Virus record (IMG/VR): IMGVR_UViG_3300045135_000252
Location: 9,627 to 73,626 of that record
Length of the DNA stretch: 64,000 bases
DNA from: a virus
Reading direction: 5' to 3' (one strand)
Part shown: positions 1 to 64,000 of the stretch, in pieces
Numbering within the stretch: the first letter of the stretch is position 1
Layout of the letters: the number at the start of each line of letters is the position of its first letter
Notes under the pieces: model-generated
The model's input: only the letters and a program-made list of their open reading frames with translations
Databases searched by the model: none
Told to the model about the DNA's origin: nothing
Translations under genes and position numbers: made by a program

Positions 1-351
1 ATCACAGAATGGGTTCTCCGTGGAGAGCCTACAACAGAATCAGAGTTCAACCAGATGTTCCGCAAGGTCACTGGAGCAGACGACAATGGTAGTGCTATTG
101 AGTCGGCGAATCAGGCAGACTGGGGCGTAGACTGGGCAACAGTATCAGCCAAGGTCACTGAACTGACAGCGGCAGAGCCTATGAAGGCATTGCGTGAAGA
201 GCGTAACCGCCGTATCGCTCAAACAGACTGGATGGCACTTGGCGATGTTACAATGTCAGATGCGTGGGCAACCTATCGTCAGGCGCTACGCGACATTACC
301 GATACATACAGCTCACTAGACGATGTGGTGTGGCCTACTAAACCGGAGTAA
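1..351 (+). CDS. Tail fibre assembly chaperone-like protein (5'-truncated)
   Basis: The frame is open from base 1 (ITEWVLRGEP...). The C-terminal LREERNRRIAQTDW...WATYRQALRDIT...WPTKP motif is typical of phage tail assembly chaperones. Confidence 0.75.
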   Translation: MTEWVLRGEPTTESEFNQMFRKVTGADDNGSAIESANQADWGVDWATVSAKVTELTAAEPMKALREERNRRIAQTDWMALGDVTMSDAWATYRQALRDITDTYSSLDDVVWPTKPE

Positions 352-354
352 GAC

Positions 355-774
355 ATGGCTTACATAGGTAGATTCTCAAACAACGTAGCCGTCCGGCAGA
401 CGTACTTTTATACCGCTACTGGCGGAGAGACGTCGCTGTCTGGTGCTGACGATAACAGCAACCCACTTGTTTTTACTGATGGTACTTACGTTGACGTCTA
501 CCTGAACGGCGTGCTTCTGGTTAAAGATACGGATTACAACGTCAACACAGCGAATACAATTGCTGGCCTTTCCGCCCTATCTGCGAGCGATGTGGTCGAG
601 ATCGTTGTGTATGACATATTTAGCATCGCTGGGCTTTCTAGCTACACGAAAACTCAGAAGGTTCCTTTTTACAAATCTGACAGCACTTTGGATACAATTA
701 GCCTAACGTCGGATGACAAAATTCCATTTACTAAATCAGACGGGTCAGCAAGCAACGTCCCGTTAACGAATTGA
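355..774 (+). CDS. Tail fibre-associated structural protein
   Basis: MAYIG start, YTATGGET and VDVYLNGVLL...DY beta-rich motifs; lies in the tail region. Confidence 0.65.
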   Translation: MAYIGRFSNNVAVRQTYFYTATGGETSLSGADDNSNPLVFTDGTYVDVYLNGVLLVKDTDYNVNTANTIAGLSALSASDVVEIVVYDIFSIAGLSSYTKTQKVPFYKSDSTLDTISLTSDDKIPFTKSDGSASNVPLTN

Positions 775-782
775 GGTGAAGC

Positions 783-1208
783 ATGGCTAAGTTAGTCAAA
801 TCCATATACACAGGTTCGGATGTCACGGCGCTTGGCGAACTCACTGCTGCTGACACTATCGAAGGAGACATCACTTTTGCTGCTGACGTAGATGTCAACG
901 GTGCGGCGACTGGCACAGTAACAGCCGATAACGATGGCTCGTTTGATATGGCTGTCGGTAACTTCTTTACATGTACGCCAACAGGCGCAATCGACCTGAC
1001 CTTTACAAACGAAACAGCGGGCCAGTCTGGGATTATCTTGTTGGTCAATACGACTCCACAAGTTGTTACAGTTTCGCCAGATGTCTGGTTATCAGATGCT
1101 GACCTTACTGCGATCAACGCGGCGGGTACTTACCTAATCGGATACTTCTGCCCAGACGGTGTTAACGTATACTTATCAGCGACACCTGCTTTGACTGAGG
1201 GGGCGTAA
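783..1208 (+). CDS. Putative tail fibre component
   Basis: 141-aa Thr/Ala/Gly-rich ORF with a GAGGTG RBS in the tail cluster. Confidence 0.55.
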   Translation: MAKLVKSIYTGSDVTALGELTAADTIEGDITFAADVDVNGAATGTVTADNDGSFDMAVGNFFTCTPTGAIDLTFTNETAGQSGIILLVNTTPQVVTVSPDVWLSDADLTAINAAGTYLIGYFCPDGVNVYLSATPALTEGA

Positions 1209-4200
1209 TGTCTCTTATACCTGTACCAGCAGCCATGCAAGCCGCCACTCGCGGCTTCTACCCCAAGGTCATCAATGGGTCTTTGCGATTCAACGATGAT
1301 GACAGTGCGTACCTGAGTTATAGATTTGCGGCAGGTAATCAAAAAGTTTGGACTTGGAGTGGTTGGGTTAAGCGTGGAAATTTAACCGGATCGTCTCAGC
1401 AGTTAATGGCAAGACGTAATTCAACCAATTCAGAAAGACTTAGTTTAGCTTTTGATTCATCAGATAAATTAACATTTCTATCTATAACTGGTGGAACTAC
1501 GGTTGGTGATATTCAAACAAACGCCGTCTTTCGTGACCCATCGGCTTGGTATCACGTTGTATATGCGTTAGATGCGGCAAATACTTCTCTAAAGATTTAT
1601 GTTAATGGTGTAGAACAGTCTGTTAATGTTACTACCGCAATATCAAATACCGACCATCAGTTCAATGCCCTTAACGCCATTGCAGAATTAGGTAGATTGC
1701 CTAATGCGGCAGTTGCATATCTTGACGGTTACCTAGCCGATGTACACTTCATTGACGGCCAAGCACTCACAGCAGACGACTTTGGCGAGCTAAAGAATGG
1801 CGTATGGGTTGCTAAAGACTACGCAGGAACTTACGGCACGAATGGCTTTTACCTGACCTTTGAAGACGACACAGAGGTAGAGGCGTTTAATACTGTTTTG
1901 TACAGAGGTAATGGTGGTACGCAGAGTATTACTGGCGTTGGCTTCTCACCTGACCTAGTGTGGGCAAAAAAACGTGGCTCTACTGCCGCAAGTCATCGTT
2001 TATTAGACACAGTGCGTGGCGTTCAAAAGAATTTGTATTCTGATTTGACTAGTGCAGAACAAACGCAAAACAGTGTTATTTCTTTTGACTCGGATGGATT
2101 TACTGTTGGCGATAGCGCAGGAACTAACGGATCAGGAGACACTTTCGTTGCTTGGTGTTGGGACGCAGGGGCTAACAACGCAGTCACAGGTCATTCGTCT
2201 GTTATTTATACTGGTAATGGCGGTACGCAGAAGATCAGTGGATTTGGCTTTAGCCCTGACTTGGTATGGATCAAGGATCGCAGTAATGCTAGAGACTCAG
2301 TAATTTTTGATACGGTAAGAGGTGCCGCAAATTATTTAAGAAGCGCATCCACAGCCGCTGAAGGAACGTCAACAACAACTTTATCGTCTTTCGACAAAGA
2401 TGGTTTTATATTGGGTAATAATGCGGCTAATAATAATACAAGCGAAACCTATGTAGCTTGGGGTTGGGACGCAGGAGACAGCGATCCTGTATCAAACACT
2501 GATGGTTCTATTACATCGACTGTAAAGGCTTCAACGACTAATGGATTTAGTATTGTTAGTTGGACTGGTACTGGAACCGCAGGAACTATTGGTCACGGCT
2601 TGGCTGAGGCGCCTACTTTTATTATTGCCAAGTGTAGAACGTTTAATACAGCTACGGGTAGTGGTACGCATTGGCCTGTTTATCATACCGGCGTCGGACC
2701 AAGTGATATTCCATATTTAAGTAGAGATGTAGCGCCTATTAGTGCTGCCCAAGTGTGGAATGCTACTGCACCAACTGGAGCAAGCGATGCCATTCCTTCG
2801 GTATTCAGCGTGGGTACCAATGTAAATACTAACGCAGCACCTACTGGTGGTACTGCGGACTATGTTGCCTACTGTTGGCACGATGTAACTGGCAAGCAGA
2901 AGTTTGGCACATACACTGGAAATAATACGGCAACAGGCCCGACAGTGGACTTAGGATTCCGTCCGGGCTTTGTAATGATTAAGAACGCTGACGGTACTGG
3001 CAACTGGAATATCTTTGACGGATCACGATTCCCATTTGCGGATAATGACTTGTTCCTGAGAGCAAACTTAGCTAATGCTGAAGTTGATGGCTCTGGAGAA
3101 GGTGCCGATGCGTATGAGGTTGAGTTTACATCAACAGGGTTCATTCCTAAAGCATCTGGAGCATCTAGCCGTAGTCAGGTAAACGGTAGTGGTACATACA
3201 TCTATGCCGCTTTCGCAGGTAGCTACTCAGACTACATCACTGACTACAACACAGATGGCTCTATTGACAGCCGTGTGAAGGCTAGTGATACCACTGGGTT
3301 TAGTATGGTTAGCTACACTGGTAGCACATCTGAATCTGTCGGACATGGTTTAAGTTCTGCTCCTAAGTTTATAATTGTTAAGGATCGTAGTGCCGCATCA
3401 TCGTGGGCTGTTTACCACCAAAGTGTCCAAGATACGACTGCTAATGGGTTCTTAGAACTTAACTCAACTGCCGCTGTGCAGACTGGCAGTAACCCAAGAT
3501 TCTTGTCAGGAACAGCAGGAACTTCACAGCCCACAAGTACAGTGTTTTATGTGAACAACTACTCTGGTTCATCGACAAACAATACAGGTAACGACTACAT
3601 CGCCTACTGTTGGACAGAAACCACTGGCTACTCAAAGTTTGGAAGCTATAACGGTGACTCAACTACTGATGGGTCACACGAGATTAACGTAGGTTTCAAA
3701 CCTGCAATGGTTATCATTAAACACGCTACTGGTGCATACAACGGTGATTGGTTCTTATACGACAATACTCGTGACGTTCCTAATGGTGATAGCTACTTAC
3801 GTCCTAACTTGTCATCAGCAGAAACCGCTAACGGTGGAATGTTGCAACTAACTGATACTGGCTTTGCTTTCTACACCAACTCAGGTAGTCACAATCAGTC
3901 AGGCTTTGGTTACATCTATGCCGCCTTTGCAGACACCCGTGAAGCCGCTTTCTGGCTAGATCAGTCTGGTAACGACAACGACTGGCAACCTGTGAATCTG
4001 GATCATAACGATACAGTGGCAGATAGTCCTACGGATAACTTTGCTACTTGGAATCCATTGGCGAAACTAGGATCAGTTGCACTTCCAACATTCAGTGATG
4101 GCAACCTAACTCTGACCACAAACGCATCAGTAGACACAATGGCTGTTGCTACAATGGGTATTACTTCTGGTACGTTCTACTATGAAGCAACCCTGCGGTC

Positions 4201-4537
4201 AGCGAATACTTATCACCAGTTTGGTGTAGCATCCAAGACTGATTCAATTACAACTAGCACAGATCGTGTAACTTACTTTGGCTTTAATGGTTACATCTAC
4301 AATAACGCTACATCAACAGGCGGTTATGGAACTAATAGCGCAGGAGATGTACTTGGTGTAGCTTGTGATGCTGATGCAGGAACAGTGAAGTTTTACCTGA
4401 ACAACACATTGTTAAGTACGGAAAGTTGGACTTCTAACACTGGCTTGTATATTCCATTTATGGCGGGTTCAAACGGAACATACACAGCAGATGTAAATTT
4501 CGGCCAACAACCCTTTAAGTACGATCCACCGGCATAA
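1208..4537 (+). CDS. Large tail fibre / receptor-binding protein with ConA-like (LamG) domain, repeated beta domains and C-terminal SPRY-like domain
   Basis: SLRFN...WTWSGWVKRG...FRDPSAWYHVV (LamG); repeated GFSPDLVW.K...VAWCWDAG and NTDGSI...YIYAAFA units; GTFYYE...GDVLGVACD...NFGQQPF (SPRY-like). Confidence 0.8.
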   Translation: MSLIPVPAAMQAATRGFYPKVINGSLRFNDDDSAYLSYRFAAGNQKVWTWSGWVKRGNLTGSSQQLMARRNSTNSERLSLAFDSSDKLTFLSITGGTTVGDIQTNAVFRDPSAWYHVVYALDAANTSLKIYVNGVEQSVNVTTAISNTDHQFNALNAIAELGRLPNAAVAYLDGYLADVHFIDGQALTADDFGELKNGVWVAKDYAGTYGTNGFYLTFEDDTEVEAFNTVLYRGNGGTQSITGVGFSPDLVWAKKRGSTAASHRLLDTVRGVQKNLYSDLTSAEQTQNSVISFDSDGFTVGDSAGTNGSGDTFVAWCWDAGANNAVTGHSSVIYTGNGGTQKISGFGFSPDLVWIKDRSNARDSVIFDTVRGAANYLRSASTAAEGTSTTTLSSFDKDGFILGNNAANNNTSETYVAWGWDAGDSDPVSNTDGSITSTVKASTTNGFSIVSWTGTGTAGTIGHGLAEAPTFIIAKCRTFNTATGSGTHWPVYHTGVGPSDIPYLSRDVAPISAAQVWNATAPTGASDAIPSVFSVGTNVNTNAAPTGGTADYVAYCWHDVTGKQKFGTYTGNNTATGPTVDLGFRPGFVMIKNADGTGNWNIFDGSRFPFADNDLFLRANLANAEVDGSGEGADAYEVEFTSTGFIPKASGASSRSQVNGSGTYIYAAFAGSYSDYITDYNTDGSIDSRVKASDTTGFSMVSYTGSTSESVGHGLSSAPKFIIVKDRSAASSWAVYHQSVQDTTANGFLELNSTAAVQTGSNPRFLSGTAGTSQPTSTVFYVNNYSGSSTNNTGNDYIAYCWTETTGYSKFGSYNGDSTTDGSHEINVGFKPAMVIIKHATGAYNGDWFLYDNTRDVPNGDSYLRPNLSSAETANGGMLQLTDTGFAFYTNSGSHNQSGFGYIYAAFADTREAAFWLDQSGNDNDWQPVNLDHNDTVADSPTDNFATWNPLAKLGSVALPTFSDGNLTLTTNASVDTMAVATMGITSGTFYYEATLRSANTYHQFGVASKTDSITTSTDRVTYFGFNGYIYNNATSTGGYGTNSAGDVLGVACDADAGTVKFYLNNTLLSTESWTSNTGLYIPFMAGSNGTYTADVNFGQQPFKYDPPA

Positions 4538-4549
4538 GGAGAAGGAATT

Positions 4550-5644
4550 ATGGCATATAACAAATTATCCACTGCTAACCTTCCTGATCCTGTCATTGAT
4601 CCTGCGACTGGTAGTAGCCCTGGAGATTACTTTAATACTGTGTTGTATACGGGTGATGATGTTGATGGACGCAACATCACTGGCGTAGGCTTTGATCCTG
4701 ATTTTGTGTGGATTAAAAGCCGTAGTCTTGCAACAAGTCATTTACTAAACGATGTAATTCGTGGTGGTAACGCAACACTGTTTTCAGAAGCAACTTATGC
4801 TGAGACAGCAAACAACGGTGGTGGTTACCTAAGCGGCTTCGTTACCGATGGGTTTTCTGTTACTTCAGGATCATCTGGTGATAATGCTGTTAATAATACA
4901 GGTTCTACTTACGCATCTTGGAACTGGAAAGCCAATGGATCAGGCGTAAGCAACACTGATGGCGACATAACAAGCACAGTCAGCGCAAACACTGATGCGG
5001 GCTTTTCAATCACGCTCTACACTGGGGATGGCACTAATGGAACAAGAACTGTTGGTCACGGTCTATCTCAGAGTCCTGAGTTTGTCATAGTAAAAAATAG
5101 AGATGTAGTTCAAGACTGGATGGTTTGGACGCATGATTTGCCAGCTACTGAAAACTTACGTCTTAACACTACGGATGCTGCAAGTACCCCTTCCAATCGA
5201 ATTAATTCAGCAAGCTCAACGACTGTCGAACTCAACGCCGATTCTGGAACTAAAGTTAATTCTTTGGGCGATAATTTTGTCATGTACTGCTTCCACTCAG
5301 TCGAAGGCTTCAGCAAGATTGGTAGCTATGTCGGCAACGGTAGTACAGATGGCCCGTTTGTGTACACAGGGTTTAGACCTGCTTTCATTATGAGCAAGAG
5401 GACAGATAGCACTGGTGATTGGCATATGTATGATGTTAAACGTGATACATACAATTACGTTCATAATGCGATATGGGCAAACTACTCTAGTGCTGAGTAT
5501 GACTATGGAGCAACTCAGGTCTGGGATATTTTATCCAATGGATTTAAGGCTAGAACTTCTAGCGTAATTAATAACAGTTCGGGTGCAACCTACATCTACA
5601 TGGCATTTGCCGAACAACCCATGAAATTTAGTAATGCGAGGTAA
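4550..5644 (+). CDS. Tail fibre protein with one copy of the same repeated domain
   Basis: YFNTVLYTG, GFDPDFVWIKSR, SNTDGDITSTV, GFRPAF and YIYMAFAE are homologous to the repeats in the upstream gene. Confidence 0.8.
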   Translation: MAYNKLSTANLPDPVIDPATGSSPGDYFNTVLYTGDDVDGRNITGVGFDPDFVWIKSRSLATSHLLNDVIRGGNATLFSEATYAETANNGGGYLSGFVTDGFSVTSGSSGDNAVNNTGSTYASWNWKANGSGVSNTDGDITSTVSANTDAGFSITLYTGDGTNGTRTVGHGLSQSPEFVIVKNRDVVQDWMVWTHDLPATENLRLNTTDAASTPSNRINSASSTTVELNADSGTKVNSLGDNFVMYCFHSVEGFSKIGSYVGNGSTDGPFVYTGFRPAFIMSKRTDSTGDWHMYDVKRDTYNYVHNAIWANYSSAEYDYGATQVWDILSNGFKARTSSVINNSSGATYIYMAFAEQPMKFSNAR

Positions 5645-5650
5645 CAACTA

Positions 5651-6199
5651 ATGTGGACTTATCTAGGAAAGCGGGTCCGCGAAGGGCGGATTTGGACAGA
5701 CAACGAAGGACGCCGGTATCCACCACAGTGGTGGGGTGCTACCTCCTATGACGATAAGGTTTCTCTTGGGCTTGTATGGGTAAATGACCCCGCGCCTTAC
5801 GATAACCGTTTCTACTGGGATGCGAACACACCTAAGAACATTGAAGACGTTGATGCAGTCGATGAAGACGGCAATCCAGTCCTTGATGAAGATGGTGTGC
5901 AAATTGTTACAAAGGGTCTGAAGTCACAAGCCATTGCACAGACTAAAGTCACAGCAGGATCGCTTCTAGCTCCGACAGACTGGATGGTGATTAAGGCGGC
6001 TGAGGTTGAAGGCTTCTCTGTCCCTGCTGAGGTCACTACATACCGAGCTGCTGTGCGTACTGCATCGAATGACATTGAGGCGGCGATTACTGCGTGCACT
6101 ACACATGATGCGTTCATGGCGCTGTATACTACGCCTGTAGACGAGAACGGTGATCCAACTGGGCCAGCGCCAATCAATGCGTGGCCGGAGGCTATCTAA
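5651..6199 (+). CDS. Tail fibre chaperone-like protein
   Basis: LLAPTDWMVIK...YRAAVRTAS...WP motif; directly follows the fibre genes. Confidence 0.65.
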   Translation: MWTYLGKRVREGRIWTDNEGRRYPPQWWGATSYDDKVSLGLVWVNDPAPYDNRFYWDANTPKNIEDVDAVDEDGNPVLDEDGVQIVTKGLKSQAIAQTKVTAGSLLAPTDWMVIKAAEVEGFSVPAEVTTYRAAVRTASNDIEAAITACTTHDAFMALYTTPVDENGDPTGPAPINAWPEAI

Positions 6200-7171
6200 A
6201 TGGCAATCAGTAAGATTGGTGCTAACGCTATTGCTTCTGGCGCAGTCCCAGACGAGGTTACTAAGTCTGCTTCTGCTCCCTCTTCACCAACCGCAGGCGA
6301 TATTTGGTACGACACTACAAATGATTTGATGAAGCATTGGGATGGTAGTGATTGGGTTCAAATGTCCAACACATTCAACGCAACTGGTGGCACAGAGGTT
6401 ACTTCTGGTGGCTATAAGTATCATACGTTCACAACGTCAGACACGTTCAGCGTTACCTCAGGCTCAGAGAGTGTCGAGTATTTAATCATCGCAGGCGGTG
6501 GCGGTGGCGGTCAATTTTATGGCGCTGGCGGTGGCGCGGGCGGCTTATTGAGTGGCACATATACCGCTACCGCAGGTAGCTACAGCATCCAAATTGGTGC
6601 TGGAGGAGCTGCTAAAACTATCAACCAAAACGTAGCTCCTGATAACGGAGGTGATTCTACTGCATTTGGACTGACTGCGATTGGCGGAGGCGGAGGCGGA
6701 GGCAACTTCACTGCTTCAAACGGCCTCGGCCAGTCTGGTGGATCAGGTGGAGGTTCTAAAGCATCTGGTGGTTCTGGTGGTTCTGGTACATCAGGTCAAG
6801 GTAATGACGGTGGTGATGGTACTGATGGTGTTTATTGCGGCGGTGGTGGAGGAGCCGGTGGAGCCGGTGGAACCGGAGTTGCAGGAACATCAGCCGGGGA
6901 CGGAGGTGCAGGAACGACTGCATATTCTACTTGGGCTACAGCCACATCAACAGGAGTCTCTGGATATTACGCAAGTGGTGGCCCCGGAGGTGGAGGTACT
7001 AATGATGCACACGGAGACTATTCACCGGGAGCAGGTATTGGTTTAACCCACGCCACTGCTAACACAGGCTCTGGAGGCTCTGGTGGCGGGCAAGGTGATT
7101 ACACTAGTTCTGGAGCGTTATCTTCATCTAACGGCGGTAGCGGTATTGTGATTATTAGATATGCAGTTTAA
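6200..7171 (+). CDS. Glycine-rich tail fibre/adhesin protein
   Basis: APSSPTAGDIWYDT, YKYHTFT, GGGGGG/GGGGAGG tracts and a GGSGIVIIRY C-terminus. Confidence 0.75.
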   Translation: MAISKIGANAIASGAVPDEVTKSASAPSSPTAGDIWYDTTNDLMKHWDGSDWVQMSNTFNATGGTEVTSGGYKYHTFTTSDTFSVTSGSESVEYLIIAGGGGGGQFYGAGGGAGGLLSGTYTATAGSYSIQIGAGGAAKTINQNVAPDNGGDSTAFGLTAIGGGGGGGNFTASNGLGQSGGSGGGSKASGGSGGSGTSGQGNDGGDGTDGVYCGGGGGAGGAGGTGVAGTSAGDGGAGTTAYSTWATATSTGVSGYYASGGPGGGGTNDAHGDYSPGAGIGLTHATANTGSGGSGGGQGDYTSSGALSSSNGGSGIVIIRYAV

Positions 7172-7183
7172 AGGAAACAAACA

Positions 7184-7564
7184 ATGGGACACTTTGCAAA
7201 AGTAGTAGATGGTAAGGTAGCAAAAGTCATTGTTGCTGAACCAGAATTTTTTGAAACATTCGTAGACGATTCACCGGGTAAATGGATTCAGACATCCTAT
7301 AACACTCGTGGTGGCGTCCACTACGATCCTGCGACTGGTGAGCCGTCTGCAGATCAGAGCAAGGCGCTGCGTAAGAACTACGCTGGTAAGGGTTACACAT
7401 ATGACGCAACTCGTGATGCGTTTATTCCACCTCAGCCATACGCTAGCTGGACACTAAATGACGATAGCTGCCTATGGGAAGCACCTGTTGCATACCCAAC
7501 TGATGGTAAGATGTACCAGTGGGACGAAGACACAACCAACTGGGTTGAAGTTGTAGGAGAGTAA
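7184..7564 (+). CDS. Partner/chaperone of glycine-rich fibre proteins
   Basis: MGHFAKV, WIQTSYN, LRKNYAG.GYTYD, DAFIPPQPY.SW, W.APV..P and Y.WDE motifs are typical of the gene found next to Gly-rich fibres. Confidence 0.7.
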   Translation: MGHFAKVVDGKVAKVIVAEPEFFETFVDDSPGKWIQTSYNTRGGVHYDPATGEPSADQSKALRKNYAGKGYTYDATRDAFIPPQPYASWTLNDDSCLWEAPVAYPTDGKMYQWDEDTTNWVEVVGE

Positions 7565-7565
7565 G

Positions 7566-8639
7566 ATGAGCAAGGCGCGTGGTATTTCTAATCTCGTAGA
7601 CACAAACGGTGATGTGGTTGCCGGTGCGCTTGATAATGCTCCTGATCCCATAACTAAATCTTCGTCTGACCCAACTATTTCTACTAACGGAACGCTGGGG
7701 GATGTGTTTGTTAACACCACATCTGGTGAAATGTTTGTTCTCACTGATGCCACTACAGATAACAATGTGTGGACTAACGTAGGGGATGGATCAGGTGCGA
7801 TTGGTCCTTATGCTATTTCTTACGTTGTCGTCGGTGGCGGCGGCGGTTCCGGGCAAGACCGTGGTGGCGGTGGCGGCGCAGGTGGATACCGTAATTCCTA
7901 TGCTTCAGAAACCTCTGGACGTAATTCTTCGACGGAGACTCCACTATCGGTTCTTGCAGGAACAGTTTTAACCATCACTGTTGGCGGCGGCGGTTCACCG
8001 AGCGCGGCAAGCAACACTGCTGTTGGTGGTAACGGCGAGGAATCTAAGATTGAAGGTACTGGAATCAACATCGTTGCATCAGGTGGCGGTGGCGGCGGGT
8101 CGCAAGCCGCTGAAGGTGCTGATGGTGGATCTGGCGGGGGTAACGGCTCTGGTAAAGATGTTGCTGCAGGTGGCGCGGGGACTAGCGGCCAAGGTTTTGA
8201 TGGTGGTCAGGGTTACGCCACAGAATCTGGCTCATACCTTCGTCAAGGCGGTGGCGGTGGCGGTGCCTCAGAAGATGGCGTGACTGGTACTTCTTCTGTT
8301 AGAGCAGATGGTGGTGACGGACTTACAACAAACATTAAAGGGACCGGCTCTCCACTTACTCTTGCTGGAGGTGGTGCAGGGGGCTTGCAATCCGGTACAG
8401 GCATCGGCGGTGCAGGTGGTGGCGGTAACACCAACGTAGATGGTGGCACTAACACCGGAGGCGGTGCAGGTGGTGGCGGTGATTCATCTGCGGGTAAAAC
8501 AGGCGGTTCAGGCATTGTTATTCTTCGTATGGCTACAGCGGATTACTCTGGTACTTACACTGGAGCTGGAGTCACGACAGGGACCGACGGTTCAGATACA
8601 TACTTAGTGTTCACTCAATCTGGCACATACACAGCGTAG
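7566..8639 (+). CDS. Second glycine-rich tail fibre/adhesin protein
   Basis: MSKARGIS start, YVVVGGGGGSG...GGGGAGG and GGSGIVILR. Confidence 0.75.
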   Translation: MSKARGISNLVDTNGDVVAGALDNAPDPITKSSSDPTISTNGTLGDVFVNTTSGEMFVLTDATTDNNVWTNVGDGSGAIGPYAISYVVVGGGGGSGQDRGGGGGAGGYRNSYASETSGRNSSTETPLSVLAGTVLTITVGGGGSPSAASNTAVGGNGEESKIEGTGINIVASGGGGGGSQAAEGADGGSGGGNGSGKDVAAGGAGTSGQGFDGGQGYATESGSYLRQGGGGGGASEDGVTGTSSVRADGGDGLTTNIKGTGSPLTLAGGGAGGLQSGTGIGGAGGGGNTNVDGGTNTGGGAGGGGDSSAGKTGGSGIVILRMATADYSGTYTGAGVTTGTDGSDTYLVFTQSGTYTA

Positions 8640-8647
8640 GAGGCTAG

Positions 8648-9604
8648 ATGTTTAGCGCCTTTCCTTTTGCCTCAAGTGCTTACTCGAGCACACCCATATC
8701 CGTTGAGGTAAATGTAACGGGGCTAGCGGCTGTCTCCGCGTTAGGCACAACCACTGTAACTGCATACGCTAACCACACAGAAACAGGCTTAGAAGCTACA
8801 TCTACGCTGGGCACAACTACAATAACTGCCGATGCAAGTGCGACTGAAACGGGCCTAGAAGCTACAGGTGCGGCTGGCTCCGTCACCATAACAGCCGATG
8901 CAAGCGTTACTGAAACCGGACTTCTAGCTACTGCAGCACTTGGTAACGAAGGTGTTGGCGCTGAAGCAAATATCTCCGAAACAGGACTAGAAGGCACATC
9001 AGCCCTTGCGTCTGTAACAGTAACAGCCGATGCAAACCATACGGAAACCGGCTTAGAAGCTGTATCTGCTCTTGGCACCGAAACTGTACGGATCGTATTT
9101 AATTTCAACGTAGTTGGCTTGGAAGCCACTGGTGCTACTGGTACGGTGACTGTAACAGCCGATGCTAACACCACAGAAACTGGCGTAGAAGCAACTGGAG
9201 CTGTAGGCACTGCCACTGTACAGGCAGGAGCGAGCGTCACGGAAACTGGCGTAGAAGTCACAGGCGCAGTTGGCTCAGTCACAGTCACAGCAGACGCAAG
9301 TCACGCGGCTGTCGGTGTTAATGCAAGTGCATTACTTGGTAGCGAAACTGTTAGTGCAGAGGCGCAAATCACCGAGACTGGACTTGGAGCTACTGGCGTA
9401 GTTGGTAGCGAAACAGTTGATGCAGCGGCTAATGTCACTGTACTTGGTCTAGTAGCTGCAGGTACACTAGGCGAAACATTCGTTTGGAGCTTGGTGGATG
9501 ACGCCCAGACTTCAAGCTGGGTAGATGTAGATGATTCACAGAGCACCACGTGGACACTCGTGGATGACGGCAACACGGTAACGTGGGTTGAGATTAAAAC
9601 GTAG
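8648..9604 (+). CDS. Repeat-containing tail structural protein (about 12 x 22-aa repeats)
   Basis: Recurring TETGLEATGA.G.VT.TADA unit and a Trp-repeat C-terminus (W..VDD). Confidence 0.7.
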   Translation: MFSAFPFASSAYSSTPISVEVNVTGLAAVSALGTTTVTAYANHTETGLEATSTLGTTTITADASATETGLEATGAAGSVTITADASVTETGLLATAALGNEGVGAEANISETGLEGTSALASVTVTADANHTETGLEAVSALGTETVRIVFNFNVVGLEATGATGTVTVTADANTTETGVEATGAVGTATVQAGASVTETGVEVTGAVGSVTVTADASHAAVGVNASALLGSETVSAEAQITETGLGATGVVGSETVDAAANVTVLGLVAAGTLGETFVWSLVDDAQTSSWVDVDDSQSTTWTLVDDGNTVTWVEIKT

Positions 9605-9611
9605 GTGAGAT

Positions 9612-10436
9612 ATGGCGAGTTCATACAGTAACAATCTGAAAATCGAATTGATGACTACAGGTGAGAAAGCCACCACTTGGGGATCAGTAACAAACACAAA
9701 CCTAGGCACTGCCTTAGAAGAAGCGATTGTTGGCTCTGCTGACGTTACATTCTCAAGTGGCGATCTCTCGATCAGCCTAACTAATTCAAACTCGACACAG
9801 ACCGCACGCCACGTACGTCTCAACCTGACGGGTACTACTGGAGGCACAGCACGCACACTCACAGTGCCTGATGTCGAGAAGACTTACATTATTAACAATG
9901 GCTGTGCGGACGCTGTAGCTATCTCTAACTCAACTGGCTCGACTGTCTCTGTCCCCGCCGGTAAAACAATGTGGGTGTATTCGACTGGATCTAACGTCGT
10001 AGACGTAACTACACACGTTACATCTCTTACAGTAGGCGCAAGCGCCGATCCAGTAGTCACAGAAGCTGCGACCCAGACGCTGACTAACAAGACTCTGACG
10101 TCTCCAACGATCACTACAGGTTCACTAGGGGACAGCACGGCGACTACACAGACTGCGGGCGACAACTCAACTAAAGTGGCTACAACTGCTTACGTCGATG
10201 CGGCTACAGGCTCGCTAGGTACTATTTCTACACAGAACTCAGATAGCGTAAGTATCACAGGTGGCTCAGTCTCTGCCACTTTGTCAGGTGATGGCTCTAG
10301 TATCACAGCGTTGAACGCTACGCAGTTGACATCAGGCACAGTGCCAGCCGCACGCATACCGGCTGCTACAAGCACAACATTGGGTGGGGTCAAGGTGTCC
10401 CTGTCTGGTTCCACACTAACTATTAGTACGAGCTAA
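9612..10436 (+). CDS. Tail fibre protein (proximal)
   Basis: MASSYS...GE...TWG..TN.NL N-terminus; TQTLTNKTLTSP and DNSTKVATTAYV fibre motifs. Confidence 0.75.
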   Translation: MASSYSNNLKIELMTTGEKATTWGSVTNTNLGTALEEAIVGSADVTFSSGDLSISLTNSNSTQTARHVRLNLTGTTGGTARTLTVPDVEKTYIINNGCADAVAISNSTGSTVSVPAGKTMWVYSTGSNVVDVTTHVTSLTVGASADPVVTEAATQTLTNKTLTSPTITTGSLGDSTATTQTAGDNSTKVATTAYVDAATGSLGTISTQNSDSVSITGGSVSATLSGDGSSITALNATQLTSGTVPAARIPAATSTTLGGVKVSLSGSTLTISTS

Positions 10437-10438
10437 CT

Positions 10439-10912
10439 ATGGCTATTGTGTTTAACGGCACTACGCTGAACTGGTATACGAACACCATCATTGCTGACGG
10501 TACTACTGTGTCTAGCCCTACTGCTGTTGGGGATGTGTATTTTGGTGCGACTAAGGTTCATGGATTAGATCCTGCTTGGGACTATACACAGCTTTATAGT
10601 TTCGGGCTTGCCCCCGATTCTGGGTATTTTGAATCCACAATCATTCCTACTTTGCTCAGCACATACGCCGCTGCTTTTGAAGACTCTGGATATGAGACAG
10701 GACCCGGCGGGGATACTCGTTGGTATTACAATCTATACGAAGGCTACCGCATGCGTACATCCGACGGCACGTTTTATGGTGGCGACGATAACCTATATTG
10801 GAACAGTAAATACTGGACTGGCTATTTGTGGGAAGGCCGTACTGTGACTGGCGCAAGTACATCACACAATGGCGGAACAAACTGTTACCTCGATAGGAAT
10901 AATGGCATATGA
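10439..10912 (+). CDS. Hypothetical protein, possible fibre tip (Tyr/Trp/Gly-rich)
   Basis: 157-aa ORF tightly following the fibre gene. Confidence 0.5.
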   Translation: MAIVFNGTTLNWYTNTIIADGTTVSSPTAVGDVYFGATKVHGLDPAWDYTQLYSFGLAPDSGYFESTIIPTLLSTYAAAFEDSGYETGPGGDTRWYYNLYEGYRMRTSDGTFYGGDDNLYWNSKYWTGYLWEGRTVTGASTSHNGGTNCYLDRNNGI

Positions 10913-11109
10913 AAGAAGTCATTGAAGCCTACAAAGATGGGGATGTAATAGTCCCGAAAACTGAAATAGTTAAAATTTGTGCAACTTGTGAGCACGATAT
11001 TGATGAAGCGGAGATTACGGCTGGGAGCTGCTCTAATTGCGGTCAATCTTTAGGCGTACGCCAATCTGTATCGGTATGGGCAACATCGGTACCAAGTAAG
11101 GATGCGTAA
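10909..11109 (+). CDS. Small zinc-ribbon protein
   Basis: CATC...CSNC motif; ATGA overlap with the upstream gene. Confidence 0.6.
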   Translation: MKEVIEAYKDGDVIVPKTEIVKICATCEHDIDEAEITAGSCSNCGQSLGVRQSVSVWATSVPSKDA

Positions 11110-11558
11110 TGATTTTCGAGGCCATAGCCGCTATCAAAATCGCCAACGAGGCTATTGGCGCAATTAAAGAGTTTGCAGGGCATTGCCAGTCTGTAGGTGA
11201 GATGGGCAAGGATTTAACCAAGCTCGCCGATGCCAAAGAAGAGTTAGAGCAATCCGCCAAAGACGGTGACATGGAGGCTTTTTGGGCCTTAGAGGACATT
11301 AAAAGACACGAAGCCGAAGTCAAGCAAATGTTCATCTACCAAGGCCGTCCGGGGCTTTGGGAGGATTACGTAAATTTCATCGACAACCGAAAGATGATGC
11401 GTAAGAAGGCTGCAGAGCGTGAACGCAATAAGAAACTGGCTCGTAAAAAAGCCATTAAGGATGGACTTATGTATGCTGGCGTTGGCCTTCTTGTGCTCGG
11501 TATTGTGGGCGGGGCCGTGGCCTTTTTATATTTTCTTATTAGCTCTAAAGGCAAGTAG
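11109..11558 (+). CDS. Membrane-anchored coiled-coil protein (lysis region)
   Basis: Charged helical body followed by a C-terminal hydrophobic segment GLMYAGVGLLVLGIVGGAVAFLYFLI. Confidence 0.65.
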   Translation: MIFEAIAAIKIANEAIGAIKEFAGHCQSVGEMGKDLTKLADAKEELEQSAKDGDMEAFWALEDIKRHEAEVKQMFIYQGRPGLWEDYVNFIDNRKMMRKKAAERERNKKLARKKAIKDGLMYAGVGLLVLGIVGGAVAFLYFLISSKGK

Positions 11559-11561
11559 TGG

Positions 11562-11768
11562 ATGAGCAGCTTCGTCTCCGCCTTCAGTCCGATTTACACG
11601 CTCTCAAGCGTGACTTATCCCGTCGTAGAGACAAAGATTTCGGGCCGGGAAGTGGAAAACGACGGCTCAATCAAGCCATCGAGAGAATTAACAGTAGAAT
11701 CGACTACTTACGACCAGCGTGGCCAAGTAGTTATGAACCAGAACTATACCGTGGAGATATGGGTATGA
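11562..11768 (+). CDS. Hypothetical protein
   Basis: 68-aa ORF that fills the gap; its TGA overlaps the next ATG (ATGA). Confidence 0.5.
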   Translation: MSSFVSAFSPIYTLSSVTYPVVETKISGREVENDGSIKPSRELTVESTTYDQRGQVVMNQNYTVEIWV

Positions 11769-12088
11769 CTGAAGAGATGCAAAAGTATGACCTGAACGGT
11801 GATGGGGTGCTCGATGAACAAGAGCGTAGAATCATGTTGGAAGACATGCGCCGCAAGATGGAAGACGAAGACGCACAGCGCGATTCGATTCGCAAAATGG
11901 CTTGGTTTGCTCTTATTGGTCTTCTACTGTATCCATTTGGGATTTTTCTTGCTGATGCCTTCGCTATGGGTACAGCCGCTCAACTAATTGCTGACATTGC
12001 GCCGACTTACTTTGCATCTATTGCTGTATTGGTAAGCGCGTTCTTCGGTGCATCAGCTTTGGGTGCTAAGAAGAAAGAAGGCGGCTAG
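11765..12088 (+). CDS. EF-hand-containing membrane protein, holin-like
   Basis: Start re-assigned to the ATG at 11765 (GGAG at 11753). DLNGDGVLDEQE loop followed by two hydrophobic segments and a basic C-terminus. Confidence 0.6.
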   Translation: MTEEMQKYDLNGDGVLDEQERRIMLEDMRRKMEDEDAQRDSIRKMAWFALIGLLLYPFGIFLADAFAMGTAAQLIADIAPTYFASIAVLVSAFFGASALGAKKKEGG

Positions 12089-12211
12089 GTGAAAACCTGC
12101 AAGTATTTCTATAACGGCGGGATGTACCACACAGAGTGTGGGTCAAAAGTTTTGTTCCGTCCGGCACAGAGATGCGACAAGTGTGGTAAGAAACCACAGG
12201 AGAAGAAGTGA
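12089..12211 (+). CDS. 40-aa Cys-rich peptide (not in ORF track)
   Basis: GTG start directly after the upstream stop, MKTCKYFYNGGMYHTECGSKVLFRPAQRCDKCGKKPQEKK; its stop overlaps the holin start. Confidence 0.5.
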   Translation: MKTCKYFYNGGMYHTECGSKVLFRPAQRCDKCGKKPQEKK

Positions 12212-12591
12212 TGCTTAACATGTTACTAGGCCCAGCAATGGAGCTAGGCAAAGAGTTTCTCAAAGGCAAAGCCGATGAGAAGAAAGCGATCCAACAGCGC
12301 AAGATTAACGCTATTCAGAATGATGCCGATTGGGAATCCAAGATGGCGGACGCTACGAAGAACTCTTGGAAGGATGAATTTTTCTCGATCATCCTTAGTC
12401 TTCCTTTGATAGCTGTAGCGTATAGTGTGGCGATGGACGATGTAACTATCATCGCCCGTGTCAACGAAGGCTTTGAGGCGCTGAATAAACTGCCCGACTG
12501 GTACCAATACCTTCTGTTTATTGCCGTATCTGCTAGCTTTGGGTTGAAGTCGGCTGATAAGATCATGTCCATGAAGAAAGGAGGTAAGTGA
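12211..12591 (+). CDS. Putative holin (3-TM, GTA-type)
   Basis: W.......SWKDEF, LPDWYQYLL...VSASFG motifs and hydrophobic segments; directly upstream of the lysozyme. Confidence 0.7.
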   Translation: MLNMLLGPAMELGKEFLKGKADEKKAIQQRKINAIQNDADWESKMADATKNSWKDEFFSIILSLPLIAVAYSVAMDDVTIIARVNEGFEALNKLPDWYQYLLFIAVSASFGLKSADKIMSMKKGGK

Positions 12592-13037
12592 TGATGAACA
12601 TAGACCAACTACGCATGGAGCTGGAATACGATGAAGGCTGCAAGTACGAGATTTATTTAGACCATCTTGACCTACCTACGTTTGGTATTGGTCATCTGGT
12701 TACTGTAGATGACCCAGAATACGACCAGCCTGTAGGCACTGCGGTGTCTGAGGAGCGAGTCAAAGAAGTCTTTGAACAAGACGTACAAATCACAATCGGT
12801 GAGTGTAAAAAGCTCTACGATGACTGGGATGACCTGCCCGAAGAAGTACAGCTAATCATTGCCAACATGATGTTCAATATGGGTCGTCCACGTTTGAGCG
12901 CATTTAAAGGTATGAAAGCTGGCGTTGATGCCCGTGATTGGAACCGTGCTGCCGATGAGATGGTGGATAGCAAGTGGTATCAGCAAGTGACAAATCGCGC
13001 ACAGCGCCTTGTAGACCGCATGCGTAACGTAGCATAA
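12588..13037 (+). CDS. Endolysin, T4-like lysozyme (GH24)
   Basis: E-x8-D-x5-T triad in DEGCKYEIYLDHLDLPTFGIGHL; NMMFNMG and DSKWYQQV..RA.RL. Confidence 0.92.
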   Translation: MMMNIDQLRMELEYDEGCKYEIYLDHLDLPTFGIGHLVTVDDPEYDQPVGTAVSEERVKEVFEQDVQITIGECKKLYDDWDDLPEEVQLIIANMMFNMGRPRLSAFKGMKAGVDARDWNRAADEMVDSKWYQQVTNRAQRLVDRMRNVA

Positions 13038-13047
13038 GGAGCAGAGT

Positions 13048-14961
13048 ATGCCCTTTATCAAACTACAGTTTAAACCCGGTATAAACCGGGACACTACGAA
13101 CTACACCAATGAAGGTGGCTGGTGGGACTGCGACAAAGTTCGCTTCCGTTCTGGCTTTCCTGAAAAGATTGGTGGTTGGATAAAGGCTACCTCTGAGTCT
13201 TACGTTGGTGTTGCGCGTAGCATGTTTACATGGGTTACGTCTTATTCCGATAAGTTCCTTGCGATTGGTACGCACAAAAAGGTATACATCGAAGTAGGTG
13301 GTATTCTTAATGACATCACCCCTATCCGCCAGACGTTCACTACTACTGCTACAGATAACTGTATTGCTACAACAAACGGCTCAACGGATGTAACTATTAG
13401 CATCACAGGGCACGGGGCCGAAGATGGAGACTACGTCACTCTATCTGGTGCTACTGCTGTTGGCGGTGTACCTGCTGACGAACTCAATGCAGAGCACGTG
13501 GTTCAACTTATTGACCTTGATACTTTTGTCATCACTGTTACTACAGCAGCTACATCTACTGTAGCAGCGGGTGGCGGCACTGCTATATCAGCGGCGTTCC
13601 AAATCTCTATCGGTAACCCTGATACCACGTTCGGTTACGGTTGGGGTGTGGGCACATGGAGCCGGGGGTCTTGGGGTCTCGGTGCTCCCGTCACTGCTAC
13701 GCCTGTAGATTTGCCGCAACGTGATTGGTTCTTTGATAAATTTGACAATGACATTGTACTGAACATCCGTAACGGTAAGCCTTACTACTGGGCGCGTGGC
13801 ACCATCGCTGCTCCTGATACTGCCCTTGGTACACGTGCAGTTACTCTACAATCTATAGCCACAGCGGCTGGGTATGACGCTAACGATGTGCCGGTTAAAG
13901 TCGGCCAGTTGCTCGTGTCTCAGAATGATAAGCATCTACTAGCTTTCGGTGCTGTACCTTATGGCTCTACTTCCGCTTTGGATTTTGATCCACTTCTTAT
14001 CCGTTGGGCTAGCCAAGACGAACCCGGCCAGTGGGAACCACAAGTAACTAACTCTGCTGGCTTTATCCGTGTGTCACGTGGATCGCGCATTGTCCGTGCA
14101 TTACCAACTCGTCAGGAAACATTGGTTTGGACTGATACTCACCTATACGCATTACAGTTCTTGGGGACTACCGATGTGTTTGGTTTGCAGGAATATGCTG
14201 ACGGTGTATCGATTGCTAGCCCACGTGCTTGTGCTTCAGCGGCTAACGCTACGTTTTGGATGGGTCGTGACAAGTTCTATGTATATACAGGTCGTGTTGA
14301 CACCCTGCCTTGTAACGTACGTAATTACGTATTTTCTGATATTGACTTTACTCAGGCTGACCAGATTGTGTGCGGCACTAACGAGGAATGGAGTGAAGTC
14401 TGGTGGTTCTACCCAAGCGAAAGCAGTGGTAATAACTGGAACGACCGCTATGTCATTTACAACTATGTAGATAAGATCTGGTACTACGGTTCCATCGAGC
14501 GTACAGCTTGGCTAGATGCACCTACTCGTGAGTTCCCTATTGCTGCAGGATCAGGGCGCGATGATGACGTAGGCTACCTATACGATCACGAGAACGGTAT
14601 CGAAGACGATACTAACCCAATGACTGCTTATATCGAGTCTTCTGACTTTGATCTTGGTGATGGTGACGCTTTCTCACTGACACGCCGTATTATTCCTGAT
14701 GTACAGTTTGTAGGCTCTACCTCTGTTACCCCTGAGATTGATATGGAAGTGAAAACACGTAACTTCCCGGGCGGTTCCTTGGCCTCTGATAGCGCAGACA
14801 GACAACGTGTAATTAAATCTGCGGTTGGCACATATACAGATCAAGTGTTTGTCAGGGCACGTGCTAGGCAGATGGCGTTAAGAATTGAGTCAGACACAGC
14901 CGGAGTACAGTGGCAGCTTGGCTCTCCTAGACTAGACGCAAGACCGGATGGTAAACGTTAA
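13048..14961 (+). CDS. Tail nozzle / DNA stabilisation protein (P22 gp10-like)
   Basis: 637-aa beta-rich protein with KPGINRD, W.DCDKVRFRSGFPEKIGGW and EVWWFYPS; positioned before the ejection genes. Confidence 0.7.
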   Translation: MPFIKLQFKPGINRDTTNYTNEGGWWDCDKVRFRSGFPEKIGGWIKATSESYVGVARSMFTWVTSYSDKFLAIGTHKKVYIEVGGILNDITPIRQTFTTTATDNCIATTNGSTDVTISITGHGAEDGDYVTLSGATAVGGVPADELNAEHVVQLIDLDTFVITVTTAATSTVAAGGGTAISAAFQISIGNPDTTFGYGWGVGTWSRGSWGLGAPVTATPVDLPQRDWFFDKFDNDIVLNIRNGKPYYWARGTIAAPDTALGTRAVTLQSIATAAGYDANDVPVKVGQLLVSQNDKHLLAFGAVPYGSTSALDFDPLLIRWASQDEPGQWEPQVTNSAGFIRVSRGSRIVRALPTRQETLVWTDTHLYALQFLGTTDVFGLQEYADGVSIASPRACASAANATFWMGRDKFYVYTGRVDTLPCNVRNYVFSDIDFTQADQIVCGTNEEWSEVWWFYPSESSGNNWNDRYVIYNYVDKIWYYGSIERTAWLDAPTREFPIAAGSGRDDDVGYLYDHENGIEDDTNPMTAYIESSDFDLGDGDAFSLTRRIIPDVQFVGSTSVTPEIDMEVKTRNFPGGSLASDSADRQRVIKSAVGTYTDQVFVRARARQMALRIESDTAGVQWQLGSPRLDARPDGKR

Positions 14962-15605
14962 TGGCGATGGAGAAGTTTAGGGCGGCACCACTGCCGAACC
15001 CTACCATAGAGTACGATGCGGAAACTCAACGCCAGTTGATCCGTGTGCTTGAGGTTTACTTCAACCAGCTAGACTCACAGACACCGCTACAGGCTGAGTA
15101 TTTCAAAGGTCGTGGGGACAAACTCACTTTTCCTACAGCGTTGTACTACAGCACACAAGATCAAACTTATGCGGCTATCAACACCGCATATCCGGTTACG
15201 TACAACAATACGTACTACAATAACGATATGAGCTTAGTTGACAGCTCTAAAATCACTGTAGACCGTGCGGGTATATACAACTTTCAGTTTACTTGCCAAT
15301 TAGTTAGTTCCAACTCTAGCTCTAAGAACGTGCATATCTGGATACGCAAGAATGGTACTGATGTTACTTATTCTTCAAGGGCTTACACTATATCTGGCGT
15401 AGGTACAGAAGTAACAGCGCAGTGGACGTTTAATATAGATTTGCAGGCGCAACAATACATACAAATTATGACCGCTACTGACGATACAACGGTCACTATG
15501 AACTATGAAACACCGTCCGCGCCTTACCCCGGCACTTCATCTGCTGTAATATCTGTAAACCATGTGTCTGATTTGGAAGGCATTACAGTTGCAGCGACCC
15601 CGTAA
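14961..15605 (+). CDS. Tail-associated structural protein
   Basis: APLP.P..EY...LIR.LEVYFNQLD followed by a beta-sandwich-like C-terminus. Confidence 0.55.
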   Translation: MAMEKFRAAPLPNPTIEYDAETQRQLIRVLEVYFNQLDSQTPLQAEYFKGRGDKLTFPTALYYSTQDQTYAAINTAYPVTYNNTYYNNDMSLVDSSKITVDRAGIYNFQFTCQLVSSNSSSKNVHIWIRKNGTDVTYSSRAYTISGVGTEVTAQWTFNIDLQAQQYIQIMTATDDTTVTMNYETPSAPYPGTSSAVISVNHVSDLEGITVAATP

Positions 15606-15622
15606 ATGAGGATAATTGGACT

Positions 15623-17332
15623 ATGAGCCTACAATACGCAGCAGAAGCAGTCCGGAATAAGGGACGCGGCGAAGATACAATGCTAGTCCACATGACCCCG
15701 GGTGAGGTCAAGGGCTTACAGCAGTTGGCAATGGCTAATGGCGGCAGTCTAACTATTAACCCAGATACAGGTCTCCCTGAAGCTGGCTTCCTCAAATCAC
15801 TTCTACCTACGCTGATTGGTGTCGGCCTAGCAGCTACTGGTATCGGTGCTCCTATGGCTGGTCTTATGGTTGGTGGCTTTGAAGCTATGCGTACCGGAGA
15901 TATTGGTAAAGGCTTGATGGCTGGTCTTGGCGCATATGGTGGCGCAGGATTAGCTAGTGGACTTCAATCGGCAGGGGCCGCAGCAGGTAAGCAAGCTGCT
16001 ACCCAAGGTGCGGAAGCCGCATTATATGACCAAGCCTTGGGTGGTACAGCAGTAGCTCCTGCAGCTTATACAGCTCCTACTACAGTAGGCGGACGACTAG
16101 CCGAAATGGGTTCTGGTTTTAGTAATTTAATGGGTACTGCTGGTACAGCAGGGTCTCAAGCGGCGGCTACCGCCGCTGCTACAGAAGCAGGTATTACAGG
16201 TACAGGTTTAGCTAAAACAGGTATGGCAGCACTAGCTGGCCCATTGACGATGACTCCAGAAATGGAGCCGTACAAAGCAGAAGAATACAACTACGAAGGT
16301 CCATACAAACCAACAAAGCGGGAAGTAACTTACCCCGGCGCTGATCGTGACCCTGCTGACTCTTCAGAGTTTTTGTACTTCCGCAACACTAATCCTTATC
16401 CGGGGTTTGAGACCGCAGCTAGCAGTTCAAATTTACCTCCTATTGACCCTAACGAACCTACGTTCGCAGGTGTGCCTGTTTCTTTGGCAACTAACCCTGA
16501 TCTTATGCGGCAATACCAAGACGCTGGATACTATGCAGAAGGTGGTCCTACTGTAGCAGCTCCACCAGAAGGTTATGTACCGGGTCAAAGTGCTGAGTTT
16601 GTTTATGGCTTCCAGCCAATGGCGGCACAAGTACCTGAGATTCAACAAGAAGCGGCTACACAGAATACTTTAGTACAGGCTCCAGTTAGCACTGGTGGCG
16701 ATGGCGGTAGCGACTATTTAGGTCGTGGTACGCCCATTAACCGTGTAAACACTCAATTGCCCGCATCAGTGCGTAATGAACTTGCGGATAGGGTAGCAGC
16801 GCAGCAACAACGTGCCCTAGCAGCGGCGGCTATTGCATCAGGCGCGTCTCCTAGCGAAGGTGGTAATTGGCAGGGTGATGAAACTCCAGACGGCGGTGGG
16901 TATGAAACCGTAAGTGGTGCTGGCTCTTACTCTGGTGATATTGACCGTAGCGAAGCGTATTTCCGTATGGGCGGCAAGACTATGGATCACGGCGGGTTTG
17001 TTATTGACGCCCATACTGTGTCTGAGATTGGCAACGGTAGCTCTGATGCAGGGCATGCAATGCTAGCTCGTATTGGTGGAGAGCCAATTAAAGGCGCAGG
17101 TGACGGCACTAGCGACTCCATCCGTGCCAATATTGGCGGGGTACAGGAAGCACGTATTGCTAAAGACGAAAACTACTTCAGTAAAGAAGATGTGAAGCGT
17201 CTTGGCGGCGGTAATTACAAGAAAGGTGAGAAGAAGCTGTATGCGCTTATGAAGAAAGCGCACGAATCACGCAAGAAGAACGGTCGTGGTCAGGCTTCTG
17301 GATTGGATAAACTGGTAACTCGGATGGCTTAA
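15623..17332 (+). CDS. Internal virion/ejection protein
   Basis: GRGEDTMLVHMTPGEV...LTINPDTGLPEA N-terminus, Gly/Ala hydrophobic stretch and a GAGDGTSDSIRA motif. Confidence 0.6.
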   Translation: MSLQYAAEAVRNKGRGEDTMLVHMTPGEVKGLQQLAMANGGSLTINPDTGLPEAGFLKSLLPTLIGVGLAATGIGAPMAGLMVGGFEAMRTGDIGKGLMAGLGAYGGAGLASGLQSAGAAAGKQAATQGAEAALYDQALGGTAVAPAAYTAPTTVGGRLAEMGSGFSNLMGTAGTAGSQAAATAAATEAGITGTGLAKTGMAALAGPLTMTPEMEPYKAEEYNYEGPYKPTKREVTYPGADRDPADSSEFLYFRNTNPYPGFETAASSSNLPPIDPNEPTFAGVPVSLATNPDLMRQYQDAGYYAEGGPTVAAPPEGYVPGQSAEFVYGFQPMAAQVPEIQQEAATQNTLVQAPVSTGGDGGSDYLGRGTPINRVNTQLPASVRNELADRVAAQQQRALAAAAIASGASPSEGGNWQGDETPDGGGYETVSGAGSYSGDIDRSEAYFRMGGKTMDHGGFVIDAHTVSEIGNGSSDAGHAMLARIGGEPIKGAGDGTSDSIRANIGGVQEARIAKDENYFSKEDVKRLGGGNYKKGEKKLYALMKKAHESRKKNGRGQASGLDKLVTRMA

Positions 17333-17772
17333 TGCAGGTATCTGCTGTACCGGCTGAATACGTCAAACAGGTTTGGCCGGATATTACAGAGTATATGCAA
17401 GGTGCGGCTGACTACACATATGGCCGCTACGAAGTTGGTGACATATTAGATTTGATTACCGACTACGATTACACATTGTGGATTGCATTTAACGAAGAAG
17501 GTATAAAAGGTGCCGTTGTTACAAACTTTAGCGATTATCCTCGTAAGCGTATGCTATGTATGCAGTTTTGCGGTGGCGTTGAAGTTACTACTTGGCAAGG
17601 ACCAATGCTAGAATTACTGCAACGTTGGTCAAGAGACAACGATTGCGACGGAATAGAATCCACTGGAAGAGCAGGGTGGAGCAAAGTATTCAAGTCTGAC
17701 GGCTACAAACCGCTTTGGCAGACTTACGAACTACCTGTAGACGTACAGGTCGAGGAGCGGAAATATGGGTAA
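17332..17772 (+). CDS. Putative GNAT-fold protein of the ejection-gene block
   Basis: LWIAF...GAVVT...YPRKR..L...CGG...GR.GW.K pattern; lies between internal protein genes. Confidence 0.5.
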   Translation: MQVSAVPAEYVKQVWPDITEYMQGAADYTYGRYEVGDILDLITDYDYTLWIAFNEEGIKGAVVTNFSDYPRKRMLCMQFCGGVEVTTWQGPMLELLQRWSRDNDCDGIESTGRAGWSKVFKSDGYKPLWQTYELPVDVQVEERKYG

Positions 17773-18715
17773 AGGTAGCGCACCTTCACAACCATCAAGT
17801 CAAACGGTAACGCAGACCAATCTGCCAGAATACGCTCGTCCGTATTTTGAAAACCTTTTACAGCGTGGTCAGGCGGAATCGTATAGAGAATACACCCCGT
17901 ATCAGGGGCAGCGTATCGCTGGGTTTACACCGGGTCAGACAGCAGTGCAGCAAGAAGTTGCTGGTATGCAAACACCGGGTCAATTCCAAGGCGCTACGCA
18001 GATGACTACCGCTGCTGGGTTAGGTGCAATGGGCGCTGGGGCACAGGCTATGGGTGCTGGGCAACAATATGCTCAGATGGCTACTGATCCAAGCCAGATG
18101 CAAGCCTACATGTCTCCTTATATGCAGAGTGTAGTAGATACACAGAAGCAAGCCGCTATCCGTGACGCACAGAAACAGCAACTAGGTGCGAGCCTAGGGG
18201 CGGCTAGACAGGGCACATATGGCGGTGCCCGTCAACTCTTGGCACAGACTGAAAGAGAACGTAATCTAGGATCACAACTTGCACAGATCCAAGCGGCTGG
18301 CTCTCAGAAAGCATTTGAAGCAGCCCAACAGGCTCAGCAGTTTGGGGCTAACCTAGGCTTACAGGGTATCCAGACTGGTTTGCAGGGTCTGGGGCAAGTT
18401 GGACAAATGGGTGCTCAGCTAGGTCAGTTAGGCACAGCAGAACAAGGCGCTAATCTACAGCGACTACAAGCACAGGCGGCATCGGCTGGCGAACAGCGTG
18501 CGCTTGAGCAACAGCGTCTTGATACAGCTTATGCTGACTTCCTACGCCAGCGTGACTATCCAATGGAGCAGCTTAACTACTTCAGCAGCTTACTCCGTGG
18601 TCTCCCTGTTCAGATGGGATCGACACAGACAGCTTACGCACAACCACCATCCACGCTACAGCAGTTAGGCGGCTTAGGTTTGTCTGCGCTTGGCTTGTAT
18701 AACTTGGGGAGATAA
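17765..18715 (+). CDS. DNA ejection/pilot protein
   Basis: Gln/Ala/Gly-rich; YTPYQGQRIAGF, YMSPYMQSVVD, GTYGGARQ motifs and a hydrophobic C-terminus. Confidence 0.65.
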   Translation: MGKGSAPSQPSSQTVTQTNLPEYARPYFENLLQRGQAESYREYTPYQGQRIAGFTPGQTAVQQEVAGMQTPGQFQGATQMTTAAGLGAMGAGAQAMGAGQQYAQMATDPSQMQAYMSPYMQSVVDTQKQAAIRDAQKQQLGASLGAARQGTYGGARQLLAQTERERNLGSQLAQIQAAGSQKAFEAAQQAQQFGANLGLQGIQTGLQGLGQVGQMGAQLGQLGTAEQGANLQRLQAQAASAGEQRALEQQRLDTAYADFLRQRDYPMEQLNYFSSLLRGLPVQMGSTQTAYAQPPSTLQQLGGLGLSALGLYNLGR

Positions 18716-18719
18716 CTAG

Positions 18720-20972
18720 ATGCTATCCATTACGGCTCCTGAAGAAATCGCCAAGAAGTACGGTGGTAACAAAAGAAAGATTCAACAAGCTGCGGCACAG
18801 GGCTTAATTGACCCTACATCTGCTGTATTAGCAGGTATGTTCGTTGATCGTATGCGTAACGCAGCAGCTAAAGAGCAAGCTGAGCAGCCTACAGTTGCTG
18901 AACAGGTCATGAACCCACAGCCTCAAGTGGCTCAACAGGGTATGGCGGCTACGCCACAGGCACAACAAATGCCTCAACAAGCCCAGATGGGTGCGCCTCA
19001 GGCGGCTATGCCACAGATGGCTATGGGCGGCGGTTTAGATTCTATTGACTATGTAGAAGGCGATTACGCTGCGGGCGGCATTGTTAGTTTCGCTGCCGGT
19101 GATCCAGTGCGTATGGGCATCACAGACGATCAGCTCCGTAATATGTCACGTGCTCAGTTGCGTGCAGTTGCCTCAAACGGGCAGATCCCACCGAATATTC
19201 GTAATGCTGCAGCAGCTCGTTTGCAATCTATTACACCAGCTCAAGGTCAGCAGCCAACAGTAGGCGGCTTAGCCTCTACAGATTTAATGCGTGTACCTAA
19301 TGTATCAGGTGCAATGGACCGTGTAGGTCAGGCAATCATGGGTACAGGTACCGTAGACCGTAATATCGAAGTGTCTGATACAGGAATCCCAGCGGGGCAG
19401 TTCCGTAGTATTACTACTGGTAAAACGCCATCAGAACGTATGATGGGTGATGGCTCTAGCCTCGATGTAGGTATGGAGAACTTCACAGACGGTACACCTA
19501 TCAAGCGCGAGGGCCTTCTCGGTGCAGTAGATGAAGGCATGAGTATGTTCAATCAGTTGAAGAACGCCCCTGAGCGCGTAGATCCTGCTGAACAAGCTCG
19601 TCGTGACCGTGTAGCTCTTGCTATGCAAACACGTGGTGAAGGCCAGAACGTATTCCCTGTGGATACCAGCGATCCGTTTGATGTAGGTATGGAAACATTT
19701 GCGGATAGCCAGCAGGTAACTACACCTACTGCACAAAACGCACCGATGCGTAGTCAGCAGATCCCTACATCCTTAGGACCACAGGTTGGTCGTGGCGGAG
19801 ACCCACGTTTGTTTGGCGAAGGTGACGAAAGAAGAGCGGCACTAGCTGCATTGGCGGCACGTAACCCTAATCTTATTGATCCTGCGGACGGCATGAAGCC
19901 TGAGATTCGCCGTATGACACGTGACGAAGTACAAGCCGCTGGGTTACCTCTTATAGATGCTACTCGTTCTAGAGGACAAGAAGTGTCTGATGTAGAGCGT
20001 TTCCTTTCTAACGAAGGATTTAGTGCCGCTCGTCAGGTTGCTGAGCAGACACCGTCTGTAGCAGACAGAATAGAAGAAACCGAACAAGCTGTAACACAGC
20101 CAGCTCCAGAACCGAAAGAAAGCAAGCCAGCAGATACTACTATGGACATTACTGAACAGTTCAAAGTGTTCGACAAAGAGTTGGCTGGCCTTATGGAGAA
20201 GCCAGAGCACGGCAAGTACCGTAAGGAAATGGAGAACCTGCTAGACAACAGAGAACAGCGCCTCAAAGACGCCAAGAAAGAAGGCTTCAGCATGGCGTTG
20301 TTACAAGCTGGTCTTGGTATGCTTGCACAGGGCGGTGGACAAACTGCGTTGCAAGCCCTTGGTAAAGCAGCATTACCTGCTACTAAGCAATACGCAGCGG
20401 CTATCAAAGACGCTAAAGCGGAAGACCGCGAGCTTCTCAAACTTGGCCTCAGCATGGAGCAGATGGACGCTAAAGAGTTGGCGGCTACCAAACGTGCGCT
20501 GGCTCAGATTTATGGAGCGCGTGCTAACACTATGATTAGTCGAGCTACTAGCCTTGATGTTGCTCGCATCGGTGCTGAGTCAAGAGAGAAAGTAGCTGAA
20601 ACCACTGCTGGGCCTCAGCAAGCGATTGCTAATGAGATGAGAGCTGCGCGGCAATTAACAAGTGTCGAAGGTCAGTTAAAAGATATACGTGATGAAAAGA
20701 ACGAAGTTCGTTCAACAATAGCTTTTCCGTATATGAATCGTTTGGAGAAAGCACAAGCTGAGTTAGATGAAGACCCTACTAACAAAGAATTACAAGCAAA
20801 AGTAGCTGATATTAGGGGTCTTATCGAAAAAGAAATAAATGCTGAGTTAGAAAGACGCGGTACTCTTGCCCAGGAGGCTAGGTTGATGCAGCAGCGTAAA
20901 GCATATGCTGGGTTAGCTGGTATAGGTTCAGGTGACGGAAACGTTGTAGACTTTAGTTCTTTAGCACAGTAG
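18720..20972 (+). CDS. Internal virion/ejection protein
   Basis: 750-aa Ala/Gln/Met-rich helical protein between the pilot protein and the giant protein. Confidence 0.6.
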   Translation: MLSITAPEEIAKKYGGNKRKIQQAAAQGLIDPTSAVLAGMFVDRMRNAAAKEQAEQPTVAEQVMNPQPQVAQQGMAATPQAQQMPQQAQMGAPQAAMPQMAMGGGLDSIDYVEGDYAAGGIVSFAAGDPVRMGITDDQLRNMSRAQLRAVASNGQIPPNIRNAAAARLQSITPAQGQQPTVGGLASTDLMRVPNVSGAMDRVGQAIMGTGTVDRNIEVSDTGIPAGQFRSITTGKTPSERMMGDGSSLDVGMENFTDGTPIKREGLLGAVDEGMSMFNQLKNAPERVDPAEQARRDRVALAMQTRGEGQNVFPVDTSDPFDVGMETFADSQQVTTPTAQNAPMRSQQIPTSLGPQVGRGGDPRLFGEGDERRAALAALAARNPNLIDPADGMKPEIRRMTRDEVQAAGLPLIDATRSRGQEVSDVERFLSNEGFSAARQVAEQTPSVADRIEETEQAVTQPAPEPKESKPADTTMDITEQFKVFDKELAGLMEKPEHGKYRKEMENLLDNREQRLKDAKKEGFSMALLQAGLGMLAQGGGQTALQALGKAALPATKQYAAAIKDAKAEDRELLKLGLSMEQMDAKELAATKRALAQIYGARANTMISRATSLDVARIGAESREKVAETTAGPQQAIANEMRAARQLTSVEGQLKDIRDEKNEVRSTIAFPYMNRLEKAQAELDEDPTNKELQAKVADIRGLIEKEINAELERRGTLAQEARLMQQRKAYAGLAGIGSGDGNVVDFSSLAQ

Positions 20973-20979
20973 GTAGTTT

Positions 20980-23900
20980 ATGGCTGATGTACGTTTACCT
21001 AGCGGCAAGATTATTTCAAATGTGCCGGATGGTGTTAGCCAAGCTCAACTAAGAGAGCTAGCTATAGCAAGTGGGCAATTTACTGAAGAAGATTTTGTTG
21101 CACAACAGCCAGCACCTTCCCAAGCAGATCAAGATGCTGAGCTAGCCGCTCTACGGAGCCGTGTATTAGCTAAAGACCCCGGGCTTTTCGACTATCTATA
21201 CGATATCCCTAAAGGTATCGCTCGCGGTGTAGTAGGCGGTGCTGAGTTAGCAGCTCGTGGTATCACCAGCCAAATAGCGGACGAGGCTAGCTTCCTAGAC
21301 CCACTATACGGTATAGAAGAAGGTATTAGCGACGCTGAACGTAAGCAAAGAGCCGCGCAGATGCGGGCTGGTATCGAGCGTAGGGTCGCACCAATAGATG
21401 AATTTTTAGCTGCTGACGCATCAGTGGAAGGTAGCATCCCATCTACATTCGCAGAAGCTGCTGGTTCGATTATTCCCGGTCTTGGTTTAGGCGCTATTCC
21501 TGTTGCTGGATTACCCACCGCTGGCGCTTATTTTTACGCGCAAGGACGAGGCGAGGCCGCGCAACGAGCTAGACAAAGTGGGGCTACAGAAGATCAAATC
21601 GCGCAGTCTGCTGACCTTGGTGGATTGGTAGGTCTTTCTGAAATTATCCCAATTCAACGTATCCTTAAACGATTCCGTAGAGGAGTTGGTGACGACTTTG
21701 CTGATGAGGCGGAAGGGCGTATTAAACGCGCATTGAAAGCCGGTAGAGATGAAGCGATACAGGAAGCGGCTGCTACTGTCGCGCAGAACGCTATTGCTAA
21801 AGGTATATACGACCCAGAGACAGATCTACTAGCTGGTACTCAAGAAGCGCTTGGTTACGGTGCGGGCGTCGGTGGTCTGACGCAGTTCTTGCTAGATATG
21901 TTCGCTAAACGTGTCCAAACTCCCGGACAGCCCGCTCCTACTGAAGGAGTACAGACAGATGAACTTGGACTTGATGACGCAGGAGGAGCTGCAGTTAGCA
22001 CTCCTGCACCTGTCGGGGGAGCTGGAGTTGAGGCAATTACCCCTGATGCTACAGGAGTTGAGCCACGAGGAGTGGATGTACCTACTGGCGCAGTTCCTGA
22101 TGCTGGAGTTGGAGAAGGACCAGTCGGTGATCCATTAGCACTTGCTGCTGAACTAGAAACGGCTACTGAAGCACAGGTAGCAGCACAGCAAGAATACGAC
22201 AACGAGATTGATGAGTTAGTTAATCTTGGCCGTACGGAAGAAGAAGCGGCGTTAGAACTAAATACCGACCCGCTTAAAACCAATCTCGATGCAGCGACTA
22301 CACGTGTAGCTACGTTGCAGCAACAGCTACAGCAAGCACAGGCACAGACATCTGAAGTCGCTAGTTTAGAACAGGCTGCCGCAGAACAAGCGGCGCAACA
22401 GGCTCCAGAGACAGCTCAACCTGTGGGGCGGACGAAGACTGTTACGGAAACTTCAGCGGATGGTGTTACTACTACAAGAACTGAAGAAATACCTGAGACA
22501 ACGGGTTTAGATACTCCGATAAATGACATAGTTGAAGGCAAAGTTGTTCAAAAATCTGCTCGTGAAATACTGGCCGAGCAGCAGCGTGTAAAGCAAGAGC
22601 AAGACAAACGTCGTGAGTTGTTAAGCGACCCTAAAAAACTTGCTGAGTACGCTGAAGATAAGGGCATTTCTGTAGAAGAAATGCAAGCCTTGCTAGAGCA
22701 GAATACGGTCGATAATTTAGCACGGGAGCTAGAGCTAGAAGACGTTGTTAATCGTCCCGAGTTTAGAGAGCTACAAACACAAGAAAAAGAAAAAGCATCT
22801 AAGATTAAGTTTAAAGATACGACTGAAGCAGCACCTGAACCAGATGCAGTTGGTGAGCAGTTACAGCAGAATCTATGGGAAAGCTATAGCAGTGGCCAAG
22901 GTGCACTTGCTAATGACGAGGTGGTTACTACTGCCCGTCAGATCGCCCAAGAAACTGGACAAGAATTTACTGAGACAGAGTTCAAAGACTTTGCTTCTAA
23001 ATATCGTGGTACACAGGCCCGTAAGCGTACAGTTGCTCAAGACTTCACTAAGCGTTTAGACGAACAGCGTCTACAAGATACGCCAAAAGATATTCGTGAT
23101 TCTATTAAGAAAGCACGTGAAATGATGCAGTCCAAAGGCCGACTAGCTGTTGTTGACCGTGATATTGGCGATACTGCTAGAGACATTGGCAGTAACTTAG
23201 GGCCCGAAGCAGAGACGGCTTTCCTCAATGAAGCACAACGCATTGCTGACGATAACCTAAGACGTTACCAAGAAGAGAAAGCAGCGGTAGAAGCACAGGC
23301 TACTCCTGAAGGAGACTTACCTCCACTGCCAGACCTTATGGATACTGAGAACGAGTTCAGTATTCCAGAGCAAGCTGAGTTCCGTGACGACGCACTTGTC
23401 CGCGTAGGGCAAAACAACCGTTACCCTAAAGGCCCATTACTAGAGCCGTTCAATGCGTTCCGTGTGTACGCTTCTAAAAAGAACCGTGCAGAAGACGTTA
23501 TCGAGCTAGTGGCTTTTGATATTGTCGAAGGTTCTACTGAGTACCGCAAGGTAGGTAAAACAGGCGCATTGGCACCGGCTATGCCTAAGCTGAAAGAGCG
23601 CGATGAGCCAGCAGATGCTATTAGCGACCAAGAAAAGCGGTTCTTCAAGGGGCTAGGCCACGCTGATGTTGCAAGGGCTGCAGAGTCGTTCATGCGGGCA
23701 CGTATGTCGCCAGACGCAATAAAGTTATTAGATGAGCGGATTGAGTTCTACAGAGACCGCCAACGTCGTGCTAAAGCTGCGGCTGCTGCACAAGCTAGTG
23801 GTAAGCCTTCTCGTGACCAGAAAATCCAAGCGCGTAAAAAGGCTCTTGCTAAGCAGTTAGAAGCTGAACGTACAGATACAACTGAAGCGGATTTGATGGA

Positions 23901-26900
23901 AGTAGCCACCGAAATCGGTGCATCCGATGCGGACGTACGAGCTGCTGAAGCAGAGCTATTAGATAACTATTTCGATATTGCCGATGCCGAACTAACGCTT
24001 GATGAAGCGCTGTCTGACCTTGGTATTAACCCAGAGCTTAGTGCTAATGCTGTAACAGCTTTGGAGGGCAACGTGCATCCGCAAGTAATCGCTGAACTGC
24101 AAGCAGGTAATCTGAAGTCGGCGTTGCGGTATTTAACCCTTACATCTTCTAACCCAGACGTAGCGCGAGCTGCTCGTGTACTAGCTGACAAGCTAGGCGA
24201 TACACGCATCCGGATGGAAGCTAACCTCCGTAACGAGGCGGGCAAAGAAGTAGCTGGTATGTTCAACCCACGCAGTAATACAGTAAGCATCAACACTGCT
24301 ATGGACATTAAACCGCACACCATCCTGCACGAAGTGACGCATGCTCTGACCATTGCTGGGCTAGCTAACAAGTCCAGTGCTTTCACTAAGCAGCTAAACA
24401 ACATTTACAACGATGTTAAAGGCCGCCTTGGTACCGCATACGGTACGCAGTCTTTGGAAGAGTTCGTAGCTGAAGCCTACAGTAACCCAGAGTTCCGCCG
24501 TGAGTTAGCTGGTCTGACTCCGAAAGGTGAGCAGATTTCTGTATTGCAGAAGTTGAAGAACACCCTACGTAACTTTGTACGTCGTTTGATGGGTAGACCC
24601 GCTGTCACAGAAGGCACGCAGCTCAGTGAGATTGATAACTTAATCGAAGCCATACTAAACCCAGCACCTCCATCGCAAGATGCAGAGCCGTTCTACCTGA
24701 ATAGTCAGCGTGATGGCGTGATGGAAATGCTGAAGCGTATGACTGCTTCACTACGTAGAGCTGGACCGTTAAATAAAGAACGCCGTCAGGAATACGTTGA
24801 TGAAGCACTTGATGCAGTAACGCAAGATGCTCCAGACACTGCGGCCCGCGCTCTATATGGGTTTGGCGATATGCTGTTCGTTGCGGATATGGCTAAGAAG
24901 CTCGGTATGGGCGAGATTGGCGTTAAGATGCAACGTGTCATTGAGTTACAGCGTGGCGAGATCCAAAAGCGTGATGATGAAACAGCGCAAGAAGTTAAAG
25001 AGCTTGCTAACTGGATGGCCAAGTCTGGCGGCAAAGTAGAAGAAGCATTTAATCGTGTTATCTACAGCCCAGAGTACGGCGCTACTATTTTCCAAGTAGA
25101 CCCAACTAAGCCACGCAGTGCTTATGTTGGTAAGTTTGATAACAACGGTAACAGTTTAGAAGAAATCTGGGATGCACAACGTGCTGACTGGGCTATCCTG
25201 CAAGCCGCTGGCGGTGACGTACAATTTAATAAGCTACGTGAGTTCTATAAGAAGCAGCGTGAAGAGCTTATGAACATCATTCAGGGTGTTATGGATGATG
25301 TATTCCCCGGTGGTGACCCAGCATCTAACCGTTTGCGTCAGACTCTATACAACAAGCTGTTAGCAGATGCCTCTGATCTCGATGTGTATTTCCCATTGGA
25401 ACGTCAAGGCTCTTATAAACTGGTCTATAACTTTGTGCCGGGGTCAGAACCAAAAGGTTCACCACCATATGCAGTAGAAATGTTCACTACTTCTCGTGCT
25501 AGAGACAGAGCAAGAGCTGAGTTGATGAACAATCCTGACGTAGACAAGGCAAGTATTGATGTAATAGACGGAGAGTCTTTAACAGCGCACTACAATCGCA
25601 CGCCTCCTAACTCATTTATTAAAGACTTGTTATCAGCTATTGAGAACAACCCAGAGATTAGCAATAACGAGGCGACCAAAGAGCAGGTATTGCAATTATT
25701 TATTGATGCGCTTCCACAGACAGCTTTGGCTAAATCGTTGCGTAGACGTAAAAACGTAGTTGGTTACGCTTCTGATTCTTTATTAGCCCTTAAATCTCGT
25801 GGGTTTGATACAGGCAGACAAATATCTAAGTTGAAGGCTACGGCTCGTTTGCGTCAGCTTGAAGCGGATGCTGTAGGGTTTGCTACTCCATCATTGGCGC
25901 AGATCAATGCTACTAAAGCAACGATGCCAAACGCTACGCCTCGTCAAATAGCAGAAGCATTGAATACAACGGTTGATTACCTGAACAATGTAGATCAGAT
26001 AATTGCACGGGAAGGTATTTGGAAACGTCTGATCCGTCCATTTAGAGGTGAACGTACTCAGGCTCAAATCGAAGCTGATATTCAAAGATACTTGATTGAT
26101 CCTATTCGCCGTACTAAGGACGAGTTGGTTATGCGTGCAGAGTTTGCACGTATGGGTGCCCGCCACAAGAGTATTGAGAAAGCTGTGCGTTTCGCTAACC
26201 AGTTAGCGTTTATGGCGACAATCGGCTTCAACCCTTCATCTGCTGCAGTTAACTTGTCGCAGATACCGTTGTTTGTGTACCCATACCTTGGTGCTGATTA
26301 TGGCTACGGTAAGACAGGCACGGCTTTCAAACGCGCTCACGCACTTCTGGGTGCGTATAAGAACGACATTGAGCGTTACTACAACGTGGATGAGAACGGC
26401 AACTACACTGTAATTGACTCGCCAGATATGTCGCCAGCCAAGCGCAAGGTACTTGAAGATTTGGCTCCTATGGTAGAAGAAGCATCTGCACGGGGGCTAT
26501 TGAACAGATCATACTTGCTTGACGCACTCGGATTGGAAGAAAGCGGACGCAGCGCAAACGTGATTGATAAGGCTACTACGTTAAGTGCTGTGATGTTCAA
26601 CCACGCGGAACGCTACAACCGTCAGGTTACGTTGCTGGCTACGTACCAGCTAGAGTTAGATCGACTGCAAAAAGAGAATGCTCAGCGCGAAGGTAAAGCG
26701 AAGCTAGCTGACGTAACTATTCGGAATCGTGCTATCAAACAAGCCATTATGCTTACACAGCGCACCAACGGTGGTTCTGTACTTGAGACTGGTCCACGCT
26801 ACGCACAGCAAAATATTGGACGTATAGCGTTGATGTATAAAGCATACGGTCTGCGTATGTACAACTCGATGTTGGACTCAGCAAAAGAATTAGCGGAGAA

Positions 26901-27795
26901 CTTCTTCCCCGGTAATGATCCAGAAGCTAAGCGGATACGTAACAAAGCGTTCCTGCAGATGGTGGGCATCCACGGTTCAGCGCTGTTCTTTGCTGGTATC
27001 CACGGTATCCCGCTGTACGGCGCGGCGCAGTTGTTAGCTGACCTATTCTTCTTAGGCGACGATGAAGATGATTTCAACACGTTGATACGTAAACAGGTTG
27101 GTGAAACGTGGTACAAGGGCTTAGTCAATGAAATGACTGGGGTAGATATTGCTAGCCGTGTGCGTTTGACAGGCTTACTGCTACAAGAGAATAGGTATAA
27201 CACAGACCCTTCTGTTGAAGAGTTTTTTGGTCAGTACCTAGGTGGTCCAGCACTAAGTGTTGCTAAGAAGATGATACGTGGCGTGCAAGATTTACATGAA
27301 GGTGATGTACAGCGTGGTGTAGAGAACTTATTGCCATCCGCCGTAGCAAATGCGTATAAGTCAGCCTTTGGGCGCTACCAAGAACAAGGTGGTATATACA
27401 CCCGTCGTGGCGATCCTATCTACTCTGATATGACTGGCGGAGAACTCATAGCACAGGCACTTGGCTTCGCTCCTGCTGAGTATACGTTTAAACAAGAGCG
27501 TAACTTGCGTAATAAGCGGGTTGAGAAAGCTATCCTGACTGAACGTACCAAGCTAACTCGTAAGTATTACGTGGCGTTGCGGCTAGGGGACATCGACAAA
27601 ATACAAAGAGCGCGTCAGGAAATCTTAGATTTCAATGCTAAGCACAGAGATCCGGACATCATTATTGATGCGGAAGATATTAAGAAGTCTATTCAGCGTC
27701 ATAGAGAAACATCTCAGCGGATGTACGACGGTGTGACTATTAACCCTGCATTACGCAGAGCAATCGAACTAAGTAATCAGGAATACAACTACTAA
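20980..27795 (+). CDS. Giant internal (ejected) polyvalent protein with zincin-like HExxH domain
   Basis: 2271 aa; GMFNP...ILHEVTHA...EEFVAEAYSNPEF metallopeptidase-like segment; helical C-terminal region resembling large-polyvalent-protein domains. Confidence 0.75.
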   Translation: MADVRLPSGKIISNVPDGVSQAQLRELAIASGQFTEEDFVAQQPAPSQADQDAELAALRSRVLAKDPGLFDYLYDIPKGIARGVVGGAELAARGITSQIADEASFLDPLYGIEEGISDAERKQRAAQMRAGIERRVAPIDEFLAADASVEGSIPSTFAEAAGSIIPGLGLGAIPVAGLPTAGAYFYAQGRGEAAQRARQSGATEDQIAQSADLGGLVGLSEIIPIQRILKRFRRGVGDDFADEAEGRIKRALKAGRDEAIQEAAATVAQNAIAKGIYDPETDLLAGTQEALGYGAGVGGLTQFLLDMFAKRVQTPGQPAPTEGVQTDELGLDDAGGAAVSTPAPVGGAGVEAITPDATGVEPRGVDVPTGAVPDAGVGEGPVGDPLALAAELETATEAQVAAQQEYDNEIDELVNLGRTEEEAALELNTDPLKTNLDAATTRVATLQQQLQQAQAQTSEVASLEQAAAEQAAQQAPETAQPVGRTKTVTETSADGVTTTRTEEIPETTGLDTPINDIVEGKVVQKSAREILAEQQRVKQEQDKRRELLSDPKKLAEYAEDKGISVEEMQALLEQNTVDNLARELELEDVVNRPEFRELQTQEKEKASKIKFKDTTEAAPEPDAVGEQLQQNLWESYSSGQGALANDEVVTTARQIAQETGQEFTETEFKDFASKYRGTQARKRTVAQDFTKRLDEQRLQDTPKDIRDSIKKAREMMQSKGRLAVVDRDIGDTARDIGSNLGPEAETAFLNEAQRIADDNLRRYQEEKAAVEAQATPEGDLPPLPDLMDTENEFSIPEQAEFRDDALVRVGQNNRYPKGPLLEPFNAFRVYASKKNRAEDVIELVAFDIVEGSTEYRKVGKTGALAPAMPKLKERDEPADAISDQEKRFFKGLGHADVARAAESFMRARMSPDAIKLLDERIEFYRDRQRRAKAAAAAQASGKPSRDQKIQARKKALAKQLEAERTDTTEADLMEVATEIGASDADVRAAEAELLDNYFDIADAELTLDEALSDLGINPELSANAVTALEGNVHPQVIAELQAGNLKSALRYLTLTSSNPDVARAARVLADKLGDTRIRMEANLRNEAGKEVAGMFNPRSNTVSINTAMDIKPHTILHEVTHALTIAGLANKSSAFTKQLNNIYNDVKGRLGTAYGTQSLEEFVAEAYSNPEFRRELAGLTPKGEQISVLQKLKNTLRNFVRRLMGRPAVTEGTQLSEIDNLIEAILNPAPPSQDAEPFYLNSQRDGVMEMLKRMTASLRRAGPLNKERRQEYVDEALDAVTQDAPDTAARALYGFGDMLFVADMAKKLGMGEIGVKMQRVIELQRGEIQKRDDETAQEVKELANWMAKSGGKVEEAFNRVIYSPEYGATIFQVDPTKPRSAYVGKFDNNGNSLEEIWDAQRADWAILQAAGGDVQFNKLREFYKKQREELMNIIQGVMDDVFPGGDPASNRLRQTLYNKLLADASDLDVYFPLERQGSYKLVYNFVPGSEPKGSPPYAVEMFTTSRARDRARAELMNNPDVDKASIDVIDGESLTAHYNRTPPNSFIKDLLSAIENNPEISNNEATKEQVLQLFIDALPQTALAKSLRRRKNVVGYASDSLLALKSRGFDTGRQISKLKATARLRQLEADAVGFATPSLAQINATKATMPNATPRQIAEALNTTVDYLNNVDQIIAREGIWKRLIRPFRGERTQAQIEADIQRYLIDPIRRTKDELVMRAEFARMGARHKSIEKAVRFANQLAFMATIGFNPSSAAVNLSQIPLFVYPYLGADYGYGKTGTAFKRAHALLGAYKNDIERYYNVDENGNYTVIDSPDMSPAKRKVLEDLAPMVEEASARGLLNRSYLLDALGLEESGRSANVIDKATTLSAVMFNHAERYNRQVTLLATYQLELDRLQKENAQREGKAKLADVTIRNRAIKQAIMLTQRTNGGSVLETGPRYAQQNIGRIALMYKAYGLRMYNSMLDSAKELAENFFPGNDPEAKRIRNKAFLQMVGIHGSALFFAGIHGIPLYGAAQLLADLFFLGDDEDDFNTLIRKQVGETWYKGLVNEMTGVDIASRVRLTGLLLQENRYNTDPSVEEFFGQYLGGPALSVAKKMIRGVQDLHEGDVQRGVENLLPSAVANAYKSAFGRYQEQGGIYTRRGDPIYSDMTGGELIAQALGFAPAEYTFKQERNLRNKRVEKAILTERTKLTRKYYVALRLGDIDKIQRARQEILDFNAKHRDPDIIIDAEDIKKSIQRHRETSQRMYDGVTINPALRRAIELSNQEYNY

Positions 27796-27818
27796 AAAAG
27801 ACCCCGCACGAGGCGGGG
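27794..27818 (-). terminator. Rho-independent terminator at the convergence of the two transcription blocks
   Basis: The minus strand reads CCCCGC-CTCGT-GCGGGG-TCTTTTTT. Confidence 0.8.
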
Positions 27819-27886
27819 CACAGCATAGGGAGTCAACCCTTAGAGGTAACCACGAAAACAATTTGCAAAGTCGCAACTCATTTCGT
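27794..27886 (-). ncRNA. Candidate ~90-nt sRNA antisense to early-gene ribosome-binding sites
   Basis: 5' hairpin ACGAAA...TTTCGT, then GGTTACCTCTAAGGGTTGACTCCCTA, then a terminator, with an upstream promoter-like motif. Complementary to multiple RBS regions (see findings). Confidence 0.55.
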
Positions 27887-27892
27887 AGGTAA

Positions 27893-27922
27893 ACTGTATC
27901 CTAAAGTCGCCATACCCGTAAA
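27893..27922 (-). promoter_or_regulatory. Putative sigma70 promoter for the sRNA
   Basis: TTTACG-18 nt-TACAGT; the predicted +1 (~27886) coincides with the first base of the 5' hairpin. Confidence 0.45.
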
Positions 27923-28095
27923 CCCCTAACTCCTTCTTCGATAACGACTTTTGTCAAAATCTTGTATTTAAGCCTGTCAGTCACCGCTTTGATCTCATCT
28001 CGTGCTGACTTTGGGTCCAAGCAGGGTATGAAAAATGAGTAACCCCGCTTGAACTTTTTCCAGTTAATCTCGTAACTGACCTTCTCCACCTGCAT
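27901..28095 (-). CDS. Small conserved phage protein downstream of the primase
   Basis: INWKKF..G.SFFIPCLD...GLRVWR pattern. Confidence 0.7.
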   Translation of the reverse strand: MQVEKVSYEINWKKFKRGYSFFIPCLDPKSARDEIKAVTDRLKYKILTKVVIEEGVRGLRVWRL

Positions 28096-30916
28096 CTACG
28101 GTTTCCTCAACCTCAAGCATTGCGTCCACATCTAAGAACTCGCTGTTATCGCAGTCAAGTACCAAAGCCCTAGTAGCTGGGGATGAGATCTTCATGCCCT
28201 TAGACATACGCTTGTATGTGGTCTCTTTGAGAATCCCTTTCTTTGTAAGGTCTTTCAGGATTCCCTTGTAGTTCAAGCGGTATTTCACACAGTCTTCCTT
28301 GAACGCCTTTGCTGATATGTACATCAACTTAGTGTCAGGCTCGTACCGTATGAATAGATTACCTCTTGGCTCCATCAACGGTAGCGTTGGCATCTTAGAC
28401 CGTGAGTCCACTTCATCGTTGACCACAAGGATGTTCTGCAGGTGCCGGTTAATAAAGTCACCGATTACAGCTACCACATCATCCACAGGTGTGCGTACAT
28501 CTTCACGTAGTTCAGGGAGTAACTTCGCACCGCACCATTGGTAGATACGCATGACGTCCCAGTCGATAAGTCCTAGATTCCGTGCGATCAAACCGCCTGT
28601 AATGTTTGCGGCGATGATTGCAGACCAGAAGCGTTCTTTCTGTGTGATCTTAAACTCACGGTCTACTTTCTCTTGAATCTGACGGATAGCCGCCTTTACT
28701 TCTTCTAAGTTATTCACAAGATATTCAGCGTATATGTCGCCCGCATGCCCGTAGTTCTCAGGAAGCTCAATATCAAACTTATACTTGGAGGTTACGTCGT
28801 TAGCGATCTCTTCGCTGGTAGGGATTTTGTACTCGATGATCCGCATCATTTCTGCTTCTGGGCGGTTCTTTGCCGCCGCTAGAGCTTCGTAGAACGAGCT
28901 GTTTGCAGACGTAGTGACCAAAGTACACCAGTTGGTCAGGTTTTTACGCAGCTCGTTAGTGGACTGCTTCATGCGCTCTTTCCACTTACCCTGCGATACA
29001 CCGTAGGCTAGGTCTGATACTTCCTGCGGAGCGCACTCAGTCATCTCGTCTAGCGTTACCGATAGGTTGTTATGCACACCAAGGCGCATAAACTTAGCGT
29101 TCATGGTGTCAGCCTTGAGGCCAGTTAGGTTCTTTGGGTGCCCCCATACGCTGTTCTGCATGTACAGCACGGTAGACTTACCGTCACCGGAGCCTTCCGC
29201 GACCAGACTTACAAGCGCACCTTGCTGACCTGTGTATTTGAAAATCGGCGCACCGAAAGCACATAGTGTGGCAAACGCCTGTGGTTCAAGCCCTTTCCTG
29301 CCGTAGATGCTGAAGATTTCTTTCCACTTCTCGAATGACCCCGCCTTCTGTAAATGCTCTACAAATGTCTCTGTAGATGGCGATGGGGGCGTGTGGTACG
29401 TACCATCTGCAGTTATCTCTCTATCTCCAATGATAAATTTGCTGTCATTGTCAGCCCATCCAAACTGTAATCTCATTAGCTCTGCCTTCTTTTTTGTCTG
29501 CATTTCACGTACAGATGCAGTGATGTACCAACTCAGTAACTCACTTTTTTTACTAGCGCCACAAAGCACACCGTGCTCTGCTAATAGCTTTCGTACTTCT
29601 CTTGGCTCTGTTAGCTGTGAGTTAGGGATAATAAATTCAAGAACCCCATCGTGCGGAGTGTGCAGTTTAAACACCGCTACGTCCTTCTTGATTGGGTCTT
29701 TCATACGTTTCAACACGTATAGATCGTGCTCGTATACCAGCACTGGCTCTTCTTCAGCATTAGCAGAGTCGTACCAGATACCACCTGTTTTGCCACGGAA
29801 GAACGGAAACGGATACTCAGGGATTTTGTACTTCTCTTCAACACCGTCTTCTTCGATGCTTATGATATTGTCCATCTCACTGGCTTTTTCTACCTCACGG
29901 CCAAGCACGATGGGGCTTTTAATCTTGCCTTTGAACGGACAACCATCACACCCGCCGGGGTTATTTTCCTCGAACTTCTCGCAAGTATGTGGCCCAAGTA
30001 TATGTTTTATCTTGTGTTCTACTTCGCCCGGGTCATAGTCTGGGTGGTCTGAAGATAGCTTGTGTATGGCTTTGTCCTTATCTGTACAGAACTTTGCGAC
30101 AGATAAAGCATTGAACCATCTAGGCTCCACTAAGGTTTCACGGTCTTCATAGCAAGATAGAAGCTGTTGACAGCCATCACCGTTGCCACTGCGGATCATG
30201 ATCTTCTTAAAGCTATTAGTCGTAGCGTCAGCAAACTGCTGTCCTAACGCCGTTAACTCACGTTTTGGCGCGGTCTCAACTTTATCCTCTACACCAAGTA
30301 TGTCCCGTAACTCATTGAAATCTATAGGGTCAGCTTCCTGAACTACAGATACTGGCTTAGCTGGATCGTCTTTAAAGTTGAGTGTGCCCGGAACTCTAAG
30401 TACACGTGCAACCTCAAACACCGCAGGGTCTACATATAGCTCATGCGTAAAGCACAGCTCACGTAGGCGGTGTGCGACTGGCTCCCACTGTTCACGGGTT
30501 ACTTCCTCAGTCAGTGCCCAGTACACGTGGATACCACGGCCAGAGTTGACGAGTATAGGTTCAGGCAGTCCTACCAGTTCGCAGAAAGCATCTAGTGCTT
30601 CCTTACCACTGTCTTGATCTGCGTAACCATCAGGGCGTCCTGTCTTTTCGTTGACCTCTGCCTTCGTGGGGCCACAGTCTATGTCAAGCCAAAAGGCTTT
30701 GAGCGACTGTACGTTGTCTTTCTTTCTGTCTGCATCGGTTTGGAATTTAGCCACCGCGAAGAAAGCATTGCGTTTATCAGCTACGAACTGCTCTGCTAGC
30801 TCGTCTAGTTCCTCACGGGTTTGTACAAGTTTCTGTACAATGCTCCTCCCTTTGATACCGACAGCGCAGAACCATCCATCTTTCGGCTGTACTGCGTCTA
30901 ATAGGTCGAATGTCAT
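28064..30916 (-). CDS. Primase-helicase (AEP/RepB-like primase plus DUF927-type helicase)
   Basis: FWLDIDCG, NSGRGIHVYW and RVLRVPGTLN primase motifs; Cys cluster; FGW; Walker A GSGDGKST and Walker B TLDEMT. Confidence 0.85.
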   Translation of the reverse strand: MTFDLLDAVQPKDGWFCAVGIKGRSIVQKLVQTREELDELAEQFVADKRNAFFAVAKFQTDADRKKDNVQSLKAFWLDIDCGPTKAEVNEKTGRPDGYADQDSGKEALDAFCELVGLPEPILVNSGRGIHVYWALTEEVTREQWEPVAHRLRELCFTHELYVDPAVFEVARVLRVPGTLNFKDDPAKPVSVVQEADPIDFNELRDILGVEDKVETAPKRELTALGQQFADATTNSFKKIMIRSGNGDGCQQLLSCYEDRETLVEPRWFNALSVAKFCTDKDKAIHKLSSDHPDYDPGEVEHKIKHILGPHTCEKFEENNPGGCDGCPFKGKIKSPIVLGREVEKASEMDNIISIEEDGVEEKYKIPEYPFPFFRGKTGGIWYDSANAEEEPVLVYEHDLYVLKRMKDPIKKDVAVFKLHTPHDGVLEFIIPNSQLTEPREVRKLLAEHGVLCGASKKSELLSWYITASVREMQTKKKAELMRLQFGWADNDSKFIIGDREITADGTYHTPPSPSTETFVEHLQKAGSFEKWKEIFSIYGRKGLEPQAFATLCAFGAPIFKYTGQQGALVSLVAEGSGDGKSTVLYMQNSVWGHPKNLTGLKADTMNAKFMRLGVHNNLSVTLDEMTECAPQEVSDLAYGVSQGKWKERMKQSTNELRKNLTNWCTLVTTSANSSFYEALAAAKNRPEAEMMRIIEYKIPTSEEIANDVTSKYKFDIELPENYGHAGDIYAEYLVNNLEEVKAAIRQIQEKVDREFKITQKERFWSAIIAANITGGLIARNLGLIDWDVMRIYQWCGAKLLPELREDVRTPVDDVVAVIGDFINRHLQNILVVNDEVDSRSKMPTLPLMEPRGNLFIRYEPDTKLMYISAKAFKEDCVKYRLNYKGILKDLTKKGILKETTYKRMSKGMKISSPATRALVLDCDNSEFLDVDAMLEVEETVDAGGEGQLRD

Positions 30917-30939
30917 CCCTAAATCCTTGCTGTGTAATT

Positions 30940-31176
30940 TTATTTGTCAGCGGCTAGTGAGCTTATTATTTCTTGTATCTGCTCCAGCTTGGCACGTGGG
31001 GCGTTAACCCCACAGAACCAGTTGTATACAGTCTGCCTTGTGACTTCCAAGTGAGCCGCTACGTCTGAGACGGGCACATCACGTTCGATGCAAACCCGCC
31101 CCAGTTGTACGCCCAACAAACGGTCATCGGCTTCTTTATTTAGCTCGATTAGCCTATTGCTGTAGCCATAGCTCAT
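30940..31176 (-). CDS. Cro/CI-type HTH regulator
   Basis: VSDVAAHLEVTRQTVYNWFCG helix-turn-helix. Confidence 0.8.
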   Translation of the reverse strand: MSYGYSNRLIELNKEADDRLLGVQLGRVCIERDVPVSDVAAHLEVTRQTVYNWFCGVNAPRAKLEQIQEIISSLAADK

Positions 31177-32081
31177 CAGTCGTCATCGCTCCACGCACTC
31201 ACTACATCAGCGAGACTATTAGTTTCAGGTTTAGGTTCGGCTTTCTTTGCCTGACGCTTAACCGGCTTGGCTTCTTCTACTACCGGCTCTTCTTCCGGTT
31301 CGTCAGAATACACGATCTGCTCTGGTTCACTAGCAGGTAATGCAGTCACTTGATCTGTCTGCGCTGTAGTGATCTTCGTGTACATATCTGTATCTGGGTT
31401 CTTCTGCGCCGCGAGAACCAGCTCGTACTCCTCGTCAGACACCTGACGGATTGGCTTGAAGTTAAGCACATAAGTCTGGCTTTGGTTGTTAGGATCGTGA
31501 GCGATCTGCGTAACCACGGTATCTGGAGATTCTCCGTTACCCGCAAGGAACTTGGTGTAGCTCTCAAACGGATGCGTATTACCTACACCCTTACCGAACA
31601 ATGACTTGGACGGAATCTTGAACTGATACACAGTACCTTTAGGATCACCCTCAACCATCACAGCGATGCGGCGCTGGAACTTACATGCACGGCGGCCACC
31701 GCTAGCAGAACCTTGTACATTCTGCGGGCATGTAGCGCATGCTGTTGACTGTGGATTTGAGCACCCTTCGTCAGGCACATCGCCTTTGTTAGACCAGCAA
31801 TCAGGTAACGTAGGGTTCTCAGGGTCATACTGTGAGCCATAATACTCACGAGACACCTCTTTGATTGCACCTACGATAATCACGTTAAGCGCATCGCGTA
31901 CTGGGGCACCAGCCTGTTGGCCGTTAACAATGCGAACAAAGTCGCCAGAGTTACGTGCTTGGATACGACGAGTGTTAGACGTTGTAGATGCCGGAGCAAA
32001 TACATCGCCCAACGCGCCTTTACGTGGAGTTGATACTGTTACGCCAGTATTGTTTTCAAAAATTGAGACTTGCTTGCTCAT
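31176..32081 (-). CDS. Putative ssDNA-binding/replication protein
   Basis: Start re-assigned to MSKQVSIF (GAGGT RBS). PDCWS..G..PD, C..CP.N..GS...ACK..RRIAV motifs and an acidic tail ending WSDDD. Confidence 0.65.
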   Translation of the reverse strand: MSKQVSIFENNTGVTVSTPRKGALGDVFAPASTTSNTRRIQARNSGDFVRIVNGQQAGAPVRDALNVIIVGAIKEVSREYYGSQYDPENPTLPDCWSNKGDVPDEGCSNPQSTACATCPQNVQGSASGGRRACKFQRRIAVMVEGDPKGTVYQFKIPSKSLFGKGVGNTHPFESYTKFLAGNGESPDTVVTQIAHDPNNQSQTYVLNFKPIRQVSDEEYELVLAAQKNPDTDMYTKITTAQTDQVTALPASEPEQIVYSDEPEEEPVVEEAKPVKRQAKKAEPKPETNSLADVVSAWSDDD

Positions 32082-32091
32082 TGTGTACCTC

Positions 32092-32490
32092 TTATTTAGA
32101 AGTTGGTTTACGGACTTGCACGGTATATTTGCGGTCGGCTTGAAGCCCTGCTGGTAATACATCAGGGTTTTCCTCAAGGAATTGCTTCATGTTGCCGTTG
32201 TGGATTCTCTGCTCAAGCAGATGAGGAGCGTCATGTTCCTTAATTAGCTTGTACATAGCCTCCCAGTCACTCGTCCAATACCGTGACGTTATACGACGAG
32301 TGACCGTGCCTTCTGGGGTTTTGAAACCGTCTTGGCCGTTTTCCTCACATATTTCTAGTAAGGCTTGGCCTACGGAATCTAGTTGCTCTTTAAGAGCAGA
32401 CATTTCTTCTTTGTGCTGGTGTTCTTTTTCGCGTATTGCATCACGAATTTTAAGATACACGGGCACAAGTTTATCGGCTGGTGTTGCCAT
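32092..32490 (-). CDS. Conserved replication-module protein
   Basis: YLKIRD coiled coil, T..GTV.R, YW.SDW, LLEQRI...M.QFLEENPD..P.GL; has its own promoter and RBS. Confidence 0.75.
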   Translation of the reverse strand: MATPADKLVPVYLKIRDAIREKEHQHKEEMSALKEQLDSVGQALLEICEENGQDGFKTPEGTVTRRITSRYWTSDWEAMYKLIKEHDAPHLLEQRIHNGNMKQFLEENPDVLPAGLQADRKYTVQVRKPTSK

Positions 32491-32523
32491 AGTTAGTACC
32501 TCTTTTGGTTGACTCCATTAACA

Positions 32524-32551
32524 ACTATAGTGTTGTTTTTGACTTTGTCAA
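32524..32551 (-). promoter_or_regulatory. Putative sigma70 promoter of the primase operon
   Basis: TTGACA-16 nt-TATAGT. Confidence 0.6.
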
Positions 32552-34104
32552 GAACTTAATTCTTGTCTGTACAGGTCGATGATCTTCTCGTGATTGTTGA
32601 TATTATTTTGGAGCATCTTGTACAGGCGTTCTTCTGTTGGGCTTCCTTTAACATGCACAATGGTCATAGCGTTCTTCTGCCCGGGGCGGTTGATACGCGC
32701 ATTGGCTTGCAAGTAAGTCTCAACACTGGTGACTGGTGCATACCAGATAATCGTATTTGCCGCAGTCAAAGTGAGTCCATGCGACGCGGCTTGCGGTTGA
32801 ATAAGTAGAACACGAGGTTCGGGCTGTTCTTGAAAACTTTGAACAATATCACTGCGCTTGTTGACAGAAACTTTGCCGTTAATAACCCCACACGTATAGC
32901 CTTTATCCTCAAGATAAGTGCGTAGTAACTCAATCGTGTGCGTAAAGGGAACGAAGACAAGCACTTTGTGTGATGACTCATTGATAACTTCCTCGATAAC
33001 TTTGAGGCGGTTGGATACATCAAACTCGATAACTTCACGGGTATCTGTGTATACACAACCACCTGATATTTGTAATAGCTTATTCATCGCAGTCGCCGCA
33101 TTGACCGCAGTTACGTACTCACCATCTGCTTCCATCATTAGCTGTTTCTTCAGCTCGATGTAATACTTCTCTTGTTGTTTGGTCAGCGGTGCATCTCGTT
33201 CTACGTGCGTAACTTCAGGCAGATCAAGACACTGATCTTTCTCAAACCGTATGGCTGGCTGTAACAATCTATGGATGTAGTCCTGTGCTTTTGGCTTTGG
33301 CACCCACTTAAACTGTGTAACTTTGTACATCACAGAGTCACGGAAATGACTGTAGAACTTAGGGCAGTCTTTTGGATTTACTAGCTTAGCCAGACCATAG
33401 GCATCTAGTGGAGATTGTGCCGCTGGCGTACCTGTTAGCATCCACAACCACTCGGTGTTCTTCATGATGTTGCAGAGGACTTTCCAACGGTTAGTCTGCG
33501 GGTTCTTGTAGGCATTGGCTTCATCGACCACGATCATGTCGAACCCACCAGCCATAATCTCTTCTTTGACTACGTTGAGTCCGTCAAAGTTAATGACTAC
33601 AAACTCAGAGCCAGCTTCGATAATCTTCTTACGCGCACGCTTGTCACCATATGCAACGGAACAGCTACGGTGCATTGCAAACTTAAACAAGTCCTGCTGC
33701 CACGCTGATTTCATAATGGATAACGGGCAAATCACAAGCACGCGCTTTACGCGGCCTAGCTTCATCAGATAATCAGCCGCCCAGATTACTGATGCTGTCT
33801 TACCTGTACCCTGTTCGTTAAAGCAGAAAGCCTTCTTGTGTAGTGACAAGAACGATGCTGTTTCTTTTTGGTGATCGAATGGTGTGAACTTGCCTGTCCA
33901 TTCATAGTCGCGTTTGATGGTTGATGGCGGCTTCTTAAAAGGAAGAGTGGCAAGGGTCTGCATTTCATCGAGACCCCAGTGTATAGCCACTGTATATACG
34001 TCATCGTCTTCTTTTTCTAAGATCGCGCTCTTTTTGATTGCATCCGTGATGAGTTGCGGATTGCGTGTCCGTAATGTCAGGACTTTATTTTCTACGACTT
34101 CCAT
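32548..34104 (-). CDS. SNF2-family helicase
   Basis: NEQGTGKT, VVDEANAYK, LTGTP, HGLTLTAA and QANARINRPGQ motifs. Confidence 0.9.
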   Translation of the reverse strand: MEVVENKVLTLRTRNPQLITDAIKKSAILEKEDDDVYTVAIHWGLDEMQTLATLPFKKPPSTIKRDYEWTGKFTPFDHQKETASFLSLHKKAFCFNEQGTGKTASVIWAADYLMKLGRVKRVLVICPLSIMKSAWQQDLFKFAMHRSCSVAYGDKRARKKIIEAGSEFVVINFDGLNVVKEEIMAGGFDMIVVDEANAYKNPQTNRWKVLCNIMKNTEWLWMLTGTPAAQSPLDAYGLAKLVNPKDCPKFYSHFRDSVMYKVTQFKWVPKPKAQDYIHRLLQPAIRFEKDQCLDLPEVTHVERDAPLTKQQEKYYIELKKQLMMEADGEYVTAVNAATAMNKLLQISGGCVYTDTREVIEFDVSNRLKVIEEVINESSHKVLVFVPFTHTIELLRTYLEDKGYTCGVINGKVSVNKRSDIVQSFQEQPEPRVLLIQPQAASHGLTLTAANTIIWYAPVTSVETYLQANARINRPGQKNAMTIVHVKGSPTEERLYKMLQNNINNHEKIIDLYRQELSS

Positions 34105-34372
34105 TCTTTTTGACTGACCTATCGCTGTTGCGAGAGAACGAACGGTTTGCCGATGCGCTCTTTACTCGCAGGTTACCTTTACCGTTAGACCCGCCCTTTG
34201 AAATAGGTTTCTTATGGTCTACATCTTTGCCGTCGCCTTTCTTTACGCGACCTTCTCTTTCTAATTTCCGTCTAGCGGCGTTGCGCTTAGCGCGATTCTT
34301 TTTCTGTTCCTCTGTGCCACCGTACTGTTCGTACTCTTTCTTGTACGGGCGTTTCTTGTTTACATACGGCAT
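34085..34372 (-). CDS. HNH endonuclease
   Basis: GDGKDVDHKKPISKGGSN...NLRV.S.SANRS; start re-assigned to MPYVNKK. Confidence 0.85.
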   Translation of the reverse strand: MPYVNKKRPYKKEYEQYGGTEEQKKNRAKRNAARRKLEREGRVKKGDGKDVDHKKPISKGGSNGKGNLRVKSASANRSFSRNSDRSVKKNGSRRK

Positions 34373-34382
34373 TGCTTTGTCC

Positions 34383-35048
34383 TCAGCGTTTGGAGTTATG
34401 CTCACAGTGTACTACAGGGCAAAAACGGCACAACGGGCCAGATATAGGGTTCCATACCCCTGAGTCCTCTGCACCCGTTAGTCTATCAAGCAATGGGTTA
34501 AAGGTCTCGAAATACTTGTTGCGATCTTCGATGTAATGATCTTTCTTTATAAATTCGTTACTAACCACAAAGCACAGAGCTGATTTGATCTTCTTGAGCT
34601 GTGGAAAGTGAACAAAAAGTGCGGCGGCCACAATGTCTAGCTGTTTAGTATCCGCGTACTTAGCGCTCTTACTGGTCTTGTAGTCCACGGAGTAAGCGGT
34701 ATCGCCTTGGATAATCACCAAGTCAGCGATGCCACGCCACCAAACTTCCTTATCAAAGAAGCCACACGGTGCGTAATCATCATCCGTCAGCTTCAGGCCG
34801 AGCTTCATCTCGCAGTGCTTATCGCCTTCGATTTTGTTTAAGGCTTCTAGCGTACCCCTAAGATATGCGAATCGTTCGGGTACCGGGGTACCTAACTTGA
34901 TGAAGTCTTCAGCCGCTTTATGCACTTCTTGTCCATAAATAGTGGCCTCACTACCTTGGTCTTTGACATCTTTCACTACCTTCAGATGAAAGTATTTCTT
35001 CGGGCATTGCTCAAATGTCTTGAGACTACTGTAAGACCACGTTGTCAC
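34383..35048 (-). CDS. PD-(D/E)XK exonuclease (Cas4/RecB-like)
   Basis: WSYSSL..FEQCP, G..VH, RGIADL...DYKT, QL and a C-terminal CRFCP...C. Confidence 0.85.
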   Translation of the reverse strand: MTTWSYSSLKTFEQCPKKYFHLKVVKDVKDQGSEATIYGQEVHKAAEDFIKLGTPVPERFAYLRGTLEALNKIEGDKHCEMKLGLKLTDDDYAPCGFFDKEVWWRGIADLVIIQGDTAYSVDYKTSKSAKYADTKQLDIVAAALFVHFPQLKKIKSALCFVVSNEFIKKDHYIEDRNKYFETFNPLLDRLTGAEDSGVWNPISGPLCRFCPVVHCEHNSKR

Positions 35049-35266
35049 TATTTGTCCTCCGTTTCTACGTCTTCTACTACATGTAGAAACTTAATCTTTG
35101 GGGTATCCTGCCGTAAATTATGGTACTCCAACTGTACTTTAGCAGAGTTAATCATCTTACCTGCTAAGTTAGACATTTCCGCAACGGTTTTGGTTTCTAG
35201 ATTTCCCTGCGAAAGCATTTCAAACGCATTTGCTAGGTGTTCTCTTAGTTCAACTACATTTTTCAT
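35048..35266 (-). CDS. Hypothetical protein
   Basis: 72-aa ORF translationally coupled to both neighbours. Confidence 0.6.
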   Translation of the reverse strand: MKNVVELREHLANAFEMLSQGNLETKTVAEMSNLAGKMINSAKVQLEYHNLRQDTPKIKFLHVVEDVETEDK

Positions 35267-35787
35267 TTCGTGATTTCCTTTAAATATCGGTTTATTTTAA
35301 TAAGCTCTTTGTAAGCCAGCGCCAAACTATCCGGTATTTCGTGCGACGACATACTAGATTTGCACACCATAAGCTGTTTAACGTAGCTTAAATGAAGCTC
35401 ATCTACTCGGGCTCTAGAATGCTTATCGTTTAGTCTTTTAAACATTTCAGCATTTCTAGCTTTATAGTTAGCTTGAGTTTGTTTGTACTTTTCTGTCCGC
35501 CTATACTTCTCCCCTCGTAATTTATCTTGAAGTTTATTTTTTTCGTAATTAGCAAGCCTCCAGTCTTTTTTCTGCTTACGGACTTTCTCTGGGTTTTCTA
35601 ACAAAGCAGTCCTTTTTATTAACCTATTGCAGCTTTTGCAGTAACTCGACACTTTGTATCTCATTTTTGCGTCGTAGCTAAACTCAGAAAAACTTTTATA
35701 GACCTTACACTTTGAGCATCTTTTGTAGTTAAACCCGCCAGCCTCTACGTAAATTTCTAGACTCTTCGCGCCCATAACATTACTCAT
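35263..35787 (-). CDS. Basic zinc-finger protein (AT-rich gene)
   Basis: KRCSKCK...F...YCKSC followed by a Lys/Arg-rich helix, like the N-termini of phage homing nucleases, but no catalytic motif seen. Confidence 0.6.
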   Translation of the reverse strand: MSNVMGAKSLEIYVEAGGFNYKRCSKCKVYKSFSEFSYDAKMRYKVSSYCKSCNRLIKRTALLENPEKVRKQKKDWRLANYEKNKLQDKLRGEKYRRTEKYKQTQANYKARNAEMFKRLNDKHSRARVDELHLSYVKQLMVCKSSMSSHEIPDSLALAYKELIKINRYLKEITK

Positions 35788-35956
35788 CCTTTGTCTTTAT
35801 ATAGTTGTATGGGTCGATCTGCTTCCACATCATCTTTTGTAGTGCATCAACATATGCATCGTATGTAGCTTCTACAAACTCCTGCTGTTTATCGCTAGGG
35901 ATAAACAGCTCTTGGAACTCATGCGGAGTGCAGTCGATCTCAATTTTTACCTTCAT
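35780..35956 (-). CDS. 58-aa hypothetical protein (not in ORF track)
   Basis: MKVKIEIDCTPHEFQELFIPSDKQQEF...; fills the gap between coupled genes. Confidence 0.6.
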   Translation of the reverse strand: MKVKIEIDCTPHEFQELFIPSDKQQEFVEATYDAYVDALQKMMWKQIDPYNYIKTKDE

Positions 35957-36350
35957 TCAGCTTCTCCAAGCGCTTGATCTCTGCCTCTGCGTAGAACTTA
36001 ATCTTCTTCGCATCACGTAGCATCTTGCTATGCGCCACTTCACCGTAGCGGTAGCATGCGCGGAATATCTCGCCTATTTGGGCATTCATATTCTTGTGCG
36101 AAATCAAATCTTGCAGTTCTTTTGCACCGTTTGGCAATACGTAGTAGTCAGCCGAACTTCCGTCTGAGACAGTATGAGACGGTATGCGTCTAACAGGTTC
36201 GACTAAAGTATTAGTAGAATCTTTTACTTTACGCATGATTTTGTAGGCGTATCCGTATGTAGTACCCATAGCCTTTGCTATTTCTGCTGGTTTAGCAGTA
36301 GGGTTTGCCTTTACGTACTTCGTTACTTTCTGTGCTTTAGTCATTTTCAT
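35940..36350 (-). CDS. HTH plus DUF3310/SaV-like domain protein
   Basis: P.EIAKAMGTTYGYAY helix pair followed by DGSSADYY.LP...ELQDLI...M...GEIFRACYRYG...D.KK..FY. Confidence 0.6.
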   Translation of the reverse strand: MKMTKAQKVTKYVKANPTAKPAEIAKAMGTTYGYAYKIMRKVKDSTNTLVEPVRRIPSHTVSDGSSADYYVLPNGAKELQDLISHKNMNAQIGEIFRACYRYGEVAHSKMLRDAKKIKFYAEAEIKRLEKLNEGKN

Positions 36351-36591
36351 TTGAGTTACCTCTCTTTTTAGTCCATTTAGTTATTTCCTCCTCAAGGTGT
36401 CTATCTACGATGTAGCCCTTAAACGGAGGATTCAGTAGGCTTTCGCCCCTTTGTCTATACGATCTGGCCTTGGCCTCGTCGTCTAGCATCTCGTATTCCT
36501 CTGCGAGGAATAAGTACCACTTTGCGGCACTTTCGATTGTGATCCCCATGCTTTCCATAAGGTCACGCTCAACTGTTGGTAGCTTTCCCAT
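36337..36591 (-). CDS. Hypothetical protein
   Basis: 84-aa ORF in the operon, overlapping its neighbours. Confidence 0.55.
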   Translation of the reverse strand: MGKLPTVERDLMESMGITIESAAKWYLFLAEEYEMLDDEAKARSYRQRGESLLNPPFKGYIVDRHLEEEITKWTKKRGNSNEND

Positions 36592-36772
36592 CTTCGTATC
36601 CCATCCTGTATGCTGTTTCTAAAATAGTCATAAGCTCTGTCTTATAGTTGTATTCGACTTCTTCTATTACGGCCATTGGGTGTTCCATTCTGAATTTACG
36701 CATCTGTGGTGCGCTTGGAGCGTAGGCCACCTTGCCCGTCTCCAAATCTTTACAGAACCAAAATTTCTTCAA
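36569..36772 (-). CDS. Hypothetical protein
   Basis: 67-aa ORF whose TTG start overlaps the upstream stop. Confidence 0.55.
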   Translation of the reverse strand: MKKFWFCKDLETGKVAYAPSAPQMRKFRMEHPMAVIEEVEYNYKTELMTILETAYRMGYEDGKATNS

Positions 36773-36969
36773 GCCCCGAACCTCTTCGCATGAATGACCT
36801 CTGGGAAGTTAAAACTCCGTTCGTACCGATGCGAGTATCTCGCTACCATCTGCTCGATTACTCTGTAGCTCCTACCAAAATGTTCTGCGGTTTCTTTAAC
36901 AGACCGCCCTCTGCTCCAGTAGGTCATGATTTCCTCAATCGTTGCTTCTGAATGTTTCTTTGGATTCAT
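36769..36969 (-). CDS. Small HTH-like protein
   Basis: GRSVKETAEHFGRSYRVIEQMV; start re-assigned to MNPKK. Confidence 0.55.
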   Translation of the reverse strand: MNPKKHSEATIEEIMTYWSRGRSVKETAEHFGRSYRVIEQMVARYSHRYERSFNFPEVIHAKRFGA

Positions 36970-37057
36970 CTTTCTTTTTCTTCCCGAATATCCGATCAAA
37001 ATTTTCTTCAAACTTCTGCTTGTCCGTTGGACGTTGCTTACTGCCTTTCCCTGCCAT
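36935..37057 (-). CDS. 40-aa phage peptide (not in ORF track)
   Basis: MAGKGSKQRPTDKQKFEENFDRIFGKKK..., coupled to the PolA stop (TAATG). Confidence 0.65.
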   Translation of the reverse strand: MAGKGSKQRPTDKQKFEENFDRIFGKKKKDESKETFRSND

Positions 37058-38883
37058 TACTTACAATCTCCATATGAGTCGCCAACACCAGACTCGCAAT
37101 CAAGCGGTAGCTCTAGTGCCCACTTGGGTCGCATCCGCATACACATCTCGACATATTCACGGGCTGTGTCAGCTTCGTCTTCCGGAACCAGACAGCATAT
37201 CGCATCGTGTACCGTCATAACGACTTGGTACTTCTTTGCTACACGTAACATCTGCTCACCGATAACGATACGGGCTAGTGCTTGGCACACGTTTTCCACA
37301 ACTTTTCCACCGTAGATACGGTTAGGTATAGTGGCTCGGCCTTTCTTGGTGTCGTACACCAATTCATCGCGTCCTTCCTCGTTGACTTGTCGTCTCAGAT
37401 TTGGATACTTGATATAGAACCCGTTAGGGAGACGGATACCGTGTTTTCCCTCCACGGTTAAAGCTAACCCTCTCCCTAGCGGGGACGTTGCGTCTCGCTC
37501 GATAGCGTTTAGCGCATCACCTGCGGCACGCCAAAGCAAGGGAATCTGCGGGTAAGTCTCTCGGTATACTCTGATAATCCGTTGACATTCATCTGCGGGT
37601 AAATCGACACCAAAGGTTTTTAACTGCGTACCAAACTTGGCCGCACCCATGCCGTAACCTGCACCAAGGATTGTTGTCTTGCCGACAAACCGTTCGTCCT
37701 TCGTGATCTCCTCCACTTCCTTGCCGTAGATGGCGGAAGCCATAATCTTGTACACATCTTCGCCTTTGTCGAAAGCGTCTACGAGATCGTCTTGCCCTGC
37801 TAGCCATGCGAGCGTCCTTGCTTCGATCTGTGATGAATCTGAATCAATCAGTTTATACCCAATCGGTGCTTCCATCGCCATTTTGATAGCTGATGTACGG
37901 GGTAGGTTTTGCAGGTTTACTTTGTCGTCTCCGCCCCATCTACCTGTGTGCGCCGCATAGTAGCGTAGTGGTATGGGCAACGTGCCGCGATCCGCGATCT
38001 CAATAAAGCGTTGAGTACGGGTTTCTTCAATCGTCGATTTGACACCAAGCCTCGCTGAGACAAGAGCTTGTACTGCTTCGTTCTCATGTTCTAAGAGCGC
38101 CTTGAACGCTTCATCCGCCTTTGCGAACGCAAACGTTTCTTTACCCGTTGTAGGACTAACCTTCGTTGGCGGCTCGACTCCGCAAGCTCTAAGAGCTTTC
38201 GCAAATTTATCATTGCTCATTAACTCCTCACGACTCTGAGTAATCATGCTCATCAGTCGGGCTTTGTTTTCTTTAACGTGCTGTAAGTGTTCTTGCAGTA
38301 TGTGTTTGTTTAGCTCAATACAAGGCTTAGTAAACATACGTAGAGTGAGATCAATGAGATTAAGCTCACTAACAGGAAACCTTTTAATAAGGATTTCAAA
38401 AAGCGCATAGGTCAAGTCCACATCGTTAATACAGTATCCAGCATATGCTTGTAGCTGTGCCTTTGGAAAGTCCAGACGCTTTAGTCCTAACGCATTAACT
38501 ACTTCAGTGCCCTTCTTACCTAAACCGTAATACTGGGTTAGTGCGGCCAGACTTCCACCTACCTCAATAGTGTGAAGCGCCCGTGCCATGCACAGCGTAT
38601 CTGCTAACTTCTTTGGGTGTATATCGAAATGCCACGCCATAATTGCAAAGTCGAACATTCCGTTGTGGGCAAGAGCAATGTTGTCTTCCCACGGGAACTG
38701 ATCTAGCCACCGCTGTGTTTGCGCCTTAGTTCCGCTAAACCACTCAGTTTCTTCGTCGTTCTTCTTTACAGCTACGCCGATAACCTCAAAGCGAGGGTCA
38801 CGTATGTATTCTTCTGTTGTTAGTTTGTTGAGTCCGTAGTCCTTCGCGTAATACGTCTCGAAATCAATCGTATAAATATCCAT
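37057..38883 (-). CDS. polA: DNA polymerase family A with 3'-5' exonuclease
   Basis: IDFETYY, AHNGMFD and YCINDV exonuclease motifs; HTGRWGG, NLQNLP, DSSQIEAR, RFVGKTTILGAGYGMG and TVHDAI polymerase motifs. Confidence 0.95.
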   Translation of the reverse strand: MDIYTIDFETYYAKDYGLNKLTTEEYIRDPRFEVIGVAVKKNDEETEWFSGTKAQTQRWLDQFPWEDNIALAHNGMFDFAIMAWHFDIHPKKLADTLCMARALHTIEVGGSLAALTQYYGLGKKGTEVVNALGLKRLDFPKAQLQAYAGYCINDVDLTYALFEILIKRFPVSELNLIDLTLRMFTKPCIELNKHILQEHLQHVKENKARLMSMITQSREELMSNDKFAKALRACGVEPPTKVSPTTGKETFAFAKADEAFKALLEHENEAVQALVSARLGVKSTIEETRTQRFIEIADRGTLPIPLRYYAAHTGRWGGDDKVNLQNLPRTSAIKMAMEAPIGYKLIDSDSSQIEARTLAWLAGQDDLVDAFDKGEDVYKIMASAIYGKEVEEITKDERFVGKTTILGAGYGMGAAKFGTQLKTFGVDLPADECQRIIRVYRETYPQIPLLWRAAGDALNAIERDATSPLGRGLALTVEGKHGIRLPNGFYIKYPNLRRQVNEEGRDELVYDTKKGRATIPNRIYGGKVVENVCQALARIVIGEQMLRVAKKYQVVMTVHDAICCLVPEDEADTAREYVEMCMRMRPKWALELPLDCESGVGDSYGDCK

Positions 38884-38908
38884 TGGCTCTTTGCGACCTT
38901 GCTATGCG

Positions 38909-39337
38909 TTAGGTGTTGGGGTCGGAACTGTCATCAACCTTTGACTGGATGAAGTCAGAAGCGCATTTCGATAAGCTACGTGCGACTTCGGTAGTCGTGA
39001 AAGGTATTGTCCTTTGACTATTACCACCAAACTTAACCCCGCCCCTAGGTGTAGGGCGGTCTTGATCCCGCAATAGTTCGTTCATGATGCGCTGAGTAGT
39101 CAGATCACCTTGGACATACATTAGTTTCTTGAATACTTCTCCGACTTCTTCGTCAGATAGGAAACCAAGCAGGAAGCACGGCTCTTTGCGAATGATCGCC
39201 TCGGCACGTTCCATAAGTGGTCTTACGATGAACTCCCAACGCTTTTCAGGGTTAAGCTGTGTAGCTCTGAACGTCAGGTCAAATTCTTCAGGATGGCTCT
39301 CCATACGAGCCATGAGAATCTCCATGCTCTTGTGCAT
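38909..39337 (-). CDS. Hypothetical protein
   Basis: 142 aa with a GAGGT RBS; ILMARMESHPEEF. Confidence 0.65.
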   Translation of the reverse strand: MHKSMEILMARMESHPEEFDLTFRATQLNPEKRWEFIVRPLMERAEAIIRKEPCFLLGFLSDEEVGEVFKKLMYVQGDLTTQRIMNELLRDQDRPTPRGGVKFGGNSQRTIPFTTTEVARSLSKCASDFIQSKVDDSSDPNT

Positions 39338-39617
39338 AAGTAATTACCTCTAATACTTCAACGATATTATCTTCGTTTATAACTCTGGTTATGCCGCCCG
39401 CACTCCGTATGTCTCGCATCTCTTTTTCTTGTAGTGCAGTTGGCTTATTGCTACCTGCCTTGCACTCAATGCCGATGAAGACACCGTTGCAACAACAGAT
39501 AATGTCAGGCACACCGCTACGTCCATACCCGTGCGTAGCAGGGAAGAAGTAGTACACGCCATGTTCCTTGAGAACCTTAACGATCTTGTCTTTTACTTTC
39601 TTTTCAGGTGTAGCCAT
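39288..39617 (-). CDS. VRR-NUC nuclease / Holliday junction resolvase-like
   Basis: TPEKKVK, G.GRSGVPDII, FIGIECKA and PTALQ......I..AGG motifs. Confidence 0.9.
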   Translation of the reverse strand: MATPEKKVKDKIVKVLKEHGVYYFFPATHGYGRSGVPDIICCCNGVFIGIECKAGSNKPTALQEKEMRDIRSAGGITRVINEDNIVEVLEVITYAQEHGDSHGSYGEPS

Positions 39618-39623
39618 AGGTCA

Positions 39624-39652
39624 ACGGTAACTGTCATTTTTGGCAATGTCAA
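39624..39652 (-). promoter_or_regulatory. Putative sigma70 promoter of the polymerase operon
   Basis: TTGACA-17 nt-TACCGT; the predicted +1 falls at the ATG of the VRR-NUC gene. Confidence 0.55.
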
Positions 39653-39713
39653 ATACTTTTTTGGGGTGATCCGACTAACAAATGTTAGTCCGACCTGTTC
39701 GTTGTATAGACGT

Positions 39714-39738
39714 AAAAAAGCCCCGACTAGCGGGGCTT
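39714..39738 (-). terminator. Rho-independent terminator ending the early operon
   Basis: AAGCCCCG-5 nt-CGGGGCTT followed by a T-run on the minus strand. Confidence 0.8.
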
Positions 39739-39742
39739 CGAT

Positions 39743-39907
39743 TCACTGTTGTGATTCAGCGTAATTCGTAAGTACAGTCCGAATCATCTTCGTGTAGTTA
39801 GGCCATTGCTTGTAGTAGTCAAGCACTTCCTGCGGTATACGCACGTTTACGTGTACCAGTGTAGGGGCTTTCTGTTTTCCGCGCCCCTTCCGTTTAGGTT
39901 GCTCCAT
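39743..39907 (-). CDS. 54-aa ribbon-helix-helix protein, BrnA antitoxin-like (not in ORF track)
   Basis: GGAGG RBS; MEQPKRKGRGKQKAPTLVHVNVRIPQEVLDYYKQWPNYTKMIRTVLTNYAESQQ, an alternating beta strand followed by two helices. Confidence 0.7.
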   Translation of the reverse strand: MEQPKRKGRGKQKAPTLVHVNVRIPQEVLDYYKQWPNYTKMIRTVLTNYAESQQ

Positions 39908-40775
39908 TGTCTTCCTCCAAGCTGACGTAATAATGTGTTTCGGTTTCGCGGTAGCCCACGTTAATTAGGGTTTGCCCATTCTCTATGAGCTTCAACATAC
40001 CGACCCTGCGTTTTAGCAAGTCGGGTAGTGTAGCATTTTCGTACGTGTAGAATTGGCCGTCGTCTGTTTCCACGGCATACGTGTTCCCATGAATTAGAAC
40101 AACCGCCCCTTTCTTTTCTTTCTCGCATTTCTCAATGCTCCTCTTAATCTCGCTATCCTCGTAGGCTTCTCTTAGTCGCTGTGTTTGTTTGTAGCCATGC
40201 TCTTCAGCTATCCGCATATACTTTTCCAAGTCACTCATCAGATAGTCAGACAGGTGATGACAAAACTTCTGGAAGTGGTTGTGCCACTCACCAGACGCGC
40301 AATACGCATTAGTGCCCACGCTTCTACGTACTGTGCTACGTGCTTCGCTCATCAACTCCTTCAGGTCTTTCGGTCTGAAGTTCTTGAGGATTAGCTTCTT
40401 CGCTTTGTCTAGCTTCGTAGTCTTATCCGCGTTGCCACGCTCACGCTTACCCCATATGCGATGGTTGCTGATTGTGTAGCAGGGTTTGTGGCCGTAGTAG
40501 TCACGACCAATATCGCCAAGCTCTTCGCCATCACAATACACAACCCATCGGTGCGGGTAATACTTCTCGTCAGCACACCCCGCATTGGTAGCACGTAGGT
40601 GATAGCCTCGGAACTCCCACTTAGGGAACTGCTTCGCTAATGGTAAGAGCAAGTCACCCATGAACTTATCCATGTGCAACTTGTCCATGATGTTGTTGTC
40701 AGCAAGTGTCTGATCGGACAGCATCAAGACCACGTTCGGGTACTCACTTAGAAATTGATGTTTGTTTTGCGACAT
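39894..40775 (-). CDS. Hypothetical early protein
   Basis: Long ORF; start re-assigned to MSQNKH after GAGGT. Confidence 0.7.
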   Translation of the reverse strand: MSQNKHQFLSEYPNVVLMLSDQTLADNNIMDKLHMDKFMGDLLLPLAKQFPKWEFRGYHLRATNAGCADEKYYPHRWVVYCDGEELGDIGRDYYGHKPCYTISNHRIWGKRERGNADKTTKLDKAKKLILKNFRPKDLKELMSEARSTVRRSVGTNAYCASGEWHNHFQKFCHHLSDYLMSDLEKYMRIAEEHGYKQTQRLREAYEDSEIKRSIEKCEKEKKGAVVLIHGNTYAVETDDGQFYTYENATLPDLLKRRVGMLKLIENGQTLINVGYRETETHYYVSLEEDNGAT

Positions 40776-40782
40776 ATTTACC

Positions 40783-41634
40783 TCACCACTCAAACTGACC
40801 TAGTACGCTATCCACTTTCGCTTTTAGCTCACCCCGGGCATACTCGGAGTCTTTGATTACATCTACGTCAGTAGCCATTAGTGCTACTTCCAGTTGGCGT
40901 CTCGCTGACTCTAAGTCTGGGTCATTGTTCACATTCAAGTGACTGAGCAGACCGCACAAGTCCTGCGCGTTGGTGATAAACGTATCGTGGAATCTGCGTT
41001 TCTTCTCATCTGGTGCATCAGTCAGCTTCTCGCTCATACCCTTGAGTGTCTTGTGCAACCGACCCCATGCGTCCTTCATCGCATCGTTGACCCGTGTACT
41101 GAAGTCAGCTTCGTACTGCTCGCGTAGCTCGTTGAGTTCTTCGCTTGCTACGTCAAGCACAAAGTGTCCAGAGTCAGGGACAGGGCTAAACGTGTAGCGG
41201 TAAGCAAACTTCTCGGCTACCTCCTCAACGTGTGGGTAATCGCTAGCGTTGAACAGCGAACCCAAGTAGTTCTGACTGATCTGCACCAGTTGTGGATAAT
41301 CTATTAGGAACTGCGAGACCATTGAATCGAACTTGGCCTTGCGATCATTAAGCTCCTGCTTGTAGTCCATGAACATACTCGTTGGTAGCATACGCGCACC
41401 AGAGTTTGCCCACGGTAACGTTTTAACGTTGTGCCATAAGCGACAACCTGCCGCGAAATCGGCAATCTCTTTCCGTTGGCTTGAACCTGCCATCAGATTC
41501 TTACGCACTTGGGCGGCTTTATCAGTGGCACAGTTTTGTGTAATCACTACGTCAGTAGCGTTCTTGTCCAGTTTGTTTGCAGTCCAAACTGAAATGTTAT
41601 GCTCTACGAGCAATGCTCTTGCTGTAATACTCAT
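40783..41634 (-). CDS. DUF3150-like protein of the AAA/vWA module
   Basis: ALLVE..IS.WT..KLD, TLPW...G.R.LP, G.LF...DYP and LN...DP.LE..R motifs. Confidence 0.65.
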   Translation of the reverse strand: MSITARALLVEHNISVWTANKLDKNATDVVITQNCATDKAAQVRKNLMAGSSQRKEIADFAAGCRLWHNVKTLPWANSGARMLPTSMFMDYKQELNDRKAKFDSMVSQFLIDYPQLVQISQNYLGSLFNASDYPHVEEVAEKFAYRYTFSPVPDSGHFVLDVASEELNELREQYEADFSTRVNDAMKDAWGRLHKTLKGMSEKLTDAPDEKKRRFHDTFITNAQDLCGLLSHLNVNNDPDLESARRQLEVALMATDVDVIKDSEYARGELKAKVDSVLGQFEW

Positions 41635-41666
41635 TGGTAGTTACCTCTATTTAGTTATAAGTCTGA

Positions 41667-41870
41667 CTAACAAATGTTAGTCTCATCGTTTTGGATTATT
41701 TTATGTCTGACCGCAATGCGATCCCCTAGGTCAACGACCTCTGCGCGTCCTTCGCCCACTTCAACAATGGAGTGAACAGCCCGACGCAATCTGCTTTTTG
41801 TTTTTACTAAAGCAGCTATAAACATGACGTTTGCCGATAGCGACAACGACAGTATGATTGCCATCTCCAT
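41667..41870 (-). CDS. Small membrane-anchored protein
   Basis: N-terminal hydrophobic helix; its stop codon lies inside a palindrome copy. Confidence 0.6.
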   Translation of the reverse strand: MEMAIILSLSLSANVMFIAALVKTKSRLRRAVHSIVEVGEGRAEVVDLGDRIAVRHKIIQNDETNIC

Positions 41871-42115
41871 CAGTTTTCCTCCGGTTTGCCCGCCAACTTC
41901 GCCATGTTGTATTGGCGATCTGTCAGCATCTTCATCTGAATTGGTTCGCCCAATTCGTCTTGGTTGTACACATGGTACGTAGTCACACGGTCATCTCCGT
42001 ACCCTTTGCGCTTCTCCTCGTGAATCTCCGCGTCACGTATCGTGTCCCAGATAATCTGCGCTTGGTCGGCACTAAGCACGTATGACTTGTACCCAATCTC
42101 AAATAAGAATCTCAT
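41870..42115 (-). CDS. Hypothetical protein
   Basis: 81-aa translationally coupled ORF. Confidence 0.6.
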   Translation of the reverse strand: MRFLFEIGYKSYVLSADQAQIIWDTIRDAEIHEEKRKGYGDDRVTTYHVYNQDELGEPIQMKMLTDRQYNMAKLAGKPEEN

Positions 42116-43326
42116 TCTATTCCGTCCTTTATGTTTACTGACTTACCCACAGGCGCAGTATGATCTGATGTGATAACCCACAAGATCGGCTTCGCCCACT
42201 CATTACCCCAGTTATGTATGTACCCATCGGTCAGCATGATGATGCAGTCGGGGTCAATGTTCTTGTCCTGCATATAGCTGTGTACGCACGTAGGGTCAGT
42301 GCCCCCACCACCTCTCGGTTTGGTTGAGTCTTCTAGCGTAGTCAGAGTCGCAGAGTCGTACTCCTCGTGCCCCGCTACTTCGTGATCCCAGTAGATCAAG
42401 TCCACCTTCTCAGGGTTCACCGTCTCGGCTATCGCTTTGACTTCGGACAGGAACACGCTTATCTCGTGTTGCCCAATCGAACCTGATGTGTCTACGCCTA
42501 CCACGATATGTCCAACACGTTCGCCAATGAGCGATGGCATATACATATCCATACTCAGATAGCGTCTGTTGATCCTTCGCCACGAGCTTGCGTCTTTCGC
42601 ATTACAGGTAGCGTTGACAAACTCACGCAGTACCTCGCGCCAGTCCACCTGTGGTTCTAGCAAGTCACCAAGTTCACGGCACATATTGCCCGCGCCTTTA
42701 CCCGCTAGTTTCTGTGCAGTCATCTGGCCTTGGCGTAGTGCTTGGTCAACCTCGCGCTCTAGCTCTTTGACTTCCTCTTGGGTTAGCTCTTGCGCTCCTT
42801 CCCAGTCATGCTCGTCAAAGCCACCGCCTTCACCATCTTGTCCCTGCCCGCCGGAACCACTACCTTCCTGTTGCTCCTGCTTCAGTAGGTCGAAGACTTG
42901 TTTAGTGTTAAGACCTTTGTACTTTGTATCCAACAGCCCGTAGATTTCACCGTCTTTGCGTGGTATCGCAATGGTCTGCTCGTTCGGGTCTGTGTTGTGC
43001 AGTATCAGGTTAATCACGTAGTCACAAGCCATGTTCGCTAGACGGGCGTCCTCGTCATGTAACTTCTTCCAGATAATCAAGTGACGAAACGCTTTGTGCA
43101 GATTCTCGTGTAGCACAACAAACATAAGCTCCTTGTCGGTTAGCCCGTCAACAAACTCAGTGCCGTATATCTCGTCACGCCCATTGGTCGCGGCAGTTGG
43201 GAAGCCATCACGTACTTCGGTCTTGCCAACCATCATGATGCCAGACCACAACGCAAACTCAGGTTTCCGCATCAGTGTGATCTTGGCCTTCTTGACCCGT
43301 CTTTCAATTTTCGATCTGTCTAACAT
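42112..43326 (-). CDS. Metallopeptidase-like (HExxH) plus vWA domain protein (DUF2201-like)
   Basis: TAATNG, VLHENLH, N.ACDYVIN; MIDAS motif VGVDTSGSI, GGGGTD and LTDGY. Confidence 0.88.
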   Translation of the reverse strand: MLDRSKIERRVKKAKITLMRKPEFALWSGIMMVGKTEVRDGFPTAATNGRDEIYGTEFVDGLTDKELMFVVLHENLHKAFRHLIIWKKLHDEDARLANMACDYVINLILHNTDPNEQTIAIPRKDGEIYGLLDTKYKGLNTKQVFDLLKQEQQEGSGSGGQGQDGEGGGFDEHDWEGAQELTQEEVKELEREVDQALRQGQMTAQKLAGKGAGNMCRELGDLLEPQVDWREVLREFVNATCNAKDASSWRRINRRYLSMDMYMPSLIGERVGHIVVGVDTSGSIGQHEISVFLSEVKAIAETVNPEKVDLIYWDHEVAGHEEYDSATLTTLEDSTKPRGGGGTDPTCVHSYMQDKNIDPDCIIMLTDGYIHNWGNEWAKPILWVITSDHTAPVGKSVNIKDGIE

Positions 43327-43445
43327 TTGTTAGTCCTACCTCTTGGTTTTTGCTTACCTTTGAGCCAACACTTGGCACACATCGCGCCATAGTTGTCTCG
43401 CACTACGGGCTTATCCCCGCACCACTTGCACTTATCTTCGCTCAC
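43320..43445 (-). CDS. 41-aa zinc-finger peptide (not in ORF track)
   Basis: GTG start overlapping the AAA stop; MSEDKCKWCGDKPVVRDNYGAMCAKCWLKGKQKPRGRTNKC. Confidence 0.55.
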   Translation of the reverse strand: MSEDKCKWCGDKPVVRDNYGAMCAKCWLKGKQKPRGRTNKC

Positions 43446-44506
43446 AGTAAGTCCTCGTTCTTCTGTACCCAGTCAGCAAACGCTGATGAACTGAACGCCA
43501 CTGATTGTTTTTGTGGATTCTTCGCTATGTTGATGCAGAAGCACGCTTGCCACTCAGGTTCAAACCGTCCCAGATACTCCATGAACGGTGAGATGTTCTG
43601 CTTATCAATCTTGGTAATCGCACCGAACACCAGTACAGCACAAGCACCTGCGCTAGTAGGTACATCAGCCGTCTTGGGTGACTTGGTGATCGACTCCCAC
43701 GTTGGTAGCTGATCCTGATACTCGACATAGGCTTGCATATCTCGCGCACCTGCTTCGCCAATAGCACCAGTCAAAGCGGCAATCAGCGACTCTTGGTCTA
43801 TACGATCCCGTCCTTTCAGTACGTGCGAGGCTCGCTCCAAGGAACGAGGCGATACAAACGCTGTCTGTACTTTCTTAGGGTTAAAGATGTACGGGTTATT
43901 CTCTTGCCCCTCGTCAGTGTATGACGCTAGTGCGTGTGGGAACTGATGCACCCACGACATGACGACAGGCTCAATGTCATTGTTGACCGCCCACTCAAGC
44001 CACTCCTCAGAGCTAGGCTTTCTAACGTGTAGCGGAATAATACGGTTGCGTGTATGCGCTTTAAGTACGTCACCAACCCCATCACTTGAGAGGTTGCCGG
44101 TCAAAAAGATAATTGACTCTGGGTGTACTGACGTATCACCAAGGCGCGGGTTAGATGACTCGAGCAGCGGGTGCAACATATTCTTCACCGGCTCGGGAGC
44201 TTTCGTAAACTCGTCAAGCATCATCAGCACAGGCTTACCCGTGTGCATACCGAACCGCCCATTAGGGAAGTATTCGGTTATACCTAACTCACGATTTGCA
44301 ATCGGCATAGCGATGTCGCCAAGATCCAACTGCGAGCAGTCCATGTAAGACTTGAAATGCTCAGGCTTGCTGTCTCCGATCAGCTTCATGATGGACGACT
44401 TACCGATCCCCGGCTCACCCTGTAAGAAGTATCTTAGCTCTGGTGAAAGAGTGATAAGCGTTGCCGCTTGCTTCAAAGAAACAGATGTTCCGAATGTAAT
44501 AGACAT
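43442..44506 (-). CDS. MoxR-like AAA+ ATPase
   Basis: GEPGIGKS, MMLDEFTKA, LTGN, H.RNR and SPRSLE motifs; start re-assigned to MSITFG after GAGGT. Confidence 0.88.
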   Translation of the reverse strand: MSITFGTSVSLKQAATLITLSPELRYFLQGEPGIGKSSIMKLIGDSKPEHFKSYMDCSQLDLGDIAMPIANRELGITEYFPNGRFGMHTGKPVLMMLDEFTKAPEPVKNMLHPLLESSNPRLGDTSVHPESIIFLTGNLSSDGVGDVLKAHTRNRIIPLHVRKPSSEEWLEWAVNNDIEPVVMSWVHQFPHALASYTDEGQENNPYIFNPKKVQTAFVSPRSLERASHVLKGRDRIDQESLIAALTGAIGEAGARDMQAYVEYQDQLPTWESITKSPKTADVPTSAGACAVLVFGAITKIDKQNISPFMEYLGRFEPEWQACFCINIAKNPQKQSVAFSSSAFADWVQKNEDLL

Positions 44507-44602
44507 TTTAGTTACCTCTAATGTAATAGTTGTTAATGGTCTGGCTAACAAATGTTAGTGCGACCCCACTAGCGTATGTGTTCATTCCGCGCCAGTGTGT
44601 AT

Positions 44603-44631
44603 ATTGTACCACAATTATAGTCTTGTGTCAA
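44603..44631 (-). promoter_or_regulatory. Near-consensus sigma70 early promoter
   Basis: TTGACA-17 nt-TACAAT with an extended -10 TG. Confidence 0.85.
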
Positions 44632-44635
44632 GTTT

Positions 44636-45595
44636 CTAGCGAAAGAACTTCTCGTTCGCTGTGCTTGGTGTTTTGCCTCTAGGCACTTCCTTATCGTAGA
44701 AAACCTCCTCCCTGTGTAGCCGTAAGATAAAGTTATCAAACGCTTTCAGTGCTTGGTTAGGCGTACAGATCACGTTGTCGCTATGCCAACCACCGTTGTA
44801 ACCACCGCACCATGCGGCCAATAGCCATAGCTTGTGAGACATAACGAGATCGCCCTCGTTCGCTAGACTCACCATCTCCACAATGTCATCTTGCGAGCCA
44901 AGCCCAACGTCCAGACTCATCTTCGGCAACTTGCGTTGTATCTCCCAGTACGAACCGCCCCACTGTGGCTCTCGTGATACCTCCAGATCGAACAACTCAA
45001 CGAACTCACTGAACGCATACAGTCCGTCATCGCGTAGCTTCGACATACCTTTGATGTAGTCATAGATGCGCTGATACTTTTTACGCACCGTCTTGGCGAC
45101 ACCTCGGTTTACTGCTTTCTGCGTAAGCGTAGGCGGGTTCACGTATTGCAATTTGTAGTCCCGTTTGTATTGCGGGTAGTCATGATTCTTCACCCACTTC
45201 AGTATTGATGGCTTTTTGCGGAACCGCTCTAGTAACGGTAGCCACTCATTATCTAAGCACACCCACAAGTGATTCTTCTCTCGGCAGAACTGTACACCTA
45301 ACAGGCTAGTCAGTTGCTCGTACACGCAGTTGTACAGATACGCCTGTATGTGTATCTCACCGTTCGGCTTCCACTTCACAATGTAGTCATGCTCATTGTT
45401 TGGCTCACCGCTACTCGACCACCCCTCAAAGTACACAACGTCATCATTCGCTAGGCGTTTGATCTGCATATACTTGCGCGAGCGCAGGTGTATCGGCTTC
45501 TGGTTTGTGCCTCGGATAGGCACTACTTGCTCCTCGTGTGTTAGAGCCTTCATATAGGTATCTAACGTAGGAAACATATTGCATTTAAACATCAT
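44636..45595 (-). CDS. Hypothetical early protein
   Basis: Long ORF; likely start MMFKC after GGAG (track start is 45655). Confidence 0.7.
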   Translation of the reverse strand: MMFKCNMFPTLDTYMKALTHEEQVVPIRGTNQKPIHLRSRKYMQIKRLANDDVVYFEGWSSSGEPNNEHDYIVKWKPNGEIHIQAYLYNCVYEQLTSLLGVQFCREKNHLWVCLDNEWLPLLERFRKKPSILKWVKNHDYPQYKRDYKLQYVNPPTLTQKAVNRGVAKTVRKKYQRIYDYIKGMSKLRDDGLYAFSEFVELFDLEVSREPQWGGSYWEIQRKLPKMSLDVGLGSQDDIVEMVSLANEGDLVMSHKLWLLAAWCGGYNGGWHSDNVICTPNQALKAFDNFILRLHREEVFYDKEVPRGKTPSTANEKFFR

Positions 45596-45764
45596 CTTTC
45601 TCCACATTCCGTCCGGTGCTATGTACCACTGTGCCATTGTCGGTCTCCCTAACATTTGTTAGTCCTACCCTCTTGGCGCGAACAGCTTCGCGCTTTGCGA
45701 GGAACTCTTTTGCCTTCTGGCGATCAAGCACTAGGTTGTGCTTACTTCCTTTTGACTTGTGCAT
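45585..45764 (-). CDS. 59-aa hypothetical protein (not in ORF track)
   Basis: MHKSKGSKHNLVLDRQKAKEFLAKR...; overlaps both neighbours and contains a palindrome copy. Confidence 0.45.
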   Translation of the reverse strand: MHKSKGSKHNLVLDRQKAKEFLAKREAVRAKRVGLTNVRETDNGTVVHSTGRNVEKDDV

Positions 45765-45915
45765 CAGCTTCCATCTCCTTCTGCTTATCAGTCACAAAAT
45801 TCACCGCGATACGATAGATGTGCCACGGTATCTCACTGTCTGGCTGTGTTGATTGGTCAATCACCCAATGACACAACTCAAACAAATCCCCTAACTGCTT
45901 ATCATCAACAGTCAT
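45742..45915 (-). CDS. 57-aa hypothetical protein (not in ORF track)
   Basis: MTVDDKQLGDLFELCHWV...; TAATG coupling to the upstream gene. Confidence 0.55.
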   Translation of the reverse strand: MTVDDKQLGDLFELCHWVIDQSTQPDSEIPWHIYRIAVNFVTDKQKEMEADAQVKRK

Positions 45916-46130
45916 TACTTCTCTCCTCGCAACAGCTTCTGCGCTGTGTCCAGTTCTTTCTCAAGACGCAGTATCCGGTCATCGCGTTGGCTTAGTGCCT
46001 TCTTCGCGTCCATCACAGAGCATTGCAACTGAAGTATGCACAACTCGCGTTCCCACGAGTCATACTGCTCCTTCGTCATTATCGCTAGCGCAATGTCTAG
46101 CTTGGTATCTGTTGGGATATCTTCACCCAT
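45915..46130 (-). CDS. Small coiled-coil protein
   Basis: GAGGAG RBS; heptad-rich C-terminus. Confidence 0.6.
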   Translation of the reverse strand: MGEDIPTDTKLDIALAIMTKEQYDSWERELCILQLQCSVMDAKKALSQRDDRILRLEKELDTAQKLLRGEK

Positions 46131-46275
46131 CGTTTGACTCCTCTATTTGTATGGCAACAAACCCATGAAAGTCGTATCCGTCTTCCGTGGCTTCAAAGAC
46201 AAGAATCCAGTCCTTATCGCTGTATTTCTTACATACAGCGGATATCTCATCTGCCCACTTGTCTACTTCGCTCAT
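46123..46275 (-). CDS. 50-aa acidic protein (not in ORF track)
   Basis: MSEVDKWADEISAVCKKYSDKDWILVFEATEDGYDFHGFVAIQIEESNDG; fills a gap in the operon. Confidence 0.55.
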   Translation of the reverse strand: MSEVDKWADEISAVCKKYSDKDWILVFEATEDGYDFHGFVAIQIEESNDG

Positions 46276-46276
46276 C

Positions 46277-46525
46277 TCACTCACGGTGAAAGCCTCCTTT
46301 GTTGTTGATGCCCTTCAGGTCTTCAAGGTTGGTGAAGAGCATATAGTTTGATTTGTGCATAGGAGCGATGGTTCGCACAGTATTCCTAGCTTGCTTGTCA
46401 CCGCATACTAGGCAGGTTGTGTAGCCAAGCTCTACGCGCTTAGGGGGAAGTATGGTCTCGCCACACTCCCGACACTCATGTACACCACAGAACCCTGCGG
46501 AGCAGTGTTCGCCTCTGACTAACAT
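46277..46525 (-). CDS. Zinc-finger protein (DksA/TraR-like C4 spacing)
   Basis: CRECGETI...R..LGYTTCLVCG and a PMHKSNY motif. Confidence 0.65.
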   Translation of the reverse strand: MLVRGEHCSAGFCGVHECRECGETILPPKRVELGYTTCLVCGDKQARNTVRTIAPMHKSNYMLFTNLEDLKGINNKGGFHRE

Positions 46526-46528
46526 TTG

Positions 46529-46765
46529 TTAGTTGCTCCTCTTATCGCTTCCGTCTGCATTGAAACCATGATGCTTGCGTATTGCTTGAGTCATCGGGTT
46601 GGTACTGCGGTAGCAGGTATAAGAGCCACGCTGTGGTGGGCGTTCAGTATGCAACTGCATCTGCATGAAGATGTACTGCGCCATCAGGCGTGAGTGTTCG
46701 TTGCCATTCTTAACGTGCCATGCTCGCTGGCGGAGCAGACGTTGTGCATCACGTGATAAGGACAT
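46529..46765 (-). CDS. Hypothetical early protein
   Basis: First gene after the promoter at 46860; GAGGT RBS. Confidence 0.6.
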   Translation of the reverse strand: MSLSRDAQRLLRQRAWHVKNGNEHSRLMAQYIFMQMQLHTERPPQRGSYTCYRSTNPMTQAIRKHHGFNADGSDKRSN

Positions 46766-46859
46766 AGTAGTTACCTCGTATTGTTGTGTTTTTGCATACC
46801 GACTAACAAATGTTAGTCAGATGGGGTTTGAGTATGTACGCGCCTCGCCCCATTTATAT

Positions 46860-46888
46860 ATTGTACCACAAAGTAACTATTGTGTCAA
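46860..46888 (-). promoter_or_regulatory. Near-consensus sigma70 early promoter
   Basis: TTGACA-17 nt-TACAAT with an extended TG; near-duplicate of the promoter at 44603. Confidence 0.85.
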
Positions 46889-46894
46889 GTTTTC

Positions 46895-47215
46895 TGTTAT
46901 GTATTGTTGTAAAGTTATAAAACACTACCCTATTGTTGTAAAAAAATACAACAATGCAAAATCCAGTAATGACGCGGTGTAGAGGTATGAAAATAGGTGT
47001 ATTGTTGTATTGTTTCGTTTTTAAATAAATACATTTCCTCTGGGCAGTTTTGCTCTCTTTGCATCTGCATAAGTGCGTCCTATGGAATCCCTATATAAAG
47101 TGTTTTTAAAACGCAACTTTACAACAAAGCATACTTTACTTAAAAATCAATAACTTAGCGTATAACAATACAAAAACGGTTTTACAACAATACAACTTTG
47201 TACCACATTGTTGTG
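46895..47215. other. Putative replication origin (AT-rich, iteron-like repeats)
   Basis: Non-coding and AT-rich; ATTGTTGT/ACAACAAT copies in both orientations; contains an IHF consensus. Confidence 0.55.
47145..47157 (+). promoter_or_regulatory. IHF-binding consensus site
   Basis: AATCAATAACTTA matches WATCAANNNNTTR. Confidence 0.55.
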
Positions 47216-47390
47216 TTTTAGGGGGTTTGACTAACAAATGTTAGGCTTAACACATTAAATGCAATTGGCTCTACGCGGCTGCGAGAACTGTCATTCTGGC
47301 TAACATCGGTTAGGTGCGTAGGTACAAGGTGCGACCCATTCGGGCATAAGCTCAACGCGACTGTGAGAACTGTCATCGCAGGGTCGGGAC

Positions 47391-47419
47391 AAAAAAAGGG
47401 CGACTCCGAAGAGCCGCCC
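47391..47419 (-). terminator. Rho-independent terminator
   Basis: GGGCGGCTC-TTCG-GAGTCGCCC-TTTTTTT. Confidence 0.9.
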
Positions 47420-47425
47420 ATGTGG

Positions 47426-47989
47426 TTATTTCTTTAAACCTAGCTTAACCAGATCCACTTTCTGTGGGTCGTGGCCAATCTTAAAGATTACTTGTGACAA
47501 GAGATCCTGTATCTCTGCTTGCCTTTTAGTTTGTGCTTCCATGCGAGCATATTCAGACCACCGTGGATGGAGTGACACCAACAACCGTTCCTCTGGCGTT
47601 TTTTCCTTGCCACTGTTTGGTGCGCGAACGCCCTCGGCAAGCGCTCGCCCTGCGTTCTTAATCCTTGCCCAGTAAGTGGAAGGATTAGATAAATCCTTGC
47701 CGGTCTTGGCTTTAAATGCAGAGCGCAATGCCTTGTAGTAAGGACTCTGGAAGTTATTCCATAATCCTTTTTCCTCTTTATCAGTGGAGTCCTTGGCGTT
47801 CTTGACGTCGTACCACTTGAAGCCAGATGCCTTATCAACACAGCCAAAAAACTTATTCAGTTGTTCGGCAGTATCGTCGTCGGACAGAGTTGATGAAATC
47901 GCAATTTCCGCGTTAGCGATCAATGCGTCCTGTACTGCTTTTGTAGTTGGCTTTTTAGAGACAGCCACAGTCTTTGAGATGTTTTCCAT
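47426..47989 (-). CDS. Early protein, paralog A
   Basis: Start re-assigned to MENISK (AGGAG RBS); homologous to 48488-49075. Confidence 0.8.
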   Translation of the reverse strand: MENISKTVAVSKKPTTKAVQDALIANAEIAISSTLSDDDTAEQLNKFFGCVDKASGFKWYDVKNAKDSTDKEEKGLWNNFQSPYYKALRSAFKAKTGKDLSNPSTYWARIKNAGRALAEGVRAPNSGKEKTPEERLLVSLHPRWSEYARMEAQTKRQAEIQDLLSQVIFKIGHDPQKVDLVKLGLKK

Positions 47990-48185
47990 TTTGGAAACTC
48001 CTATTGCAATAGTCAGAACCGGAGTGGCGCTGACGGTTATATAAGAACATATTGTGGTACAAAAAACAGAGTTAGAACCACAGAGACTAACAATCGTTAG
48101 GCAGACCACTGGCTCAACGCGACAAGTGGAACTATCATCAGTGGCTCAGCGCGACATGGAGAACTGTCATCACGGAGTGAGGACG

Positions 48186-48214
48186 AAAAAAAGGGCAGAG
48201 CCGAAGCCCTGCCC
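48186..48214 (-). terminator. Rho-independent terminator
   Basis: GGGCAGGGC-TTCG-GCTCTGCCC-TTTTTTT. Confidence 0.9.
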
Positions 48215-48220
48215 GAGTGG

Positions 48221-48439
48221 TTAAGAGTGAGAGTTAAGTGCTTGGCGTGTTCGATCAAGATCATCGTAGCACTGTTGAATTGCTTGAATCTTGATGTTGG
48301 CCGAGTCGATCAATGATTGATCGTGAGGTGTGTATGTTCGCAACGATGTTATGTCATGTAGTTCGTTGCGTAGTTTCTGAATCTCAAACTGAAGATCCAC
48401 GATCTGAACAAGAAGGCGTATACCTTTTCCAATATCCAT
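48221..48439 (-). CDS. Small coiled-coil early protein
   Basis: Start re-assigned to MDIGKG after AGGAG. Confidence 0.6.
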   Translation of the reverse strand: MDIGKGIRLLVQIVDLQFEIQKLRNELHDITSLRTYTPHDQSLIDSANIKIQAIQQCYDDLDRTRQALNSHS

Positions 48440-48452
48440 AGTGTTGACTCCT

Positions 48453-48480
48453 AAAAAGAAGCCCCGCACTTGGCGGGGCT
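48453..48480 (-). terminator. Rho-independent terminator
   Basis: AGCCCCGC-CAAGT-GCGGGGCT-TCTTTTT. Confidence 0.75.
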
Positions 48481-48487
48481 AGTGTGG

Positions 48488-49075
48488 TTACTTCTTCAAG
48501 CCAAGGGCTTTCAGATCAACCTTCTGAGGATCATGGCCACAAGCGCGGATAACACCGGCCAGAGCGTCCATGACTTTCTTGTCACGTTCAGTCAGCGACT
48601 CCATGCGAGCATACTCTGCCCAACGTGGGTGAGTGTCGCGTAGTGTGCGCTCTGAAGGAGTGAGATCCTTCTTCTCACCAAGGCGAAGCGTACCTTCGAT
48701 TTGCTCCTTGGCTTTACCCTTGACGCGATTCCAAACTGTCGAAGGGTTGGTGTACCGCACCTTCTTCAGCTTCTCACCGCGTACACCTTCCGCTTCAGCG
48801 CGTGCCCGAGCCTTGGCGTGGAGTGCGACATATAGTTCATCGCGCACCTTCCTGATGAGCTTACCCGCATCATCGGTAGCCTTATCGACATTCTCGACAG
48901 CGTACCAATTATGCGCTCCCTTCTTCGCACCGAAGAAGTCATTGATGACCAGAGCAAGCGAAAGCTCCGAAGCATCAGCACCAACAGTAGCCGAAGCGGT
49001 TTCGACGATCTGAGATTGAACGTCAGCGAAGGTTAGCTTTTTAGAGCTAGCAACAGCTTTAGTGATATTTTCCAT
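48488..49075 (-). CDS. Early protein, paralog B
   Basis: MENITK...NPST.W.R.K...HPRW.EYARME...GHDPQKVDL..LGLKK shared with paralog A. Confidence 0.8.
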   Translation of the reverse strand: MENITKAVASSKKLTFADVQSQIVETASATVGADASELSLALVINDFFGAKKGAHNWYAVENVDKATDDAGKLIRKVRDELYVALHAKARARAEAEGVRGEKLKKVRYTNPSTVWNRVKGKAKEQIEGTLRLGEKKDLTPSERTLRDTHPRWAEYARMESLTERDKKVMDALAGVIRACGHDPQKVDLKALGLKK

Positions 49076-49492
49076 GAGTAGTTACCTCTGTTATGGAATA
49101 CCGAAGCGGGATTGCTTCGATGGGTTTATAGTCTCATATTGTGGTACAAATATCAGAGTTAGAACCATATAAGGGGGTAGGGCTAACAAATGTTAGTCAG
49201 ACCTATGCGACACCCCCCACCCCCCTAGCTCACAGTTAGTTACATACATCGTCTATATGTATAATAATATGCACATTAGATCACCAATTTTGACAAAGCC
49301 TTCCCCCTCTTTAGACACTGTCTAAAAAAGACCCCCACCCCCTTGTATTCTGCGCCCGGTTGGCACGCACTCCGTTTATAGAAGTACCCCCCTACCTAAA
49401 AAATTAGAGTCCCGTTTCCTTGATATATTTGTGTTTGTTGCAAATACTCTGTTAGGATCACGCCAACTGAGGCCACAAACCGCCGTGCAGAC

Positions 49493-50122
49493 ATGCCAAC
49501 AACTAAGATAGAGCCGACAAAAGACAAGCCAGTCCCATACGATACGTCGGATGATGCTGTCCCTACGCTGCTAGAAGAGCTAGCCGTTGCCGGTAATACC
49601 GCCGAATTGAAAGCTGAACTTGGTGCTCCACTAGAAATATCTGAAGCCGATGCCGAGCGAGAGAAGAAACTGCTTGAAGCCGTCGTCAAAGATAAGAGCA
49701 CGAAGAACCTAACCAACCAAACCACCGCATTTGCAGCCGCTGCGTTCCTAAGATCGTATGGATCGACATTAGCGTTAGACGTTGCGTCTGCCAGATCAGC
49801 CATTACTAACAAGTTGATGGAGATTGCTAACTGTGGTGACACCAGATATGAGCTGAAGGCACTTGAGCTACTTGGTAAGCACTCCGATATTGGTCTGTTC
49901 ACCGAGCGGAGCGAAGTGACCATCAACTATAAGAACCCAGAAGATTTGGAGAATGCGATCAAGGAGCGCGTCAAGCGGTTACTGAACGCTGACGTCATTG
50001 ATGTTACTCCACTGGGTATGGACTTGGATGAGGAGCTGGGGACCTACGTGGAACCAGAACCTGAGTTAACGGGCATTGCGGCGGACTTAGAGAATGGCGG
50101 CGAAAGCGAGCGAGATTCTTGA
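49493..50122 (+). CDS. terS: Putative terminase small subunit
   Basis: Directly upstream of TerL; ELKALELLGK..D.GLFTERSE motif. Confidence 0.7.
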   Translation: MPTTKIEPTKDKPVPYDTSDDAVPTLLEELAVAGNTAELKAELGAPLEISEADAEREKKLLEAVVKDKSTKNLTNQTTAFAAAAFLRSYGSTLALDVASARSAITNKLMEIANCGDTRYELKALELLGKHSDIGLFTERSEVTINYKNPEDLENAIKERVKRLLNADVIDVTPLGMDLDEELGTYVEPEPELTGIAADLENGGESERDS

Positions 50123-51632
50123 GAACATATCCTTAAAGGATATACCGAGTATCCTCCCGGCCCTGACTCCGGGGGAGCAAGAGAAGCTCTTGGCTGAGCT
50201 GGAGCACTTGCAGGCCCTGAAAACCAGAAAATTGGCGCAGGAGAAGTTTCTTGCGTTCGTTAAAGAAGCGTGGCCGACGTTCATTGCTGGGCGTCACCAT
50301 GCAAAAATGGCTGAAGCGTTCGAGAGGGTAGCTAAAGGTGAGTGTAAAAGGCTCATCATTAACATGCCGCCTCGACATACAAAGTCAGAGTTCGCCTCCT
50401 ATCTTCTACCCGCGTGGTTCTTGGGCAAGTTTCCCAACAAGAAGATCATTCAGACCTCGCACACAGCCGAGCTTGCGGTCGGGTTCGGTCGAAAAGTGCG
50501 TAACTTGGTCGATCAGGAGGTCTACGCCAAAATATTTCCCGGTGTAGGGCTGCAACAGGACTCCAAAGCGGCTGGACGATGGGCTACAAACCAAGGCGGT
50601 GACTATTTCGCCATTGGTGTCGGCGGTGCGGTGACTGGTAAAGGTGCGGATTTGCTCATTATTGACGATCCACACTCGGAACAAGAGGCTGCGCTAGCCG
50701 AAATAAACCCGGAAATCTACGATAAGACCTACGAGTGGTACACATCTGGCCCTCGTCAGCGTCTACAACCGGGTGGAGCCATCGTGATCGTCATGACGCG
50801 GTGGTCTAAGAAGGACCTTACAGCTCGTGTGCTCAAGGCAGAGGCTGAAAGGGGCGGAGATGACTGGGAAGTTATCGAGTTTCCGGCGATTTTGCCGTCT
50901 GAACAGCCCCTGTGGCCGGAGTTTTGGTCCGAAAAGGAGCTAAAAGCGCTCAGGGAAGAGCTACCGTTTCCAAAATGGATGGCTCAGTACCAGCAGAACC
51001 CGACTTCTGACTCTACGGCCATTATTAAGCGTGATTGGTGGCAGATTTGGGACTCTGAGAACCCTCCACACTGTGATTTTGTGCTGATGGCGTGGGATAC
51101 GGCCTTTGAGAAATCAAACCGTGCCGACTATTCGGCGCTCACTACGTGGGGAGTGTTCTATAAGGACGACGAGACAGGCGTCCCACAAGCGAATATCATA
51201 TTACTTAACGCCTTTAGGGAGCGGATGGAGTTTCCTAGGCTAAAACAGGTGGCTCTGGAGCAATATCAGGACTGGGAGCCTGACTCGATCATCATCGAGA
51301 AGAAGGCTTCAGGTGCACCACTTATATACGAGATGCGGGCTATGGGTATCCCGGTGCAAGAGTTCACTCCTACAAAAGGGAACGACAAAATTACCCGACT
51401 TAATGCGGTAGCGGACATATTTGCCAGTGGCAGAGTGTGGGCACCCAACACACATTGGGCGGAAGAAGTCATTGAAGAAGTTGCAAGTTTTCCTTCAGGG
51501 GATCACGATGACTACGTTGACTCTACGTCGCTAGCCCTCATGCGGTTCCGGAAAGGTGGATACATCCGGACACTGCTCGATGAGGAAGATGAAATACCAA
51601 ACTTCCGCCGACCGCACGCCGGATATTATTGA
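50094..51632 (+). CDS. terL: Terminase large subunit
   Basis: INMPPRHTKSE, GGAVTGKGADLLIIDDP, MTRW, YQQNP, WDTA, DYSA and HDDYVDS motifs. Confidence 0.95.
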   Translation: MAAKASEILENISLKDIPSILPALTPGEQEKLLAELEHLQALKTRKLAQEKFLAFVKEAWPTFIAGRHHAKMAEAFERVAKGECKRLIINMPPRHTKSEFASYLLPAWFLGKFPNKKIIQTSHTAELAVGFGRKVRNLVDQEVYAKIFPGVGLQQDSKAAGRWATNQGGDYFAIGVGGAVTGKGADLLIIDDPHSEQEAALAEINPEIYDKTYEWYTSGPRQRLQPGGAIVIVMTRWSKKDLTARVLKAEAERGGDDWEVIEFPAILPSEQPLWPEFWSEKELKALREELPFPKWMAQYQQNPTSDSTAIIKRDWWQIWDSENPPHCDFVLMAWDTAFEKSNRADYSALTTWGVFYKDDETGVPQANIILLNAFRERMEFPRLKQVALEQYQDWEPDSIIIEKKASGAPLIYEMRAMGIPVQEFTPTKGNDKITRLNAVADIFASGRVWAPNTHWAEEVIEEVASFPSGDHDDYVDSTSLALMRFRKGGYIRTLLDEEDEIPNFRRPHAGYY

Positions 51633-51642
51633 GGATTGAACA

Positions 51643-54129
51643 ATGGCAATTGATAAGGCAGTAAACCAAGCCCCTATGGGCATCGACGAGATGATGGCTC
51701 AAGCGGCTAACATGGAGCCAGATATTGAGATCGAAATTGAAGACCCAGAAGAAGTTACCATCAACGTCGGGGGCATGGAGATTGTTCTCGACCCGGACGA
51801 TATGGGCGACGACGAAGAGTTCGGAGCGAATCTCGCCGAAGAGATGGAAGAAGAACAGCTCGCAATGCTCGTCGGCGAATTGGTTGAAGACTTTGAAGAA
51901 GACCATAATTCACGCCGTGACTGGATGCAGACGTATGTAGACGGCCTTGAGCTATTAGGTATGAAGGTAGAAGACCGTACGGAGCCTTGGCCCGGTGCAT
52001 GCGGTGTATACCACCCTCTCCTGTCTGAAGCGCTAGTTAAGTTTCAGTCTGAAACGATGATGGAGACATTCCCGGCACAGGGGCCGGTCAAGACCAAAGT
52101 TCTTGGGAAGGAGACTCCTGAGAAGCTAGAGGTCGCTAAGCGTGTCAAGGATGACATGAACTACCAGCTAACAGAGAAGATGGTGGAGTATCGCCCTGAG
52201 CATGAGCGCATGCTGTGGGGTCTCGGCCTCTCTGGTAACGCCTTCAAGAAGGTGTACTACGATCCGGGCATGAACCGTCAGACGTCAATCTACATCCCAG
52301 CGGAAGACGTTGTGGTGCCGTACGGCGCGTCTAATATCGAGACAGCAGAGCGTGTAACACACGTAATGCGTAAAACCGCTAATGAAATCAAGAAGTTACA
52401 GGTAGCGGGCTTCTATCGTAACATTGAGCTGGATGAACCCGGCGATACATTAGATGATATTGAGAAGTCGATTGCAGAGAAGATGGGCTTCAGTGCGACA
52501 TCTGATGACCGCCATAAGATTCTCGAAATGCACGTTGACCTCGATCTACCCGGTTACGAGGATAAAGATGAAGACGGCAAGGCTACAGGTATTGCGCTAC
52601 CGTATGTGGTTACTATTGAGAAGAACTCAGAGGTTATTCTCTCGATTCGTCGCAACTGGAACCAAGATGACGACTCAAAGCAGAAGCGCAACCATTTTGT
52701 TCATTATTCTTATGTACCCGGTTTTGGTTTCTATGCTTTCGGTCTCATTCATTTGGTTGGTGCTTTCGCTAAGTCCGGCACATCAATCATCCGACAGCTC
52801 GTCGATGCAGGTACCCTCTCCAACCTCCCCGGAGGATTCAAAACCAAAGGACTACGGGTTAAAGGAGACGACACCCCAATCGCCCCCTCGGAGTTTCGTG
52901 ATGTAGACGTTGCCTCTGGCACGATCCGCGACAACATCATGACGTTACCATATAAAGAGCCATCACAGGTTCTTGTAGGGCTTCTGGGTACTATTGTAGA
53001 GGAAGGCCGTCGGTTCGCTTCAGCGGCTGATATGAAGATCTCTGATATGTCTGGGCAGGCACCTGTAGGTACCACTCTGGCAATCCTAGAGCGTACGCTC
53101 AAGATCATGTCTGCTGTACAGGCACGCATCCATTACTCAATGAAGCAGGAACTCAAGCTCCTGAAGAATATCATTCGTGACTTTGCGGATGACGAGTATG
53201 CATATGAGCCGCGTACAGGCGAGCCAGCAGACCGTGGGCAGGACTACGATAGCGTTGAAGTTATCCCTGTTTCTGACCCAAATGCCGCCACAATGGCGCA
53301 AAAAGTCGTACAGTACCAAGCTGTACTACAAATGGCGCAGTCTGCACCTCAGCTTTATGACATGCCGTACTTACATCGTCAGATGTTAGAAGTTTTAGGT
53401 ATTAAGAACGCTGAAAAGCTCGTTCCAATGGAAGATGACCAGAAACCAACTGATCCAGTGACAGAAAATATGAACCTGTTACAGGGTAAGCCGGTCAAGG
53501 CGTTCTTGTATCAGGATCACGAAGCCCACATCGCTGTGCATATGGCAGCAGCTCAAGATCCTAAGATGATGCAGATGCTGCAGCAAAGCCCTATGGCTAA
53601 GACAATAGGCGCAGCCTTCCAAGAGCATATCGCTCAACACTTAGCTATGGCGTACCGCAAGCAGATCGAAGACGCTGCTGGAGTCCCTTATCCAACACCA
53701 GAGGACAAGATGGACGAGAACACAGAGCTGGAGATCTCTCGTCTCGCAGCCGCTGCAGCGCAGCAGGTACTCGGCAAGAATCAGGCGGAGCAAGCCGCTC
53801 AACAGGCGCAGCAAGCCGCTCAAGACCCAATCGTACAGATGCAACAAGCAGAACTGCAGATCAAACAAGCAGAAGCTCAACTCAAGGCCCAGAAGATGCA
53901 GGTCGAAGCCGCCGAAAAGGCAGACCGTCTGGAGCTGGAAAGAGAGCGTATCGCGTCACAAGAGCGCGTCGCTGGTATGCAGGTCGGAGCAAAAATTGCT
54001 TCCGAGAAAGACAAGTTATCTGCTCAACAGCAGAAGGATGGGCTAGAAATGGGTATTCAGATCGCCCGTGAAGCAGCTCAGGAAGATCGCGCTATGCGAC
54101 AAACTCAACAACCAACAGGTGAAGAATGA
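51643..54129 (+). CDS. Portal protein
   Basis: 828 aa after TerL; PWPGA.GV.HP.L, G.AFKKVYYD, GFY..GLIHL.G and a Gln/Ala-rich C-terminal coiled-coil barrel as in P22-like portals. Confidence 0.88.
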   Translation: MAIDKAVNQAPMGIDEMMAQAANMEPDIEIEIEDPEEVTINVGGMEIVLDPDDMGDDEEFGANLAEEMEEEQLAMLVGELVEDFEEDHNSRRDWMQTYVDGLELLGMKVEDRTEPWPGACGVYHPLLSEALVKFQSETMMETFPAQGPVKTKVLGKETPEKLEVAKRVKDDMNYQLTEKMVEYRPEHERMLWGLGLSGNAFKKVYYDPGMNRQTSIYIPAEDVVVPYGASNIETAERVTHVMRKTANEIKKLQVAGFYRNIELDEPGDTLDDIEKSIAEKMGFSATSDDRHKILEMHVDLDLPGYEDKDEDGKATGIALPYVVTIEKNSEVILSIRRNWNQDDDSKQKRNHFVHYSYVPGFGFYAFGLIHLVGAFAKSGTSIIRQLVDAGTLSNLPGGFKTKGLRVKGDDTPIAPSEFRDVDVASGTIRDNIMTLPYKEPSQVLVGLLGTIVEEGRRFASAADMKISDMSGQAPVGTTLAILERTLKIMSAVQARIHYSMKQELKLLKNIIRDFADDEYAYEPRTGEPADRGQDYDSVEVIPVSDPNAATMAQKVVQYQAVLQMAQSAPQLYDMPYLHRQMLEVLGIKNAEKLVPMEDDQKPTDPVTENMNLLQGKPVKAFLYQDHEAHIAVHMAAAQDPKMMQMLQQSPMAKTIGAAFQEHIAQHLAMAYRKQIEDAAGVPYPTPEDKMDENTELEISRLAAAAAQQVLGKNQAEQAAQQAQQAAQDPIVQMQQAELQIKQAEAQLKAQKMQVEAAEKADRLELERERIASQERVAGMQVGAKIASEKDKLSAQQQKDGLEMGIQIAREAAQEDRAMRQTQQPTGEE

Positions 54130-54320
54130 GTACAGATCTATTGAAGTACCTCTCAGACAAGATTGACGAGGAACGACAAGTAATTGAGACGGATTTGGCA
54201 GCGGGTAAAGCTGCCGATTTCGCCCAATACAAGCACGCCACTGGCGTAATTCGCGGTCTGATGATCGCTAACAACATCTTGGCTGAAACAGCCCAAAGAA
54301 TGGAGCAAGACGATGACTGA
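54126..54320 (+). CDS. Small conserved head-module protein
   Basis: L..G.A.DF..YK...G.I.GL pattern between portal and GroES. Confidence 0.65.
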   Translation: MSTDLLKYLSDKIDEERQVIETDLAAGKAADFAQYKHATGVIRGLMIANNILAETAQRMEQDDD

Positions 54321-54726
54321 AATCCTAGTCGGCACAAACCCCGATAATCCGGATGAAGCAACAGCACTACCAGAAACAGCGGAGCAAAAAGCAAAGCAAC
54401 TACCAGATCCATCAGGGTATCGCATCCTATGTGGTGTGCCTGAGATCGAAGAAACGTATGGCGACAGTGGCTTAATTAAGTCCGCTCAAACCATGCACAA
54501 CGAGGAGCTACTCACTACGACGTTATTTGTAATGAAGCTCGGTCCTGACTGTTATAAGGACGAAACACGGTTCCCTAGCGGAGCTTGGTGTAAGGAAGGC
54601 GACTTTATTCTTGTCCGTCCTCATGCCGGTACACGTGTGAAGATTCATGGTCGTGAGTTCCGAATCATCAATGATGATGCGGTCGAAGCGGTGGTTGAAG
54701 ATCCACGTGGCATTTCCAGAGCCTAA
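54313..54726 (+). CDS. groES: GroES-like co-chaperonin
   Basis: P.GYRIL, SGLI, V.KLGPDCY, WCKEGDFI...AGTR.KI.G.EFRIINDD.V.AVV. Confidence 0.85.
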   Translation: MTEILVGTNPDNPDEATALPETAEQKAKQLPDPSGYRILCGVPEIEETYGDSGLIKSAQTMHNEELLTTTLFVMKLGPDCYKDETRFPSGAWCKEGDFILVRPHAGTRVKIHGREFRIINDDAVEAVVEDPRGISRA

Positions 54727-54737
54727 AGGAGGCACAA

Positions 54738-55727
54738 ATGAACGCAGAAGCACAGAAGATTGATACAGAAGAAGATTTCGACTTTGAAATCGAGGAAGAG
54801 CAGGAGCAAGAAGTTGCTGAGCAGGACGTCCCCGAAAAAGAGGAACCTGAACTAGAGATTGAAGATGACACACCTGAAGAAGATCGGGGACATTCTCCGA
54901 TGCCGAAGGAGATCGTTGAAGAGCTAGAAGCCGATGAGTTGGAAGACTATTCGGAGAAAGTTAAGCAGCGCCTGAAGCAAATGAAGAAGGTGTGGCATGA
55001 CGAGCGTCGTGAAAAAGAGAAGGCGTTTCGTGAACAGCAAGAAGCTATTCGCCTTGCACAGCAAACTATGGAGGAGAATAAGCGCCTCAAGGCTAGCCTG
55101 TCACGTGGTGAAGAGACTCTCGCTAATACATATAAGCAGGCGGCTGAGCTTGAGATGAAGAACGCTGAGCGTGCCTATAAAGAAGCACATGAGCTTGGCG
55201 ATACTGACCAGATGTTAGAGGCTCAACGGCAGCTAACAGCGGCTAGTTATAAACTTCAACAAGCTCAAACATTTAAACCAAGTTCTTTACAATCAAATGA
55301 GGTTGAGGTACAAACAGAATCTGAAGCGGCCAACGTGCCGACGCCAGATGCCAAGACACTTGCGTGGCAAGAGCGCAATACTTGGTTTGGTACTGACAAC
55401 GAAATGACTGCTCTCGCATTAGGCTTACACCAAAAGCTGGAGCGTGAGCAAGGTGCTCAATTTATTGGCACCGATGAATACTGGCAGACCGTTGACACCA
55501 CAATGCGACGCCGGTTCCCGGAGTATTTCGGGGAAGATGAAACGACTGATGGGGGCGGCAAGCCCATCAAGAGCGCAGAGAAGAAGCCAGCCACGGTAGT
55601 TGCACCAGCATCCCGTAGCAGGTCTCCAAAAAAGATCGTGCTGACTAGATCGCAAGTTAATCTTGCGAAGAAATTGGGATTAACACCTGAGCAGTATGCT
55701 CGGGAACTGAAGAAGATGGGGAACTAA
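54738..55727 (+). CDS. Capsid scaffolding protein
   Basis: Acidic N-terminus, long coiled coil, W..RN.WFG and a C-terminal LT.SQV.LAKKLG.T.EQYA. Confidence 0.75.
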   Translation: MNAEAQKIDTEEDFDFEIEEEQEQEVAEQDVPEKEEPELEIEDDTPEEDRGHSPMPKEIVEELEADELEDYSEKVKQRLKQMKKVWHDERREKEKAFREQQEAIRLAQQTMEENKRLKASLSRGEETLANTYKQAAELEMKNAERAYKEAHELGDTDQMLEAQRQLTAASYKLQQAQTFKPSSLQSNEVEVQTESEAANVPTPDAKTLAWQERNTWFGTDNEMTALALGLHQKLEREQGAQFIGTDEYWQTVDTTMRRRFPEYFGEDETTDGGGKPIKSAEKKPATVVAPASRSRSPKKIVLTRSQVNLAKKLGLTPEQYARELKKMGN

Positions 55728-55729
55728 TC

Positions 55730-56200
55730 ATGGCTACACAAGAGAAAGCTACTTCTAACAATAGACTTGCACGCGAACTGGAAACAAGAGCTACTTCGGA
55801 GCGTCCTAAATCATGGCAGCCAGCCTCAGTATTACCTGAGCCTGATAAGCAGCCGGGTTACACGTACCGTTGGGTTCGGGTTGCTCAATTGAATCAGGCC
55901 GATCCACGTAACATGTCATCAAAGTTACGTCAGGGTTGGGAGCCGGTTCGTATTGAAGAACAACCTCAGTTCAAAATGTTCGTGGATACAGATAGTCGTT
56001 ATAAAGACAATATCGAAGTCCAAGGACTGTTGTTATGCAAGATACCAGACGAGTTTGTTGAGCAGCGTAATGCACACTACTCAAATCAGAATCAAGCTCA
56101 GATGGAATCTGTGGACAATAACTTTATGCGCGAAAACGATCCTAGGATGCCTCTGTTTGCGGACAGAAAATCCAAGACGTCGTTTGGTCGAGGAAACTAA
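55730..56200 (+). CDS. Conserved head-module protein
   Basis: W.P.S.LP.P...PGY.YRW.R, R.GWEPV and GLLLCK.P motifs. Confidence 0.7.
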   Translation: MATQEKATSNNRLARELETRATSERPKSWQPASVLPEPDKQPGYTYRWVRVAQLNQADPRNMSSKLRQGWEPVRIEEQPQFKMFVDTDSRYKDNIEVQGLLLCKIPDEFVEQRNAHYSNQNQAQMESVDNNFMRENDPRMPLFADRKSKTSFGRGN

Positions 56201-56219
56201 TTTTTTAGGAGAATGAGCA

Positions 56220-56828
56220 ATGGCTACTACAGCAGCTCCATATGGCCTAAAGCCGGTAAAACGCGCTGATGGCATGCCCTATTCAGGGGCTACTTCTACC
56301 TATCTGATTGATCCTGCTGGTGAAGCTACTAACATCTTTAATGGTCAAGTAGTTACTCTCGGGGCAGACGGGTACATCGCATTGGCGACTGGTTCAGGCG
56401 CAGATGCTACTACTAACAACCTAGGTGGAAACACTATTGGCGCTATCGGCGTATTCATGGGTTGTGAGTACCAAAACGCAGAAGGTCAGCAGATCTTCAG
56501 CCAATACTACCCTTCAGGCACTGCTAACGGCGGTCCTATCAAGGCGTATGTTGTTGACGATCCAAACGTACTGTTCCAAGCGCAGCTTGACGGTGCTGGA
56601 GCGCAGACAATCATTGGTGCTACAACTACTTTCGCGGCAGTTCAGTCTACTTCTACTGGTAACACTACTACTGGTGTTTCTAGCTCAGCGTTAGACGCAA
56701 CTGTTGATACAGCTACTAAAGCGTTCAAGATCGTGGCTCACGTGTCTGATACAGGCGACGCTTACCCAGACGTTCTGGTTAAGTTCAACCCTGATTACCA
56801 CATGATGACCATGAGCACTGGTGTATAA
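56220..56828 (+). CDS. Minor capsid/cement protein
   Basis: APYGLKPV, IF.G..V, IGVF.GC.Y and AYV.DDP..LF motifs; immediately precedes the major capsid gene. Confidence 0.7.
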   Translation: MATTAAPYGLKPVKRADGMPYSGATSTYLIDPAGEATNIFNGQVVTLGADGYIALATGSGADATTNNLGGNTIGAIGVFMGCEYQNAEGQQIFSQYYPSGTANGGPIKAYVVDDPNVLFQAQLDGAGAQTIIGATTTFAAVQSTSTGNTTTGVSSSALDATVDTATKAFKIVAHVSDTGDAYPDVLVKFNPDYHMMTMSTGV

Positions 56829-56841
56829 GGAGTAATTAACA

Positions 56842-57750
56842 ATGGCAATTTCACGCGCCCAGCTCCTTAAAGAGCTACTTCCCGGCCTGAACGCTTTGTT
56901 CGGTTTGGAATATCAAAAGTATGGTGAGCAACACAAAGAAATCTTTGAAACAGAGACTTCTGAGCGCTCATTTGAAGAAGAAACCAAGTTGTCTGGATTC
57001 GGAACTGCTCCTGTGAAGGAAGAAGGTTCTTCAATCTCTTATGACAACGCACAAGAAGCATGGACTTCGCGTTACACACACGAAACTATTGCTCTTGGAT
57101 TCTCTATCACTGAAGAAGCGGTAGAAGATAACCTGTATGACTCATTGTCATCTCGTTATACCAAGGCATTGGCTCGTGCTATGGCGTACACGAAGCAAAC
57201 TAAGGCAGCGGCTGTACTGAACAATGGTTTCAACAGCAGCTACACTGGTGGTGACGGTGTTGAGTTGTTCTCAACTGCACACCCACTTGTTTCTGGTGGC
57301 ACTAACTCAAACGAACCAGCTACTGCGGCTGACCTTAACGAAACTTCTTTGGAAGCGGCTGTTATTCAGATTGCAGCGTGGACAGACGAGCGTGGCTTGC
57401 TCATCGCAGCTAAGCCTAAGAAGCTCATCATTCCACCAGCATTGCAGTTCGTTGCAACTCGTTTGTTAGAAACTGAAGGCCGTGTTGGCACTGCTGACAA
57501 CGACATCAACGCAATCATGAACAACGGTGTTGTTCCTGAAGGCTACACAGTCAACAACTTCTTGACTGATGACGATGCGTGGTTCTTGACTACTGACGTA
57601 CCTAACGGTCTGAAGCACTTCGTTCGTGCTCCAATGGCTACTGGTATGGACGGCGACTTCGATACTGGTAACGTACGTTACAAGGCTCGTGAGCGCTACA
57701 GCTTCGGCTGGTCAGATCCTCTGGGAATCTTCGGTTCTCCGGGTGCATAA
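56842..57750 (+). CDS. Major capsid protein (Mu gpT-like)
   Basis: MAISRAQLLKELLPGLNALFG, S.RSFEEE, ITEEA.EDNLY, DFDTGNVRYKARERYSFGWSD; strong RBS and downstream terminator. Confidence 0.93.
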   Translation: MAISRAQLLKELLPGLNALFGLEYQKYGEQHKEIFETETSERSFEEETKLSGFGTAPVKEEGSSISYDNAQEAWTSRYTHETIALGFSITEEAVEDNLYDSLSSRYTKALARAMAYTKQTKAAAVLNNGFNSSYTGGDGVELFSTAHPLVSGGTNSNEPATAADLNETSLEAAVIQIAAWTDERGLLIAAKPKKLIIPPALQFVATRLLETEGRVGTADNDINAIMNNGVVPEGYTVNNFLTDDDAWFLTTDVPNGLKHFVRAPMATGMDGDFDTGNVRYKARERYSFGWSDPLGIFGSPGA

Positions 57751-57772
57751 GTAGCTTTTAAGCTACAACGAG

Positions 57773-57800
57773 AGGGGTCCTTCGGGGCCCCTTTTTATTT
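57773..57800 (+). terminator. Rho-independent terminator after the major capsid gene
   Basis: AGGGGTCC-TTCG-GGGCCCCT-TTTT. Confidence 0.9.
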
Positions 57801-57833
57801 GACTCAACTTATTACCTGTGCTTTAGTAGGCAT

Positions 57834-57906
57834 AACTAGGAAAAGGGTGCGTCGGACTGACCTAGCAGACGACATGCAGACAGGCGCACTAAACTCGCAT
57901 GTGAGG
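57834..57906 (+). ncRNA. Structured RNA downstream of the major capsid gene, probably the Mu-gpT-DE motif
   Basis: Pairings CTAGG/CCTAG, GGTGCGTC/GGCGCACT, CTG/CAG and ACATGC/GCATGT give two pseudoknots; the location downstream of a gpT-like gene fits the named motif. Confidence 0.6.
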
Positions 57907-57914
57907 ACATCGCA

Positions 57915-58139
57915 ATGGCATCAACTACCTTTTCAGGTCCAGTCACTTCTACAAATGGTTTTGTGGGTGACATCAAAGTTCCAACTTACACTGTAGCTTC
58001 TGCTCCATCAGCTTCTGATGCAGGTGCAGGTACGCTTATTTATGTTTCTAACGGTGCAGCAGGTTCAGCAATTCTTGCTTTCTCTGATGGTACTAACTGG
58101 AAGCGTTCTGATACTGGCGGAACAATCGCAGCAGCGTAA
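57915..58139 (+). CDS. Putative capsid decoration/fibre protein
   Basis: MASTTFSGPV.S.NGF start and G.LIYVSNGA...AFSDGTNW. Confidence 0.7.
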   Translation: MASTTFSGPVTSTNGFVGDIKVPTYTVASAPSASDAGAGTLIYVSNGAAGSAILAFSDGTNWKRSDTGGTIAAA

Positions 58140-58149
58140 GAGGTGACTT

Positions 58150-58290
58150 ATGAGTCGTTTTAAACCAGCTTCAGCAGAAGAAATGGCAGCTCGCGGATTA
58201 AACCCTGACGGAACTCCTCTTAAAAAAGCGGAACCGGCTGAGAAAAAGCCAGCAGCTAAGAAAACTGCAGCTAAGAAGGAAACTAAGTAA
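58150..58290 (+). CDS. 46-aa Lys/Ala-rich peptide (not in ORF track)
   Basis: GAGGTG RBS; MSRFKPASAEEMAARGLNPDGTPLKKAEPAEKKPAAKKTAAKKETK; TAATG coupling to the next gene. Confidence 0.65.
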   Translation: MSRFKPASAEEMAARGLNPDGTPLKKAEPAEKKPAAKKTAAKKETK

Positions 58291-58574
58291 TGGGTATGCA
58301 ATCTGACGGACGAGCTACCACTGTAACCTCTAGCGGTGCAGTGTTTGGTGGTCCCGCTCGGATTATGGGTATCTACTACGTCGCCAGCGGTACTGCTGGC
58401 AGCATAGTTATTAAAGACGGTGGTTCTGGCGGTACAGCCCTTATCACCGTTGCTACCCCTGCGTCTGCTACAGCTACGAGTTATGTAGATTTATCAGCCG
58501 CTCCAATCCGTTGTGAGACCAGCGCATACGCTACTATTTCTAACGTTACATCTGCCACGGTGCTTTACGCATAA
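58290..58574 (+). CDS. Small beta-rich virion protein
   Basis: G.AR..GIY, AGS....DGG..GT.L.T. Confidence 0.7.
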   Translation: MGMQSDGRATTVTSSGAVFGGPARIMGIYYVASGTAGSIVIKDGGSGGTALITVATPASATATSYVDLSAAPIRCETSAYATISNVTSATVLYA

Positions 58575-58583
58575 GGAGCTTAT

Positions 58584-58886
58584 ATGCGTGCTTATTACAA
58601 AAAAGGTGGTAAGACAGCAGCTTGGCAGCGTAAAGAAGGAAAAAGTGAGTCAGGCGGTCTAAACGCTAAAGGCGTTGCTAGCTATCGTAAACAAAACCCC
58701 GGTAGCAAGTTAAAGACCGCTGTGACTACAAAACCGAGTAAATTGAAGAAAGGATCAAAAGCAGCTAAACGTCGCGCTTCTTTTTGCGCCCGTATGTCTG
58801 GTATGAAGAAGAAACTTACCAGTTCAAAGACAGCGAATGATCCTAATAGCCGTATTAACAAGAGTTTGCGTAAGTGGAATTGCTGA
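58584..58886 (+). CDS. Small basic virion-region protein
   Basis: AWQRKEGK..SGGLN.KG..SY...NPGSKLK...RR.SFCARM.GM...DPNSRI..S.RKW.C. Confidence 0.75.
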   Translation: MRAYYKKGGKTAAWQRKEGKSESGGLNAKGVASYRKQNPGSKLKTAVTTKPSKLKKGSKAAKRRASFCARMSGMKKKLTSSKTANDPNSRINKSLRKWNC

Positions 58887-59122
58887 TGGCCAGTAAGATT
58901 CAGAAACTGCACGAAGTTACACTGTCAATGGAAGACAGAGATTTACAAGCGAAGGATGTACTACTTTTGTTAGCAGAACACGAACAGGAATGTAATACGC
59001 GCTACGAACGTATAGAGGAAAAGCTATCTGACCAGAAAGCGTTCCTTGAGAAGCTGGATCTACGTATATGGGGTATAGCCGCCCTAATTGTAGCGACTGC
59101 TGTCGCAGAGAGGTTTTTATAA
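58886..59122 (+). CDS. Coiled-coil protein with C-terminal membrane anchor
   Basis: HE.EC..RY..I and a hydrophobic tail; start re-assigned to 58886 (TGATG). Confidence 0.65.
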   Translation: MASKIQKLHEVTLSMEDRDLQAKDVLLLLAEHEQECNTRYERIEEKLSDQKAFLEKLDLRIWGIAALIVATAVAERFL

Positions 59123-59376
59123 TGGCGAGCAAACTATTAAAAGCGGTTAGCCCACTAGCGGCAGCCAGTGGTGGAATTAAGAGCTTCGCTCAGAACTTCT
59201 CACCAGCGTACAACTTAGTTAAGGGTAAGGATGAAGAGAATGACTCCTACCTCAACAAGGCTATGAAACAAGGCGCGGCTGGCAAAGCTCGCGGCATGAA
59301 GAAAGGCGGTAAAGTTAAATCGAACCGTGGCGATGGTATCTGCCGTCAGGGTAAGACACGTGGGAGAATGGTGTAA
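59122..59376 (+). CDS. Small basic protein
   Basis: MKKGGKV...RGDGI.RQGKTRG; start at TAATG. Confidence 0.7.
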   Translation: MASKLLKAVSPLAAASGGIKSFAQNFSPAYNLVKGKDEENDSYLNKAMKQGAAGKARGMKKGGKVKSNRGDGICRQGKTRGRMV

Positions 59377-59624
59377 TGGCTATGGCACGTACAGCGGGAC
59401 AGAAACAATACAGTGGGCGTAGCGGAGCATCTGCTACATTCGACACAGAAAAGCAACGCAAGAAGAACGAAGAGATGCAGAAGCGTCGTCCTCGTACAGC
59501 TCCTTTGGAGAGCGCTGATATGAAGTGTGGCGGCAAAGTACACAAGAAGATGGCTAAAGGTGGCAAGTGTTCTTGTGACGGTATCGCCCAGCGCGGTAAG
59601 ACAAGGGCTCGTCGTCGTGCGTAG
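59376..59624 (+). CDS. Small basic protein
   Basis: MKCGGKV, MAKGG and DGIAQRGKTR; the C-terminus resembles that of the previous gene. Confidence 0.7.
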   Translation: MAMARTAGQKQYSGRSGASATFDTEKQRKKNEEMQKRRPRTAPLESADMKCGGKVHKKMAKGGKCSCDGIAQRGKTRARRRA

Positions 59625-59757
59625 CTATTATAAGAAGGGTGGAACGGTTAAGGACGCTTGTTACCACAAGGTAAAGGCTCAGTATCGTGTCTTCCCTTCA
59701 GCTTACGCATCAGGCGCTATCGCCAAGTGCCGTAAGAAAAAGGCTGGTAAGAAGTAG
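59617..59757 (+). CDS. Small basic protein
   Basis: A GTG start gives MRSYYKKGG (compare MRAYYKKGG at 58584), then DACY.KVK..Y.VFPSAYASG.I.KCRK. Confidence 0.7.
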   Translation: MRSYYKKGGTVKDACYHKVKAQYRVFPSAYASGAIAKCRKKKAGKK

Positions 59758-60032
59758 TGGCGGTCCGTAAAACTAAGAAGGGCGCAGCGTTAAAACGCTG
59801 GTTCAAGGAAGAGTGGAAAGATGTACGAACAGGTAAAGAATGTGGTCGTGACAAAGGTGAAAAACGTGGTACGCCGTATTGTAGACCAAGCAAAAGAGTT
59901 TCTAGCAAAACTCCGAAAACGTCTGGGGAAATGACGGCTGCGGAGAAGAAGAAACGTATAGCCCAGAAGAAGCGGCTAGGGCAGCCAGCAGGAAAGCCAC
60001 GCAGGGTGGCACCGCTTAAAAGGAAGAAGTAA
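59757..60032 (+). CDS. Small basic protein (DUF5872-like)
   Basis: LKRWFKEEW.D..TGK.CGR...PYCRP.KR.S.KTP.T..E. Confidence 0.7.
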   Translation: MAVRKTKKGAALKRWFKEEWKDVRTGKECGRDKGEKRGTPYCRPSKRVSSKTPKTSGEMTAAEKKKRIAQKKRLGQPAGKPRRVAPLKRKK

Positions 60033-60712
60033 TGGCAACGTCAGGCACAGCGACATTTAATTTAGACCTCAACAGCATCGTTGAGGAAGCGTTTGAGCGT
60101 TGTGGTGTTGAGCTTCGTACCGGCTACGATCTGCGTACAGCACGCCGTAGTTTGAATCTTTTGTCTATCGAGTGGGCTAACCGTGGTATCAACCTGTGGA
60201 CGATTGAGGAAGGCTCTATTTCTCTCGTTGACGGCACATCACAGTACAACCTACCAGCAGACACGATTGATCTACTTGACCATGTGATACGTACAGGAAC
60301 TGGTACAAGTCAGTCTGATCTGAGCATTACACGTATTAGCGTATCTACATTTGCTAGTATCCCTAACAAGAACGCTGAAGGCCGTCCGATTCAGGTCTGG
60401 ATTGACCGTCAGGCAGATATTCCACAGATCAACGTGTGGCCAGTGCCAGATGGCAACAACTATACATTTACGTACTGGCGTATGCGCCGCATCCAAGATG
60501 CTGGTAATGGCGTTAATACACAGGATATTCCGTTCCGCTTACTGCCTTGTTTGGTAGCGGGGCTAGCATATTATTTGTCTCTGAAGATTCCAGAGGCGAT
60601 GAACCGTATTGAGATGCTTAAAGCATCATATGAAGAACAGTGGAACTTAGCTTCAGGAGAAGATAGAGATAAGGCTTCTCTGCGGTTGGCTCCACGTGAG
60701 TTCTTCTACTAA
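60032..60712 (+). CDS. Head-tail connector/neck protein
   Basis: MATSGT..F.LD...I.EEAFERCG, SLNL...EWANRG.NLW, WP.PD and P.R.LP....GLAYY motifs. Confidence 0.75.
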   Translation: MATSGTATFNLDLNSIVEEAFERCGVELRTGYDLRTARRSLNLLSIEWANRGINLWTIEEGSISLVDGTSQYNLPADTIDLLDHVIRTGTGTSQSDLSITRISVSTFASIPNKNAEGRPIQVWIDRQADIPQINVWPVPDGNNYTFTYWRMRRIQDAGNGVNTQDIPFRLLPCLVAGLAYYLSLKIPEAMNRIEMLKASYEEQWNLASGEDRDKASLRLAPREFFY

Positions 60713-60721
60713 GGAGTAGGC

Positions 60722-61072
60722 ATGTCGAGATTTGCTCAAGGCAAAAGAGCGATAGCCGTATGTGATCGCTGCGGATTTCAGTATGAGTTAAAGCAACTGA
60801 AGCCTTTAACGATCAAGACAAAACCAGTGAATATTATGGTCTGTCCTACGTGTTGGGAGCCAGATCAACCGCAGTTGCAGTTGGGTATGTACGTTGTTGA
60901 AGACCCACAAGCTCTGCGAAACCCGCGTCCTGATACTTCCTATGAAGAATCAAGGAACATACAATGGGGATGGAATCCTGTGGGATTGAATAATCCTTTA
61001 GGACTCAGTAATTTACCGAATAATCTTGTAGCTGCTTCTGAAGTAGGTACAGTAACGGTAACGATCTCGTAG
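60722..61072 (+). CDS. Zinc-binding neck-region protein
   Basis: CDRCGF.Y, VCP.CWEP..PQL and DPQAL..PRP motifs. Confidence 0.7.
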   Translation: MSRFAQGKRAIAVCDRCGFQYELKQLKPLTIKTKPVNIMVCPTCWEPDQPQLQLGMYVVEDPQALRNPRPDTSYEESRNIQWGWNPVGLNNPLGLSNLPNNLVAASEVGTVTVTIS

Positions 61073-61080
61073 GAGATATT

Positions 61081-61758
61081 GTGAACTACACTACGCTGTT
61101 TGAGACAATTAAGGGCTACGTCGAGAACGACTTCCCGAACACTACGTGGACCACTACCACGGGCACTAGCTCGGACTTTACTGGCAAAGAGCAGCTCGAC
61201 ACGTTCATCAAACAAGCAGAGCAACGGATTTACAATGGCGTACAAATACTCGACCTTCGTAAGAATGTTACTGGCGCGGTTACTACCAGCAATAAGTATG
61301 TCACTCTCCCTACTGATTGGCTGGCAACTTATTCGTTGGCTGTCGTAGATGGCGCGGGCGCTTACAGCTACCTGCTGAATAAGGATGTGAATTACATCCG
61401 TGAGGCGTTCCCGACACCTACAGATACAGGCTTACCTACGCATTACGCTACGTTCGACAAGAACTCGCTGATCGTTGGCCCTACGCCAGACAGCACGTAT
61501 ACCGTGGAACTACACTATTTTTATTACCCAGAGACGATTGTTACTGCTACGAATACGTGGCTTGGCGACAATTTCGACTCTGTTCTTCTTTATGGTGCTT
61601 TACTAGAGGCTTACACTTTCATGAAGGGTGAGCAGGACGTAATAGCGAATTACCAGAAAAGGTATGACGAAGCCCTAGCGCAGCTTAAAATGCAAGCGGA
61701 AGGCAAGAATCGTCAGGATATGTACAGAACTGCTCAAGCTAGATACCCAGTAAGGTAA
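61081..61758 (+). CDS. Head-tail adaptor protein
   Basis: FI.QAE.RI, LP.D, G.P..YA, PTPD..Y..EL.Y and LLYGAL.EA motifs. Confidence 0.75.
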   Translation: MNYTTLFETIKGYVENDFPNTTWTTTTGTSSDFTGKEQLDTFIKQAEQRIYNGVQILDLRKNVTGAVTTSNKYVTLPTDWLATYSLAVVDGAGAYSYLLNKDVNYIREAFPTPTDTGLPTHYATFDKNSLIVGPTPDSTYTVELHYFYYPETIVTATNTWLGDNFDSVLLYGALLEAYTFMKGEQDVIANYQKRYDEALAQLKMQAEGKNRQDMYRTAQARYPVR

Positions 61759-61769
61759 AGGAGTAAACA

Positions 61770-62213
61770 ATGGCAATTACGCAGACTCTATGCACCTCTT
61801 TTAAGAGCGAACTCTTAGGTGGTGTTCATGACTTGGATACAGATACGCTCAAGATGGCGTTGATTATCCCTAGTATGGCTGGCACTTATGGTGCGGCTAC
61901 TACTAACTATTCAGACGTTACAGGCAACAGTGATGAGGTTTCTGCTACTGGCACGAACTACACGACTGGTGGGGTAACTATCACCAGCCCAGCTATTACT
62001 ACTGACGGCACGACAGCTATCTTTGATTGTGCTGATGTAGTGTTTAGCAACGTAGATTTGGACGCTCGTGGCGCGATTATCTACAACTCATCGAAAAGTA
62101 ACGCAGCTATCTGCTTGCTAGACTTTGGTGAGACTAAGACAGCTACTGATGGTGACTTCACAGTTGTCATGCCAGCAGCGGCAGCGGCGACGGCAATTAT
62201 TAGGATCGCGTAA
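61770..62213 (+). CDS. Tail structural protein
   Basis: MAITQ..C.SFK.ELL.G.HD, Y..GG and ARGA.IYN...LDFG..KT...G.FT motifs. Confidence 0.75.
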   Translation: MAITQTLCTSFKSELLGGVHDLDTDTLKMALIIPSMAGTYGAATTNYSDVTGNSDEVSATGTNYTTGGVTITSPAITTDGTTAIFDCADVVFSNVDLDARGAIIYNSSKSNAAICLLDFGETKTATDGDFTVVMPAAAAATAIIRIA

Positions 62214-62590
62214 TGGCTATCGTCGTTAAAGATCGAGTCAAAGAAACCACTACCACTACTGGTACGGGGACCGTAACTCTAGCTGGAGCATCCTCTGGGT
62301 TTCAGTCGTTCTCGGTTATTGGCGACGGTAACGAAACATATTACGCAATTATAGGCGGTGCAGAGTGGGAAGTGGGCGTGGGTACATATACAGCGTCTGG
62401 TACTACTCTTTCACGGGATACCGTGCTGGAGTCTTCTAATAGCGGTAGCCTAGTTGATTTTTCTGCGGGTACTAAAGCTGTGTTTGTCACTCAGCCCGCT
62501 GAGAAAGCCGCTTATTTAGAAGCTGACGGATCAAGCACGTTCTTTGACCCGGCTGGTACCGCTGTCGCACTTGCTATTGCTTTGGGGTAA
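62213..62590 (+). CDS. Tail fibre-associated protein
   Basis: DRVKETTTTTGTG, WEVG.GT, LSR..V..SSN and a C-terminal A.A.AIALG. Confidence 0.7.
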   Translation: MAIVVKDRVKETTTTTGTGTVTLAGASSGFQSFSVIGDGNETYYAIIGGAEWEVGVGTYTASGTTLSRDTVLESSNSGSLVDFSAGTKAVFVTQPAEKAAYLEADGSSTFFDPAGTAVALAIALG

Positions 62591-62593
62591 ATC

Positions 62594-62932
62594 ATGGCGA
62601 ATACATTTAAGGTAAAAACATTCACCGGAGGCGCTACAGCAGCTAGCACTGCCATGACAATTTACACCTGTCCGTCTGCAACACAGACCACGGTTATCGG
62701 GTTAACTGTTGCGAACATTGCAACCAGCCAGATTCTTGTGGATGTGACGCTTGAGAACAATGACGGCGACAACGTGTATCTTGTCAAAGCAGCACCGATT
62801 CCTGTCGGAGCTTCATTAGTGCCTATTGGAGGAGATCAGAAAGTTGTGATGGAAGCCAGTGACGTAATTAAAGTCACTAGCGATACTGCTAACTCAGCAG
62901 ACACAACTTTGAGTATTCTGGAGATTGCATAA
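62594..62932 (+). CDS. Tail fibre-associated small protein
   Basis: MANTFK, YT.P..T...IGL..AN, IP.G.SL, K.V....D and S.LEI motifs. Confidence 0.7.
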   Translation: MANTFKVKTFTGGATAASTAMTIYTCPSATQTTVIGLTVANIATSQILVDVTLENNDGDNVYLVKAAPIPVGASLVPIGGDQKVVMEASDVIKVTSDTANSADTTLSILEIA

Positions 62933-63468
62933 TGCCATATCTTGGGAATCAGCCTGACAGCAACTTTACTACGACAACCGTAGATACATTCAATGGTGAC
63001 AACTCAACTGTAGCGTTCACCTTATCTCGTTCAGCCCAGACCAACGACCTTGAAGTCTTCGTAGAGAACGTACAGCAGCAACCTACAACAGCGTACTCGG
63101 TAGCTGGCACAACCATCACCTTTACATCTGCTCCGCCAACAGGAACTGGTAACATTTATGTGATTCACCGTGGCGCGGCTATTACTAGCCCTACGCCTAA
63201 TGCGGATTCTATTACCACAGCGATGCTTCAAGATGGTGTGATTACTCAGGCTAAGATCGCTGCCGGTGTACAGCTCGGCGCAGGTTATTTCCTTGGCGAG
63301 AACGGTGCGACAGGCGACACAACGAATGGCCTTGGTGATATCTTTCGTGTGCATGAGAATGCACTTGATACAGCAGTAACAATTGCGGCTAACACCAATG
63401 CATCGTGTACTGGGCCAATTACCTTCAACGCAACAGTGACCGTCAACGGCACACTCACGGTGGTATAG
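62932..63468 (+). CDS. Tail fibre-associated protein
   Basis: MPYLGNQP, FNGD.S...FTL, VFV.NV.Q.P..AY and FT.APP.GT.NIYV motifs. Confidence 0.7.
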   Translation: MPYLGNQPDSNFTTTTVDTFNGDNSTVAFTLSRSAQTNDLEVFVENVQQQPTTAYSVAGTTITFTSAPPTGTGNIYVIHRGAAITSPTPNADSITTAMLQDGVITQAKIAAGVQLGAGYFLGENGATGDTTNGLGDIFRVHENALDTAVTIAANTNASCTGPITFNATVTVNGTLTVV

Positions 63469-64000
63469 ATGGCTAGTGAACTTTATGTAGAAACCCTGAA
63501 GGGTCTAACAAGTGGCGCAAATGCCAACAAGGTGATTATACCGTCTGGGCAGACGTTGGATATTACTGACTGGAGTCCTCCTGCGGGTACTGTCATCGGG
63601 CATCATCATCACACGTTTTCAACTCAACAACAAAGCACGTCTAATACGTTTGCTGATGTAGGCGATAGTTCATTTTCTTATACACCTAAATCAGACAATA
63701 GCTATCTGTACATTACAGTCAACGCACATATCAATGTGTTTGCAACAAGCGACACTTCAGCAGGCGGAGCGTTCAATGTACTAGTAGATGGAACAGCTAT
63801 TAATGAAGTCGGTGCTAACGCCTATGAAATTTTTTCTGGTAGACCAAGTAGCCAAGAAATAAACGAATACGCCCGGTATATCAAACAAGTCAGGTATACC
63901 AATACATCAACGTCTGCCAAAACAATTAAGTTGAATTATAGGAAGTATGGTGGAACACGGATTACGTTTAATTTGAATAGTAATTTCACTACCTCAATTA
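63469..64000 (+). CDS. Tail fibre distal module (3'-truncated, not in ORF track)
   Basis: MASELYVETLKGLTSG..., open to the window end. Confidence 0.65.
   Translation, partial: MASELYVETLKGLTSGANANKVIIPSGQTLDITDWSPPAGTVIGHHHHTFSTQQQSTSNTFADVGDSSFSYTPKSDNSYLYITVNAHINVFATSDTSAGGAFNVLVDGTAINEVGANAYEIFSGRPSSQEINEYARYIKQVRYTNTSTSAKTIKLNYRKYGGTRITFNLNSNFTTSI

Follow-up and report, generated by a model that had tools for sequence, protein, structure and literature searches.

A predicted small RNA that closes a phage replication operon and co-varies with the leader of the operon's first gene

The DNA analysed here, referred to below as the window, is a stretch of 64,000 nucleotides from an uncultured phage. 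A blastn search against phage records returned no cultured close relative, the best tblastn matches of its DNA polymerase were to Rhizobium phage RHph_TM3_14A (37% identity) and Pseudomonas phage KPP25 (34%), and no tRNA genes were found in the window. The minus strand carries a replication operon of five genes, which begins with a Gam-like protein, includes the primase and ends with a 64-aa ORF. Its mRNA, of 4.7 kb, is predicted to start at about 32517-32516, which is the first base of the seed-2 target described below. The product of the first gene scored 27.0 bits against PF23984, exactly on the cutoff, and 20.4 bits against Phage_Mu_Gam, under the cutoff, while a family search with the 64-aa ORF gave no match. 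The operon comprises the following features.

32524..32551, minus strand: operon promoter TTGACA-16-TATAGT, with 11 of 12 consensus positions
32497..32516, minus strand: leader target GGAGTCAACC-aaa-AGAGGTA (GGAGTCAACC at 32516-32507, AGAGGTA at 32503-32497), which includes the Shine-Dalgarno (SD) sequence of gene 32490
32092..32490, minus strand: gene 32490, first of the operon, encoding a 132-aa DUF7307 (Pam3 gp33-like) / Mu Gam-like protein
28064..30916, minus strand: primase/helicase (DUF927), the marker gene used for collecting relatives
27901..28095, minus strand: 64-aa ORF, the operon's last gene, whose 3' end holds the -35-like hexamer of the predicted small-RNA promoter

The operon ends in a convergent gap (27796-27900). 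Read on the minus strand, this gap gives first a weak promoter, then a 5' hairpin, then 26 conserved bases and last an intrinsic terminator.

27917..27922, minus strand: -35-like hexamer TTTACG, a 4/6 match to TTGACA, within the last codons of the 64-aa ORF
27893..27898, minus strand: -10-like hexamer TACAGT, beginning 2 nt past the stop codon of the 64-aa ORF, with an 18-nt spacer to TTTACG
27794..27886, minus strand: predicted small RNA of ~90 nt (93-nt sequence folded), its ends predicted from the positions of promoter and terminator
27852..27886, minus strand: 5' hairpin with variable interior, stem ACGAAA (27886-27881) / TTTCGT (27857-27852)
27851-27826, minus strand: 26-nt seed block GGTTACCTCTAAGGGTTGACTCCCTA, between the 5' hairpin and the terminator
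27840..27851, minus strand: seed 1, GGTTACCTCTAA, unpaired in the predicted fold and antisense to the extended early ribosome-binding site (RBS) TTAGAGGTAAC
27829..27838, minus strand: seed 2, GGTTGACTCC, part of a small hairpin (27827-27840), where it falls in the loop and 3' arm
27794..27819, minus strand: intrinsic terminator, with a stem-loop at 27819-27801 (7-bp stem with 6 G-C pairs, 5-nt loop) followed by C and six U

A reading made earlier from the sequence alone (the sequence-only reading) had described a promoter-like pair, a 5' hairpin, a middle block and a terminator with a U-run, and each of these was found where it had been placed. The 93-nt RNA folds at -30.9 kcal/mol (z = -3.1). 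Its predicted promoter is weak, with 8 of 12 consensus positions, and was not listed in the promoter scan, the threshold of which was 9/12; GATACA, two bases upstream of TACAGT, is an alternative -10. The U-run (six T, 27799-27794) extends into the stop codon (27793-27795) of the 2271-aa gene that converges on the operon, and on the plus strand no T-run follows the terminator stem. One terminator is common to the predicted RNA and the operon mRNA, and the sequence of the element therefore doubles as the 3' end of that mRNA.

The element is conserved among relatives with 72-90% primase identity, in which the 26-nt seed block is near-invariant amid a divergent hairpin interior and divergent flanking coding DNA. 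Seed 2 is invariant within the clade and is the counterpart of the family's anti-SD hairpin GGAAG-UUUGCUC-CUUCC. Seed 1 is nearly invariant within the clade, and its variant in L005, GATTACC, matches that phage's own leader, GAGGTAAT. The stem of the 5' hairpin is retained in L002, L003, L005 and L006, where L005 shows a single compensatory change from A-U to U-A, and the interior varies by substitutions and indels. Conservation of the -35-like hexamer is confounded by coding constraint on the C-terminus of the 64-aa ORF.

Coding explanations of the gap were also considered. The sequence-only reading had considered translation of a plus-strand mini-ORF from these motifs, and no conserved one was found: the gap has no plus-strand ORF of at least 20 aa, no ATG, GTG or TTG stands at SD spacing from its plus-strand SD-like motifs, and the hairpin interior contains indels and, in L002, a stop codon. 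A 13-codon minus-strand ORF (27881-27840) was likewise rejected, as it is without an SD sequence and as L002, L005 and L006 either lack it or have a different version.

The best partner of the RNA within the window is the leader of its own operon, 4.6-4.7 kb away. In the predicted duplex with the leader of gene 32490, seed 2 and seed 1 are separated by a 3x3 internal loop, the 3-nt gap between the two sites being equal in the RNA, which confirms the identical spacing that had been pointed out before. The cofolding gain with this leader (-20.3 kcal/mol) was the highest among 95 start regions and left the 5' hairpin and the terminator intact. The start region of the primase gave -18.2 kcal/mol in this genome and was treated as a negative control because it carries no cognate signal at family level: over 82 pairs the cognate value was 5.45 against 5.10, with at least 8 nt in 3/82.

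Whether a leader and its RNA change together was followed in relatives collected through the primase, of which an alignment scan counted 568. Among 175 sequences searched (174 fetched loci and the early arm of the window itself), 115 contained both homologues, the 64-aa ORF among them, minus-strand hits having been discarded. Position filters were passed by 107 of these 115 loci; 99 had a usable RNA body, with the terminator boundary set by hand in 9 of them, and 82 unique leader/RNA pairs resulted. In 98/107 loci a script located a terminator-like hairpin no more than 230 nt from the last stop codon. Directly behind that stop codon (0-4 nt), a TAnnnT hexamer with at least 4/6 matches occurred in 49 of 85 unique junctions, compared with 4.3% at random positions and 3.5% after the stops of other ORFs; the commonest -10-like hexamer at the family junctions is TATACT.

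A contiguous complement of at least 8 nt was found in 48 of the 82 unique pairs, 34 of which reach at least 10 nt; the other 34 of the 82 stay below 8 nt. Non-cognate leader/RNA pairs reached 8 nt in 20% of cases. All 48 complements of at least 8 nt overlap the SD-like purine motif of the leader, within 26 nt upstream of the start codon. The pairing extends into lineage-specific bases 3' of the SD core: where leaders read GGAGC followed by AAC, AAAC, AAAAC, TAA, GAC, GATTC or GAA, the RNAs carry GTT, GTTT, GTTTT, TTA, GTC, GAATC or TTC, respectively, before GCTCC. Across nine clades the summed longest cognate complement was 71, against 53.9 +/- 3.6 for permuted partners (P = 2e-5), and among 26 distinct types the matched prefix beyond the SD core totalled 81, against 30 +/- 7.6, a value reached by 0/100,000 permutations, these permutation statistics being inflated by related sequences. 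The nine-clade energy test of cognate pairing gave P = 0.002, and in 5/9 clades the cognate leader was the unique best partner. In a primase tree (FastTree, with long-branch warnings) several pair types differ inside single clades. Little complement beyond the SD core is present in the L027, L048, L030, L055-type, L098-type and L165-type clades. At the edges of the paired runs, 74 flank positions comprised 8 G-U, 21 A-C and 45 other mismatches, which gives no strand-specific support for RNA pairing; these wobble counts are uninformative, since the hairpin stem of the RNA itself and the A/T-rich leaders dictate what the flanks are.

In this genome the seeds also match further ribosome-binding sites. 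Inside the early block there are 13 minus-strand sense matches of at least 8 nt, and 9 of them lie just upstream of a start codon (49081, 48443, 46770, 46134, 44511, 41640, 39344, 36355 and, in the leader described above, 32507). The matches listed by the sequence-only reading all exist; of the nine next to a start codon, the eight beyond the operon's own leader are given here.

49081..49089, minus strand: AGAGGTAAC, RBS of gene 49075, which opens the early arm
48443..48451, minus strand: GGAGTCAAC, RBS of gene 48439, of seed-2 type
46770..46777, minus strand: GAGGTAAC, RBS of a small gene starting at 46765, first cistron behind the promoter at 46888-46860
46134..46141, minus strand: GGAGTCAA, RBS of gene 46130, of seed-2 type
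44511..44521, minus strand: TTAGAGGTAAC, RBS of the AAA ATPase gene (start 44506), the longest seed-1 match with 11 nt
41640..41649, minus strand: TAGAGGTAAC, RBS of gene 41634
39344..39353, minus strand: TTAGAGGTAA, RBS of gene 39337
36355..36363, minus strand: AGAGGTAAC, RBS of gene 36350

The AAA ATPase gene is the first cistron behind the promoter at 44631-44603, and the three promoters with 11/12 consensus positions on the early strand each stand ahead of a targeted first cistron. A palindrome is likewise common to the early leaders and hints at regulatory units that are cassette-like. Among late start regions a single one has a match of at least 8 nt (5638-5645), the exception already reported, and 61/62 late genes are without the motif. 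By using 300 shuffles in which CCTC and CTCC were held fixed as a core-preserving control, it was found that the mean duplex energy over 33 early start regions (-16.6 kcal/mol) was more favourable than that of the shuffles (-13.3 +/- 0.8), with 0/300 reaching the observed value; the 62 late start regions averaged -13.1, which 240/300 shuffles equalled or bettered. The proposed specificity for early genes, and the extension of complementarity past the SD core, were thus borne out. Early and late energies differed at p = 6.7e-6 (Mann-Whitney), a comparison in which the early start regions share one motif and are not independent observations, any anti-SD pairs with any SD, and the gene starts were partly curated by hand.

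The own RNA matched at least 8 nt in 10/41 start regions of this genome and 10/36 of L018, whereas RNAs from other clades did so in 0-3 and 0-2, respectively. In other clades the multi-target pattern was not distinct from the foreign-RNA controls, with little beyond the leader. The sequence-only reading had predicted that seeds and targets co-vary in relatives; this holds for the leader of the RNA's own operon and does not extend to the early regulon as a whole. Its multi-target anti-RBS RNA, in turn, keeps the eight further early sites in this clade, to which the pattern is confined. Such a one-clade pattern could also reflect a shared strong RBS or a protein site.

Taken together, these results lead us to propose, with a probability of roughly 70%, that the gap encodes a small RNA of ~90 nt which lies last in the replication operon and would autoregulate it, as a brake on translation of the first gene. 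The RNA would probably be transcribed from its own weak promoter straddling the stop codon of the last ORF, and the operon mRNA would carry the same sequence as its 3' tail. In vivo, its exposed CU-rich seeds are expected to base-pair with the first gene's untranslated 5' leader and to cover the SD sequence; ribosome loading would then be blocked, and the outcome, presumably repression rather than another effect, would be negative feedback on the operon. Co-variation with its own operon's leader suggests that the RNA originally served in feedback on the primase operon. In this clade the leader appears to have gained a second, start-proximal SD sequence (AGAGGTA) and the RNA a matching second seed, which also fits the extended RBS (AGAGGTAAC) of eight further early genes. 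Among these eight are the genes that come first behind two other strong early promoters, and the RNA may therefore dampen a large part of early translation and spare late genes with AAGGAG-type sites. A multi-target shut-off of early genes is plausible but unproven, and the timing that would make it an early-to-late switch is something we infer.

A bolder extension, which we offer tentatively and would not bet on, is that the self-feedback RNA of this clade became a sequence-addressed master switch, with a shared address and lineage-private, orthogonal locks. The first cistrons of the early units would then carry the address AGAGGTAAC or GGAGTCAAC, extending past the SD core, and accumulation of the two-seed RNA would turn early translation off genome-wide while AAGGAG-type late genes escape. 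The fast-evolving seed/leader pairs would serve as the orthogonal locks by which each phage controls its own replication module in co-infection.

Other explanations depart from the proposed autoregulatory RNA in the number of its targets or in the nature of the molecule. A real RNA could have its own operon leader as the only functional target, the eight other matches being a by-product of a seed 1 copied from, or converged on, a strong early RBS that is shared for translation efficiency or as a protein operator. We consider this somewhat unlikely. It is consistent with the co-variation, which was found for the operon leader and not for the primase start region, with the extra matches of other clades barely exceeding the foreign-RNA level, and with the cassette-like units suggested by the common palindrome. 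However, the TAAC 3' of the SD core departs from the 16S rRNA 3' end, yet it is kept while neighbouring spacers differ; the motif is missing from nearly all late genes, and on early start regions the seed beats every core-preserving shuffle. It is improbable, in our view, that no separate small RNA exists and that the 3' untranslated tail pairs with the 5' leader of its own mRNA, within or between copies, controlling translation or stability as in icaR-type 5'-3' UTR pairing. The element does lie on the same transcript as its best target, together with the operon's terminator, the co-variation is equally compatible with pairing in cis and in trans, and the promoter is weak in this genome. A pure 3' tail, however, would not be expected to show a non-coding -10-like hexamer at a fixed offset in 49/85 junctions against ~4%, and in this clade the fit of seed 1 is better at other transcription units, with 11 nt at 44511, than at its own leader, with 7 nt.

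Any two complementary RNAs correspond to an inverted repeat at the DNA level, and co-variation alone does not tell an RNA duplex from a DNA repeat. The leader motif and its mirror copy 4.7 kb off might accordingly be protein-binding or recombination sites that bracket the primase module, an idea with which the lack of support for RNA pairing in the wobble test agrees. The repeats are merely 8-12 bp, however; in 48/48 pairs of at least 8 nt one copy overlaps an SD-like motif no more than 26 nt upstream of a start codon, and in this genome the leader copy stands just past the predicted mRNA start. The other copy is always between the -10-like hexamer and the terminator, often in a hairpin loop, and the same motifs recur at SD spacing at many start regions of this clade, so that a DNA-level role is very improbable. 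Least credible of all is a chance resemblance of a generic CU-rich stretch before a terminator to an anti-SD sequence: such runs are short and common, and some clades have core matches only, but 0/300 shuffles, 0/100,000 permutations, P = 2e-5 and a seed block near-invariant amid diverging flanks speak against it.

For lytic or uncultured phages, there is hardly any documentation of encoded RNAs that regulate translation of the phage itself. The phage small RNAs found in a full-text literature search act on host genes or sit in prophages, and no autoregulatory one from a 3' end was among them. The comparative signal over 82 distinct uncultured relatives is clean and supplies numerous naturally occurring compensatory variants of a short duplex between two RNA segments, and hence a natural set of orthogonal small-RNA/leader pairs. 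The interaction is open to testing by reporter fusions and swapped natural pairs, for which the host need not be cultured first. The case also suggests how a single-target feedback RNA may grow multi-target, as a second seed is gained and targets acquire the matching address.

The element belongs to no family recognised at the gathering level of Rfam, which gave no match in the window and, with Rfam 15, none in 8 representatives of other clades (126,313 bases). The suhB / MmgR model (RF00519) aligned over its full length on the minus strand (27786-27854, E = 0.007-0.011), and membership was rejected at 23.2 bits against a gathering score of 41, as it was for SorX (RF02784) at 15.9 bits against 46.6. 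MmgR and SorX, both alphaproteobacterial small RNAs, resemble the phage element in their small hairpin, ...CUCCCUA..., terminator and CU-rich single-stranded stretch; their targets and genomic setting are unrelated. The c4 antisense RNA of phages P1 and P7 (RF01695) is processed from a lysogeny-immunity operon, in which it precedes its targets. Like it, the element would be a phage RNA of ~80-90 nt with two short exposed seeds for two sites at matching spacing on an mRNA of its own operon, where an RBS is covered; it differs in its position at the 3' end of a replication operon and in having no match to the c4 model, which was absent among matches at E up to 10 in 27650-28050.

Further parallels come from bacterial 3' ends. 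MicX-type 3'-end small RNAs are reported to come from an ORF-internal promoter (PMC9438474); the phage element would resemble them in a promoter in or at the end of the upstream ORF and in a terminator shared with the mRNA. MicX is a bacterial RNA that acts on other genes. The icaR mRNA of Staphylococcus aureus carries a 3' UTR anti-SD motif that pairs with the SD sequence of the same transcript and controls translation (PMC3868564). The phage element likewise places an anti-SD motif in a 3' UTR, complementary to an SD sequence of the same transcript; icaR, however, is a single-gene bacterial mRNA, whereas in the phage operon, with its five genes, 4.6 kb separate the partners and the element at the 3' end has an apparent promoter of its own. 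OppZ and CarZ of Vibrio cholerae are autoregulatory small RNAs that are cut by RNase E from operon 3' UTRs and base-pair with a start region of their own operon, inhibiting translation in a post-transcriptional negative feedback (PMC7398697). The phage element also sits at the 3' end of its operon, shares the operon terminator and, by computation, complements and co-varies with the start region of that operon. It differs from OppZ and CarZ in that the conserved -10-like hexamer suggests a separate promoter in place of RNase E release, and in being phage-encoded and aimed at the leader of the first cistron, with a second seed in this clade that fits other operons.

The late arm of this phage lies on the plus strand up to 27795 and encodes terminase, portal and virion proteins together with a 2271-aa DarB-like protein, while the minus-strand replication arm, extending from about 49075 down to 27901, encodes a DUF927 primase/helicase, a helicase, DNA polymerase I and an AAA ATPase. 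The two arms converge on a 105-bp gap, which is the site of the element, a predicted minus-strand small RNA at the 3' end of the primase operon. The viral record (73,626 bp, of which the window takes bases 9627-73626) is rated complete; no tRNAs were found in the window, blastn of phage records gave no match to it, and the cultured phages nearest by DNA polymerase are distant (37% and 34% identity). The promoter-like pair, the hairpin, the terminator and the two seeds antisense to ribosome-binding sites (RBSs) that the sequence-only reading had described are all present where it placed them:

27922-27917, minus strand: -35-like hexamer TTTACG, with an 18-nt spacer to the -10-like hexamer
27898-27893, minus strand: -10-like hexamer TACAGT
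27886-27852, minus strand: 5' hairpin, ACGAAA...TTTCGT
27851-27840, minus strand: seed 1, GGTTACCTCTAA, unpaired in the predicted fold
27838-27829, minus strand: seed 2, GGTTGACTCC, within a small hairpin of the predicted fold
27819-27801, minus strand: 7-bp G+C-rich stem-loop of the terminator, followed by C and six T

The hexamer pair straddles the TAG stop (27903-27901) of a 64-aa ORF, and the predicted 93-nt RNA folds at -30.9 kcal/mol (z = -3.1). Since the T-run stands 3' of the stem on the minus strand only, the terminator serves the replication operon; the plus-strand reading of the hairpin lacks such a run, so that late transcripts may read through and would then be antisense to the predicted small RNA. 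The stop codon of the convergent DarB-like gene overlaps the terminator U-run by two bases (27793-27799).

Related loci (L002-L175) were collected from viral contigs by primase, DNA-polymerase and primase-alignment searches, the alignment scan counting 568 relatives, 80 of which were fetched. Within the close clade (primase identity 72-90%), the stem of the 5' hairpin persists, L005 having one compensatory pair, and substitutions and indels alter the hairpin interior; the seed block of 26 nt hardly varies, and the adjoining coding DNA diverges. In more distant relatives the corresponding site, between the stop of the 64-aa ORF homologue and a terminator, is occupied by a quite different sequence, and here too it is complementary to the RBS in the orthologous leader. 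Its most frequent form is a hairpin, GGAAG-UUUGCUC-CUUCC, with a loop and 3' arm that mirror ...GAAGGAGCAAAC ahead of the ATG; the family's GGTTGCTCC corresponds to seed 2 of the window. The element is not universal in the wider family: in 8/107 loci (L092, L083, L109, L135, L143, L146, L147 and L154) a scripted search of the 230 nt that follow the 64-aa ORF homologue gave no terminator-like hairpin, and the downstream sequence displayed for them has no evident CU-rich element.

Translation of the gap and membership of a described RNA family were both considered. A plus-strand mini-ORF, whose translation would by the sequence-only reading have counted against the small RNA, is absent, there being no plus-strand ORF of 20 aa or more in the gap, and no conserved ORF was found on either strand in the close clade. 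A 13-codon minus-strand ORF (ATG 27881, TAA 27842-27840) crosses the 5' hairpin and extends into seed 1; it lacks a Shine-Dalgarno (SD) sequence, is missing or in a different frame in L002, L005 and L006, and is probably not coding. Rfam returned no family for the element in the window or in eight relatives. MmgR (23.2 bits vs a threshold of 41) and SorX scored below threshold, and their resemblance reflects a common layout, a CU-rich stretch followed by a terminator.

All the seed matches listed from the sequence exist. The early block has thirteen minus-strand sense matches of at least 8 nt, of which nine immediately precede a start codon, and among late start regions there is just one (5638-5645, the sole late GAGGTAAC in the window). 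Early SD sequences are of the flavour (A)GAGGTAAC or GGAGTCAAC, and late ones are mostly AAGGAG or AGGAG. A comparison with SD-preserving controls came out in favour of the early regions only: across 33 early start regions the mean duplex energy was -16.6 kcal/mol vs -13.3 +/- 0.8 in 300 shuffles with CCTC and CTCC held in place, none of which reached the observed value, whereas for 62 late start regions 240/300 shuffles were equal or better (early vs late, p = 6.7e-6; gene starts were curated partly by hand). Cofolding, in which intramolecular structure is allowed, gave means of -8.8 for early and -5.9 for late regions (p = 2.4e-4). The leader of gene 32490 was the best of 95 targets (-20.3 kcal/mol), with both seeds paired and the 5' hairpin and terminator intact. 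Taken together, match counts, shuffles and cofolding indicate that early genes have an extended RBS, absent from late genes, that is mirrored by the RNA.

This best partner is the leader of the operon's first gene, which lies about 1.6 kb upstream of the primase start and encodes a 132-aa DUF7307/Mu Gam-like protein, and it is here that the predicted co-variation of seed and target in relatives was borne out. An enlarged set of 107 loci with both genes on one strand left 99 usable loci and 82 unique leader/RNA pairs. A complement of at least 8 nt occurs in 48/82 pairs, non-cognate pairs reaching 8 nt in 20% of cases, and one of at least 10 nt in 34/82; another 34/82 have no 8-nt complement. 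All 48 overlap the leader's SD-like purine motif, and 43 begin 10-14 nt before the start codon, the remaining five being this clade's distal site (-25 or -26) and L136 (-17). Leader and RNA vary in step at the positions 3' of the SD core: AAC, AAAC, AAAAC, TAA, GAC, GATTC and GAA in the leader are answered, in the same order, by GTT, GTTT, GTTTT, TTA, GTC, GAATC and TTC in the RNA.

Permutation tests, although inflated by relatedness, gave a matched-prefix total of 81 vs 30 +/- 7.6 (42 pairs, 26 distinct types; 0/100,000 permutations reach it) and, among nine clades, a summed longest cognate complement of 71 vs 53.9 +/- 3.6 with permuted partners (P = 2e-5; energy test, P = 0.002). The cognate partner ranked uniquely first in five of the nine clades, and three (L027, L048 and L030) have no complement beyond the core. 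On the primase phylogeny, built with FastTree only and subject to long-branch warnings, one clade contains three different compensated extensions (L009, L096, L097), a second contains compensated CAA(C/T), CAAAC and CAAAAC forms, and the GGAGCTAA type is found at three separate positions. As a control, the primase start region of the same operon showed no cognate signal (5.45 vs 5.10; at least 8 nt in 3/82) in a test that omitted the bases adjoining the terminator. A G-U vs A-C test gave no RNA-specific signal (8 vs 21 of 74 positions).

Two side observations concern other targets. In the window, CACAGCA in the primase start region (30932-30938, minus strand) complements the conserved UGCUGUG (27819-27825) adjoining the terminator, and this region gave the second-best cofold of 95 (-18.2 kcal/mol). 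The RNA of the L030 clade (UGCUUUUCCUUG) has no leader match, and it has an 11-nt complement to another early gene's RBS (AAGGAAAAGCA before the ATG at about 799; L030:780-810); some clades may have moved to a different target.

The predicted small RNA would share its sequence with the end of the operon mRNA. The window's hexamer pair agrees with a promoter at 8/12 positions, and the scan tool did not report it; its -35 lies within conserved codons. The -10 position is non-coding and yet kept across the family, which argues for a separate small RNA: a TAnnnT hexamer (at least 4/6) occurs 0-4 nt after the stop codon in 49/85 unique junctions (at least 5/6 in 28), compared with rates of 4.3% for randomly chosen positions and 3.5% following the stops of 2505 other ORFs, TATACT being the commonest form. 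This conserved hexamer constitutes good, though indirect, evidence. The leader itself follows a stronger predicted promoter:

32551-32524, minus strand: operon promoter TTGACA-16-TATAGT, 11/12 positions

The predicted mRNA start, at about 32517-32516, is the first base of the seed-2 target, so that pairing would cover 17 of about 27 leader bases, SD included. In this clade the leader motif matching seed 2 lies 26 nt before the ATG with a second SD, AGAGGTA, in between, and the RNA has gained a TACCTCT that matches it at identical spacing.

Whether the RNA acts beyond its own operon was weighed against a different origin of the common early RBS. At automatically called start regions, own-RNA matches of at least 8 nt number 10/41 here (one not at an SD) and 10/36 in L018; RNAs from other clades give 0-3 matches on the window genome and 0-2 on L018, and no comparable excess of own-RNA matches was found in other clades. 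Early units are headed by three minus-strand sigma-70-type promoters that match at 11/12 positions (a TG precedes the -10 in two of them), and behind each comes a first cistron with an RBS that matches the RNA by at least 8 nt: 46888-46860 leads to 46765, 44631-44603 to 44506, and the third is the operon promoter. The extended RBS motif is kept and the adjoining spacers differ. The common RBS might instead have a protein-based or cassette-based reason, in favour of which early leaders (those of 46765, 44506, 41634 and 49075) also have a palindrome in common, between promoter and RBS:

41660-41682, 44560-44580, 46800-46815 and 49180-49200, minus strand: palindrome ACTAACATTTGTTAG, intervening spacers not conserved

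This palindrome could be a protein operator or a 5' UTR hairpin. Of the proposed shut-off of many early genes, the early-specific matches held, the excess is seen in this clade only, and co-variation is at the operon leader; as a clade-specific extension, such a shut-off is plausible but tentative.

In the preferred reading, to which a probability of about 0.7 is assigned for the full mechanism, the element is a genuine and conserved non-coding regulator that has its own operon's leader as its partner. The c4 RNA of phage P1 is a two-seed RNA and is similar in this respect, but the element does not match the Rfam C4 model. OppZ and CarZ, described in PMC7398697 as autoregulatory 3'-UTR sRNAs, follow a logic that matches that of the phage element, which differs in probably having its own promoter, as does MicX (PMC9438474). 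The 5'-3' UTR pairing of icaR (PMC3868564) is also similar. Full-text literature searches yielded no 3'-end sRNA of the autoregulatory kind from a phage.
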